Assembly (NCBI GenBank): GCA_030295235.1
Contig: AP026126.1
Location: 1,736,001-1,800,000 of the forward strand
DNA length: 64,000 bases
Source of the DNA: Fistulifera solaris
Taxonomy: Eukaryota
Reading direction: 5' to 3'
The position numbers and the translations under genes were made by a program. Below, piece by piece: positions 1 through 64,000 of the stretch (position 1 is the first letter of the stretch; every line of letters starts with the position of its first letter). The notes under the pieces were generated by a model, which saw only the letters and a list, made by a program, of their open reading frames with translations, searched no databases and was not told the DNA's origin.

Positions 1-1065
1 CGACTATTGCAACATGTCCGACTATTGCAACATACATGTCCGACTATTGCAACATGTCCGACTATTGCAACATACATGTCCGACTATTGCAACATGTCCG
101 ACTATTGCAACATGTCCGACTATTGCAACATGTCCGACTATTGCAACATGTCCGACTATTGCAACATACATGTCCGACTATTGCAACATACATGTCCGAC
201 TATTGCAACATGTCCGACTATTGCAAATTGTCCGACTATTGCAACATACATGTCCGACTATTGCAACATGTCCGACTATTGCAACATGTCCGACTATTGC
301 AACATGTCCGACTATTGCAACATGTCCGACTATTGCAACATGTCCGACTATTGCAACATGTCCGACTATTGCAACATGTCCGACTATTGCAACATGTCCG
401 ACTATTGCAACATGTCCGACTATTGCAACATGTCCGACTATTGCAACATGTCCGACTATTGCAACATGTCCGACTATTGCAACATGTCCGACTATTGCAA
501 CATGTCCGACTATTGCAACATGTCCGACTATTGCAACATGTCCGACTATTGCAACATGTCCGACTATTGCAACATGTCCGACTATTGCAACATGTCCGAC
601 TATTGCAACATGTCCGACTATTGCAACATGTCCGACTATTGCAACATGTCCGACTATTGCAACATGTCCGACTATTGCAACATGTCCGACTATTGCAACA
701 TGTCCGACTATTGCAACATGTCCGACTATTGCAACATGTCCGACTATTGCAACATGTCCGACTATTGCAACATGTCCGACTATTGCAACATGTCCGACTA
801 TTGCAACATACATGTCCGACTATTGCAACATGTCCGACTATTGCAACATACATGTCCGACTATTGCAACATGTCCGACTATTGCAACATACATGTCCGAC
901 TATTGCAACATACATGTCCGACTATTGCAACATGTCCGACTATTGCAAATTGTCCGACTATTGCAACATACATGTCCGACTATTGCAACATGTCCGACTA
1001 TTGCAACATGTCCGACTATTGCAACATGTCCGACTATTGCAACATGTCCGACTATTGCAACATGT
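1..1065. repeat. Tandem array of 18-bp unit CATGTCCGACTATTGCAA with 22-bp (+CATA) and ATTGTCC... variants; candidate telomeric or terminal satellite
   Basis: Read directly: more than 50 contiguous units, including a pure run of 30 x 18 bp at 267-806. The array runs off the window start and ends sharply at CATGT|TTTAC (1065). Confidence 0.97.
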
Positions 1066-1727
1066 TTTACTACAACTACAATGAGGGACGAAAATGCTTT
1101 CTCTCTCTTGTTAAAGCGTCAGCAATATCTAGTTTTTTACTGTATTCTTTACCCTGATTGTTTTGCTTATATCCACTTTTTTACAAAGTTTTTGAAAATT
1201 ATCATATTTACCCTGCACCCTCCGGCTGATTTCAACGGAAAAACGACGCTCTGTTTTTGAAAGGCGAAACTCAACGAAGCGCTGTGCTACGAACTTTAAA
1301 ACCTTTTCACCCGAACCCCAACGAGGAAAAGTATCAATTGTTCATACAAGTGGAAGTGTTGTCGTTTTTCGTTGGAGGGCTCAAAGAACTTATTGTCCAG
1401 AATTTCTGGAACTTCCCAGATTTCTGTATGAATGAAATATTTCTCATAGTGATCTTTTGGTCATCACCTGGTATTTACTTGTAATACAGCTTCCAACATG
1501 ATCAGCATGCAACCGTTTCGACAAAGAATGAATCATCATCATCCTTTTGCGTCATTTCTATTGCTTAATTAGACTATGGTGTGGCAAGAAAACCAATACT
1601 ATAGTGCGCTTCATTTGTCGAACCTCACCGCAAAACGGCCCCGTCTCCGCTTACACTTTTTGCATCGACCAAGCCCCTGCTCGGCCGCCGATAACGTTAC
1701 TTCTCGGATAAGAAATCTTTTCATAAA

Positions 1728-2549
1728 ATGCCTAGTGAAATGTATCCGTTCGTCTTTTACCTTCTTTTTGTTGTCGGTGTGCAGGGGTTTGGTCTGTATC
1801 CAGAAATTTACGCAGGCAAGAGTGCCCTGAAAACGTCCTCTTCGGACTATTCTGTATCCGACCAACAACGACGAGACCTGTTCGTCGCTTCTACATCAAC
1901 CACTTTCGAAAACGTCGACCAAGCTCTCGTATACATTGATCCTGAATGTGATCGCCGGTTTTTACATGCCGTTGTGGCGAGTGACTACCGATTGCTTTAC
2001 AAAGGACTGTCTATGGTGCAGGATCAAATCGCTCTCCGCAATGCACCCGACAATTTATTGCAGAGTAGTGAGAATGCTCCTTTGTTTCGGACGTTGGAAG
2101 AAGCAATGCAACAACAGCCCCTTCAGCCCAGTACCAGTCAAATAGCGGTCGCCAATTCGCTGGCTGCGCAGCGTATGGGAACTACGGTCTGTTCGATCTG
2201 GCCGTTGGGTCCCAATGTTCATTTTGCGTGGTTGGAACATGGAACTTCTTTTCGTGGGACCTGGGATACGAAAATGATTGTAGATGGTGTCGATTGTGGT
2301 CGTATGTCTCTCGAAGATGCCCTGGAAAGCAACAAAGAGATAGTGTTTCGTTCCGAGCGATATTTGGCGGTTCCTTTGTCTATGGAACAGGAATTGGTGC
2401 AAAAGCTGAAAAACTCGTTCATCATTTGGAAACAAAAACGAAGGACATCGACGGAGTCACGAAAAGTGTTACATTATCTTCTTGTAGTTTATCATATCAC
2501 TAATTTACAATTTTCATGTCTTGTTGCATCCTGTACAGTTGCTAGCTAA
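1728..2549 (+). CDS. Hypothetical protein with N-terminal signal peptide (3' end uncertain)
   Basis: 273-aa ORF with hydrophobic N-terminus (YPFVFYLLFVVGVQGF). No family recognised. Confidence 0.55.
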   Translation: MPSEMYPFVFYLLFVVGVQGFGLYPEIYAGKSALKTSSSDYSVSDQQRRDLFVASTSTTFENVDQALVYIDPECDRRFLHAVVASDYRLLYKGLSMVQDQIALRNAPDNLLQSSENAPLFRTLEEAMQQQPLQPSTSQIAVANSLAAQRMGTTVCSIWPLGPNVHFAWLEHGTSFRGTWDTKMIVDGVDCGRMSLEDALESNKEIVFRSERYLAVPLSMEQELVQKLKNSFIIWKQKRRTSTESRKVLHYLLVVYHITNLQFSCLVASCTVAS

Positions 2550-2594
2550 AGGTAGAACAGTCTCCGCACCGCTTCTGACCAACGTGAGTTTTCC

Positions 2595-3380
2595 TTACAT
2601 CAGATCGAAAATCGCCAACGGACGCCAGAATTTCACTCCTTCTACCGTCGAAGGGTCTGTTTTCCATAGACCTACTCGAGTCGCTACAAAGTTTTCTACC
2701 CTTTGAACTTCATCCACTGCCGGAATATTCTCGGTCCCATAATACAGCGACAAATGGGGTACCCCAGCGGGTTGCGGAAATTCCCAGAACCCATCATCCA
2801 TGCCAAGAATCTCTCTGCAATATTGGCATAGCTCCCAAAACTCTTTTGATGCATTCACTGAAAGATACAGTGCTTGACTCCACAAATTCTTCGACTGAGC
2901 TTCTGTGAGCTGGATCGGGATGCCACCCACACCGGAGAGACCCAGCTCGAGTGCTTTGATCACTTGTTGTACTTGTTCGGAGTTCTCGCACGTAATTCCA
3001 CCTACGAGCGTGACATGCGGTACAAAGGATGCACTCGCACCAGGTCGGTGGGTAAAGGCGTCAATCTTTGATTGTAGTTTCGAAGAAACGTCCTCGGGTG
3101 GTAGCAACCACAACGACAGCTTGACTTCTCCCTGTTCTCTCAGCCGTGGATGTTCGGTGAGTATCATAGTTGTCGATTCGAGAGAAACGTCGGGCGCCAA
3201 GATAAAGAGAATGAACGCGAGTACAGGGAGAATGTACTTGATAAAATACGTTCTTCGACAGAAGACAGCGTGTCTGCTTCGAACAAACGACGATGGAATG
3301 CAACTCGAAATTTGGTTATCTTCTTCTCCAGGTAAAGAGTTAGACAGCGATCCGTATTCTGTAAAACGCATAAAACGCAT
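2595..3380 (-). CDS. 2H phosphoesterase / cyclic phosphodiesterase (CPDase-like)
   Basis: Two HxT/S motifs (FVPHVTL, VPHLSL), SLWLLPP N-terminal strand and LWKTD C-terminal motif. One N-terminal hydrophobic segment. Confidence 0.85.
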   Translation of the reverse strand: MRFMRFTEYGSLSNSLPGEEDNQISSCIPSSFVRSRHAVFCRRTYFIKYILPVLAFILFILAPDVSLESTTMILTEHPRLREQGEVKLSLWLLPPEDVSSKLQSKIDAFTHRPGASASFVPHVTLVGGITCENSEQVQQVIKALELGLSGVGGIPIQLTEAQSKNLWSQALYLSVNASKEFWELCQYCREILGMDDGFWEFPQPAGVPHLSLYYGTENIPAVDEVQRVENFVATRVGLWKTDPSTVEGVKFWRPLAIFDLM

Positions 3381-4080
3381 TCATATCTGTCATCGCCAAT
3401 GGCTCAAGTCGACGATGTCCATTTTGCGAAAAAAGCTGCTCTGCATTTTCCAAAGAAGGTTCGTGCAAAAAAGCTCCGCAACGACTGGTCGACGACACTC
3501 CGACTCCGAAACGACTCAAGTACACTAAGAATCATTGTAGCAGTCCCGAAAGCATGTCGCTCGTCTGTCGTGCATCTCCTCCATTTACAGTTCGCTTTTT
3601 TTCGGTTCGTGTCCGTTTCTGTTCTTTTCCTTTCGTCCCGTCATCGTTTTGATCATCAAAAGCCATCCTATGCAGTGTCGGTGCATAGTGAGAGAGGCAA
3701 CGGGAACTAACATTGAACAGCTGCCTCAAACAGCGTGTTGCAGTACAGCGATCAAAAGACACAAAGTAAAGAACACGCTTGGCAGACGCGCTGCCAATCC
3801 GTCTTGGCGTGAAGTATTTACATAACAAATGATACCGTGCTTGAAATACAGCCAGAAAGTATCTCACACGGCGGAAAGGATCTGCAAATATTGACATTTA
3901 AGAGGTCGGACCTCTTGAAGAATTATTGCGGCGCAGCCTAGAAGCGGAGTTGACAAGTGACAAACAACGGAGCATTCATTTCAATACCAGGTGTTGCAGT
4001 GCACACGGATCATTGGTGGTGCTCGGATCGTCTTATTTGTTTCGACGCTGGCTCCTATCCTCTAGCAATCGTTGTCGAGA

Positions 4081-4677
4081 ATGATTTGCAGTGTGTTGAA
4101 GAACACGGTCGCCATCCGTCCCGTCCGCACATTGACGTTTCGGTCCTTATCTTCGGTTGTTGCTCCCGACATCAATGACTTGGAACAGGAACAGATCAAG
4201 CAAGCCAACGAAGCATATCATGGTATTGTCGAAATTTCTGTTTCGGGAGATCGTGGATGGGGCGTTTTCGCTTCGCGTGATCTTGTCAAAGGAGAACGAC
4301 TCATCAAGATTACCCCCTTTAGTTTCACCGACACGCCGAATCAGCATTCGATCCAGATTGACTGGAAGAAGCACATGAACGTGGATATTCCCGCTCGCTT
4401 TGTCAATCATTGTTGCAACGAAGCCAACGTTGGGATCAAGATCCGTGACGAAGCCGCTGACTTTTATGCGCTCCGTGATATTGAATCGGGCGACGAATTG
4501 TTGTGGGATTACGAAACGACCGAGTATCGTGTTTCGGAGAACTTTCCGTGCAACTGCGGTTCTTCTCGTTGCCGTGGAACGATCCGCGGCTACTACGCCC
4601 ATGGCAATCAAGTCATGAAGGCCTATGGTCCGGACTTTATTGCTCCTTATTTGTTGAAGAAGACTCCTTTGAAATAG
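4081..4677 (+). CDS. Small SET-domain protein with post-SET; probable mitochondrial presequence
   Basis: RGWGVFA, ARFVNHCC, ELLWDY and CNCGSSRCRG motifs. Arg/Ser-rich N-terminus from ATG 4081. Confidence 0.88.
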   Translation: MICSVLKNTVAIRPVRTLTFRSLSSVVAPDINDLEQEQIKQANEAYHGIVEISVSGDRGWGVFASRDLVKGERLIKITPFSFTDTPNQHSIQIDWKKHMNVDIPARFVNHCCNEANVGIKIRDEAADFYALRDIESGDELLWDYETTEYRVSENFPCNCGSSRCRGTIRGYYAHGNQVMKAYGPDFIAPYLLKKTPLK

Positions 4678-5150
4678 CCAGATTGGTGATGCATGTGTCG
4701 GGCGTTTTTTGCTTTCAGTAGAAAGGTAATTGTAAGCGAAGGGCTAGTCGTAGGAGCCTAGCGTAATTGCCAACTAGAGTGTGTTGTGATTTTTTTGGTC
4801 TTGATCCATATTTTGTTCCGTGATTAATTCACGGTGTCGTGTGTCGTGTCCCATCGCTGTCTCAAACCCGCGTGTCCGGATCTTGTATATTGCTGAGTAC
4901 TTTGTTTACCACAGCACGAAAAGGAGGAGATTTGTGCTTAGCGCTTAATAACCGCTATGATATATCCAAACAAGTAAAAATATTGAATACAGTATTTGTG
5001 ATTATTCAGTTCCGGGCAAAGCACAAATGCTCGCACTTCAAACTTTTTGCGATGATGCTCGTCAACCCATTAAACGCACAACCGTCCTTTCAATCAATAC
5101 TTTTATAGACGGATCGATCGACCCATCCTTCATTGACAGTTTTAAAAGCC

Positions 5151-7174
5151 ATGGAAGAATTCAATCATCAGGCTGATGATTTAACTGCAGAAACGCGCAA
5201 TAACCGTCCGCCCGCTATAGCTGCAGGTGTACCGCCAGCAGAAGTGCAGGCGCCGTCCCGGATAGAAGAATTTGCTGCTTCGAACATTGCTTCCAATTCT
5301 CAGGCTCGTCTGCGTCAACAAGCGCACGCAAATATACCGAGTATACACCACTTTCACGATCCGCCGTCCGCGGTCCGATTTCAAGCTCCTCCGCAGCGAG
5401 TCGTTGCTCCTTCGATCGCCCCCCTGGAAAGAAATAATGTACCAGCGGACCGTCGAGAGGCCCGCGCTCTTCCCCCGCCCGTTCGACAAGCAAATCGAGA
5501 CATAATCATTCCGGAACATTCCGTCGATGGAGATGCTGGTACATTGTGCAGTGAAAGCAACGAGGATGAAGTGTTTGGACCATCGGGCTGGAGTCAAGTC
5601 GAGATGGCTCGCGAACCAGGAGGCGCACCATCAATAGCTCCTTCTCCGCGTTCCTTACATGCTGGTGCGGTCTTGAATGGAGCAATGTATATTTTTGGTG
5701 GGTACGACGGTACGCAGCGTGTCAATACGTTCCATGCCTTTTCGTTCATCGAAAAGCGCTGGTCACCCGTACTTCCGTCTCCTCATTCGCCTCCTCCGCC
5801 GAGTCCTCGCGATCGGCATGTCGCTTTCGTGTTCGGCAACTCGTTTTACGTACATGGTGGATTCAATGGTCACTCACGGGTCGCCGACATGTTTGGGTTT
5901 GACTTTAGTACGATGACTTGGCGTGAAATCAGCATGTCGGGTATGACGGGTCGTGTGCCCTCACCGAGACACTCGCACTCGGCCGTGGTGTATGGCCATT
6001 CTTTATTCATCGCGTTTGGATATGACGGAAGTTACAAAAGTGATATTCATGAATACGATTTTGTAAATTCGCGTTGGAGTGCTGTTGCTGCTGGTGGTCG
6101 TCGGTGCGTATTTGCCATTCGTCTCTTTTTGCATACAAAGATTTTGTCAAGAAAGTTGATTCATTTTCAATCCTGCCTTTTACAGACCCCGCCCTCGCTA
6201 TCGCGCCACAACGGAAGTTCACAAGAATTACATGCTGGTGTTTGGAGGACACGATGGAGTTCGTCACTTATCGGACACCAATGTATTTGATCTTGAAACA
6301 AAAACCTGGTCGACTTTGATTACAGAAGGACCGACGCCAATGCCTCGAGACTCGCACGTATCGTGTATGCATGGTAACAGCATGTTTGTCTTTGCTGGGA
6401 GCACGGGTTCCGCTATGAATGACTTTTATGAGCTGCAATTGCCAGCCGGTACGCTGGATTCTTCAGCGGCGGCGCGATGGCGACCTATCAAGTCGTCGTC
6501 ACGTGACTTTGAACCTCGGCCTAGATTTTGTCATGTTGGTGTTGTACACGATGGAAGCTTGTATTGCTTTGGCGGCTATGATGGAAGAGATCGTCTCAAT
6601 GACTTTGTTCGTTTTGATTTTACGGTCTATGATTTAAGCTTTGAGCTGCCTCCTTCGACGCTCGTTTCGGACTTGCGATCGATGATAAACAACAGCACCT
6701 TATCGGATGTAACGTTTCTTGTGGAAGGACAGCCTGTTTATGCTCATAAGTTGATGCTGATGCGCTGCCCTTACTTTGAAGCTCTTTTTCTATGCAAAAT
6801 GCGCGAATCTCGAATGACGGAGATACCCGTTTCGCAAGTGAGTTATCCTGTCTTTATGTCGATTTTGGAATACCTGTACACGGATCAAGTGAAGATGTCG
6901 ACAAGCAATGCCATGGATATATTTGTTGCTGCCGATTTGTTCTGCATTCCTCGCTTGAAGACGATGTGCGAGAAGCACATGTTACAGTCTATAACGGTTG
7001 ACAATGCGGCTTCTATCTTTTATGCTGCTGATATGCATAGTGCAGCCGCGTTGCGTCAAAAGGCAAAAAAAGTACGTCGTCTCACATTTTGAAGAGGTAT
7101 CAAAGTCTAGCACCTTCGAAGAAATGGGGCGGAACAACATTGAATTGGTCTTTGAATTGTTGCAAAGTCGATAA
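5151..7174 (+). CDS. Kelch-repeat + BTB/POZ protein (LZTR1-like)
   Basis: Six Kelch repeats (e.g. IFGGYDG, VFGGHDG) and a BTB domain (SDVTFLVEGQPVYAHK). GT-AG intron 6104-6185 restores RPRPRYRAT. One extra A in the A-run near 7065-7071; correcting it gives KKYVVSHFEEVSK...LLQSR* ending at 7174. Confidence 0.88.
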
Positions 7175-7836
7175 TTTTAGAGGCGTTGGATCAGCTATTC
7201 ACAAGTTATCAGAACAGGTTTAGGATAAGTCTCATGATAAGTCACAGGTCCCATTTAATGGTGGTGATTGATTACCGAGATTGCCATGCTTACTAACATG
7301 GTTTGTCGGAATATTTTAAACCTTGATCATCGAGATTTTCCACGCTTACTACAATGCTGTCGGAAGACTTGCCACGCTATTGTTGTGCTTGGTTTCGTTA
7401 CTTCCTCTGTCAAAAAGAGTAAAAGCCTGGTACCGTACCTGGTAGATAGATACTACGTAGTACGGAGTATTTTTGTTTAGGCGATGAAGCTTTCGTAACC
7501 GGGACCGAAGGGCATACCCAGATAGCCCGTAACCCTAGCCGACACTCCCTGCAGTTCGAGACAGCGACACTCTTACATTATGTGTCTCGATTTGAATGAC
7601 TGTAGCGTAACATGTATTGCCTGTCGTGTGCTCGGCACTGATTTCACCTATACGTCGTCTCATTCCGTTAGGAAGACGAACACTATCCAACCACGACGAC
7701 GAAATCCATCACAGCATTTCATTGTTTCTTTCTCATTGAATAAATCCGCGACGTGCGTAGATACATTGTTGTGTAAAGTATCGTTTACATTAATCCTCCT
7801 GGCTGGTTGTCTGTAGACTGTTGAAAGTGTGAAAAT

Positions 7837-8452
7837 ATGGGCAACGGAGACTTAGTAGATAGCAACATTGCATTCAGTCCTGGTTCCGGCATGGAGATCA
7901 TTGCCGGGAGCCCGACAAAGCGCCGTGTCGTCAAAGCAGCAAAGCCATCTCCCTCAACTGAACGGGAGACTTCTGCATTAGGTCTTGATGCTGTAGACGA
8001 CACCACGAACCTCTCACCCAACAAAAAATTCGTCGACAAATTAGACAATCTTTCTGAAAAAGATGACGATGATCATGTCGAGTCGTTGCAAACCCGAATC
8101 GAATCAATGGAAGAGCGCCAACGTCTACGTCGCGAGCAGGCTTTACAAGAGCGGCGCACTAATCCGAAATCAAAAACGCCCAAAGAATCTCCGCAACCGA
8201 ATCCTTTTTCAAGATTCATGCGCGTGTTCTCAGTCGAACCGGCTTATCCTGAGCACAAACGATCTTATCAGGGGAGAAAACGTTGGCGAAGAGCCTGTGG
8301 TAAAGAAACCCCGATCAACTGATGCCGAAAGTGATAGCGATGATGATCATTTACCGTCGAGCTCCGCTTTCTATCCTATGGCATTGGGTGCTGCGGCTGC
8401 TTTCATTGCAGTAGCTGTCATGGCAATCATGCGATTCAAGCTGAAGAAGTAA
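7837..8452 (+). CDS. Hypothetical protein with coiled coil and C-terminal transmembrane anchor (frameshift near 8270)
   Basis: Two overlapping ORFs joined near a G-run. C-terminal hydrophobic helix followed by RFKLKK. Confidence 0.6.
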
Positions 8453-8559
8453 AAGAAAAGTATAAGTGCCTTATCAGATTGCTTTATAGCTTATGAAGCC
8501 ATAACATTAGAAATCAACACATTATCAGAACTTCTCAGTCCTTCATACGCACGTTGCAT

Positions 8560-10902
8560 TCATTTGCGAGCAAACATCGCAGTTCGAAAAGGTAGAATCT
8601 GTTGCCCCATTGCTTCGATGAGTCCTGACCATGGCGGTTCGTCGAAGCTTGCGTCACCTAGCTTTGCTATAGCTTGAAGCTTGATGGGTAGAGCGACATA
8701 CTGAGAATAGTCACCGCCGAGAGCATCATCGTTGGTAGCAGGGGCCATGCGATGAGTTTCGCTCAAATACCCAAGATTTTCCATTAAAACTTTGACCTGT
8801 TTCGCGTTCTGTTTCTTCACAAACACAACACGAACTTCGGGGTTCGTCTCGACAACTTTTGACATTGCTTGTAGCGACTTATCGTGGATTCTTAACATCG
8901 TATTGTCGTTCTTCGTCTTGTCGTTTGGTTCCAGAATTTTATCGGCAGTCATTTCCAGGCCAAAGGACGTCGCGAAGCAAGGACGAAATGAAAACCCAGC
9001 TGTACCTCCACCCACGCAGGCTAGTCGGATCGTCCCGTGATCCGAGTACGCTCTCTGTGACAGTATAGCTAACGAGTGCGAAACCAAAGGACCCGTTGAA
9101 GCGCACTCCGGAAGCTGCATATTAGTTCTGCTGCAAACATTCCATGTACCTGTTTCGTTAATAAGCTCCATGACATGAATGGGGTGTCGAGAAACGCCTC
9201 CGTCTTTGGTGGGCTGTACCCCGCCACTGAGGAGAACTTGGGGTTGGTAGGATGAAGATTGGACACGCTCTTGTAGCATGCATGCATCAAGGCCGAATCC
9301 GCATAAATTGCTGTCGAGAAAGTCCAAATTTAATGCAGAAGTGTCCTTTATTCCCGAAATAATACATATGCCAGAACTCGTCCCATGATTTGAAAAAGGC
9401 GCTAGAGGATCCGATGTTTCAAGTAACCCGCCAAAAACCATAATATGGTCTGATGTTGCACAAGAGGCATGGTCAAACCTGCGAAATGCGTCGCCGAATC
9501 TGTCGAGCTTCTCCCATTGCAGAAATAGGTTTGTGGAGCCATCTCTTTGAATACTAAGAATAAAGAAAGAGTCTTCTACAACTGAATCACAGTCCCTACC
9601 TCCAACTAGAAATGCAAGATCTCCTGAGATACTTGTTAATGTATGACCCCAGCGAGCACTCGGAGGAGTACCCGCGATGTCTTTCAGCTGGTAAAATGAT
9701 GAGCCTCCGTTGGGTGTATATTCAAACAGAATCAAATCAGACTGTGGAGCGCCTGGGCTTTTTCTGCCTCCGAAAAGGAGAACGAGATCAGCTGCCGTTT
9801 CGTCGTAAATTGTTTGTTGCAATATGCACGATGCAGATCGCTCACGTGCGCTCCAATCGATGGGATCTGCCAGCAACCCGCGAATTCTGCCATTTTTCGT
9901 ATCTCCTCGCATCAAAGGGACTTCCGTCCATGACTGATCCCATGCACCGTCTACAGATTGCCTGAGTCTATACACTCGGCTTGATCTTGCAGCCCCAGGA
10001 GGTGTATTTCCTGTTGATAGCGTGAACGGTCCTGTTCCATAGCCCCCAAATGCTATTATGTCCGTAGTTATTCCGCTGCCATTTGAGGACGTCACCGACA
10101 CACAGGTGTGTCCCCAAAGGTTCAAATTCGGCAATTCGTGAAAGTTGGTGATCGACATGTTGGAGAGGCGCTCTAATGTGAATAGCGTTTTGCGAATCGA
10201 TTCACCAAGATCATCAAGACGTTTCCAGTTTTTCTCCAGCCGATCGTTGCACTCATCCACTAGCCCGGATAGGTATTCCGTCGATAGTTGCCACGGACCC
10301 GATCGCATCAGAGGGATTGCCAAAGCCAGGCTGTAACTTCGGATAGCCACGGTAAGCCGAGAAGCAGTAACAACAAGTCCAGACTCTCGAAAACCCCGCT
10401 GTAAAGCAATCTGCAATAACTGTTTACCTCGCTCCAGATTTCCAGCCGCTACGTGCAAAAGCATCGGTTCAAACCGGAAACTCATCATCGAATGTTGTGA
10501 TGTTGTGCTTGACTTTTTGTCCTCGCTGACTTTCAGTTGTGTCAAAACTTGGTCCAATGATACTTTGTCGTGTGCGGCGAGAAGCCATTTTCCTGTTCCC
10601 TTGCCGCTGGCCTCGCCGGCTGCTGCAGCGACCTCCGCCTCCAGATACGTCTCGTCGATCACAGAAAGGTCAGCCCCTGTCGGATCGAATAATGCGATTC
10701 GTCCAGAGCAGGAAGATAGTGTAGCAAAAGAAGGATGTGCATTGATGAGATCGACCAGATCTTGAATCGGAGCGTCAACCGAACCCTTGGGAGATTTATC
10801 GCGTTGATTGCCTTCGTACAATGTCGAAAGCGTCTTCTGTCGTAGTGCGTTAAAGCTGGGAAGAAGTTCATTCGGTTGATCTTCATAGTCTGGTTTTAGC
10901 AT
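8560..10902 (-). CDS. TYW3: tRNA wybutosine-synthesis protein: TYW3 methyltransferase + Kelch-like repeats
   Basis: DKSPKGSVD, TLSSCSGRI, FEPMLLHV, GFRESG and VAIRS are TYW3 signatures, followed by Kelch-like FGG/VGG repeats. Confidence 0.9.
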   Translation of the reverse strand: MLKPDYEDQPNELLPSFNALRQKTLSTLYEGNQRDKSPKGSVDAPIQDLVDLINAHPSFATLSSCSGRIALFDPTGADLSVIDETYLEAEVAAAAGEASGKGTGKWLLAAHDKVSLDQVLTQLKVSEDKKSSTTSQHSMMSFRFEPMLLHVAAGNLERGKQLLQIALQRGFRESGLVVTASRLTVAIRSYSLALAIPLMRSGPWQLSTEYLSGLVDECNDRLEKNWKRLDDLGESIRKTLFTLERLSNMSITNFHELPNLNLWGHTCVSVTSSNGSGITTDIIAFGGYGTGPFTLSTGNTPPGAARSSRVYRLRQSVDGAWDQSWTEVPLMRGDTKNGRIRGLLADPIDWSARERSASCILQQTIYDETAADLVLLFGGRKSPGAPQSDLILFEYTPNGGSSFYQLKDIAGTPPSARWGHTLTSISGDLAFLVGGRDCDSVVEDSFFILSIQRDGSTNLFLQWEKLDRFGDAFRRFDHASCATSDHIMVFGGLLETSDPLAPFSNHGTSSGICIISGIKDTSALNLDFLDSNLCGFGLDACMLQERVQSSSYQPQVLLSGGVQPTKDGGVSRHPIHVMELINETGTWNVCSRTNMQLPECASTGPLVSHSLAILSQRAYSDHGTIRLACVGGGTAGFSFRPCFATSFGLEMTADKILEPNDKTKNDNTMLRIHDKSLQAMSKVVETNPEVRVVFVKKQNAKQVKVLMENLGYLSETHRMAPATNDDALGGDYSQYVALPIKLQAIAKLGDASFDEPPWSGLIEAMGQQILPFRTAMFARK

Positions 10903-11382
10903 TCTGACATGATGCTATGGTTTAAGAGTTCGTGATGTGATCGAACGATGATAACTCACAAGATAAATCAATTGTACCAGTTTATCGCTAATGTCGCAAC
11001 CCACCATTCCTTGTTTTGTTTTGTGTCTTGTCCCACGGATTTTTCCCTCCAACATTCACTGTCTGTTAAAGTGTTCAAGAACAGGCTGTGACTTAACTGG
11101 AGAGCAGTCCCGGAAGCTGCCGGCCATATTATCTACTATTGAATTATAGGTAAAGTCGATAGCTTTTCGATCAGCGGTACAAAGAACTTTGGATTTATCG
11201 ATGTTATTCGGCTAGAAGGATGGTGGAATATTTTTAAATTATGCGAGACAAAAAAATGACTCATTGACGCAAGATGCATCCCATGGCATTCGAGGTCGCA
11301 AGTATCGACGCTGTTGATTCGTTGCTGCTTGTGCTGTACTTCTATTTTATCATCAGCAACCGGCACAAAGCATGCCTTACAG

Positions 11383-12357
11383 CTAATAGAGCCGTACAAT
11401 GCTCTTTACAGGTGTCCCATCTGACCATTCTCCCATGTCGAATACAAGTTCCGTGACACTCGTTCCACCAATTACTTGGTCCAGAGCCGACCACGTGAAT
11501 CTCCAATCCAAACTGTCCTGCTGACATTCTCTCCTACGAGCAGCCGCCTGCAAATGATTTGCCTTAAGGTGGGGCTTACCGTGCTTGTCGGTCTTGGCTT
11601 GGTACCACGCTTTGGCTGTGCTACCGAGAAGCTCGTAGGATTGTAAAACATTCCCGACGGAAACAACATCATCTCTATCTCCGTGCAACACCACGACTGG
11701 AAAAGTGGTGTTCGGCGCTGCTTTTGGTACGTTGACGTCTTCACCAAGTCGCAAGAAAATGAATTTCGGTAGTATTCCAGGAATAGCATGGAGACCGGCT
11801 GGTTGCGGACTGACAACCACGGCAGCGTCTACGGGGTGAACAGTATTGAGGGAGCCCCACATCATGGCAAACGCACCTCCCATTGAATTTCCATAAAGAA
11901 AAACCTTTCCGAAAGGTGGTAGTTCGTTGAGTACGTCCGTGACCACCTGGGCCGTCACTTTCACCCATTTTGCCGGAGATGGTCTTCGAGTGAGTTGCAG
12001 TATCCATCCGATGGGCGTCCCCAGAAACCGTTCGCACGATCTGTCTTGCATTTGCGGATAGACCACATAGTTCCCCTGCTTCACCAGATGCTCAATGTGT
12101 CCTTCGTAAGTTGAAGGATCGGTAGCTCCGTAGCCGTGCAGATACACAATGACATCCGGTGCGTCTGATTTGGTAACCTCGGGCGTGTAAATCCAAACTC
12201 GTGTGCCATCTATACAGCTTCCTTGGCGCTTGACCGAAAAATTTGGTGAAATGTAATCAAAGTTCGGCTTGGTGGGTGGAAAAGGCGCCGCTCTCAATCT
12301 CGCTACCACACATTGCATGGCAACAAGGAACGACATCGCAGAGAACTTCCATAACAT
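11383..12357 (-). CDS. Secreted alpha/beta hydrolase (esterase/chlorophyllase-like)
   Basis: Signal peptide, VYLHGY oxyanion segment, GNSMGG nucleophile elbow, HGDRDDVV acid and ANH His. Confidence 0.8.
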   Translation of the reverse strand: MLWKFSAMSFLVAMQCVVARLRAAPFPPTKPNFDYISPNFSVKRQGSCIDGTRVWIYTPEVTKSDAPDVIVYLHGYGATDPSTYEGHIEHLVKQGNYVVYPQMQDRSCERFLGTPIGWILQLTRRPSPAKWVKVTAQVVTDVLNELPPFGKVFLYGNSMGGAFAMMWGSLNTVHPVDAAVVVSPQPAGLHAIPGILPKFIFLRLGEDVNVPKAAPNTTFPVVVLHGDRDDVVSVGNVLQSYELLGSTAKAWYQAKTDKHGKPHLKANHLQAAARRRECQQDSLDWRFTWSALDQVIGGTSVTELVFDMGEWSDGTPVKSIVRLY

Positions 12358-12780
12358 TACTCTTGGTTAGAATCGCCTCTTGATAGGAATCAAAGAATGA
12401 AACAGCTCTTTGATAGATCGTTGTTGTTGTGCTTTTTTGTTTGAATGATACATGCTTTATGATACCGTGATGTGCATAGATTGATGATGTGATTTTCCCG
12501 TTGTCGGAGAGAAATATTGCCAAACATTGAAACAAGTTCGGTTCGCGTTGTCGTGCTGTCATTCTAGATTACATTGTGTATCAGAATAGGCCTTTTGCAT
12601 TCAACAGGGGCGATTCTCATTGACAACGAGAGTGTGAATGCCCAAAGCGTCATCGCTTGGTGGAAAAAAGAAGTCGCCAGAAGCGAAAACGTGCAACTCT
12701 TTGCTTGTCGTACTGGTAACCAAATTCTTCCTACAACCTAGACTCAAACTTTATAGTGCGCTGCCATCCGTACGTCCACC

Positions 12781-12812
12781 GGGTACCGGTACCGGTACCG
12801 GTACCTGGTATC
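12781..12812. repeat. (GGTACC)n short tandem repeat in a divergent intergenic region
   Basis: gGGTACCGGTACCGGTACCGGTACCTGGTATC read directly. Confidence 0.8.
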
Positions 12813-13078
12813 GGTGCACATGCAGCCGCGAAATCATCATCGGGAACGCATGAAGTGGATGAAAGACGAAAGACCAGAAAGACCATACCAGGTACCGTAG
12901 TAGGCGGAAAAGGAATTACCTGGTACCGGTACCGATTGGGCCCTAAGAACTTGGTTCATTAGCTTATTGCGTTCTTACTTTCAGACCAACGAAGACCCAG
13001 GGAAGAGAGTGCAGCGAAGAGGCACAAACGAGAGTCTTTCCCTGGTCGGGCAACTAGTTTTTGCAGTGACGCTTCGTC

Positions 13079-13860
13079 ATGATGTCCTTTTCTTCAAGTC
13101 GGCTGCCTTTCTATTATGTCGTGCTCTTGCTGTTTACTCGAAATTGTATAAACGTTCTTGCGTTCGGAGTAGCGTCAAACCGTCTGCACACTGGTAGCCG
13201 AATATCGGGCCATTTCAAATCATCGACTATAGTATTACATGCACATGAAGAGCTAGACGCTGAGCCGTTCAACTATCGAATACGAGACTGCACCTACGGC
13301 GAGCTGAACCAGGTCGCCGATGTCATCATTGCTGCTTTTTATTCCAATTCAACAAATCCTTGGAGGCAACTGTATAGAATGGGCGAACTCAATCGCGTCC
13401 AGCAGGCTTATCCGTACAAAAAATCGGACCATCGAATGTTTGTGGCTCTTGTACAAACTGAAAATGCACTCCGCGACGAAAAGATCGTCGCGTTTGTCGA
13501 CGTTGATGATCGACCCGTTTCGCCCCGGTTCCCATCTCCCTACAAAAACAATCCTCGTCCTTATTTGTCCGATTTGTGCGTCCATCCCGATTTTCACAGA
13601 AGGGAATAGCACGCTCCATGGTGGAGCAGTGCGAGAAGTTTTGTTGCGAAGATCTACAGAAGAAAGAACTCTTTATTCGTGTCGAGAAAAGCAATCAACC
13701 AGCTTTACTCATGTATCAAAGTATGGGATATACGACAATGGATGATCTCGACAATGGACCCATCATATTGCTTCGTAAGTCGTTGATGGAAAATGACAAA
13801 GAAGTAAGCCATCAGAATGCGGATCGTCTGGTAGAGCAACAAGCGGAGATGCACACGTAG
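13079..13860 (+). CDS. GNAT-family N-acetyltransferase, probably plastid-targeted (frameshift near 13603)
   Basis: PYLSDLCVHPDFHRR continues as GIARSMV if one G is added to the G-run. V..SN..A..MY..MGY motif B present. Signal peptide ending VLA-F. Confidence 0.85.
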
Positions 13861-13911
13861 CACCAAAATCATGTTTTATAGTTTTGTTTGTCAATAGCCA
13901 GTATTCGAACT

Positions 13912-16503
13912 TTATTTAAAGTCTCCGTCAAAACCAGTGAAACCGGTAAGCTTGAAAATAGGATAAAACGGTTTTTCCTGAAGCTGTGAACACCAATTCC
14001 AGGCGCTTGTTAATCTTCCATCGACGCAGCTACCGGCATCGTACCATAGATCTGAACCACTTCCATCAAATGCAGAGCGGAAGAAATCATATAAGATATC
14101 TTTTCGCAACTTTTCGACACCGCCAAAGCCGTTGTTGATCATGGACAGAATACCTTCGTCGTCTTTACAAATCCGTTCCAAGTTTTCGAGACAGCTTATG
14201 ATAGGGCCTAGGATGCGAGGGACTGTCATTTATAAATGGGTTAGAGACCAAGAAAGCTTTTTTATTGCAAAACCATTCAATGAAAGTCACTGCATACCTT
14301 GTGTGTATTTGTCGATGAAGCTGAGTGCATTGGGGACATTGTGATCACCCATGTGAACTACGCTGGAACCCACCCAGTGGCCCACACTGTTCCTTACTCG
14401 ATTCAAAACTTCCTGCATTGCCCTGTAGGCACGAGGAGATTGTTGCACGCGCTGCATACCCTGTCCCGTGTCCTGTAGCGAATAGGTCACAGATTCGCTC
14501 AAGAGATCCTCTTCCGCCATGGCCCAAAGGCGGAACATATCATCGATAATGTCACGCCAGAGTGTGAGACTTTGCAACGCGTAGTAAAACTGTCTTTCGT
14601 GACTGTGAGAAAGGCGTGAACCCGCTTCACCACTAACGATGCTGAGCGAGTAACCCTCTTCGATTTTATTTGGTGAAAAATTCGACTTCAAGAAATCAAT
14701 AATTTTGTCGATAGGCACTCTGTTGCTGTTGAGAAACGAGTTGTTGTCGCATATCGAATAGAGACAAAGATGGATATCGTCTTGACTCAATCGAGACGTC
14801 TGATACTTTCGCTTCAAAAGGATCACGGCTCGTTCTTTCTTACGAATCTCCGTATCGATGACCGACCGCGGTCGACCGAGTGCCAAAATTTCAATTGTTG
14901 CCGTTTCGATGAGCTCGTCGGACAACAAGCCTAGACCGCCTCTTTCCTCCAAAAACTTGTAGACTGACTCAATCGGACCTTTAACCGAAAACCCTAAATG
15001 AGGCATGACAGTCGGCGAAACTGCATCCTGAAGTAAATAAATAAGCTTCCCATACTCTGTCCTCATCTTTTCCGGATTCATTATCTTATGTCGCCGCGCG
15101 ATCTCAAACATTTGACGGAAAAACGATTCGTAATCACTGTAATTTTCGGCTTCCATAAGTTTTTGTGCTGCTTCGTAATCACAAGCCGTCACTAGTCCTC
15201 GTAAGACGGAAGTAACGCCTTTCAGTTGCGCATGCGTGCGCCTCGCTCCACTGGAAAAGCAACGATCGACCTCGGATGTGTAATCACAACAATACATGGC
15301 CGCTTCTACGAGTCGTAGCATTTTGCGTTCCCCGAGACTCAGACGCAGTGGAATATATTTGGAGCGTTCCTTGACAGAAGACTGTGATCCCGACGAATAT
15401 CGATCGTTGGTTGATCTGATTTCGAGTTGCTCCGCACCAGCTTCCAAGAATGTGAGCTCGGTATCTTCTTGATCGTGGAGAGTCGCTATAGCTTCGACTT
15501 CTTTTGCCGACGCATCGATGATTTCTTGCGCGTTCTCATCCGAGGAAAAGGCAACCGTGTATTGTGTGGTTTCAACAATTTTCAGTAAGACTGGCTTCAA
15601 TTTGTCTTCGTCCAAATATCCATTCTCCACGGCGTTTTTATTCAAACGGATCGTGACGCAAGTTCCAGATTCTCCACGCACGTGCTGAAATTGATTAAAT
15701 CCGTTCTCGGCAGTCGGTGAGGCTCCTTCTTCAAATGGTCGAACCAAATTGAATTTCTTGAGAGAGTCCCAATATCCTTCTTGCTCGGGTGCGCGGTCCA
15801 TGCCGACCTCAAATACATAGTAATCATCGAATTTGGCTTTAGTGCAAACTCGCACTCCGGTTCCGAGAGAACAGAAAGCGGCATAAAACCCACCGAGACT
15901 TTTACTCCGACAGTCGAGTGTGGTGGCTGAGGCGGCTTCGGTGGGTTCTTCTTCCATCGGACTCGTGACATCGGAATCAGATTTTGCCTCCTCCTTCTCA
16001 TCCTGATCATTTTCCTCTGTGTCGGTGGCGACCGATGATTCATCTGAATGATCCTCGTCGTCGTCGTCGTCAGGGGATGTGGAGGAATCGTCCAAGACGG
16101 CAGATTTTATGTTTTTCGCTGTACTGCTGATTAATCCCGCCCTTCCGATACCTAGTGAATTGATCAAATCTGTTCGTGTCATACCTGCTCCCATATCTGT
16201 GATGGACAAGGTCTGCTCGGTAGGATTGGCAGTGATACGTAAACAAAGACGATGTTGAAAGGCAGGGTGTTTTCGGATATTCGCAGGCGTGGCAAAGTAC
16301 ATGGCGTCCATAGCTTCCACAGCATTGCTAACCAAGTAACTTAATGCATCGGAAAGTGAATCGATGAGAGTCGTTTCCGAGCGCATCGCCACTTCAAGGC
16401 GCTCGACGAGAGGTTGTGGTAGTGGGTAGGTCGCTTGTGAAATATTCGTTGTCGAGTGTGTCGGAAGTTCTTCCGCATCTGTTTTGTTTTGCGGAGACGT
16501 CAT
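13912..16503 (-). CDS. HSP90-like N-terminal HATPase domain fused to a DUF2009/UPF0652 domain
   Basis: C-terminal YIPLRL..ER, NPEKMRTEYGKL, HMGDHNVPNAL and FDGSG..DAGSCVDGRLTSAWNWC match DUF2009. N-terminal LVSNAVEAMD...LSITDMGAGMTRTDLINSLG matches the HSP90 NTD. Intron 14223-14297 restores DKYTQVPRIL. Confidence 0.85.
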
Positions 16504-17884
16504 TGCGGATTGTCAGTGTGCATGTATTGTTCGAATGGGCGATCGCTAAGCCGCTATTTGACAGATTTGTGGTCCACTTCACTCCGACGGATGCCCTTTT
16601 GAATAATGGATGATGATAATCACAAAATAATTGTAATTGGGCGGCAAAATTTCTCGTCACGCTTTCCTCCCGACCGCTCGTTAAGTGAAACGAGCTCTTT
16701 CACATTAATCCCTATATCGATTTGACTTACCGGTACTGCCGTTGAAACTCCAGAATTTTAACGCCGTTTCCAGGTACATTCGCAATAACAAAAACCTTTT
16801 ACAAGTACTTAGAAGACGTTAGAGATCTGCTCTAGCGTCGTTGGCTACAATCGTTTCATCACAATCTATTCTCTTTTGGCGGAAATTGCAGTGCACGATC
16901 AGCCCATTCATGATGACGATATTCTTCATTAATTAACTACGGAGTCTTAAGAAACCCAAAGTAGACCGTCAATATTTCCAAGACTGCATTTCCGTTATGA
17001 ATCGATATTCTTCCGAGTGAGACTGCAACCTAACACTTTTTCGTTCTGCCATTTCATATTGCAATACACAAGTCGATTAGGATGTCGGAAAACGGAACGG
17101 ATCATTGTCTTCCGTAATTACTATCGACGCCAAGTTAAGGCGGCCTTTCGCCACGACTCCATTTCAGTCATGAACACATCATCACCCGCTGTGCGAAATG
17201 AAATAAAAATCTATTAGCCATGCTAGGAGCATGTTATTCGCGGTCAATCTCTTACAAATTACAATCGTTTCTGCTTTTTGGATTCTAGAAAAGGAGACTA
17301 TCTGCTTGTTGAATATCTTGGCGTTGCGGACCTGGAGTCATTGGTGGATCCACCAAGGAACAGTAGAGAAGATCGGTGTGCTCGCTCAAAAGTAGACTGA
17401 TCTTGTGTACCCATTTCGTCATCACAGCAGCAACGATTGAATGTCGATCGTCAACAGACAAGCGAGTCAAGGCCTTGACACGGTTTCGGAGACGCAGCGG
17501 GTCCATCAAACTCTCCAAGTTTCGCACTAATAGCTCGTCGTTGCAAGGGTATTCCGTACGATAAGACTTAAATGAAACATCCAAATGAGCAGAACTGGAC
17601 GAATAGGGTCATCTAACAGAAGACATGATTTCTGGAGCGGAACTCCTAATGCATTACATTCGTCGTCTCAATCCTGGTGTGCATGTATCGTTGGCTCATC
17701 GTACACAGTTGCAACAACAACAACCGATCCACTGGAGAAACTGGTCAGTATCGATCGTCGACCTCCATCGAACTTGCAACTGAACCAAATGGATCGGGAG
17801 AGCGACTGGACATATCTGGCGGTCGAAACCGTGGGAATGGTTTCAAGGCGTAGATGTGGATGGTGAAACTCCAGTAGTGAGTGC

Positions 17885-19780
17885 TTGGTACCCGGGCTTC
17901 GCTACATACTCGGATATGATGTCGTCGACACTTTACAGTCCAAACAGTTATTCATAGTTGGCGCTGGAGTCATAGGTTGCGAGCTGCTGAAGAATTTGGC
18001 TTCAATGAGTGTTGTTACCAAGGGTGACGGAAACGTGTGCTTGGCGGACATGGATACAATAGAAAAATCGAATCTCAGTCGACAACTTCTACTCAGAGAC
18101 AATGAAATCGGCGATTTCAATAGTGCAGCACAAAAAGCAGCGCGCCGCTTTTCCTGATATCAAGATTGAATCTCATACTAGCAGGGTAGGTGCAGGGTAA
18201 AGTACTCCGTTTGATGATGCGTTCTGGTCAAGTTGGATCGACGTTGTCCTGAACGCATTTACAGATGAACAGTGTGTTAGATACAGTAAGGCATTGGTTG
18301 ATGCTGGGACGATGGACTCCAATGGAAATGTACAAGTCGTTGTTCATAATCAAAGTGAATCTTATGCTTCCAGTGTTGATTCTGCGGAACCCTCGATCGC
18401 TGTTTACACGCTGAAAAATTTTCCATACGCTATTGCCCATAGCATCCGGTGGGCATGAGACCTATTTGATGAACTTTTTCAAAGACGGTGTGATCGTTCC
18501 AACCAGCTCATTGAATGCACTAAAGACACAACAATTGACGACATAATCGTTAAGTTGGTCAGCAAGAGGGTTCAAGAGATTGCTGTTGAAGTGAACAAAG
18601 AACTTTTGGCGCTCTCTATCGGAGTGCATGAAACCTGAAAAGTCTTACTTTGAATTGGGCTGCGCCGATTACTGTTCAGTTCTTTCTGGTCGCACCAAGG
18701 AATTTGATCAACGAGCACCCTTTGAAAAGTCGCGATGAAGACGGTGAAGCATTCTGGTGTGCTACTAGGAGACCTCCGCGAGAGTTACCATCCGGTCCAG
18801 AAGATAATGGAGCTGACCAAAACGTTATCAACTCCAATCCTGTTGACTTGGTCCGAGAGGCAGCATGACTTCGATTCGAACGAGAACGGGCAAAACATCA
18901 ACAAAGAAAGACTCTATGTTTATCTCAGAAGATGCCACATCAATTCTGAGCGTCGTTTACCAGCAGAATCGAAATGAAGCTGATAATATGGTAGAGTCAG
19001 ATACATCCGCCGAAGAAAGAATGAGAACAGCTTTGGACCATGCACGCTCACTTCTCTCTAACAAAAAAGAGATGTCGACCATCGATTTTGAAAAGAACTA
19101 CGAGGCTAACGGCCATGTCGCATGTGTCAATGCAGCCAGCGATTAGTGCGCACTTTGTTATGGAATTTCGCCAGTAGATCAAATGGGAACTCGGCGAGTT
19201 GCTGGCAACATAGTACCCGCTATGATAATTACCACCACGCTGGTATCGAGTCTCGTGTATTGAGCTACTAAAATTGGCGCAGAATCGACCACTTCGAAGC
19301 AATCGAAGTGCTTTCATCAATTTAACTCGTTCTTTCTTCGAATTCACGGTTATTGTTCCAGCTAAGCCTATTTCGATCTACAGTGGGCGATCGTACATAA
19401 TATGGGGCCGATTAACGATAAAGGAAAGTAAAATGGCTGCTGCAAAGGGAGGTATTACATTGGGATCTATGATGCGAAGACTAAACGAGATGATATCCGA
19501 TGACAGCAAGAAAATAAATACTTCTTCTATGTCGCTGGGTCCTTACCTCCTTTACCCCAGCTTCCTGCATGAAGACGACGACGACGAGATACTCGACAAA
19601 TCGTTGTGGGAAGTAATCGAGAATGCGCTTGATGAGAACCATTCGTGTGAAATGGAATTTCTCGTGGCGAGGACAATTCCGGTCCTACTAGTTCGCTTGT
19701 GGAAAACGGCAGCTTAGATGTTACCGTGACTGTTCTAGGATGAAAATGGAGAGGAAATTGAGTCGCCAGCGGCTAGCTAG
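17885..19780 (+). pseudogene. UBA1: Degenerate ubiquitin-activating enzyme E1 (C-terminal half)
   Basis: LFIVGAGVIGCELLKN, DMDTIEKSNLSRQ, GNVQVV, TLKNFPYAIAHSIRWA, FEKNYEANGH and IVPA..TTT motifs, interrupted by several in-frame stops and frameshifts. The catalytic Cys codon reads TAC (Tyr). 5' boundary approximate. Confidence 0.88.
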
Positions 19781-20619
19781 ACCTCTTCACTTCCATTTTG
19801 ACTATTGCTAGAAATGCAAAAGAGAAAGGAAAATCTATGGGAATGGATTCATTTTCGACCATCATCAGCGAAAACGTCGTCGATGAAATGTCACGACATT
19901 ACCTTCCGATCTATCGCTTCTTCTTCGCATGTTCTGTGTAGTAGATGAAGCTCAACAAATCACTGGACCAGGGTACAAATCAGGCATCTTAGTCAGACTG
20001 AAATATGCTTACAATAAAACAACCGCGTCCGCAACACGATAATATCCACTTGACGAAGGGCTTCGGCTTTCTTCAAGGATGTCTAAGAATGGATTGGACT
20101 ACTTGGCGGATTGCGTCGCCGACGCCGTAATCGACGCCATCATTGAAGGGCGTCAAGGATACGCTCTGCCATTCAAAATGCAATCACCAGTAGCGAGTGA
20201 ACGGGGAAAATACCGCAGCGTTGTGTTATGTGAGTTGGCGGCCACGGCGTTGATGAGACGTTTTCAACAACCCTGTTCAGTAGACCCATTCCACTGTGAT
20301 TAATTTAGCCGAACAGCTAGAAATGTCTTCCTGAAGAGAAAAAGGAATGATATATTTGAAGACTAGAGGAATGGTTTTGCATTGCGATCTGTTGGTTGTG
20401 GCAGCTTCATGACACATTGCTCACGAACAGTTTATGGAAGCATCACGAAACGGAATTATGGACAGTGTTAGATGGATGAGCGTCTCCGGTCGCCATTGCC
20501 CGCCACGCGCATCCATCAGCTGTATTTTATATATTAATTAAAATTATTTGGTTTTGAAATGAACAAGTGTTAGCATGAAGGTGTTGTGGTATACATTTTT
20601 CATTGTGCTGGGACATATG

Positions 20620-21175
20620 GGGGACCCTTGCTAGTGCCCGTAACCGCTAACCTATTTCTAGGATAACTCATAAGCACCGCAAGAGCTCCGAAGACGTTAA
20701 GCAGATGTCAACAAGCGATCACAAACGCCCATGTATCCGGTTGGGAGCGGAAAGGCGAATGTGGCTTTCATAAGCTGCTCAGCGGGTGAACCCCAAACCC
20801 CGCTCAACCGTTACCATTGCTTCACCAATCATTGGCGCACGCAGTTCTTCGGCACGCCTCATGGATCCCACAACTCAGGTGAAGAACTTTTCCCAGCACA
20901 ATGCTCCAACTGCGTGTTTTCCGGTAAGGCAGGAAGCCTCGCAAACAGGCAAGCGAATCGTCGAGACGACACGTGGTTGCCCTTTAGCGAGACGACTCCT
21001 CCTTCCTCGGGACATACGCACCACAACCCTTCATGCGCTCCCACTAAGTATTCAACCATACGGTCCCAAGCTGTGATCGCAGGCCACAGCTTTGGCAACA
21101 ACTGAATACGGGGAGGACATCAAACCTCTCTCAGTCGCCTTTGAGAGGAGATGTGAGAAGAAGAACGCAGCGAAA
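20620..21175 (-). ncRNA. Putative structured non-coding RNA, family unassigned
   Basis: Many nested helices, most of which extend via G-U pairs on the minus strand, and a GAAA-tetraloop terminal hairpin. Only short ORFs with no recognisable product overlap it. Confidence 0.6.
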
Positions 21176-21757
21176 AAAGAGGGAAACAAAAATTCAGCGA
21201 TGCTACTCCTATCGTAAAATCAAAATTATGTTTGTGTTCATAAACTCAGTTTAAAAATCATTTAGAGGGAGCTATCTAAGTATTTCTGTCTTGAGCAACG
21301 GTTTTTTCCAAATGTTGGGATCCCACGACCCACGAATGAATGCACGGTATACGCATCTTTATATTTTCAATAATGATAAACGCAGCTGCGAGCCCGGCCT
21401 GCTCGTATCACACAATCGGAATACGCGTTTGAAATCCAATTTTGACCAGGGAGAAAATAATGGATGTCGAATCATCCATTGGAGGCACTTTTTGTGCCTC
21501 GACGATGATAATGGTGAAATGTTGTTTTGTTTCTGTTTGCGTCGGATTATCATGCGCACTGTTCCAATCTTGTTGTTTCAGTCGCACTTCTTCGATGTGT
21601 AGCCCGTCTGCGTGTCTGCGTCTGAGTGACGGCGATGAGATTGAGCCGCAACTTGGGCTGCACTTTGCATTAGTCCTTTTGACTTGCTTTGTATTGATGT
21701 GACGCATTATTGCTAGTGGTAGTGAACACAATCTTCTGGAGCTGCTAAGAAAAGACG

Positions 21758-22525
21758 ATGCGCATCAACGCCTTTCTCCTCCTTGCATCGCAGCTTGCAA
21801 AATTGGCTGTGTCGTCGCCACTAGAAAACGACGATGACATTCTCTTGGAAGATTTTGAGAAGCCCCATCGTCACTGGGAAGAAATGAACGATCCTGTTAT
21901 GGGAGGAAAATCAAAGGGAACTTTTACGATAGAAGAAAATGTCGGTGTATTCAAGGGAAATGTCGTTAACGTTCCTTTTCTACATGCCCCGGGCTTTATT
22001 CAGGCGCGAACTACCGATTCACAACCCTTCCCCGATATCTTTCATTGCGGCGCGTTCCGTATCAAAGTTCAATCCCTTACTGATTACGAAGGTCTGAGAT
22101 TCAGTTTTGGTGACGCGCATGCTCCGCACGGAAAGCGTTTTGCCTTTGGCTACAAAACAAGTTTGTCAGTACCGACAAATGAGTGGACTGATGTGGTGAT
22201 TCCCATGTCCGACTTTACCGATTACTGGGACGATGCGACCGGCGATGCCATTGTTACATGTCAGGAAGACTCAAAATACTGTCCCACCGAAGAAGCTTTA
22301 CGAAATTTAAAGAAGATGGCCATCTGGGGAGAAGGAGTCGCTGGGCAAGTCCACGTCGAAATTCAGTCGATTTATGCTACACAATGTGCTTTAGGAAACA
22401 GCAGATACGTGGAGCAAGAAGACGCCCCTAGCCTGGCGCAAATGTGGATATCGTCAATATTCCGAGGGTGGACGAATCAGGTTTCGTTGCCGGCGCACCT
22501 TTTGGTTTACTTCTTCCGAAACTAG
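21758..22525 (+). CDS. Secreted CIA30 (complex I intermediate-associated protein 30-like) domain protein
   Basis: Signal peptide; W..MNDPVMGGKSKG, APGFIQA and EWTDVVIPMSDF motifs. Confidence 0.8.
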   Translation: MRINAFLLLASQLAKLAVSSPLENDDDILLEDFEKPHRHWEEMNDPVMGGKSKGTFTIEENVGVFKGNVVNVPFLHAPGFIQARTTDSQPFPDIFHCGAFRIKVQSLTDYEGLRFSFGDAHAPHGKRFAFGYKTSLSVPTNEWTDVVIPMSDFTDYWDDATGDAIVTCQEDSKYCPTEEALRNLKKMAIWGEGVAGQVHVEIQSIYATQCALGNSRYVEQEDAPSLAQMWISSIFRGWTNQVSLPAHLLVYFFRN

Positions 22526-23136
22526 AGTCAGTGATGGGGCGAGAATTATTAGTCCCCCATTCTTCAAGTCTCTAAGGGACGTTGTATGGTGAAACTCAAA
22601 TGTACACATCTATTGCGACTATGGACAAGGCCCAAGGTCAATTCGTGCGATCCTTTCGTTGACGCTAAGCTCAAAGTTTATTCTTACAACTAGCTGCATC
22701 ACTTCTTACTTACAAACTGCGCTGTAGAGAGATGAATGTAGTTTCGATGGATAGTCTAGGTCTAGCGGATGCGCAAGGAACTAACTCCTTTTTCTTGACT
22801 AAAATAAACTACTCGTCTAGTCCTGGTGGTATTGTTACAAACTGTAATTTGATGAAAGTACCGAGGAAACTTCGAGCGCCGGCTTCCCCAACTGATGATT
22901 TCTTATTCACATATTACATATGAAGAAGATCACTAGGTCGAGCTACTACCGGTAATAGCTAGAGTTTGAGAACACGCAATTAGGACTCATGACTAAACTC
23001 AGTCGTATTCACGATGCGATATCACGAATAAAAATCGTCTGGTGGAAATTCGAACGACGAGACGAAAAAAAGCATCGGAGGCATTTTACCTATTCTGTAT
23101 ATAATTATTATTAACTCCGAGTATTCACCATTCACC

Positions 23137-25264
23137 ATGTCGCCTCAGTGGGAAGGCGTTTTCGATCATTCGATCGGATCACCGGAGCCTGTCTGGCTGG
23201 CCCGCTGGATCAACAAACCCGGAACAAACAAGTGGCTTCCTTTGTCCCCGGCGGATTGCAATACGCTGAACAAGGGAACGACTGACCCCGTCTTGATTGA
23301 AGGAGGACGATCTACTGTCTCAAATGGACGCATTTTTTATAATTTTGTCCGAGGAGCTGAACGTGAAGTCGATTACGCTACGTGGTTTATTGTTGACGAA
23401 GAGAACGGACCTATTCCAATTTTTGACAAGGGAGATGCAGAACAAATCGAAGCGTTGTATCACGCTGCTAACAAAGCAGATCACATACAAGAAATACTAG
23501 ACAAGGATGTTCTTTTACAGGATGGGCAGTACAAAGCAAAAGTGGTGAAGCTCAACTCCAACGGTACAAAACTAGCAATGCGAAAAGTACCCACGGGCTG
23601 GATAGGAACGCGATATCAGCTTCAGAGAGGCTACGGGGCGTACGATGGTCCTGTCGACTATGACACAATGTTAGGACCGGTTCGGCACTTGGTGTTTGTG
23701 GTACATGGTATCGGTGAACACGTAAGTTATCACTGCGAAGGGTGCTGCTTTTCGCTTTCAAAATCAGCACCTCATCGACGCTTTAGTTCTTTAGTAAGGA
23801 AGACGTCAAATGGCCTTCTATTGTTGAAGCTATGGATAAGATGCGGCGCGGAGTTCAGGAGAAGCAAGTAGAGGGATGGGAAGAATCTAAAGGACCATGT
23901 CCGGATCGTATCGAATTCATTCCGATTGAGTGGTATAACAAGCTTCATGACAGTAGCACGTCTCTCATGCGCTCCCTGCGAGCTACAACGCTGCAAACTA
24001 TCCCTGCTCTCAGATCCATTGCGAATGATGTGATTTTGGATGTATTGCTTTACATGACGCCAGCTTTCTGTGAGGCGACACTCGAGTGCGTCACCTCTCA
24101 ATTAACCGAATTGTATCACAAATTTCTCCACGTGCACCCCGATTTCTTATCCCAAGATGGAACTATTTCTCTTATGGGACACTCCCTCGGTTCTGTCATC
24201 GTATGGGACCTCTTATCGATTCTAAAAGACAAGGAGACCAAAGGAAAGCCTCAATGTCGAACCGAATCGTGTGGTCCCCAGATTCACGGAGTTGCGGTAC
24301 AAAGTGAGGACGGCCAGTCGAATGAGGTGGGTTACCAAGCATACGCAGGTTACGATATTACGATGGATGCTGAAATTCAGATGGGAACATGGGGACCGTC
24401 GTTGACGAAGCCTCTCGACCAAACTATTCCTTTCCGTCCTCATTCCACTATCCTTTTAGGATCTCCACTTGGTCTGTTTCTTACTCTTAGAGGTGCTCAC
24501 CCTGTGTTTGACGCGATCCGGCGGAATCACAAAGTAATTTTGGAGCCCTCAAGCGATGCATCTTGGGAGGGTTTGAAAGTGACATCGGAGATCTCCCCTT
24601 TTTCTTTACCGACCGGCAGCCTTTTCAATATCTTCCATCCCAGTGACCCTGTTGCATATCGCATTGAACCATTACTCCTCCCGGCAGATCTTGATCCAGA
24701 AAATTTGCCTACAGTAAGTTTGCGTTACTTCTATATTCTTTTGTGGTGACATTTGCTGTTATGGCTTATCAACTGACTTATCACTCATCCTGTACGTGTC
24801 TCTTCCCTTAGCCGTTGTATCTAACAGCCCTTGGAAAATCCGTTCGTTTGCACATCAAAGCCAAGCAGTTACATAGTCAACTTCGCAAAAGCGTTTTGGA
24901 CACAAAAATTCGTGGAATGTACTGCTCACCTCTGCTGTTACAGCATTGAAAATCGACAGCACCACTTGTGAGGCTGGAGATAGCGCGCCTAGCAACGGCA
25001 TCCTCTCACAGCCGATTGTCTTTCCTCTCGGGGGCACGAGCAAAAGAATTGATTTTTCGTTACAGCCCGGGGTCATCGACAATGAGTACATAAGGTAAGA
25101 TTGTCAGTACGTGTGAACAATAAATTTTTGTCTATGAATTTCTGACCGACTCCTGAACGCATGTCCAAAGTGCTGTGTTGGCGCACTCTGGTTATTTTAC
25201 TAACTCGGATATTCAAAGCTGGATTGCGTCACTGTTGCAGTCGAGCAGGTCTGCAGAGCATTAA
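23137..25264 (+). CDS. DDHD-domain phospholipase A1 (PA-PLA1/SEC23IP family), multi-exon
   Basis: HLVFVVHGIG, IEFIPIEW, ILDVLLY, GHSLGS lipase motif, NIFHPSDPVAYRIEP and RIDFSL...SAVLAHSGYF. GT donors near 23722, 24714 and 25095. Confidence 0.9.
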
Positions 25265-25283
25265 AGCACACTACCCATCAGTG

Positions 25284-28200
25284 TTAGAAGCTTACAAATC
25301 CGTATCGATCCGATCCCTTGGACATAATTGACTGAGAGCTTCCTCCAATAATACTATCTGCAATGACTTCCGAATCCAAATTAGGGTCGAATTGATTCTG
25401 ACTGTTGGCATCGCCCGATGATCGAAGTCCCTGAATGGCCGATGCATCGGAAGCGAGACAAAGTTCCTTTTCAATCGAAACTACCATGGATCTATAGCCA
25501 CCGCTAGAAAAATAGTTTTCTTGCGTGCATTGCTTTAGCCAGCGGGGAAACCCATTTTGAAGTATCACTTGCAAGTTTGGTTGAAGCGCCTTAACTAAAT
25601 TTGTAAAAGACCGCTGTAATTCACTCTGTACTGCAATAGCGGAGTCGGCACGAACACCTGCAGGAGAGGAGAGATTCGAGTGAACAGAATTTAGATCTTC
25701 TGATAAAACCTTTTTATGGTGACTCTGCGGATTCTGTTTGCTGTTAGAATCTTCCGAGGATTTCGCTGTATGCCTTCGTTGTCCAGTGCTAGAACTACCT
25801 GAAGGCTGTCGAAAATGCGGATCTTGACCTGTTAAAGAGCCCGGTGTCGTAATACCGAATCCTCCCGAACTTGTCGACCCTGTGCGCATGTGCTCTGCTG
25901 AGGACTTGTTATTGGCTTTCGAGATACTTGCAGTTGCAGGAACTTTCTTGTCACTGTCACGGGGTTTCCTCTCCTGAATGATTTCTAGTAGAGCGCTACG
26001 GTTTCGAGCAATTAGAACGTGCAAAAGCTCTAGGAACACCACAATCAGTTTGGCAAACTTAATCTGAAGTTTGTGGATCTCGTCTTCCGTATGTCGATCG
26101 AAGCTGGTAAGGAAAATGGCATCATCATTTTCCTGTTGGGGCTCTGATGTGTTTCGCAGTAGGGAAAGTCCCATTTCTTTGATATGGCTAGAGTGAATAC
26201 TATCCACCACAACCTTTGCTGCTTCTGTGCCGATTCCAGGATCCGCGTTAGTTCCAAGAACGGCCGTGCCGACAGTCGCCGCAGCTGTACTGAATAAGAG
26301 CGAGCACCACTGGCTGACAGCATCAACACCTGCTTCAAGTGGACTTATCGAGTAGACGAGCCGGTGGACGACAGGTTGTCTTGCCACGCATGTCGGAAAG
26401 GGCTGACTAACTTGAAGTTGCGTTACCTTCACACTCTTCTCAACAATGCCGGCGGTTGTCGCTGTTTTCCACCAATCCTTAGAACCTTTGTGTCGGTCCC
26501 GCGGTTGCAGAAAACAAAACCTATCCACGCCGGTCGAGTTACCTTCGCGAGAGCGTGTAACAACTGTATTGTGATTGTGAGCTTGCCCACCTACGCGAAT
26601 CCCAGTAGCTGGGTCGAAGGAGCTGAATACATTTACAGTGAAACTTCGACTATGTTCGCGGTGATGAGGATCGTGCTTGTCTTTGTTTCCAGAATGCTGA
26701 GTACCACAGCGTCGAAAATTTACCTCTCCGCGCAGCAAATGAGTCGGGTTTGCTGAAGCGTCTTCCACGTAGTGATAAAACCACTCCGGTAGGCCTCGTG
26801 CTAGACGTCGCATCGAGAATAATGGCCTCAGAGGCGTTACTTTCACTTTAACTGGAGCGAGTGGCGCTGGTCCAATGCGACCGTAGTTACCAACATTAAA
26901 AATTCCTTCTTCAAGTCTCTCTTCGACTCTTCCGTCTAGTACAAGATGAATTGGAGTGTTTTCCTGTATGATCGATTTCACGGTTTGCTTCAGCTCTGCA
27001 CCAAATTTTGCAAGGCAAAGAGAGCTTTCGGCTCGGTAGACAAACTCCATTCCTGTCAACTCATCTGGCGCTCCGCCATGAAACCACACACGATAAAATC
27101 TACCCAATGTCGACGTTACTTCCTGGGGCACATCTGGGTCTATGGTTGGCACTTGAGTCACGACGGCTCGAGAAAGATTTCCGTATATGCTTTGTAGCTT
27201 GTTGTAATTAAATCTTTCTGCAAAATATTGCGCAGCTAGGTTCCAAGCAAACCTGCTATTATCAATGATACCGGCCTTAAGAAAAAGCTCTCCTGCAGCT
27301 TCGGCTTCCTCGACCATATTTTCTTCCATTTGCTTTAGAGATAGCCATGACTTCACTGAATGATATTCTGATGGCAGGGCAACACCGCAAAACAGAGTTT
27401 TGGTGGAAGCGATGTCCCAGAATGAATTGTTTGCGCCTTCACCGACAGAATTCGCGACTCGATAAAACATTCTTCGAGAAGAAACGTTCCCCATTGTCGG
27501 TCGGCCGAGCAGAGACTCGCCATCATCTAAATCTAGATCTGATTGGTAGTTCTCAGAACCACCGTTTGCATATCCCGGATCTAAAAGGTTCTCGGTCCAA
27601 GGAAGAAAAGGGGTGTTGGTCCAAAGTGAACCGTGTAAAAGAGCTGCCTGAGACAAAGTGATGTAAATTTGAAAGTGACAAGTTGCTTCTTCAGCAAATT
27701 TTTTTCTGTTCGCATGGAGTTCGGCAAGCACTCTCAGCCAAGCACAGCGATGCTCTGGCAACTCCGTAGAAGAAAACACATCCGCAGCATCCAATAACGC
27801 ATCTTCGACAGCTTCGTAATGTGCGACGTCAGAGTTATCTTGTCGGGTCCCCTGGAACCCGAGAAACTGCTTGCTGTGTCCACTGGATGCGTTCACAACT
27901 CGCATTATGCTAATACGAGCCGCTCGGAGTTTGGATTCTGTTTCGAAGTCTAATTCCTCAGTACCGGCTCTGTCGATGTCAATCCGTAGTAGCGACAGAA
28001 CTCGGGTGGCGATGTATGCCCTGTAAAGAATTTTGAGTTTGCCTGCCATGCGAATCAAAGCTTCCCTGAAAGCCACGTTTTGACTAGCTGGTTGAGTTTC
28101 CATTCTGTCCAGTGTACGCCAAAATGGAGCAAGGCTTGCTTCGGCACTGACTGAAGGAAACGGCTCAATGGGAGACTTATTAATTGTAAGACGCTGCTCA

Positions 28201-31200
28201 TGGTAGTAGCGCGACGCCGCAGTGGCAAAGATTCTCTCCATGACCTCAGTTTGAACCGCAAGCAGGGGGAACACGAATTCGGAAGAAACTTCCAAAACAT
28301 TCCCACGTAGTTCTTAGGATTAGTTCGAGCAAATCTGTCGACTCAATTCTCACACTTGCACGTCGAGCGCCACAGTGAAGAAGAATAACTCGCATCCAGT
28401 GTTGCAGTGTTTCTCCAATTGCCTCAAGGAAATTACCTATTCCGAAGATCTTTATCACCTCGGCTAAAAGTGAAAGAGTCCTGATTGTGACGAGATCACT
28501 CTCCTCCAGAGAAAGCGCGTGAAGGTAGACAGAGGTTGACGATCTGACAAAAGCAAAACATCATCGGAAGTCAGTTTGAAGGTGTCATTCTGCGTGGAAT
28601 TCTCCCCTGAATCTGCGCCCGCTTTCGCTTGTCCACTTCTGCTACGGTGGACAGCAGGATTTAAAAGGTGCTGCCTTTTGGCGACTTTCGCATCATTCCA
28701 TACATCTCGAGAATAATGTGATGTACAGAGTTCACGATGACCATGGCTGCATCGTGGCCTTGCCACCGGCGTGCTACAGAGCTTGTAAATACAGGTCCAG
28801 GGGGCTCGTCCCCCTGAACATGGTTACCCCAACTATCAGAATTTGCATTCGAAGTTCGATTCATTGGTGACAACAAATATTCACGACGCCAAATTTCAAC
28901 ATTTTCCTGACCCTGGCTAGTTTCTTCGGGCTCGGCATACTCTTCTCCTTCGTATTCAAGGGTCTTCAATGCTAGATTAAGCATTGTAAACATATCCACA
29001 ATACTGTGTTCGCCCTCATTTACCACTTGATCTTCGCCCCCTTCATGGCTGAGTTCTGGGGAGTCTTTTTCGAAGCCATCAGATATCTTAGCAACGATTT
29101 CGTACTTTGAAGACTGTCCCCTGCCCTGTAGTTTATTACACAGATCTCGATAGTAAGTCCGTAGCAAACCAGGCGTAGCCCATTGAAGCACGTAAACAAA
29201 GCATGGAAGAAGATGTTTTCGCAGTGAATTTTTCGGAGAGAAATTGGACAGATAGCTTCCCTGCATCAAGAGCTTTTCCAAGAGAGTAAAAAACATAGTA
29301 GCGACTGGAGTTCTGATCCCGTTGGAAATACTCTCCTGACTACAACCCCAGATCAATTCATAAAGTAGAGATGCTGCTCGTTGCTGAATGTGTGTCTCGA
29401 CATGCTCCGTCCCTTTCAAACATACATCAACGAGTAATTCAACTAGCCAGTGTGGTCGCATTGAAGGAAAAGCACCGTCGGTACAAGTGATGACACCGAG
29501 GGTCTTGAATTGTGTTACCAAGCTTGAATTGAAAAACTTTTCGTCCATGCTCATAGATGGGATCTCCCACCAGGCTCTCCAATTCAGCATGTAGGGGCTA
29601 TTAATCTTGATAAGATCAACAAAACGAATCAGTGCCGTCGTTGCGTCAAGACGAAGTTTCGTGGTTTCCCATGAGCAGCGAAGACCAACTTTTGAATCTC
29701 TATCTTGGATATTCTCTTTGTCCAAGAATCGTGAAAAATAGGTTAGGATAAGTCTTTGGACACATGATGGTGCAAGATAACTGAACATATCACGCACGAA
29801 GAGAATAATTGATTCATTGACGTCAACACTCGTCTGGCGAAGATCCCACTCGTCAAAATTCCTTTGGTCAAGACATGCGTCAGTCAAAAGCCCTATAATT
29901 TGTTCCAGTGACGCCATTAGCGTCTCATCCAGTATTATCAATGGCGGGGTGGTCCAATCATCTTGCTTTGACAAGATTTCGCGGAATACTGAATGAATTC
30001 GAAAACCAAGGCTCTGCTTAATCACTTCGAGTAACACTGGAGCTCCAGCTACTAGAATGCTACTGGAACCTGAGAGTGGGCGAGGCAACGATTCTTCAGC
30101 ATGCAGTATCGATAATAATGAATTACCATTCTCCTGCGATAGCCCCCCGACAGCAGCCCCAGAGTGCTTTTGCTTGACAAGCAAATACGACCACTGGCAT
30201 ATAAGTATCTCATACACATAAGGAAACCAGCGAGCAGGTTTGTTTGGGTTCTTGCCCATCGCTACCAAACGATCAATGAAGTTCGGAACGGGAATACTCG
30301 AGAGTTCTTCTTTACAAAGCATTGTCATCGTATCTGCCACTTCCCGAGAATCGCCACGTTGCACACGCAACGAATCACCATTTGAACTGGATTTAAGAGC
30401 GTCCACCCCGTTCAAAAGTCCAGTCGATGCTTGACCGACTACGAATCCTGCGGTGATTCCGTGAAGCATTTCGACTAACTTCTTCCGAATTTGTATTGTG
30501 GGAACTAGATATTGATTCAGAGAATTGATGTATGAAGGTTACAAACCCAGCGTGGATCTTACCTAGCTTTGATGTTCTCTCCGAAAGTATCAAGAAAACC
30601 TATATTCAGCTTTTCAAAATCATCATCGCTTGGTGGAAGTGGCATCAAGCCCGCTTCCTTTTCGTTCAAGGAAGACGACGGAGTTACGTTAGGGTCCATG
30701 CCTTCTACCAAGGAGTCTGTTCTTGTCACATGTTTCGAATTTCGCCTAGCTGGGATCCGCATTTGACGCACACCGTGAGCGTGCTTTTGATTTGTAGGGT
30801 TGTTTGCGAGGGAGTTTCTTGTCCCAGCGTCTAAGTCAGCGATCTTGTTGTCTTGAGCTTCCTCCTCAAATTCCGGGTTGTCGTCTTCTCCGTCGTCGGC
30901 TTCTGATATTGTCATCAACGTTCTCGGAGCGGGCAAAGTCATATAACGGCGACTGCCAGTATCAGAAAGACTTGATAAAGCTTGCATCATCGTCATCGAC
31001 GTCCCAGATGTTTTAGTGCTCTGAAGTCTGTCAACATCTTCTTCAGAATTTTCCGCGAGAGAAGCCCGGAGAGCATTCTGAAAATCAACTTTAGAATCGA
31101 TCCTTACGTTAGCACCATAAGCAAATGGCTCATTTGATGTGCCGTCAAAAGGAGTGTCTCGTTCATTCAGTCCACGAACCGGTCCCGCTAAGGCTCCCGC

Positions 31201-34200
31201 CACTGTTGAAAGAAAATCATTATCTCGAAACTCAGATGTTGTGTTGCCTTGTTTAGTACGGTCGGAAAGCTCTAGGCGACTTCGTACATGTCGCCCTCCA
31301 TGAGGTTTTGCTCTCGCCAGAAAACCAAATTGATGATCTCTAGAATCAAGAATTAATGACCAGTTGTCTCGATCAATAGCTTCTTTCGACTGATCACCAA
31401 ACAGATTTTCTTCATCGAATAGTAACGATATCACACGGCCGAGATTAGCTCTATTCCACTTTCGCATACCGTCAGCCTCGGTCACACCGTTTTTTGAGAA
31501 AAAGACGCATGTGCCTTCCAACAAATGCAAAATTGCGGCGAACGAGTGTAGTCTTAAAGGGATTAAGGACGCAGGATTCGACCAAACTAAGCTGGCTTCA
31601 CCATGCCCCAAAGCAAATTGTCGCCACAAGGTCGGCAGCATTCTGAGGATAAAGGGCGAGAATGTTGGCAAAGAGCGATTCATCTTAGAAGATGTGGTCA
31701 AAGTAGAATTCACAAGATGAGTCTCTATTGTGTCATCTTTTTTTGGTACGGCCTCTAGTGCTTTTCTCAAAAGCGATTGCCTGTTGATCTTAATATCCGA
31801 GAGAAATTTTGTCTCCAGTCTATGCATGACGTTATTAGGATAGTCTGATTCCTCGTTTAAAGGTCACTGAGCGCTTCATCTTGTGAATGAAGCGACGTAA
31901 GCGCAACGATACGAACCTTTGAAGTCTGTTTAGAATAGTCTTGTGATCACAACTTTCATATTACTCAGAAAGCACAACTTACCGAGAGAGACATGGGCTC
32001 GTCTTTCGTAACGTTCGCGACGGCAATTGTTGAATCCGCTGGATCTGTAACACGTTCCTTATTTACGAGAGCGATGGGTTCAATATAGCTTTGTCCCGCT
32101 TGTAGAGACTCTGAGCCCGAATGCTGCTTGGCGAGAAGAAGAGTCGTTGTCGAACAGTCCCACTTCTCACAGAACGTCTTCGGAACTGCTTGGGCTTCGT
32201 ATGAGAGCTGCACATCATGGATACCGTTGCTAACTAGGCGACTCTTTTCGGACAAAGGCAGGAAACCGCAAATCATTTGCTCCAGACATGAATGAATTTT
32301 CGCCTCTTTGTTCTCTTTAACACGTGAAAGGGAAGCCACTGCTTCTTTTGTGGGCATCAAGACAGAAGCGTCCCATTTAACATGGTAAACGGTAAAGAAG
32401 AGGGTAAGCGATCGTGTGCACCCATCTTTTCTCTTTTGCGCGAGATCCAGTGGCAATTTCGTCTTGAACTCGTCAATAAAATAATGATGTTCTGTCGTCC
32501 CTTTCCGCGTAGCGCATGTCGTGAATGATTCAGAAATAAGAAATGGACCACGTCTGTGGTTGTGAATCGAAGACCCTCGTTCCGGCAAGTGCGCGAGATA
32601 ACCAAATCCATCCATCCACTCTAATTCGCGAACTTCAACTCCTAGGACTATCATATCCCTGTCACAATTGTGAAGGATGCGGGGTTGAAAAATCAACTCG
32701 TTATAGAATACTGTGTGAAAAAAGGCTCGATGTCCTGACCGGAAAGACGACCTTTCCGAGTCGTGCTACTTTCACCAGTTGTAGGAATCAAACTAAGCGG
32801 GATCGGTGCGAGTTCTTGAGCATATGAATTGGGTTTTGATACGAAGCTACCGTAGCTTTCGACACTGTCACGGCCGCCATCAACCGTCGCTTCAGTAGTA
32901 AGTCCAGGCAATACCTTGGCTGTTCGAACGGTGAAATCCGATGACAAAATCATCGGATTTTCATCTACATCATCACCCTCCCGCTTAACTTGGAGTTCAC
33001 CTGTAAAATCTACAAGTCTATCTCTAGCTAAAGAGCTTTTGTTGTCAACAGCATTCTGTAAGATGGGGCATAAATGAGTAGGCATGCGATTGACTTAACA
33101 GTCAAACAGACTGAACGTACATGGATACCTAGATATCCGAAGTTTCTCATTACTAGCATAGCGCTTCCACCATTGGTCATTAGGGCCGGACCTCCGACTT
33201 GTACTATGCTGGGATTAGCCCTGTGAAGAACAGATAGTTGGGAGAATAAGTATCCTCTTTAGCGAATGAAAATTCAAGCGTGACGTACCTAGGAAATAGC
33301 ATCACCATAATATGCTCAATGATCTGCTTCTCTTCGCCGTTGAACTGAAATAGAGGGATTTGAACAGCTCTACTGACAACAACAGCAGGATTTTCCGCAC
33401 CAAAGACCTGGAGGAGTGGTGCGACCCCAAATGCCAAGGGCACCAAGAGGTGTCCGTGGCTATATGAAGCCCTTTCTGCATTCGAACGTAAATGCTCTAA
33501 ATCTACGGCGTCGGAATTTGGAACCAAATAAGGTTCCAGGTCGAGTACGTCAGCCAGTACTTTGCGAACCATCAACACTGCGTAAAGATTGGAAACATTG
33601 AGATTGGATGGTAGTGGGAAAATACCACAGCGTGTACCTGTGAGCCTGTCGTCTGAGGCGTCCGATACGGAATAAGGCCATAATGCACCGGAGCAACGCG
33701 TAGCAACATTACCGTCTCCAACTACATCAAAGTATAACGCCTCTGTCACTTTTGCACACCTCTGAAGATCAGGAATCGGAGCAGGGGTCGGATCATTTCC
33801 TGGTACATCTGAAATCGTCTCAACGTGATAAATAGCAAGTGAACAAAACAGCGGTTCTATCTCTCCATTGAGGGATGGAAAACCCACAGCTTGAGTGTCT
33901 ATTTGAAGGTAACGGTAACCGTGCGGTCGATCGGAGAGGTATGGAAGACTCTGTTCCACTGGTGTAGCAGCATGGAGATGAGACAAAGGAAGGTTATTTT
34001 CGCGTAGAACATCTGGATTTGGTTCCAATCCAGTGAGAAGGGCTGTATTCCCTTTCTCAACAAGAGATGCTGGAGGTACATGCAGTTGCCTTCCAGCTAC
34101 TTTCTTATCTCTTCGAATAGCGTTCTTTGATTGATTGAACCACCCACATCTTAGTCGCGACTGGCGCCGTTTCATTTTCGGCTCTTTTCGTCTTACATGT

Positions 34201-35922
34201 ACAGGTGACGCCCTGGCTCTTCCTAAATCACTGGAATCGATGCTGCCTATGGTTCTCTTCGTTTGAACAGATGCAGAATCTGAAACTGAAGTTTCTTTTC
34301 GAGTAATGTTACAGGTTTGGCGTAACATCGCTGTTCGAGAGTTCCAACTGTGATTGTCGTCTGAACGCAGAGCAGGATTGGGGCATGCAACCGTACCGAA
34401 AAGGTCAGGGATAACAAAACGCTCAATTGTCTCTTGTGATCTTTTCAACTCGTTTGATCGTACTTGTTCTTCTCGTGTCTCATGAATACCAAGATCGGCC
34501 GAATCCGGTAGAGCCTTGTCATCCGCAGCGAACAATGGCACGCACCCGTTAGTCAATTCATAATTTGACAGCGGTCGAAGTCGAGAACCATCTTCAGGAA
34601 CCTGCTGCGACAGCAACCGTGATGCCTCAATCGGGATATCCGCAGTTCCACCTTCATCCATATCACCCGTTAGCAATGCAATAGCTTTACTCAGGTGATC
34701 ACTGATTCCAACCTGTTTTTTCATTTCGTCTTCATGCAAAGATTCGTCATCACTATCGACCACCCGTCTTGTAAGCGACTGACTTGGACGGAACGAACCA
34801 CTCTTACTTGAAACGAATGTTCCTCCTTCACTTTGCGTCGCCCATAATGAAAACAATTCCATCTCATCTTTTGCAGCCGGATCACTTCCAGGTTCATCTT
34901 CGGTTACGTTGACTTCCTCTTCAGACTGTGGCTGGTCTGCATCCTCAACAATATGTATACTTGATTGACTCTCTGATCTCGAATGCTCTCCGGACCGATT
35001 GGTGGACTCATCATCTTGTCGAAGCCACATGCTGAACAGTTGATTTTCGCTGACAATCTTGTCGGGTATGTTGTCTTCTTCCTCACCTATCACCTGGCTT
35101 TCTCCGACCCTTGGTCGTCTTAGATCCTTTTTGACATTGTGGCTGGAGCAGTAAATGAACGAGAAACAATGGAGGGCTTCCGGACGGGCTCCGGACGGTC
35201 TTTCATGTACGATTTGACACGCTTCGCTCGTTCATCGTGACCCCAAACAGGCTGATACGTGGAGACAAGATCACTGCCAACAAACTCAGGTTCGGTGTCA
35301 TTCGCAGTCTCTTTCATAATGTCGAGACCAAAGCCGAATACTCGAAGTGCCCCCACTACATTCCGAACAGCTGGGGGCAGTTGATTCAAACGCGGCTTGA
35401 TTCCTGGATTTCCCTTTTGAAATTCGTCAATAGCTTCCCGTAGCATATAACGGGCTTCCTTTATGACTCTAGGAGGTACAATGGGACCGAAGAAGAGAGG
35501 CCGATGCATCTCCACTTTTCACAAAACATGGGAATATCGTTTTCTGGCTTGATTCTCTGAGGGTTGCGTTCTGTGGAATTCACGAGTCCTTTCCCATCCG
35601 CAGGGATCTTGGCCTTTGATGATGTCTGCTCTACAACTGGTTCACTCAGAAGTGCAATCGCTGCATTCAAATTCGATTGCTCGGCTTCCAAGCGGTGCTT
35701 GGCATTCGCCCCCGGAGCAGGAAATCGCAAGGACCCGGAGCCGACAGTAGTTGTGTTATCGACAATGGAATCTAAAAATGCGTTGTCTGCGGAAGTCATA
35801 TTGTTCGTTGGTGTATTGTTTCCTGTTATTGCACCTGCAGTAGCAGGCGATTCATCTTTGACACCCACAGCCATCGCGGCAAATTGAATGATCTCCTTCT
35901 TCCGCGTATCCTCTTCTGTCAT
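25284..35922 (-). CDS. Giant DOCK-family (DOCK-C/D-like) GEF-like protein, multi-exon with several frameshifts
   Basis: EIEPLFCSLAIY..KVTEALYFD (DOCK N-terminal region), FIDEFKTKLP..LFFTVYHV (DHR-1 C2), and PEHRCAWL..LAELH..FAEEA, GRFYRVWFHG..EFVYR, PFP...RQPV..SPLE (DHR-2). Spread over consecutive minus-strand ORFs; exact exon boundaries not fully resolved. Confidence 0.8.
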
Positions 35923-36333
35923 AATTGTTACACTCTGTCGGACTTTTTATCTGTATATGAGAAACAGTGAACGAAAAGTCGTTTTTGTGGTACGCTCTAT
36001 TGTAGTTGTTGCTTGTCCATTCACCACAACAACCTCGTTGGACGAAAGAGCACAGCAGTATGCAGTGTGCAGCGTGCACCGCGAAGATCCTTGCTTCTGG
36101 TTAAACGTTTCATGACAGACAGTCAGTCAGTCTTGAAGTCTTCCAGCCTACACTTTGATCGACAATAAACTTTGAAGCCAGCGATAGCGACACCGAACGA
36201 TTGATCGAGCTGTGATTTAATAGTCTAATTGAAAATAAATTCAAGCAGATCCAGCAGAACAGTTGTTTGCGAGAAAGTTACGACACGACAGGGATGTGAA
36301 AAAACACAAGAATGAGGAGTAAACAGTGGTGGC

Positions 36334-36377
36334 TCGTGACTGAAATTAAGTCTTGAAAAGGTCGCCTACCCTTTTAC
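36334..36377 (-). repeat. Dispersed intergenic element, long form, inverted
   Basis: Reverse complement reads GTAAAAGGGTAGGCGACCTTTTCAAGACTTAATTTCAGTCACGA. Confidence 0.65.
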
Positions 36378-36741
36378 TTACAGTATACAACCAGAAGGGG
36401 ACGACAACCTATCGATTTTCGACATCGGTGACCGAGATGTGTGCATTTCAAATAATGTAAAGGAAATTTTTCATGGCAACTGGCAGTGCTGATAGCAACA
36501 CATTTTGGACTTTACCTGGTATGAAAAACAAAAGAGCAACATCCATTGCTCCCTGGCCGTTGTTAGCTGTTTATTAAAATACGAAATGATGTCGCAGCAG
36601 CACTAAGATGCCTTGACTCTACTTAGAAAACAAAAGATTCTGTTCATCTCCGTTCGAACGAAACTCGACGTTGCAATCTCTTTGCAATATGTAATATTCA
36701 TTCACCTCATCTATCGATCTATTTTTCGATTCAAAAATACC

Positions 36742-38569
36742 ATGCTGTCCTTCGAAATGAATGTGGAAGTGTTTGATGATGTGTTGATTAGTGATTTGAA
36801 AGAATCCAAAGTTCTGATCGGAGCCATCGATCAAGGAACGAGCAGCACTCGACTTCTGGTGTTCTCCAAAGGCGGAAGAATTGCGGCGTCGGCTCAAATG
36901 GAGCACACACAGATTTTTCATGCCGGGTCATGCCGGCTGGCATGAGCATGATCCATTGGAAATATGGAACAACACGAAAGCTTGTATTGCAGCCGTGTTC
37001 AAGATCCTTCAAGAGAAAGGCTTCAGCGTGAGCAGCACCAGCGACGGTGACGCTAAAGCACTTTCTCTCGCAGCCATCGGAATTACGAATCAACGCGAAA
37101 CAACTATTGCATGGAATAAAGTTACTGGTAAACCGTACCACAATGCGATTGTTTGGGATGATACTCGCACAACATCGATAGCTTTTCATCTGGCGGCAGG
37201 AAACATCAACAAACTTCGCTCCAGAACTGGATTGCCTCTTGCCAGCTACTTCGCTGGGACAAAAGTTAAGTGGTTGCTAGATAATATAGAGGAGCTTCAG
37301 AGAGATCTGGCAAATCCAGTCACACGTGATCAGGTAGCCTTTGGAACTGTCGATTCTTGGCTCGTCTTTCAACTAACAGGAGCAGAAGCTTTATCCCCCA
37401 ATGCTGGAAACGTGGGTGGCATTTTCGTGACGGATGTAACCAACGCCAGTCGATGGCTTTTCATGGATCTAAAGTCACAAAAGTGGGACAAGGACCTGGT
37501 GGATATGGTTTGCGCATCGCACGATCTACCCATCGAGACAGCCTTACCGACGATATGCCCCAGCAGCCATGTGTTCGGAATGTGCGATGGTCAATGCGGT
37601 GTGGAAGCGTTGTATCAGGTCCCCATTGCTGCTATCTTGGGAGATCAGCAGGCTGCTCTATTCGGTCAGACGGCTTTCCTACCCGGCGAAGCTAAGAATA
37701 CGTACGGAACAGGTCTTTTCCTCATGATGAATACCGGAACGGAGGCAGTAGATAGCACGCACGGACTTCTCACTACGATCGCGTACCAGATAGGAACCAC
37801 AGGTTCAGTCAATTACGCTTTGGAAGGAAGCGTTTCGCATTCAGGAAGCACGATTCAGTGGCTTCGCGACCAGTTAGGTATCATAGCGAACGCATCTGAA
37901 TCGGAAACCGTTGCTAAAACGACCCCTGACAATGAAGGCTTATACATGGTACCAGCATTCTCAGGACTTTTTGCACCTTACTGGCGATCAGACGCTCGTG
38001 CCTGCATTGTTGGAATGACGGCCTCTCACCATAAAGGGCATTTTTGCCGTGCCGCTATTGAAGCTACCGCATACCAAACAAAAGATATTTTTGATGCTAT
38101 CACTGCCGACTCACGCGTGAGCCTCAAGACCTTGAAGGTTGACGGAGGAGGTACACATAATGACTTGCTTATGCAGTTTCAAGCTGATATAATTGGCGTT
38201 CCAGTCATCAAACCGGTGGTGATGGAGACCACATCCATTGGTGCTGCGTTCGCTGCTGGGCTAGCTGTTGGCGTTTGGGAAGGGTTGGACGAACTCCGCA
38301 AGCTATGGTCAGCGTCAAAGTTCTGCGAGCCTAAGTTGGACCCAATTACGAGAGAAAAGTATTGCACAGAATGGCAAAAGGCTGTAACAAAGAGTTTGGG
38401 ATGGATCGATGTAGGTGACGAGGATCAAGATGATGAGACGTTTTTGGATGCTCGATCTGGTGAAGAGACGCCGCTTAGGCCTCATAATAGCTTCCAAACT
38501 GTAGTGCTTCTCGGTGCAGCTTTAATGGCTGGATTTTTGTTGGGTAGAAAAACTAGCCGCTTAAACTAA
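36742..38569 (+). CDS. GK: Glycerol kinase (FGGY) with C-terminal hydrophobic tail (frameshift near 36915)
   Basis: [52 protein letters not shown] and [12 protein letters not shown]. One extra T in the T5 run. Confidence 0.95.
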
Positions 38570-38706
38570 TCAAGAAATCTAGACTGTTTTTACAATAGAA
38601 ACGAATTGCACACTAATATGACACATGAAAAGCCAGAAAAAGATGAAAATCTAATTTCTTATCAAAAATCTTCAAAAATATTTGCTTACATTGTCGACAT
38701 TCCGTT

Positions 38707-38823
38707 AGGAACGACCATACTACGATGACAGCACCGCTTCCCGTCTGCTCAGCGAAGTTAAGCATCGTCAGGCCCGGTTAGTACTACGGTGGGGGACCAC
38801 GTTGGAATCCCGGTGTTGTTCTT
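38707..38823 (+). rRNA. 5S rRNA (single dispersed copy)
   Basis: GAACGACCATAC...AGTTAAGC (box A)...GGTTAGTACTACGGTGGGGGACCAC (box C)...GTTGTTCT. The 5' and 3' ends pair to form helix I. Confidence 0.95.
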
Positions 38824-39070
38824 TGCCGATTGACCGCCGACCTCCAACAATCGTCACATCACCCATCAATCATCACATCGTACATCGTCATCAATAAAAA
38901 TAAATAATTTATTCGAAAAACAGCACGCTGTCATTCCTCTAGGCATAAAGAGTTTCAGGAAAAATTTTTGTGGCAGCCGTAATAAGCCTTAAATCGACAA
39001 GACTCGAGGCAAAAGAAAAGAGGTGATAGCGCCTATTTGCCCGATTTTCCTGCGTGTCAACATCGTCAAA

Positions 39071-39737
39071 ATGTTCTTGGCGCAACGATATTGTATATTA
39101 GCAATACTCTTGTGCTTTCCTTGTCTAATTGAATCCTTCGCTGCGAAGAAAAAAGGAGGAAATGTGGCCAAAAGCAGCAAGGGATTCGGAGTGCCACCCG
39201 AGTCACTTGAAAATGTGCTTTCCAAATTTCCAACACGCCTGCCAATTAATGCCGACGACCTCCCCCTGCCCGTGTGGATTGTCACAAACGTATGGCAATT
39301 GCTGTGCACCCTTTCACCGATACGAAAAACAATGCCTGGCGACATCCGATGTGCTTCGGTCTCGGTACTCGGCCTTTAAATATCGACTAATCCAATACGT
39401 GATGGATACTACGCACGAAACTTGCCGAGACTATCGCGAGAATCGCATAGCTTGGGCGAAGGACTTGCACAAAGCGGGAATGTTCGACTCCTACGAATTC
39501 GTTGGTTTAGAAGCCGGACCAGAAGTTCCAGGAAAGAACGAAAATGAGGGCTTTATCACATTTCAAGTAAGATTGCGGGCGAAGGGAGTCGGATTAGAGC
39601 AATCAAAGGGTTCTGAAACAATTGTGAAGGAAAAGTCCAGATTTTTGCGTGATTCCAAAACAGGAGTGTGGAGCTACGCAAGTGGCGAAGTTCGAGCAGA
39701 CGTTGCTGGTTTAGAAGATACTATTTTAAACCCGTAA
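39071..39737 (+). CDS. SEC-C motif / YchJ (UPF0225)-like protein, probably plastid-targeted (frameshift near 39264)
   Basis: PCPCG...YGNCCAPFH, LRSRYSAF and EKSRFLR...WSYASG. Signal peptide ending IES-F. Extra C in the C5 run. Confidence 0.85.
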
Positions 39738-40109
39738 AGTCCAGTTACGTCTCAACACGTACACAACTCAAATTCCTTCTAGCTAGGTACTGAAGGCGAT
39801 TTGTTTTAAAAGGTGATGCTCATCTACACTAGCTAGGAATGGGATTTTTAGTTATTGCCAGAGACCGAATGTGTTGTCATGATGATTCTTCATTGTCGGG
39901 GGCGTTCCCGTTTCAAGTGATGAGTCACGACCTGTTCGAACGGAAAATTCTTCTGAAAAATCTTCTCTTCGCAATCACAAATCACAACCCATCACATCGA
40001 CAGAATAGACATTGGCTCAGCATTGTTTCTTCTTTAGCGAAAATTGTTGTAGTCGAATTGCTCTTCATAATATCAGCGGTCCCCGCGTTATTAAATTTTT
40101 ACTACAATC

Positions 40110-41216
40110 ATGATAACAGGCTTCGCTCTACTGAACAGCCTTGTACTGCTCACCTTGACCCATTCCTTTGTTGTGGACAGGCCGACTATCCGATCAATGA
40201 TTACTGCGCAACTCGCTTCAGTTCTTTCCGATGCAAGCCTCCAAAGCGACTATTTTCTCGACGGCAGTGCTATTAGTACATCAGGGAAAGCAGCAATTCA
40301 TTCCGGATTTCGCAAGTGCCCCGTGACCGGAGAGCGGTGTGGGCTGCCGCTGGTCATCAAGTCTTCTACAAACATACAAGCTATACTCAGAGAACTCGAG
40401 AATTACAGAAAGGTATCCAACAATAACGTCTTTGCACAAATATGGGATAGTCTGATTCCGAAAGACTCGCAGGTGTATTTTGCAACAACAGCCGCCATCA
40501 TCATGGAAAAAGGCGATTGCGATTTACTCGATTATTTGAGAGACAACGGACCGATGGAGGGGGAAACACTACGAGAGGCAGCGACGCAGGTAGCAAAATG
40601 TGTCAAGGCGGTACACGATAGTCAGATGGTGTGGACCGAGGTCAAATCGGAAAATTTTGTTATTTGCAACGGCGTCATCAAAGGTATTGACTTGGAATCT
40701 GCTGTTCCGTTGGGGAGCAGTGTGATTGACTTTACACCCAAAACCAGTCCGCCGGAATTTGCTCTGGGTTTCCTCAAAGGTAGACCCAAGCAAAATGAAA
40801 TGGCGTTTGATTATGACGTGTGGTCGCTTGGGACAGTATATTACGAAATGGCGACGGGTGAGCTTTTTCATGACAAGAAACACATATTGGAAGTGGCTGA
40901 AATTATCATGCATTTGACACAGTCGGATTTAGACGCATTTTTGCTCCACAAAGTTGCAGATCCCATACTCCGAGATTTGATTGGAGCGTGCCTTAGCTTG
41001 GATCGGTCTAGACGGCCGACAATCCATGAAGTCCTCCAACATCCGTTCCTTGACGCTTCCTTTTCTCAGTGCACTACCACCATACAATCAGGCTCGCACC
41101 TAAATGTCCTTACAACGCAATATATGGACGATTTAAAAGGCGCCGCAAGTGACCCCTTTCATTCCCCTTCGAAGCAATCTAGAAAGTCTTACAGTCCATC
41201 CTTTTGCAGCCCCTAG
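40110..41216 (+). CDS. Atypical Ser/Thr protein kinase-like protein with signal peptide
   Basis: VIK, IIMEKG, WTEVKSEN (catalytic loop), GIDLES, FTP...PPE, DVWSLG and RPTIHEVLQHPF. Confidence 0.85.
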   Translation: MITGFALLNSLVLLTLTHSFVVDRPTIRSMITAQLASVLSDASLQSDYFLDGSAISTSGKAAIHSGFRKCPVTGERCGLPLVIKSSTNIQAILRELENYRKVSNNNVFAQIWDSLIPKDSQVYFATTAAIIMEKGDCDLLDYLRDNGPMEGETLREAATQVAKCVKAVHDSQMVWTEVKSENFVICNGVIKGIDLESAVPLGSSVIDFTPKTSPPEFALGFLKGRPKQNEMAFDYDVWSLGTVYYEMATGELFHDKKHILEVAEIIMHLTQSDLDAFLLHKVADPILRDLIGACLSLDRSRRPTIHEVLQHPFLDASFSQCTTTIQSGSHLNVLTTQYMDDLKGAASDPFHSPSKQSRKSYSPSFCSP

Positions 41217-41675
41217 ATGTCAGTTCACTCCTTGAGTGCACTTTCTGGTGCAAGCAATCTTATTTGTAGATCACAATGTCCCATAGAGACAAAATGCAAC
41301 ATTTGACACTCTGCACACATCCACCTAACTTACTAAGTTACTTACTTGTTTTTGAAGCAAAGTTGATTACTAGCTCATTACATCACCGTTCGAGACGATG
41401 TGTAGCTACAAGGATGTTTGACGAGTGACTACCTGGTATGAAGGTCTTGAGAATTCAAACGAACACGGAGCTTTTAACCAGAGGTTGCGACTTGCGACTA
41501 AAAACACAATACCTTGACTTTTCGTTGACGTCATGTACACTATGAGATAGAGTCGATTACAGCATTTTCTCGTCCAGTAAATTTTCCACCAAGCAACTAT
41601 GGCAGCAGTCAGAAGATTATCTCTCTTCTTCTTCATCAAGGCATCTGCAACTTGTTGCATTCTAACATATTTGAA

Positions 41676-42848
41676 ATGGTCAAGGCCCCATCATCTCACG
41701 GACTGGATCGAAAGTTCAAGCCGTGGCGGAGAGGTAAATCGCAGAATTCCAACAAACGGTCGTCGCTCAAACAGCAACTACGAGGACACGAAAGACTCTT
41801 GAAGAAGTCCACCGATGATACGCAGAAACAGACCTTGCTGCAGAAAATAGAAGAATTGAAGCAAGAAATAGCGAACAAAGAAGTGGCAGAAAAAGAACGC
41901 AAAAATGCGAAGCAATCGCACGGAAGTCGTTTTTTGGAGCGACAGAAACTTGTTCGCATGCAACACAACGCACAGAAGGAACAAAATTCAGAACAATTGG
42001 ATCGAGTCGCATTAGATCAAATTTACGTCGGGCATTTTCCCTTGGATAAAAAGTATTTGAGTTTGTTTCGAAATGGTCAGCGCCGAAAGGACCCGCTGAA
42101 AGTGCTATCGCAACGGTCGCGAATACGACATCGAATATTGTTTCAACAGCTGGCTTTGGCCGAGCACAAAGATTGGATATCCAAGGATCAATATTCACGC
42201 GTCGAAAATATCAAGAAGAAGCTTTCCGCGTGGACTGTTCAGGAGGAGCGAACGTATTTCGGCCAGGAAGATGACGTAGCATCGAACAGTGTAGCCCCCA
42301 AAGATGATTCCAGATTCACTGTGGCTCCACAGCACGAGGCCGTTCTAGCAGCAGCTGAACGAGTTGAAAAAGAACTGGAAAATGAAGATGATCTCGATCC
42401 TGTCGAGGAAGACGAGAGCACCTCAGATAGTGAGTCTGAAATCGATCAACTTCAATCAAGCGTGAAGCCACAAAAGGACAGTCTGCCAACCTCTCACAAT
42501 GATCTGAATGAAAAGGATTCTACGGATGATAGCTCGTTTGATTCTTCGACAGGCAGTAGTTCGTCAGATGAAAGAGATGTTGTAAAGGAAGATACATCAG
42601 GTATGGGCACGAATGACAACGTTTCCCTTGTCGCAGACGAGGATGACGACTTCTTTGTCGATGTAGACGACAAGAAAGTTCCTGATGAAAACCCTTTCTC
42701 CAAGCCACGGCAAAAAGTTGAACCCTTCATCGCGCCAAAAGGTGACAAGTCAAAGGGTTGGTCTACACAAAAGCAACGACGCGGACACTGGCAAGGTAAA
42801 AAAGATCGTTCCGCAAACCTCAAAAAGAGGCGTGGAAATCATTATTAG
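41676..42848 (+). CDS. EFG1: rRNA-processing protein EFG1-like
   Basis: SLKQQLRGHERLL, RFLERQKLVR and DQIYVGHFP..KYLSLF, with an acidic and basic low-complexity tail. Confidence 0.8.
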   Translation: MVKAPSSHGLDRKFKPWRRGKSQNSNKRSSLKQQLRGHERLLKKSTDDTQKQTLLQKIEELKQEIANKEVAEKERKNAKQSHGSRFLERQKLVRMQHNAQKEQNSEQLDRVALDQIYVGHFPLDKKYLSLFRNGQRRKDPLKVLSQRSRIRHRILFQQLALAEHKDWISKDQYSRVENIKKKLSAWTVQEERTYFGQEDDVASNSVAPKDDSRFTVAPQHEAVLAAAERVEKELENEDDLDPVEEDESTSDSESEIDQLQSSVKPQKDSLPTSHNDLNEKDSTDDSSFDSSTGSSSSDERDVVKEDTSGMGTNDNVSLVADEDDDFFVDVDDKKVPDENPFSKPRQKVEPFIAPKGDKSKGWSTQKQRRGHWQGKKDRSANLKKRRGNHY

Positions 42849-42932
42849 GAATCTAGAGCAATAGTTTCAGCAAGATTCGATTAGTGCTGCTCTTCATTTG
42901 AATATTCTTATTTTTGCTAGCTCTTTTGAATT

Positions 42933-44563
42933 CTACATATGTGTCAAACCTATTCGCTCTTCCGAAACCTGAATTGCATCAGCATTTGGTAGAACCAGCT
43001 CTTCGTCGTCGAATACTTCGAGTTCATAAAAGGAGTTTCCAAGCTGATATTGTATCCAAAGCTTTGGCACCTTAGAAAGGGATGTCACAGTTCCTCCAGT
43101 ATTCGGCTCGTATCGCCAAAGCTCCCTGAGAAACGAAACGAGTGAATTCGCACTCTCTTTCTTTGATCCGTCTGATTGCAATTCGTCTACGTTTCCATCA
43201 GCTTTGCTTTCAACATCATAAAAACCCAGCATATTCCTTTTTGAATAAGAAGGTAAAACCAATCGAGTGTCTGTAACCCAGAATTGCAGTGGAATTGTTA
43301 CATCCCAAACCGAGTCTTCTCTCCCTTCTACATAGTAAAGCGCCTTCTTAATCACCAGCCCGCTTGAGCTTCTTTCGCTTTCCATACGAAGTTGCGCCTG
43401 TCGCCCCATGAATTCTTGCTGCATCTTTGCTTCTTGCTTCGACTTCTCCTTATTCAATTGCCGTTCCTTATCAATGGCCTCGTCTTTGTGTCCTTGTTTG
43501 ACAGAACCGATGACATCCGCAACGATATCTTGTATGATCCTGGAAAGCATTGAAAAGTATAGAGCTTGTAACGGATACATAGACCACGAAATTTTTGGAC
43601 CAGTTTGCAGTGAAGGTAGTTCGATGGGAACACGGAGAGTGAAATCGCCCTGAATCCAAGTAAACAACCACACCAGGCCGTTTGTCAGTGGATTTCCATG
43701 ACAAAGCCCCACGCTCAGTTGAATCGGTGAATTCTTCGATCCAGTCTGAAGAAGACTCCCGCCGACGTTCCAGTTGGACCAAGATCCTCCCCGCCACGAG
43801 GCAAACAGATTCAGGCCGCGATTTGGAGATGACAACCGTGGGCGAAGCGAAAGTGATAATGTTGGAAAATCCACCTTATCATTGCTCCAACCATAACGGA
43901 TGATCCATTGATGAACCGTTTTTGACTGTAAGCCAATATGCATCTTATATCGTGGACCGTCCTTCTGTATTGGCTCCATTTCACAAGCAGCACGGACTGA
44001 CAATCGTGGATCGATTTCACGGGTCGCCGAAACATTCAGTTTCCACACCTCTCTTTTCACAGGAATGCGTGTTGTAGGAAACCGACGGTGTAGAGTAGCT
44101 GAGAAGTGACTTTTCAAGGTGGACCACGTTCCTCCTATGTGAGCTTGATGGATCCCTTGTCCCGCACTGACACCAGCACCGAGTCGACAGCACGACCCCA
44201 CATGATACGAAAGATTACCGCTCGCCGTAGAATATCCCGTTCGCCCCCCTCATAAGGGAGAGTGTCTCCAATCCTCCATAGCAATTTGCAGCAATTGGAA
44301 ACCTCGAACGAATCAACATGGATGTACCTCTTTTCATAGATATTCCATCACCGGACCAGACGAGAGGAACTTCCATGACTGCCTTTTGACCTGTGCAGTC
44401 GACTTCTCGGGCTGGATCGGATCGAGAGTGATTGCAAAATTTACCCGCTGTGCTTTTTTCGGGCCTTTGGAACGGAAAGTCGACGATCGTCTGCATTATC
44501 GAAAACGACTTCCAGATCCTCGGACCATGACGGATCAACTTGATGCAACGACTCCTCTTCCAT
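42933..44563 (-). CDS. DNAJC11-like C-terminal (DUF3395) domain protein; 5' end uncertain
   Basis: GLVIKKALY, DVTIPLQFWV, SKRNMLGFYD and KLWIQY. The upstream part (possible ATG 44563) is interrupted by frame breaks. Confidence 0.7.
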
Positions 44564-44743
44564 CTCTTTTGATACTGCAGATCACTTCACAAAGGCGAAA
44601 CAGCATCCCAAAATGCGATGAAATATTGCTTTTTTTGTTTTTATTGGAAGAAAACGCAATGTTCGATGCTGAACCTTTTTGTCGATGATTGGTGTGTGGA
44701 TGTGAAATGAAGCAATAATAAAATCCCCCAGAATTTACTATCT

Positions 44744-44789
44744 TGTAAAGTGTAAGAGACACTTCGTCAAGACTGGATTTCAGTCATGA
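44744..44789 (+). repeat. Dispersed intergenic element, long form (GTAAAGTGTAAG..GAC..CAAGACTGGATTTCAGTCATGA)
   Basis: Aligns by eye with the copies at about 55513-55559 (+) and 36334-36377 (-). Confidence 0.7.
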
Positions 44790-45230
44790 ACAGCAAAATC
44801 TTGCAACTCACGTTTGACATCGTCGCATAATCGATGGTCGATGGTCAATAATTTTCCGTAACAAATGTGCATTCTAATCTAGCAGGGCTCATGATAACCT
44901 GAAGCTACTTCTAAATCTGAAAGGCATTGGACGATTTTCCCTTGGTTTGCTTTTTGGAAGCTGCGTTTCACCGAAATAAAGACTATTGTGTAAAGTGTCA
45001 GCGAGAATTAGTCACGGCAGGATTTTCAGTCATGATCATTTCGGCATGAGCTAAGAATACCCGCGGTTCACCTTCAAACCTAATCTATATCGCTGAATTG
45101 CAGTTGATAATCATCATGAAACACATATTATAATTAAATCATTTTCTTTATACGGTGTAGTTGAAGACTTATCATAAAACTGTAGTACGGTCACCGTGGC
45201 CTCCATGCCTTCAAATGACGTACGATGCTA

Positions 45231-46358
45231 TCATTTGTTGGGAAAGTTGTTGTAAAGAACCGTCGAAGCAGAAACCAAGCCGCCCACGCAATGAATGCCT
45301 TCGTGTAATTTCTTGCCTTTCAGTTTTATCCATAAATCAATGCCAGGGTTGTTACTGAAAACCAGAACATCAGCACAACTTTTCACAAGTGCGAGAAAAA
45401 GAATAAATTCCTTCGCTTTTGTTGTTTCCCATGCTTGAGATGCTTGGCCCTTGCTCTCGCCCTCGTCATCTACCTTATTTCGCACCTTTCGTAAATTGTT
45501 GGCTCTATACTCCAAATAGACTTTTAGATTGACATAGAGCCCGGCCAGTGCTCCGAAAAAGTAAGAACGATTCGCAAACTTGCTAAATGCTGTGGAAGTC
45601 TCGTTGCGGCGATTCTGCCTCGCAACTTTGTCCGTTCTCAAATCGTCCAAGAAGCCACAAGACGACAAAAAGGAAACGTTATCACCAGCCCAAAAACCCA
45701 AGAGACCAGCCGTCTTTAGAGCCGTACCCAGCGTTTTCCACAATGGACTTGAGAAAGACTTGTTACCTTCTTCTGACCCAAGCAGCGAGCAAATCGCAAG
45801 TGCGAGCGGCCGAAACACCCTGTCAAATAAAACGCTCTTGCCCTTAGTGCTTCCAGTGGAAGCGATCATTTCTTTCAGAGTCCTTCTTGAATCTGAATCC
45901 TTATTTTCATGGTTGAATTCAACCCGCTCGACAGTTTGTCGAAGCGATACACCAATGGCTCGAGGAACTTGCAGCTCTTGTATTTTACGAAATTCAATGA
46001 TGGAACGCCCAAGACGAAATGCTTTTCGACAGGTTGTGAGAGTTTCCTTCAGCGCTTTGAACCGTTCCGCGGACGGATTACCAGCCAGCCACCAACTCAA
46101 AAGTCGGGCAAGATATTGAAAAACTTTCGTAACCTTGTCACGGCCATCGAGGGTCAGGGCCAGCGCTATCCATGAATCGACGTCCGCAGCGGACCGCTTG
46201 ACTGCAAGACCTTCTTTCAAGCAACAAACTGGAAAGGTCGTGCAGACTTTTTGATTGTCTGAAATAGCGTCGACGAAAACCTCGGGTTCTTGGGTCTGGT
46301 TACTGTCTTTTGAATGACCATTGGTATTCGATTCTTGCGTGTTCTCCGTGGCCATCAT
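45231..46358 (-). CDS. PEX11: Peroxisomal membrane protein PEX11
   Basis: TLDGRDKVTKVFQY, RKAFRLGR, DNVSFL, LVKSCAD and GLVSA. Confidence 0.9.
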   Translation of the reverse strand: MMATENTQESNTNGHSKDSNQTQEPEVFVDAISDNQKVCTTFPVCCLKEGLAVKRSAADVDSWIALALTLDGRDKVTKVFQYLARLLSWWLAGNPSAERFKALKETLTTCRKAFRLGRSIIEFRKIQELQVPRAIGVSLRQTVERVEFNHENKDSDSRRTLKEMIASTGSTKGKSVLFDRVFRPLALAICSLLGSEEGNKSFSSPLWKTLGTALKTAGLLGFWAGDNVSFLSSCGFLDDLRTDKVARQNRRNETSTAFSKFANRSYFFGALAGLYVNLKVYLEYRANNLRKVRNKVDDEGESKGQASQAWETTKAKEFILFLALVKSCADVLVFSNNPGIDLWIKLKGKKLHEGIHCVGGLVSASTVLYNNFPNK

Positions 46359-47018
46359 CTCTCCTTAGTTGCCAGATGTCGCTTGATCGAAAGATGTTGT
46401 TGCGCTTTCACTACTCGAATCACTCGATCCTTCCGCGTTGTTAATGTTTGGCGCCATTCAATAACTATTCAACGAAGAATCAGCACCGTTACGGTGATTC
46501 ATGTGATGGTTGTAACAACTTACCCTGGAGAACTTATCGAACAAAATCAACGCGCCCACTTGAAGGCAAAGAATATCATTGCGATAGTACTTTCTCACCA
46601 AGTGGTACTTATTCAGTATCCTTGATTTCTGTATTCGTGATGGGCGAAGGATGACGCGCACCGACAGAGACATGGAAATCTAGAGGGAGCCTTTCCCACC
46701 TTGGTGTTAAAAGTTAGAACACCAACGTTGATCTAACTCGTCTAACGCTCTTGTCACCAAAAGCGAACTTGTAGATTGTTCGTTCTTAGAAGGCAAGAAA
46801 ACGCAAGCGTCGTCTTTTACCTTTGATTTGATCGATGAGAATGCACGCACCTCTTTTTCAAATGACCAAATCCAACAAGTAAAATAGTAAATGCCCACCC
46901 GCCCGATATTAACACAGCACAAGAAGAAGTAAAACACTACCATGCAATGTAGTCAAAATAGCATTTAATTTTAATGCAAGAACTCCGCCCGAGAAATTTA
47001 AAAAAACATGTAAATGGA

Positions 47019-48212
47019 TTATATCCCACCACCTAGCCCCGCTAATACTCGATTCGTAAGTAGATGCTGCGCTTCACAGACACTATAATCAGATTCGGTC
47101 GACATGTGATTCACAAATCCGCCATGTTGATAATGAACCAGTCCCGGAGTGGCGGGTGCATACAATCGATGATCCACCACCAAAATTGGTTCTTCCGGAT
47201 ACATCAAGTTGGGTGCGGTGAGGGTCGAAAGACCGATGGCACTTTCCCCGCATCGACCGAGTTGAACGGTATAGCTGCTTTTGGATGCGTCTGACCCCAC
47301 ATTCATCGCATCCATGCAAGGATAATGTGCTGGAACGTAATAGTTCAAAGGTATTTGGTGCTCCATGGCGGATAAATGATTAGGCTGGTTGCCGGCCACC
47401 AACAAAACATCGTTGAACAACTTGGCAGCAGCATTCGGAGGTGATGGTGTTATCCGCGATGGATGTTGACTGGCTTGTGGAGCCGGAGCATAGGTCGGGG
47501 TGTAATCACGGTAATCTAGCGCTTGAAATGATCCAAATGAAGTTCCCGGTGGTGCTGCCTGCATCACTGGCGACGGTTGTGGCACTTGAGAGACCAGGAC
47601 GGCGGGAGTTAGCGCATCGAAGGCCAGGGCGGTCTGAAACGAGACAGTCCCAGCTTGAGCCGCGAGCTCGACTCGATATTTCTCAAACACATCGGGGGTG
47701 ACGTGCAACGAGAAGTTGATACGAAACAGAAAGTCGACTTCCAAGCCGTTCATTTCCGACGTCAGAACACCTCCCACTTTCGCATAATATGCGTTATTGT
47801 AGTAGGCATCATCGAAGAACTTGGCAGCCAGTAAAACGGAAGTAATCACCACACGATGAACATTGAGCTCCGTGAGAAGAAAGTTATTCCGTTGAATCAA
47901 GCGATCGATGTAAATGAGCGCGAGCACAAAACATTCGTTCGAACAGGATGCGTACTTGTGAATGCTAAGAACGATAAAATGAGTTGCAAAATATAGGAAA
48001 ATTGCAGATCCAATCCAACACGATATTAACACGTACCGTTCGAGATACTGTTGTATCCCAATGGCGGGGGCTTTCATGGCGTGAAATTTGGTCACTTGTC
48101 CCGGATCCGCTTGCGCCATAGTCGCGTTCGCACTGACCAGACGATCCAGAACAGCTGAAAGGACTCTTACAATAACGAGACCTTCCGCGGTTTGTTCGGG
48201 AGTCGTCTCCAT
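47019..48212 (-). CDS. P/U-type (PHO80-like) cyclin
   Basis: [55 protein letters not shown] and EMNGLE. 72-nt GT-AG intron at 47965-48036. Confidence 0.93.
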
Positions 48213-50048
48213 CGTGGTTTAATTGTTTGGTTTGCAGTATTTATATACAGTGCCAGAATGGCGAATTATTCCTGACACGACATGATCGAAACTTTCTGAC
48301 CGTGTAGCGATGTAATGAGGACAATAGAAACGTTTCCGTTATTCAAAGAAAAGGAAGATTTGAATCTGATAGATTGATGACGTGACGAATTTTCTGTCAA
48401 AAGGAAGAAGGGAAATAATAACGAATTCGTCAGCGAAAATTGAAAGGCAGAACTTGACAAATGGCTCCGCAATTTCAAATTCAAAGAAGATGCATCAGTG
48501 CTTCAATCTAAAGATATAAACAATAACGCAAAGACTAAGACTGATTCATTGACCAAGCAACGTTTTGAATGTGTGGCCCTGCCTCGATGAGAACGCAAGA
48601 AGGCAGAATTTGCATCGGAATTCATGACTGAAACCAGTTCACGAACCAGTTCACCACGTCCTCAATTATGTCGCCTTTGCAACAACGCCACGGCAAACGA
48701 TCGCAATCGCCGCACTCGAAATAAACTTTTTATTCAATATCGTTCCTTAATCACTCACCTTGTTTCGGATGTGTCAAAGGAAGGAAAGAATTTTGTTGGA
48801 GCTTGAAATTTGTCTTCAAAAATTGGATCGGTGGAGAGAGTGGAAAAGACGTCGGTAAAACAGACGCGAGAAGGCGAGAGCTCGAGGAGTTCGGAGGACG
48901 ACCGAACAAGCAAAGCGGAGGAGTTTACGTCGTGCATCCGCATGTAGGCGGTATGACGACAGACTACACTATACAGAAATACTGTACCTTGCGATTTCGG
49001 ACGGCGCGTGAATCTCGAACCTGCAACAAAGCCGGAGCCAGTAAAGTAGTGAAGACAGAAACTATCTGTCCGTGAGTGGGTGTCGACAAAAATGATACAC
49101 TTTAAGTACTTATTAATACGATCTGATTGAACCTTCTTTATTTTTATCACAGTCCCCGATGTTGCGCAAACTCGAACTTCCCACTGACGGTTCTTAAAAT
49201 AGAACGATCTGCTTTTGATTCCCAAGACAGTTGGTTTCTGCAATCCAGAAAGAAGACTTTCCGTGGTGTATTGTGTACTCTGAAAATAATGTTCTGACAC
49301 GCAGAAGACGACGATGGACGGGAAAAAGACGAACGCACTTGGAACTTTCCCCACAGAACTTTTTCTTCCCGGTCCGGCAACAGGAATTTGGGAGGAATGT
49401 GTGGTGGCAAAAACACCGACGAAAAGGTAAGGAGTAAACTAAATCCTTCCACGAATGACGAGGTCTTTTATGAGTCTAAGCCTCCGCAGGCAACAACATC
49501 AAAGCATTGAAAAGTGTATGAAGTAAAGACTAATCATGTAATTTAGACCATGTGTTTTATCTACTGCGCTCTTATGAACCTAAATAGACAAGGAGGGACA
49601 CTACATCATCGAGTTTTGTTGCAGGATCGGACGATGTGTTCGAGGGTAGGTTTTACTACCAGTATCATCAAAACCATGAAGCATGAAGTTACCTAGTAGT
49701 CACTTACTCTTTTATCTATAAACTGTAGCTAAGTTAGTCACGACCAATTTGCGGGCACGAGTCAGTCGTCAAGGATATTGATGCAGCTAAAGATGACGAC
49801 TTTTACCTGACTCGGGTAGAACATTCAATCACGGTAGGTGTTAACCTGCGTCATCTCTTTCGTTTTTACACCGCAACAGCAACACCACATCCACCAACCA
49901 ACGACAGCATCAAGATTTGCACATCACGAAACGTTTCAAACGGAGGTGACCTTGTTTCGGACCAAACAAGTGAATTTCGGAATATTTATCCTACAGCGCT
50001 GTGAATTGCGTCGAATTGAAAGTCGTTAGGTACCTTTGAAAAAACAGA

Positions 50049-52129
50049 ATGAAATTTCAATTCAACATGTCACTTTTAGGGCTAGTGGCTTCGATGGCAG
50101 CACGACGAGGCCTGGCATTTGTGCCTTCCTTCCAAACGACGACACGAAATGCATTAATGAAAAATCATGTCATGCCGTTGACACGTCACTTCATGTCGAC
50201 ATTAGCACCGCCAGCCGAACAATCGGAAGCGGAAGAAATCGTTCAGCTACCAACCAACGAAGACGACGAAGAACTCTTGAAAATTCGTCACTCTTCGGCA
50301 CACGTCATGGCCATGGCGGTGCAGCAAGTTTTCCCGGAAGCGCAAGTAACAATAGGACCTTGGATTGACAACGGATTTTACTACGATTTTTATTTTCCCG
50401 AGACAGTCAACAAGGAAACAGGAGAAACAGTACCTTCGCGAAAATTGACCGAACAAGACTTGAAGGCCGTCAAAAAAGAAATGGACAAGATCATTTCCAA
50501 AGATTATCCCATTCGAAGAGAAGAAGTGTCGAGAGAAGAAGCCCAGCGACGAATTAATGAGATAAATGAGCCATTCAAGTTGGAGATTCTGGATAGCATC
50601 AAGACGGAACCTATTACGATCTATCACATTGGCGAAGAATGGTGGGACCTGTGCGCTGGTCCTCATGTCGAATCGACCAGCCGTATCCCGAAAAAGGCTA
50701 TTAGTTTGGATAGCGTGGCAGGTGCTTACTGGCGCGGTGATGAAAAGCGAGAGATGCTTCAGCGTATTTATGCAACGGCGTGGAAGGATCCTCAGCAACT
50801 CAAGCAATACAAGAAAATGTTGGAGGAAGCGAAAAAGCGTGATCATCGAATGCTGGGAAAGAAGCTCGACCTGTTCTCCGTTCAAGAGGAAGCTGGTGGA
50901 GGTCTAGTATTTTGGCATCCCAAAGGATCGAAAATTCGTCGAATGATTGAGGACTTCTGGAAGAATGCTCACGAGGACGCTGGTTACGACATTGTTTACT
51001 CGCCTCATATCGCCAACATAAATCTTTGGAAAACATCGGGTCACTTTGATTTTTACCGTTCTGATATGTTTGACCAGATGGACGTCGAAAACGAACAATA
51101 TCAAATAAAGCCGATGAACTGTCCCTTCCATTGCCTCATGTTCAAAGACGAGCTTCGGTCCTACCGAGACTTGCCATTCCGATGGGCGGAACTGGGAACC
51201 GTTTATCGGTAAGTCTATGCAATATGTTTTGTCGAAGTGCCTTTTCATACGGCTCTCACTTCTGTCGTTTGCAGTTACGAACGATCAGGAACTCTTCACG
51301 GATTGATGAGAGTACGAGGATTCACCCAGGATGACGCACACATTTTTTGTTTACCCGAACAGCTTGAAGACGAAATCGTCGGCGTTCTAGATCTAACCGA
51401 GCGGATCTTATCACGATTCGGCTTTGATAAGTACGATATCATGCTATCCACCAAGCCGGAGAAAGCTGTCGGGTCTGATGATATCTGGGAAGCTGCTACA
51501 AAGGCTTTAGAGGGGGCATTGAAAAGAAGGGATGGGAATATGGTGTCGATGAAGGTGGCGGTGCTTTTTATGGTCCGAAGATCGATTTGAAAATAAGAGA
51601 CGCTATTGGCCGTCAGTGGCAGTGCTCCACCGTGCAATGCGATTTCAACCTTCCAGATCGGTTTGGTTTAGAATATGTAAGCGCCGAAGGAACTAGAGAG
51701 CAGCCCATCATGGTTCATCGTGCTATCTTCGGCTCTATGGAACGTTTTTTCGGCATTCTCATTGAGAACTGCTCTGGGGACTTCCCTCTATGGCTAGCTC
51801 CAACTCAGTTCAAGCTTCTACCGGTCACGGACGCCGTTCAGAATTACTGCAACGAAGTTGCGGCTAAAGCAAGGAAAATGGGCATTCGGGTAGAGGTAGA
51901 TCGTGGCTCTGAACGTTTGGCGAAGCAAATTCGAAATGCAGAACAGCAACGAGTCCCAATCATGGCCGTTGTAGGAGTCAAAGAAATGGAGACGAACAAC
52001 CTGGCTGTAAGAAGCCGTAAGCTGGGAGACTTGGGTTCATTCAATGTCGACGATCTTCTCTCGGAATTAAGTCGGTGTTCTGCAGCAGCAGAGGAGATGA
52101 CGATGCAGGGAGACAAATCAGCAGAATAA
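50049..52129 (+). CDS. thrS: Threonyl-tRNA synthetase, organellar type
   Basis: RHSSAH, GFYYDF, DLCAGPHV, RDHR, KPMNCP, RVRGFTQDDAH, GAFYGPKID and HRAIFGSMERF. Intron 51209-51274. One A missing near 51522. N-terminal targeting peptide. Confidence 0.96.
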
Positions 52130-52443
52130 TGATAAGCGAGTATTGCTAGTATCACGACTCTTTCCGTTTAGTCTTTATCTCTTGACCAAAGCAAAGAGGA
52201 GTAGCTTGATATCAACATACTACACGACCTTGTGTTGCGAGGGCATATCATACGGTTCATCGAACGAACTTCTAAGCAACAACAATAGACAGCAAGTCTA
52301 CAGATCATAAACTACTTGAACAAAAAAAACGAAAGACGAGCAAGCCCAAGCGTCAAGATCAAGATAGACCGCTCTATTGTGTACCCTTTGAACGACTCGA
52401 GTTTCAAGGCGGGAGATGATTTCGCTACATCATTACATTGTGA

Positions 52444-52883
52444 TTAGCTGCTTTTGACCATCTTCTTTGCTTGGGTGCCCTCTCTGAAACCGTTCTTGAA
52501 TTTTCGTGTCATATCCTTCATGTATCGCATACGACCAACGCCTGTTGTACGACGACCTTTAGCTTTCAAAGCCCAGTTGTACGAACGCATCTTCTTGGCA
52601 GGGTATCCGCAAGAAGAGCAGGTCGCCTTTTGGATGTGATATGAAACCTTTCCACATCGTCGGCAGGTTGTGTGCGACTTCGTGTGTCGCTTTCCGAATG
52701 AAGTGGTACCTTTAGTCTGTTAAGCAATAATTCGCGAAGCGAAGAGGTATTAGAAATAATCATCACAAAAATCGGTCGACAAGACAGCCAATGAACCTTC
52801 CGTCCCTCTTAACAGCGACGCATCTATTCTTTGAGCTCTGCTGTAATCTCTGGATCACTTTAAAACCACCAAGAACTCACCAT
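52444..52883 (-). CDS. RPL37: 60S ribosomal protein L37 (eL37); not in the ORF track
   Basis: Exon 1 is the ATG alone (52881-52883), intron 52717-52880 (GTGAGT...AACAG), exon 2 52444-52716. Product: [40 protein letters not shown]...[15 protein letters not shown]. Confidence 0.97.
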
Positions 52884-53286
52884 TTTGTTTGTGAATAGTT
52901 ACACGATCTAGACAAAAACGATGCGTTCTCTATTCAAGGAGGACGGACGCTGTTGGAAGTAGCGTTGATGCAAGGAGAAAGAATAAACCTTGACAAATTT
53001 TTGTAGTAACGCGGTAAGATGCGTAAAATTAGGAATAGGGTTTTCACATAGTGAAATTGCACTGTACAATATCTGTCGGACCGGCTTTCCCGCAAATAAA
53101 CTATGGTTATTGGTTATAAAAAATGCTACAGTTTTACTCCTTATTGAGCAACAATATTATTTGCTGCAGCTTTACTCCTAATCTAGAAACAGGAAAATGA
53201 CAAATCGCGAAACGCATCGACCTCTCTACTGGTACATTAGCCTCAGAGTATCGTTATTGCTATTCTGGTGTCATTCCCATCCATCA

Positions 53287-55184
53287 CTATGTTAAAAGCG
53301 GTCTCAGCAGATCCGGATGACACGGTCTATCTCGCATTTGAAACGCAGGATCATCAGATCGCCTCGCATTATCGACTCCATTTTCACCAAAAGTCTTTCT
53401 CAACGCCGAAAAGGCTACCTGTTTTAACATTTCTAACGTTTGCATTTCACCCAAGCGTATATGTTCTACTGTCCATTTCCGTGTCCCAAAGGCTTCACGG
53501 TTTAATCGACCCACGAGCCTCCTCTGCTCCTCCAAAGTCGTATTGAAGCGAGATAAGGCGGTAGACGCGAATCGAGCAATACACATCTGCGTTCGGTACT
53601 CCAGCGCATCGTTCGTGGGAAGTAGTACAAACGTCTCGCCATCCACGGAAGACTCGCTCCTCAACGCATCTTGTATCATCCGAGTGGCATTGCCGTTGTA
53701 GTCCCGATGGGTCAACGAAATCAGACGACAAGTACCAAACAAGAGATTCCCATTAAATTGAAGGTCTCCGTCCAAGTGGGCGTCAGGTGGCGGTTCGAGC
53801 GTAATAGGTCCATTGGTCGACCGTCCCGGTTTGGAATCTTTGTCACGAGGTGACATCTGCGCAACCCAATGGTTTTCCTTACCAGCAATAGACATCAAGT
53901 AAGCAAATTTCCATTTCTTAAAGTTCCAAGCGGCTTCGTCATCTTGGAAAGGATCAATGCAAGCTTGGTAGCCGTCATCATATTGCAAATATCGAAGAAT
54001 CCGCGACGTTTCCTTCGACAGCCCTTGACTGGACCCTGATGCATGCACTGAATGCCAGAGTGCGATACTCGCTTGCGTCCACTCGCTACCATCACCATTC
54101 ACAAAACCATATCTTGCAAAAGATCCGAGTCTGTTCGCTTCCCATAGCTATCCATGACCTCAAAGCCGGGAGCGATGCTCGCAATAGCCGAAATCACAAA
54201 ACATTCCCGATCAGCGTCGTACGAAAATCCGACATTCGGCGATGCATGATGATCGTACAAATCCAAAACTGGAACCATGGCATGTGATCCGTGTTCGAGA
54301 GTCAACCCACCGACGTTTTGATACAATGCAATCTCGCTGGTAGTGAGCTGCGAAGGTTGTTCCGAACCAGACGCTGTGACAGGTAGCGGCCCAGTCCCGA
54401 AACTACGCGTCAATACATTCAAGCGCGCGGTCAGATATTCGGATCGGTCGATGAGTTGATTAAATTCTGTTGAAACTCGAGTAAACGCATCGTATTCGTC
54501 ATGAACTAACCGACGAAACATCATGACATGCGAAAACGTGGAGGAATAGGGCCCCAAAGCACTGTCCAGTTCGTCTTCGGGCCACAAAATGGGATGGAAT
54601 GCAGCATAGTCATCGTAGCTTGGCAATACGTCAGTCAAGTAGTTTCTTAAAATTGGGTTGAAGTCCGAGTTTTGTTGTATAGCTAGCTTGCGCTTGTACG
54701 CCAAATGCGCTGCTAAGAAAGCAGAATTCGGTAGCGCATCCCCATTCGTCAGTCTCGCAGTTAATAATTCGTTCCGAATAAAAGGATCTCGCAAAGCATC
54801 TAAATCCCACAGTTGCAAGTGCCGTGCAACCACCAAAATGACTTCCCCAGTTTTGATTCGTTTCGTGGCTCTCTGGGTCCTCCTGGACGGAGTTAACGAC
54901 GGATGGCAAAAGACCGCATCGTCGGCAGCAGTGCAAATTTGTTTCAAGAATCGATGAACGACGGGATCCAGAGATTCATCAAACCAATTCCACAATACTC
55001 CTATGACAACTGCCACTGTTAATACAGAACAGGCTCGGAATGTTGCGGGAGAGAGAACACCTCCCCATGGTCGACGACGTTTGCTGTGTTGAACCCTTTC
55101 CGAAGTATTTTCATTTGCTGATTTTCCTAGTGGCTTGCGACTTGCAACATATCTTCTTCGCGCTGTCATTTCCTTGTTATTCAT
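53287..55184 (-). CDS. SET-domain (Rubisco-LSMT/SETD3-like) methyltransferase with N-terminal TM anchor (frameshift near 54118)
   Basis: HPILW, VLTRSF, MVPVLDLYDHH and DSYGKRTDSDL continuing FARYGF once one T is restored. Confidence 0.82.
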
Positions 55185-55512
55185 TCAATCAATTGCGTCT
55201 ATTACGTTGAAGTGCATTCACCTGCATCTTTTCACTCCCCGATATATCGGCCTTAAAGACCTATTTCACAGCATCATTTTTTTCGGCGTTTTTTACCGAG
55301 AGATTTCCAAGACTGATCCAACTGCCAGTCCCGAAGCCGTTCGACAGCATCAGAGATTGCCGTGAGCCACCAGTAGTACAAAAAATGGACAAAGTAAAGT
55401 ACCAAATGGAGCAATGACGTTATGTTTTACTTTTAAAGCTGCTTGAAAAATTCACCGCACGATCATTGACGTCGAGATTAAGGACGGATTGCTCTCTCTA
55501 AAAATGACTATG

Positions 55513-55559
55513 GGTAAAAGTGTAAGCGACCTTTGACCACGAATGGATTTCAGTCATGA
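55513..55559 (+). repeat. Dispersed intergenic element, long form
   Basis: GGTAAAAGTGTAAGCGACCTTTGACCACGAATGGATTTCAGTCATGA. A further core copy lies at 55774-55792. Confidence 0.7.
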
Positions 55560-55888
55560 GCCAGAACAGCTTTTTTACTCGTTCTTGTGTCTCTCGCATC
55601 TCTGCAATGGTGTGATTCCCCTTGTAAACAAACGCTTTGCTTTCAAGGCGGCTTGAAGTTACGACAAATTACATTTTTACGATGCAAATCTTGATCATAT
55701 TGATATCGAAATTCGTCCCGGATCGTTTGCCTCGGCTTTACTATAGCCAATAACTGTTAACCGTTTTTGGCAAGACTGAATTTCAGTCATGAGACAGCAT
55801 ATTGTCTATTGACACCGATCCATCAAAACAAAAAAGACAAGGATTATTATTTTGACATTACAATCCTTATTTTCTTACAAGGACGGAT

Positions 55889-57612
55889 ATGACAACGTTT
55901 CGTAAGTTTGCTATGAAATTGTCGACACTTTTACTCCTCGCGTGTCAAGCAGGCGCTTTCGCTTCGGCATTTCATCCGGAATCGGCAATTGTCTCAATTC
56001 ACGGCCAAAGGCTCAATAACAGTAAAACCCGATTGACGAGCTGCAATGATGATGACCATCGTGCTGCAGAAGAAATTAGTCGAGGTGGTGCATCCGGATC
56101 ATTACCGAAAACTGTGCCACCTCTTCCGACATTCAAGCAATTTCGCAATTTTGCTTTCCCTTGTTTAGCTTTGTGGGTCGCTGGCCCATTACTCAGTTTA
56201 GTGGACACCTCCTTCATTGGATTGTCGGGATCCGCCGACCAGTCCGCCGCACAACTCGCGGCATTGGGTCCTGCCACAACTTTCTTTGACGGAGCGACCT
56301 ATCTTTTCATGTTTCTGAACGTGGCCACCACCAATTTGTATTCGTCGGCACGCGCCCAAACGGGCGATAAGAGCCCCAAAACCGAGTCCGTCGTACGAAC
56401 GGCAGCCAATGTGGCGTTTCGTTCGGGTGTCGGCTTGATGATTTTCTTATTGACCTTCTCGAAGCCATTGCTGAAACTGTACGTGGGTGAAAAAGCCGCC
56501 AGTTCACCGGGTCTCTTGCAGTCCGCGTGCGACTATGTGAATATTCGTGCCTTAAGTATGCCAACGACTCTCTTGTTGGGAGTCATACAAGCCGCTCTAT
56601 TGGGCGCACAAGACTCGGTGTCACCTCTCATTGCTATTGTTTATTCCACCATCTGCAACGTCGTGGGAGACTTTTTGTTAGTAAATCGATTCAACATGGG
56701 ATTGCAGGGAGCCGCCATTGCCACCACGGTGGCACAGTATGCTGCTACGGCAGCGTTGATTGTCACTGCCCGACGTAAGCTGGTGCGAGATAAGAACTTG
56801 GGTATAATCTCCAAACCGGTGGATGGCGCCGTGAGTGCGCGGACGTTCCTCGGCTTTGCGGCACCCGTATTAACACTCATCTTGGGGAAATTGGCAGCCT
56901 TTGGCTTCATGACCAATTCTGCGGCCGCCTTACCGGGTCAACCAACACCGCTGGCTGTCCACCAAATCATTCTGAGTCTACTCTTTTCTGCAGTCCTTTT
57001 CTGGAAGTCATTAGTCAAACAGCGCAGACATTCTTGCCGCAATTTCTGGCGCCGCCCCTCGAGTACGCGGAACAAATGAAGAAGCGAAATTCGTCTTATG
57101 TTGCAGAGAAAGATACGAGTCTAACTCCTTGGTACAATTCGGCTCAAACGTTTTCTACCCAACTGCTCGGTCTGGGTCTAGTGGCCGCGACCGTAGTCGC
57201 CAGTACCGCCAGCTTGATTCCGGCCTATTTCGGTCATCTCATTACACAAGATGCCACCGTGCAACAAGCGGTGAAACCTTTGGCCCGGTACTTGTGGCTT
57301 GGTACATTCTTTTGGGCCCCCACTGCGGTTGGCGAGGGTGTTTTGCTGGCCCGTCGTGAGCTGAGCTTCCTCGCGTCGGTGTATCTGGTCAGCACGGCGC
57401 TGTTACCACCCGCTTTATTGCGCATCAAGATTCTACAAGGCGATGTGAGTCAAGTGTGGGCTTGCTTTGCTGTCTTTCAGATCTTCCGTGCTTCGTGTTT
57501 TGCGGCTCGCATTTGGGGCGGTCCTTTGCTGTCCCGCCTGGACAATCTCTTGCGTGGCAATGGACCAATTCGTGTATCCTCGGTGAATGGACAATCCAAA
57601 GCAAAGAAGTAA
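55889..57612 (+). CDS. MATE (DinF-like) transporter, probably plastid-targeted (frameshift near 56985)
   Basis: [27 protein letters not shown] and GLQGAAIAT; multiple TM helices; signal peptide with ASAF motif. Confidence 0.92.
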
Positions 57613-57720
57613 CAATTTACATGAATTACTGACAGAACACTAGAAGTACTTTAATTGAATGGTTAGCTAAGAATGATTCAATTCTTGTAATAGCACGCGT
57701 TCCTATCGTTCCTTTTTCCA

Positions 57721-58500
57721 TTAAAACTTGAATCGCACCCGCGGATCTCGATCCACCGTCTCGTACAAAGCATACAACATGGCCGCCGATTGTACCGGTG
57801 CCTTGACCGTCACCGACGTCCACTTGCCCACCATGCGTACACTGTGCGATACATCTTGGACGGTGACTTCACACGCTTCTGCCACGACGGCAACCATTTC
57901 CTCCACAAACAACCCTTCGTTCGCGCCGACAATTTTTAACGTGAATTCGCAAGGATATTCCACTAAAGCCTCAAAGACACGTGATTTCTTCCCCGTGACT
58001 TCATCGGCGTACAATGTGTATCCCTGGTCGTCCGTTTCGGGATTGGTGATATCATTGACCGACGCCGGACCAATTCCCACAAAGGGTTTCGACGACGACG
58101 ACGACGACGACGAAGTAGTAGTCGTTTTGACGGGTGTTCCAAAGCCCTGTCCCACTTTATGCGTCGGAACACCATCAATCGTCGATGGCTGTGATGCTCG
58201 GGGAGGTTTCTTACGTCGACGTAACAAGTCTTCGACGCTTTCTTCGAACGTCGGAGGCAATGGATTGTCACTTTCGTCATTCTTCTTCTTATTATTAATG
58301 TTGTTGTCTTCCGGAACCGGATTAAAGAACGATCCCGCCGTTTTTTCATTCAACGGCATTTTCCGGCGACGACTGCTATCCCAATAGTTGTTGTAATTGT
58401 TCCGTGTTGGAAAGGGTGAAACGATCCACCCTTTGCAGGTAAAGAGTCCCACGGAGAGCAAAGCGAGGATGGAGAAGAGTGTCTTGCCAGTGGAATGCAT
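57721..58500 (-). CDS. DUF493 (YbeD-like) domain protein, probably plastid-targeted
   Basis: EYPCEFTLKIVG...GKWTSVTV...LY...DPRVRF. Signal peptide ending CKG-W. Confidence 0.85.
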   Translation of the reverse strand: MHSTGKTLFSILALLSVGLFTCKGWIVSPFPTRNNYNNYWDSSRRRKMPLNEKTAGSFFNPVPEDNNINNKKKNDESDNPLPPTFEESVEDLLRRRKKPPRASQPSTIDGVPTHKVGQGFGTPVKTTTTSSSSSSSSKPFVGIGPASVNDITNPETDDQGYTLYADEVTGKKSRVFEALVEYPCEFTLKIVGANEGLFVEEMVAVVAEACEVTVQDVSHSVRMVGKWTSVTVKAPVQSAAMLYALYETVDRDPRVRFKF

Positions 58501-59242
58501 CCGTGCTATGTGCTATCCTTTCGTCCTTAGTTAATGAAAAGTATAGTATGGAGGGGGGAATGCGGGTATGCAAGTGTGTGGTTGAAAAAGGGAAAGGAAG
58601 AGAGTATTCTATTTTTTTTCTTGGTTGCATGTTGTGTTGTTCAGAACTTCTGTGGTGGTTGTGCGACGAGGAGGTGCGATGATGGAAAAACAACGTGAGT
58701 TGAGACAATACCAGGTACCGGTACCGTACCGGGGTACCCTGTACGAAAAGGGAGGAGACAGCAAAACATTTCAGTATGGCTGTTTTTACTATTTCATAGA
58801 AAGAGGTGGAGTCGTCGTGACGCAGTGATAAGTAACAAAACCGGTACGATGATCTTGATGCTTTAGCCGCAAAAAAGTAGGCAGGCATCTCCGCCTGGGA
58901 CTCCGCCCGGAGCCCGGAGCCCGGACTCACAAGCGGCCAACGTTTGAGACTATCAGTTTACCTGGTACCAAGAATACAGTACCGTACAAGGTATGGTACC
59001 GGTGTCTAGCCCGGACTGGCCAGAAGACTGCCCGGGCGGGGCGGACTTGGGTCGACGCCGGACTGGAATTCTGTTTTGCAAGCAGCCGCAGCCATCAAAA
59101 CGGCGCTATATTGCCGGCATTGACGATAAGAATATCATTATCTCATTTGTCATTCCAACAAGCCGGTGCTTTCTGCACTATCCTTTTATTACCATTATTT
59201 GAACGCTCACTATAGTCTCTCAATTACTTTACATCATTAGAA

Positions 59243-60196
59243 ATGGACGTGGTTCGCTCGCAAAGAGAAATGGCGCGACGGAAGCGTACGGTTGAGATTC
59301 AAGACGGAAACATACCGCCCGAATCATCATCTCCCCCCAAAGTACCCAATGCCCCCGTCAAACCACGCAAAGCCTTGTCGATTCTGCGTCGACGACGATC
59401 CAACTCGGAACCTCCGCGTCGGCGGAAACGTTTACTCGAAGATCATTACCAATTTGATCCAGAACGTCGCATTGTTTTACCCGGTGTGCCCCGCTACGAA
59501 CAAGATTTCGCCCGCGATGCGCACGATTGTTTCAATCTCATCATGTTGTTGCCCGTTATTGTATTGGATATTATGAATTGGAATTGGGATACCATTTTGT
59601 ACGCGAAACGCAGTAGTATTGCGGAGGCCTGGACGGGCGAATGGTTTGATGTATTTTTTCACGTCACGGCGTTTTATTTTGTCGTCGATTTGATTTGGAT
59701 CAGTTTGGTGCCGTCCTGCGTCAAAAGTCCCGCGACCATTATACAGCATCATTTGGCGACCATTCTGTACATTCTCATTCCTTATCTGCATACAGAGTTT
59801 CGGTGGTGTATGGGCGCATGTTTGAGTGTCGAACTCAATACGTGGTTTCTCATTGCGCGGCGCGTACTCAACAAACAAGGACTTTCGCCCTGGACCATTA
59901 GTTTGTCCTTTTTATCCATTCGAGTCAAACTCATTTCCATCTTCTTTTATACCACGTGGATTGGTATTCGTTGTATCCTGTATCCCGTCTTGATGATGCC
60001 GTTCTATCAAAATTGGATTCAGCATTCGCAAAAAGTGGGAACTAAATGGAATTTGGTCATGCTGTGTGTGCCACTGCATGCATGCTTTTGTCTTTTGAAT
60101 TTGAAATGGTCTTATGATCTCCTCATGAGCAAAGTTCGGTATTGGCGACGCAAGGGTAGTGGCAAGTACGATACTTCGATTTCCAAGGGACTGTAA
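59243..60196 (+). CDS. Multi-pass membrane protein, TLC-domain-like
   Basis: YFVVDLIW, IQHH, ELNTWFLIARR, W..IR and LNLKW motifs. Confidence 0.7.
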   Translation: MDVVRSQREMARRKRTVEIQDGNIPPESSSPPKVPNAPVKPRKALSILRRRRSNSEPPRRRKRLLEDHYQFDPERRIVLPGVPRYEQDFARDAHDCFNLIMLLPVIVLDIMNWNWDTILYAKRSSIAEAWTGEWFDVFFHVTAFYFVVDLIWISLVPSCVKSPATIIQHHLATILYILIPYLHTEFRWCMGACLSVELNTWFLIARRVLNKQGLSPWTISLSFLSIRVKLISIFFYTTWIGIRCILYPVLMMPFYQNWIQHSQKVGTKWNLVMLCVPLHACFCLLNLKWSYDLLMSKVRYWRRKGSGKYDTSISKGL

Positions 60197-60338
60197 TGCC
60201 GATCGGTTGTTCCTTATTGTAATCAAGAATCTTTCCAAGTGTTTCTATACGCACTTTGACCTAGGCCAGATGATACTTATAACAAACTTGTAAAAATGTA
60301 CAAAGTAATTAAACTCACAATTTCTATATACCTGGTAC

Positions 60339-61885
60339 TCATCCCTGAAGTCGTGCCATCAGCTTGTTGTTGACCGTCTCCCATCGCTCAATGGTGGATT
60401 TTGCCTCCGCAAGCTCATTGCGCAATTTACGAATGGTTTCTTCGGCCTCATTGCTGTTCGTTTCGGCGCTGGGGTGGGAAGGACGGCCTTGGACCGTCGT
60501 CGTCGAGCCAATGAGGATTTCACAAACGAGGGAGTAACGACGTTTGGGACATCCCAGGAAACGAAAGAATGCGGCGGATAATAAGCTACCATTCCCTTCT
60601 TTTCATCAACAACATGCTTTTGTAAGAGACGAATAAGCTGCGATGCCGTCTCTTTCTTCTTCGCGTGCTGCCGTTGCGATGTACTCGTAAAAAGAGGAGT
60701 CGATTCTGAAACGTCTTGATTTAAAACCGTAATTGAGGTCACCGGATGAAGAGAAATCACATTTTTCTTCTTTTGTGCATCAACACCCATGTGCGACCAC
60801 GGCTCAACAACTTTCACACAACTCTTGGACGCTAGACTCCACGTCCGAACTACCCCAGCTCCGTCCCCTGATATTAATAAGTGATCGTCGTCGTCACCTT
60901 TGGCGATTGCCAACGCCGTGATGGGGTAGTCGTGACCACAGAGTGACATCAAGTATGGTTTCTCTTTGTCTTCACGTCCGAATAATTGCTCAGCATACGA
61001 TCCTGACTGCAGTTTTTGTCGCTTCACACTCGCGCCCATCTGGGCGGTTTTGTGTAAAGCATATTCATCTGTGTCAATGATATGAATCATTCCGCTTTTG
61101 CTTCCCACAAACAAACGGTTGTGATCTTGTACCTCTAAAACATGCAGCGGATTGTTCAGCTGTATACACGCTAACACGTTGCCTGAAAATCCTTCATACA
61201 ATACCACTTGTCCATCTTGTCCGCACGATATTATTCGACCACCGCCGAGAGCCTTGATCCCTGTGACAGGTAAATGATGTTGTGTCCACGTTTGCCACGG
61301 CTGAACATTGGTGGTTGTTTCCGAAATTAATTCAATCCAAGAAAAAGCGTGAATCATCCCATCGTCTCCGCCTGTCACCAAGTCTCGACCAGAAAAGGCC
61401 ATGACCGCAACGGATCGATAATGAGCTTTGAAGCTTCTCACTAACCGACTTTGTTCCAGCACATTCCACAGATAAATCGTCCCTGAAGACCCACCAGCTA
61501 CAATATATGCGCCACACGGAGAAATGAGTAGACCTGCTGACATTTCGGATTCTGGCAAACGACACTTCCAGTGCAAAATAGGAGGTAATGCAGCAGCCGA
61601 ACGGAGGGTAAATAGCAGAGCGTATGAGTCATCTTTCTTGTGTGTGAATCCAAAAGCAACAGCCAGAGTATTATTCGGTGTAGACATGACATGATTCGGA
61701 AAGGTAGAAACGGATGCGACGCCTAAAGGCACCTTCCCCGACATGTCACCGGCAAGACGAAGAGACGACTGTACGCTGCCTGTATATGGACACATCATGC
61801 AGAGAGAACCTCCGCCACCGCCAGGCGTGAGTGATGTTGTCGGTTTGGTTGTAGAGATGCAGATTATTTTCTTGGGGATAGACAT
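60339..61885 (-). CDS. WDR18: WD40 protein WDR18/Ipi3-like (frameshift near 60470)
   Basis: GTIYLW, FKAHYRSV, TGGDDG, HHLPVT and GHDYPIT WD repeats. The corrected frame ends in a coiled coil ...WETVNNKLMARLQG* (stop 60339-60341). Confidence 0.82.
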
Positions 61886-62362
61886 TATTCAAAATGATTC
61901 AAGGACTAAGAATGAAGTGCCAAGCTGGAAGCTGCAAAAGAAAGAAAAAATGGTGTGAATTTTTTTTTGTGAATGGTTCTGAGATCGTCTGTCCTCCACA
62001 CGCAATGTTAGGAAATATTGATCAGCGCCCAGAGGCCGGCAGGCGCCGGACTCGGGTAAACAGTACAGTTACGGAAGAGTCCACGATTTCCAGTTAAATC
62101 ACATTAAGAAATTCCCTAGAGTACTTAAAGTCGTGAATTTTCAAAGTAGAAAAATATGCTTAATTAGGATAAAACCAATTGCACGTTGGAGTACCGCCTG
62201 CGATTTCATCATGATAGTAAAATCTCGCTCTTACAGTCACATAACGCCAACACGGCTTTTGAGCGAGCACTTGGATCACAAACCTCCACCTTTCGTACCC
62301 GTCCATTCAGAGCTTGGGAAACTTCTGTACAAACAATAAACCAAGCTTTGAAGTGATTAACC

Positions 62363-64000
62363 ATGGAAGAATTTGCAGCAATACGATCACCCATGTCGGA
62401 AAAACTGAGTCCGAGTTCTCGGTTCGAGCCAGCGCAAACGATGAGTGACGATGACAAGAGCATCGTGGACAAAGTTCAACAACAGCATACTTTACCAACA
62501 CTGTTCCGAGGGAGTGACGAAGAGAACCAAGCAGATGAGTTGACTGTTGTATCTAAGCTTGAGAGCGGTCGCACTCTACCGTATCAATGGGATGATCATC
62601 TCGATCCTTTCGTTTCGGACCCAAGCGCCCTCAACAATTTTTTTTGCAGTGTCGGCAGAAAAGTCCACTAAAGACGAAATATCACCTCTTCAAGAAAAGC
62701 GAGCAACACCTTTGAATTATACAGCGTCCTCGTCTTCTGTCAGGTCCGCTAAACAGATGTTGCGTTCAAGGAAGGATCAACGAAATTCGCAAAGTAGTAC
62801 TCGCTCGGTTTTATCCAAAACCACGCGTGATCTCATCTTCAATGAAAGCACAGACTCATCAGACAATGATAATGACGGCCCTCTTGCAAAGGTTCCTTCG
62901 ATGGAAGAAGTGCTTCCCCCACGTATTGCGTTTATTCATTCGCTACGTGAGAGTCTTGACGATCATGATGATCGACACAGCGTGAAGTCTTTTAAGATCA
63001 AAAAGACGCAAAGCAAACAAAGCCAAAAAGTGACAAAAAACTCTTCAAACATGAGCTACGCATTGGTCACTTCAGCAAGTAGATGGAGCAAGGTCCCCAA
63101 AGTAGACGACCAGGAGAAATTACCAATGCAACGTTCAGCAGGAAAGAATGAGATGGTTCGTCAGAATCCTTTTTCGATTTCAAACCCCTTTGCGAATAGT
63201 TGCTTGCCTTCTCAGATTACAAAAGATATTAAAGAGGAGAAAAGGGACGTTCTAACGATCCAGCCACCCAATAAACTCTCTTTTTAACTGAACTATTTCA
63301 GTGCGGAAACAAATACGACGACGACGTTATAAGTCCCCGAAATACTCAGATAATTCTCGACGTTTTTGATAAAACACTGTGCGGAATTCCAGCAAAGATG
63401 GCGAACATCAGCTTGGATGATCTTCTCGATGAAGAAGGGGAAGACGATCTGGACATGAAAAGGCCAAAATCAAGGAAAACCAGGCCACCATCGGAGAGCA
63501 AATTTAGTAACCCATCTTCAAGCGCTAACGTGGATCAATCTAGCCACCTCTATGGGTTATTGAAAGAGCACATGAACAGTAGCCCCGACGAATCGAAAAG
63601 CCATACTGTGGGACGCTCTGTCGACAATGATCCTGAAGTACAGCGTGAGCTACAACGGTTGTGTAAACTATTGGAAGCCAAGCTGGATGGACACGGGCCA
63701 GAGCCTGCCTATGAATCTGATTTCGACGATGCCTACTATGAGAGTGAAAGTGAAAGTGATTTTGACGATGATGAGGATGAAAAGCTCTTTCAAAATTGGA
63801 TGCGATCAGGCCCTATTATGGAGCTTTTTGGCATAGGTTGTCACGACAAAAATGGTGCTATGCGTGAGATTACTAACGATGATCGTATCATGTCTGGTCG
63901 CTCATATCACAGCAATGATAGACTTTATCCCGGAGAGGAGGATGAATACTATGACGAGTTTGACGAGGAGTACTACAGTGATGCTGAAAGCACGGAAAGC
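62363..64000 (+). CDS. Hypothetical low-complexity protein, frameshifted, truncated at window end
   Basis: Consecutive ORF pieces broken at T-runs (near 62640 and 63280). Ser- and acidic-rich; no family recognised. Confidence 0.55.

Follow-up and report, generated by a model that had tools for sequence, protein, structure and literature searches.

The stretch 20470–21450 of the 64-kb window (the whole stretch of DNA that was analysed) is tentatively read as one copy of a non-coding, probably mobile repeat. The product under selection would be a structured RNA of about 580 nt from the minus strand. The element unites a fold with a z-score of −6, substitutions that preserve pairing and a near-identical core in dozens of copies with drifting flanks. 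To our knowledge, eukaryotes have few large structured RNAs beyond the classical families, and stramenopile algae have hardly been explored for them. A first-pass annotation had described 20620–21175 as an orphan, highly structured RNA of the minus strand in a gap without recognisable genes. The gap is as described: the element is intergenic, with exons of an E1-type gene (ThiF, SCCH, UFD) at 17867–19717 and a CIA30 gene at 21749–22525 on either side, both on the plus strand. The proposal of an undescribed ncRNA holds in part. An undescribed structured RNA-like element without an Rfam family is present, plausibly on the minus strand, while the single orphan gene and its 3′ end have to be given up.

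The interval 20620–21175 folds like its shuffled controls on both strands (minus: z −1.54, 9 of 100 shuffles equally good; plus: z −1.41, 8 of 100). The interval 20570–21160 folds far better, with a minimum free energy of −236.5 kcal/mol (z −6.0) on the minus strand and −209.9 kcal/mol (z −5.1) on the plus strand; on either strand, none of 100 shuffles is as good. With the 3′ end shifted to 20570, two perfect long-range helices are gained, and the fold thereby turns exceptional. A 3′ end misplaced by 50 nt had masked the fold signal entirely (z −1.5 versus −6.0). In the fold-energy profile of 25 neighbouring 591-nt windows, the element is the sole outlier. The long-range helix annotated earlier, 21043–21020 with 20765–20742, forms only with the domain cut at its ends. 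With 50 more nucleotides its probability is 0.00, and it is replaced by 21036–21020 with 20590–20573 and 20903–20891 with 20613–20601, all Watson–Crick, at probabilities of 0.96–1.00.

The revised RNA domain (20573–21154, minus strand) is predicted to start with two 5′ hairpins and to continue as a multi-branched domain of 464 nt, which two long-range helices close and which ends in a 63-nt GAAA-capped hairpin. The first hairpin, H1 (21117–21154), is predicted as annotated, with −15.4 kcal/mol and z −3.75 (0 of 200 shuffles; z −3.18 on the plus strand). It lies outside the best-conserved core: one contig end is clipped at 21124, and the depth of run X1 is almost nil in the bin 21116–21216, uncovered stretches of that run carrying no evidential weight. 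The second hairpin, H2 (21038–21115), has pair probabilities of 0.84–0.98 in a 671-nt context. Here CUCCC/GGGAG closes a 12-bp stem (21109–21098 with 21059–21048) and an inner hairpin (21092–21068). The stem-loop 21109–21048, whose stem includes the four G-U pairs described before, is again predicted (z −1.94, 10 of 200 shuffles). Helix A (17 bp) joins 21020–21036 to 20573–20590 by 9 + 8 Watson–Crick pairs around a one-base bulge at 20582, with pair probabilities of 1.00 and 0.96. Helix B joins 20891–20903 to 20601–20613 by 13 perfect Watson–Crick pairs (probability 0.98) and is among just 8 perfect inverted repeats in the 64-kb window that reach 12 bp and fit within 700 nt (5 loci). The 3′ strands of both helices fall outside the interval annotated earlier. 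Arm C (20926–21004) has pair probabilities of 0.90–1.00 in all three contexts tested and stacks the helices AAGG/CCUU, AGGAG/UUCCU, GUCUCGC/GCGAGGC, GGGCAA/UUGCCU and GUCGU/ACGAU. Two of the short arms listed in the first-pass annotation, GUCUCGC/GCGAGGC and AGCGGG/CCCGCU, recur with probabilities of 1.00 and 0.76. The arm 20720–20763 carries the 8-nt loop CUCCCAAC (0.67–0.99). The terminal hairpin (20624–20686), with its CCUA-GAAA-UAGG tip, is confirmed at −27.1 kcal/mol and z −4.93 (0 of 200 shuffles) on the minus strand; the same interval reaches only −12.1 kcal/mol and z −1.52 (22 of 200) on the plus strand.

This strand contrast and the G-U counts of the predicted fold favour the minus strand. 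G-U pairs make up 24 of 202 pairs on the minus strand versus 8 of 179 on the plus strand, in line with the excess seen at first reading. The data from all runs are contigs, which carry neither strand nor transcript ends, and we infer the strand and ends of the putative transcript.

The structured domain lies within a repeated unit of about 1 kb (20470–21450, no strand assigned). A depth profile was read over 3 kb in 30 bins around the element. Run X4 places 166 contigs on these 3 kb, 63, 50, 33 and 20 of them in the identity bands 99+, 95–99, 90–95 and under 90%. Its contigs reach all 30 bins, intergenic DNA included, and represent two haplotypes, so the run is read as genomic DNA. Its summed contig depth is 77 at 20409–20509, 348–995 at 20510–21418, 109 at 21419–21519 and 22–58 elsewhere; single-copy contigs have a depth of 8–24. 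The depth excess and the many sequence variants are best read as a dispersed repeat with tens of copies in the source genome, contig depth being a poor measure of abundance and not equal to copy number. One X1 contig departs from the element at 21124 and continues for 255 nt in unrelated sequence, a different genomic context. In the 64-kb window, blastn at word size 9 finds no second copy, only the query itself and one 19-nt chance match. The description as an orphan therefore fails on the multicopy evidence. A single-copy orphan ncRNA gene at 20620–21175 would suit the intergenic position and the lack of an Rfam family. It is very improbable, being refuted by the many variants unless the excess depth stems from another organism in the run; moreover, the interval folds like shuffles and its closing helices lie outside.

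The edges of the unit are approximate and fuzzy, with similarity between copies decaying rather than stopping. Contig ends clipped at 20489, 21254, 21314, 21342/21364 and 21415 are diverged homologues when aligned to the window by eye (for example, 14/18 and 20/25 identical positions). Each edge has a palindrome, ATGGATG-N31-CATCCAT at 20472–20516 on the left and ATGGATG-N6-CATCCAT at 21460–21479 on the right; 4 of the 16 ATGGATG sites in the 64-kb window lie at these two edges. The right palindrome is within a 77-nt stretch (21412–21488) that is absent from the other haplotype (joint 21411 to 21489, depth 18.3). A purine-rich tract of GAA repeats and A runs on the plus strand, a pyrimidine tract on the minus strand, occupies 21155–21195 and differs in length among copies; an AGA insertion after 21155 has 277 of the 663 depth in X4. 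The GC content is 52–55% in the core and about 40% in the flanks. A TATA-like motif is seen on the minus strand at about 21356–21362, in an AT-rich, more variable part of the unit. Splice-site-like motifs were found by eye on the same strand (AG|GU at 21125, CUAAC at 20572–20568, CAG at 20520), partly in the variable flanks. No promoter was identified for the element.

Core and flanks diverge at very different rates. A 320-nt contig of depth 408 has 1 difference from the window, and against the majority sequence the core of this copy shows about 5 differences in 422 positions (1 in 320, 4 in 101), or ~1%. Contigs of the flanks show 8–13% divergence and split into variants of depth 8–59. A 288-nt contig of X5, a run labelled as another organism, has only 3 differences from the window. 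The locus itself appears old. In a single-copy contig the right flank continues, less the 77 nt, into the unique DNA found here, so both haplotypes, which are 6–10% different nearby, seem to carry the element here. No empty site is seen, and no X4 contig joins across the element. A near-uniform core despite an old locus needs selection or gene conversion and is unexpected of a dead transposon copy. Several copies with a core better conserved than the flanks is also the pattern of a multicopy ncRNA family in general.

Several other observations were set aside. The depth of X1 rises from 92 to 1736 towards 21115, as 5′-truncated plus-sense retrocopies might give. This rise is absent from X4, and the parts of a sequence cannot be ranked by contig depth; the X1 gradient is therefore no evidence. 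Exact core words matched metagenome contig L001 over 23 nt within a bacterial-looking ORF, and contig L002 of a Terriglobia MAG over 22 nt; both are chance. Viral contigs gave no match to exact core words. Runs X7–X9 have only 0.04–0.06 of words in common.

A protein-coding exon or pseudogene at this site is close to refuted. The candidate frame is open for 134 codons on the plus strand (20701–21105), and its sole match in the protein library is P0001 (E 2.4e-11). The T-poor plus strand alone lengthens open frames, and of 16 ORFs within the element or next to it, none matches Pfam. The similarity to P0001 moves to another reading frame after about 20830–20851, so that P0001 looks like homologous non-coding DNA, and at 20698 a TAA stop in the window stands opposite a Q of P0001. 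Among proteins of similar length, the plus frame 20701–21102 finds none that shares words, a second plus frame (20774–21073) finds none at E≤0.01, and P0001 as query retrieves itself alone. At 20719–20766 P0001 differs from the window in only 1 of 16 residues, and the arm 20720–20763 with its loop is the best-kept stretch.

Evidence for a transcript comes from X6, a freshwater metatranscriptome and the one certain RNA library. Its contigs span 20598–21141 at 92–98% identity. They stop at 21141 and continue past 20598 for at least 184 nt, and no discrete RNA 3′ end is seen in them. The X6 depth over the element (2.6–9.9) is low and near that of the neighbouring CIA30 mRNA (3.9), though dozens of copies contribute. 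A divergent X6 copy of the terminal hairpin, aligned by eye, has five changes within 29 nt. Two pairs are compensated, 20659–20654 from A-U to C-G and 20664–20649 from A-U to U-A, and the change at 20672 replaces a G-U pair by G-C. By simulation, the chance of two compensated pairs in this hairpin is 7e-4. In other copies, A>G changes at 20832, 20833 and 20585 keep a G-U pair only on the minus strand. The change at 20585 (minus sense; read by eye from ends clipped at 20580 and 20598) keeps a U-G pair of helix A. Copy variants at 20578 (about half of the X4 depth) and 20579 (X6) break a helix A pair unless the partner changed too, and a variant at 20982 breaks its pair unless compensated. Among 29 changes inferred from the translated relative, 6 preserve a pair, 2 break one, 8 have the partner out of view and 13 are unpaired. 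These tallies come from contigs of the copies, in part read by eye, and from the translated relative. Pair-preserving substitutions are present in a few helices.

These substitutions bear on the question of whether the unit has any RNA function. It may be repeated DNA with inverted repeats of DNA-level origin, the fold being a by-product and ectopic, GC-biased gene conversion keeping the GC-rich core uniform. As perfect Watson–Crick inverted repeats, helices A and B fold on either strand, as the plus-strand z-score reflects. The core is a GC island, and gene conversion alone would give a uniform core with diverged flanks. However, the two compensated pairs, the several changes tolerated solely as G-U on the minus strand, the strong strand asymmetry of the terminal hairpin and the presence of the element in an RNA library all argue against this explanation, which we consider unlikely.

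The element matches no RNA family in Rfam, as the first reading had suggested. Rfam 15, which includes snRNAs, SRP, RNase P/MRP, telomerase RNA, group I/II introns, ribozymes and riboswitches, gives no family in the element at the gathering score, and its only match in the 64 kb is 5S rRNA at 38707–38824. Within 1.2 kb surrounding the element, three matches appear at E≤10, all at chance level (E 1.7–4.3) and far under the gathering score. Among self-cleaving ribozymes (hammerhead, twister, HDV-like), Rfam finds no family at E≤10; sequence models have difficulty detecting HDV-like folds. A telomerase template, taken as about 1.5 telomere repeats of the TTAGGG type assumed for diatoms, is absent from 20400–21500 at up to 2 mismatches, and the 4 matches elsewhere in the window are at chance level.

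Nor was a hallmark of any transposon class found at the depth-defined ends. LTR-type TG..CA termini with a 4–6 bp duplication do not occur at the depth-defined edges. The TG..CA candidates that have a duplication end at 21248, 21260 or 21558, the right edge by depth being ~21440–21480; since the unit edges are approximate, this test could miss a diverged solo LTR. For terminal inverted repeats and target-site duplications, nothing stands out among 1285 chance-level candidates. The best of them pairs an 8-bp duplication, AAAATTAT, with an inverted end that matches at 7 of 10 positions (20548/21223); it lies in an AT-rich part of the repeat and is at chance level. ARAGORN finds no tRNA-like sequence, and Rfam no tRNA, 5S or 7SL match in the element, that could serve as a SINE head; strings like A and B boxes, sought by eye, are partial only and 255 nt apart. 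As a candidate SINE tail, the GAA/A-rich tract 21155–21195 lies on the plus strand, whereas the strand evidence favours minus; the flanks of the copies are homologous and there is no clean poly(A) tail. Introners sit within genes as spliced introns, whereas this copy is flanked by the E1-type and CIA30 genes and has no adjoining coding frame on the minus strand. Literature searches on diatom repeats and ncRNA, on SINEs and other non-autonomous elements, on introners and on solo LTRs of diatoms turned up no description of such an element.

In the reading that we tentatively prefer, the family keeps a non-coding RNA of ~580 nt (21154 to 20573), and the repeat would be a non-autonomous mobile element, its class left broad and including an LTR-derived unit. 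The folded RNA may be the part recognised by machinery supplied in trans, and such recognition would explain a conserved fold with drifting flanks. Both mobility and the role of the fold in propagation are what we infer. Fuzzy ends, no class hallmark at the depth-defined ends and no empty site speak against a mobile element, as do a locus apparently in both haplotypes, the lack of a second copy in the 64-kb window and the divergence of ~1% in the core versus 8–13% in the flanks.

The same observations could point to a multigene family that does not move and encodes a cellular structured ncRNA of ~530–580 nt, a close but somewhat less probable alternative. Here the units would have been duplicated with their flanks, the core being held by purifying selection or concerted evolution while promoter and terminator flanks drift, as in snRNA or 5S copies. 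Besides the conserved core, the locus that appears common to two haplotypes and the transposon termini that were not found, such a family is consistent with the compensatory or wobble-compatible substitutions, with the more distant relative that keeps the arm 20720–20763 and its loop almost intact, and with the X5 contig under another organism's label. The minus strand also has no run of four T from 21171 to 20545, as read from the sequence. The family is harder to reconcile with the lack of an Rfam match and of an identified promoter, with X6 contigs that run on without a discrete RNA end, and with the copy whose flank is unrelated at 21124. Its X6 depth is like that of the CIA30 mRNA, a weak point given how poorly contig depth measures abundance. 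We know of no RNA class of such size and copy number in such algae. A more specific version is about as probable as this alternative: tens of dispersed genes for a new structured ncRNA of ~530–580 nt in diatom-like algae, under purifying selection across haplotypes and species, with the deeply conserved arm 20720–20763 (loop CUCCCAAC) as recognition module and the two long-range helices clamping the fold. Between a mobile or transposon-borne element and a cellular ncRNA gene, the former is slightly more likely. If mobile, the element is protein-less and without the hallmarks of every transposon class tested, and its fold should reveal the machinery that moves it; if it has a cellular role, a new multicopy RNA gene is at hand. 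The gene-family version, if true, would add to the large structured RNAs of eukaryotes a new class with a cellular role, or a new RNA-only selfish element.

Non-autonomous retroelements whose RNA has a structured body include the SINEs of Entamoeba, of ~550 nt, and the trypanosome RIME. Like such SINE-like elements, the unit is protein-less, a few hundred nucleotides long, transcribed and present in tens of dispersed copies with a conserved stem-loop module. Unlike them, it has no tRNA, 5S or 7SL head, A and B boxes, clear A-rich tail or target-site duplication; the flanks of its copies are homologous, and its fold is much larger, with 13- and 17-bp long-range closing helices. In the available text of a report on a model diatom, solo LTRs and other non-coding TE remnants are most of the LTR content, and Copia-type (CoDi) solo LTRs are the commonest non-coding dispersed repeat there (10.1101/2025.10.24.684338). 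This background speaks for the mobile reading, and our unit, at ~1 kb, is of LTR-like size. The AT-rich variable part with its TATA-like motif and the conserved structured part recall U3 versus R-U5 of LTRs. In contrast to CoDi solo LTRs, the unit lacks TG..CA ends with a 4–6 bp duplication at the depth-defined edges and has a near-identical core at a locus apparently older than the haplotype split; no copy adjacent to gag-pol is seen, other copies being visible as 30-letter clipped ends only. Introner-like elements, as far as the available text of two reports describes them, are multicopy, intron-generating repeats in fungi and algae (PMC4457414; PMC12130899). They too are non-coding, a few hundred nucleotides long and multicopy, comparable to our element with its ends joined by pairing and its splice-like motifs on the minus strand. 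However, this copy is intergenic with coding exons on neither side, and the splice-like motifs are putative. Compared with snRNA, 5S and SL RNA genes, the element is three to five times longer, without an Rfam match and of no evident high abundance. Like the dispersed genes for these RNAs, it has many loci in which diverged sequence surrounds an invariant RNA core, and it shows pair-preserving substitutions.

The large, strand-biased fold at this locus is secure, and its ends differ from those proposed in the first-pass annotation. The individual hairpins described there are present on folding. The proposed interval itself, 20620–21175, is not above chance; it folds with -204.4 kcal/mol and z -1.54 on the minus strand (9 of 100 shuffles equally good) and with z -1.41 on the plus strand (8 of 100). 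The long-range helix assigned to it has a pair probability of 0.00 in a wider folding context, where two internal segments find perfect partners in the 50 nt past the 3' end of the interval. This wider folding predicts two minus-strand helices, helix A (21036–21020 with 20590–20573, 9+8 bp, one bulge) and helix B (20903–20891 with 20613–20601, 13 bp). With revised ends the fold stands well clear of its shuffles on both strands: for 20570–21160 the minus strand has z -6.0 and the plus strand -5.1, with none of 100 shuffles as good in either case, and for 20570–21040 the corresponding scores are -5.3 and -4.6, values somewhat inflated by picking the ends after the helices were seen. A sliding profile, independent of end choice, also peaks at the element. 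Among 25 minus-strand windows of 591 nt between 14570 and 21770, with 15 shuffles each, the window starting at 20570 is the only extreme (-6.3), the other 24 ranging from -2.9 to +2.0. Perfect inverted repeats of at least 12 bp within 700 nt occur eight times at five loci in the 64 kb, helix B among them; a CGGTACC-type palindromic cluster at 12782–12934 accounts for four of the eight.

Helices A and B are purely Watson–Crick and thus carry no strand information. The remaining measures point to the minus strand, as the earlier G-U argument had it: G-U pairs make up 24 of 202 pairs in the minus fold versus 8 of 179 in the plus fold, the energies are -236.5 versus -209.9 kcal/mol, and the GAAA-capped terminal hairpin (20686–20624) has z -4.93 versus -1.52. 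On these folding models the RNA is very probably read from the minus strand.

The window is eukaryotic and gene-dense. Two plus-strand genes, 2 kb apart, border the element, and the gap between them was correctly described before as free of recognisable genes. An E1-type ubiquitin-activating gene (17867–19717, ThiF, SCCH and UFD matches) flanks it on the left and is spread across at least five short frames, indicating many introns or decay; a CIA30 gene (21749–22525) follows on the right. GC content is 52–55% at about 20600–21200 and about 40% in the flanks. The CIA30 frame is preceded, at a distance of about 250 nt, by a perfect 7-bp hairpin in unique DNA, GAGGCAC-TTTTT-GTGCCTC (21491–21509). 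Elsewhere, a 741-codon minus-strand frame (14287–16512) combines a weak HATPase_c-like N-terminus with a full DUF2009 domain (non-canonical E2, E 6e-141).

A protein-coding reading of the element is close to refuted. The plus-strand frame 20701–21102 has one library match, P0001 (E 2.4e-11, 51% identity), a protein of 86 residues predicted from a metagenome assembly in ENA; a second, near-identical member, P0002, lies on a 1106-nt contig. In tblastn the similarity to P0001 shifts reading frame after about 20830–20851, and the window has a stop at the position of a Q in P0001. The frame was therefore rejected as a gene, and the match is taken as homologous non-coding DNA. None of 16 ORFs carries a Pfam domain. 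No Rfam family matches the element, in agreement with the first-pass annotation, and neither a tRNA-like sequence nor a telomerase template was found in it. The sole Rfam match at gathering score in the window is a complete 5S rRNA gene (38707–38824, plus strand, 102 bits, E 3e-21). By eye, splice-site-like strings surround the fold on the minus strand: AG|GU at 21126/21125, a branch-point-like CUAAC at 20572–20568 and, at 20520, a CAG that closes a pyrimidine/AT tract.

Substitutions among copies bear on the pairing. A contig from X6, a freshwater metatranscriptome, has a clipped end matching 20648–20676 at 24 of 29 positions, with differences at 20649, 20654, 20659, 20664 and 20672. The predicted hairpin pairs 20659 with 20654 and 20664 with 20649; in the minus sense the first of these goes from A-U to C-G and the second from A-U to U-A, and the change at 20672 turns G-U into G-C. 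Of 200,000 randomly drawn five-substitution sets, a fraction of 7e-4 has two compensated pairs, and 0.9% leave every pair intact. A>G changes (minus sense) at 20832, 20833 and 20585 retain G-U pairs on the minus strand only. Variant positions 20712, 20974, 20986 and 20582 are unpaired; those at 20982, 20578 and 20579 break pairs unless their partners, not visible in the contigs, changed too. The block best kept against P0001, 20719–20766 (1 of 16 residues changed), is the arm with loop CUCCCAAC. Minimal-change inference from the P0001 amino acids gives 29 changes, 6 pair-preserving, 2 pair-breaking, 8 with invisible partners and 13 unpaired, which hint weakly in the same direction as the pair-preserving variants.

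The element is not the orphan first proposed, and a single-copy reading is close to refuted. Nine public runs from six studies contain part of the stretch, and four were compared over 19500–22500. One of these runs, X4 (library record 'RNA?'), is probably genomic DNA, because it covers all 30 bins, intergenic DNA included, and carries two haplotypes, or homeologous copies, 6–10% diverged (9 of 141 spacer positions, 34 of 327 in CIA30). Indels in its second form skip 19920–20015 (96 nt), 20210–20397 (188 nt, also in run X1) and 21412–21488 (77 nt). Depth in X4 is 8–24 for single-copy contigs and sums to 22–58 in unique bins versus 348–995 in bins 20510–21418; X1 shows the same pattern, 400–1736 over 20611–21115 versus about 9 for CIA30. 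Summed contig depth is not copy number, and 'tens of copies' is a rough figure. Over the 3 kb X4 has 166 contigs (63, 50, 33 and 20 by identity band), and these many variants establish the element as multicopy. Clipped contig ends at 20489, 20580, 20598, 21186, 21254, 21314, 21342/21364 and 21415 continue as diverged window sequence (by-eye alignments, for example 14/18, 20/25 and 12/14), so the unit spans roughly 20470–21450 without sharp edges. Only an X1 contig at 21124 enters unrelated sequence, for 255 nt. No second copy was found in the 64-kb window, and collections of metagenomic, genomic and viral contigs yielded only chance matches of 22–23 nt. Palindrome arms ATGGATG...CATCCAT, 4 of the 16 ATGGATG sites of the window, lie at both edges (20472–20516, 31-nt spacer; 21460–21479, 6-nt spacer), an arrangement resembling a recombinase core site or end hairpin.

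The fold is securely part of a dispersed multicopy unit with a constrained core. A 320-nt contig of X1 (20595–20914, depth 408) has a single mismatch to the window and the adjacent one (20916–21016, depth 182) has 4. Right-flank variants of depth 8–59 differ by 8–13% (15 substitutions and 6 gaps in 158 nt; 9 in 117). No X4 contig spans the element end to end. A single-copy contig (depth 18.3) ties the right flank, with a 77-nt deletion, to the same unique DNA, so both haplotypes appear to carry the element here. In an insertion that predates the 6–10% divergence of the haplotypes, a neutral core would be expected to have accumulated several percent of change; it shows roughly 1%, which points to gene conversion or selection acting on it. 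It is improbable that the fold is only a by-product at the DNA level, with gene conversion keeping the copies uniform. A cellular multicopy ncRNA gene family is a possible reading, though less likely than not, and is supported by this core–flank contrast, by the old locus common to both haplotypes and by missing transposon termini: at the depth-defined edges neither TG..CA ends with a duplication nor terminal inverted repeats were found, the 1285 candidates being at chance level.

The core is present in RNA, as judged from contigs of X6, the one library recorded as RNA, with DNA carry-over possible. These span 20598–21141 at 92–98% identity, extend at least 184 nt past 20598, and reach depth 2.6–9.9 versus 3.9 for a CIA30 contig of the same organism; they show no distinct RNA end and no high abundance. 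Given this low expression, the copy found in another sequence context and the prior expectation for non-coding dispersed repeats, we tentatively regard the unit, at slightly less than even confidence, as a non-autonomous mobile element of unassigned class. Literature searches turned up no account of an element of this kind; published diatom repeat libraries may well include the family as an 'unclassified' consensus.
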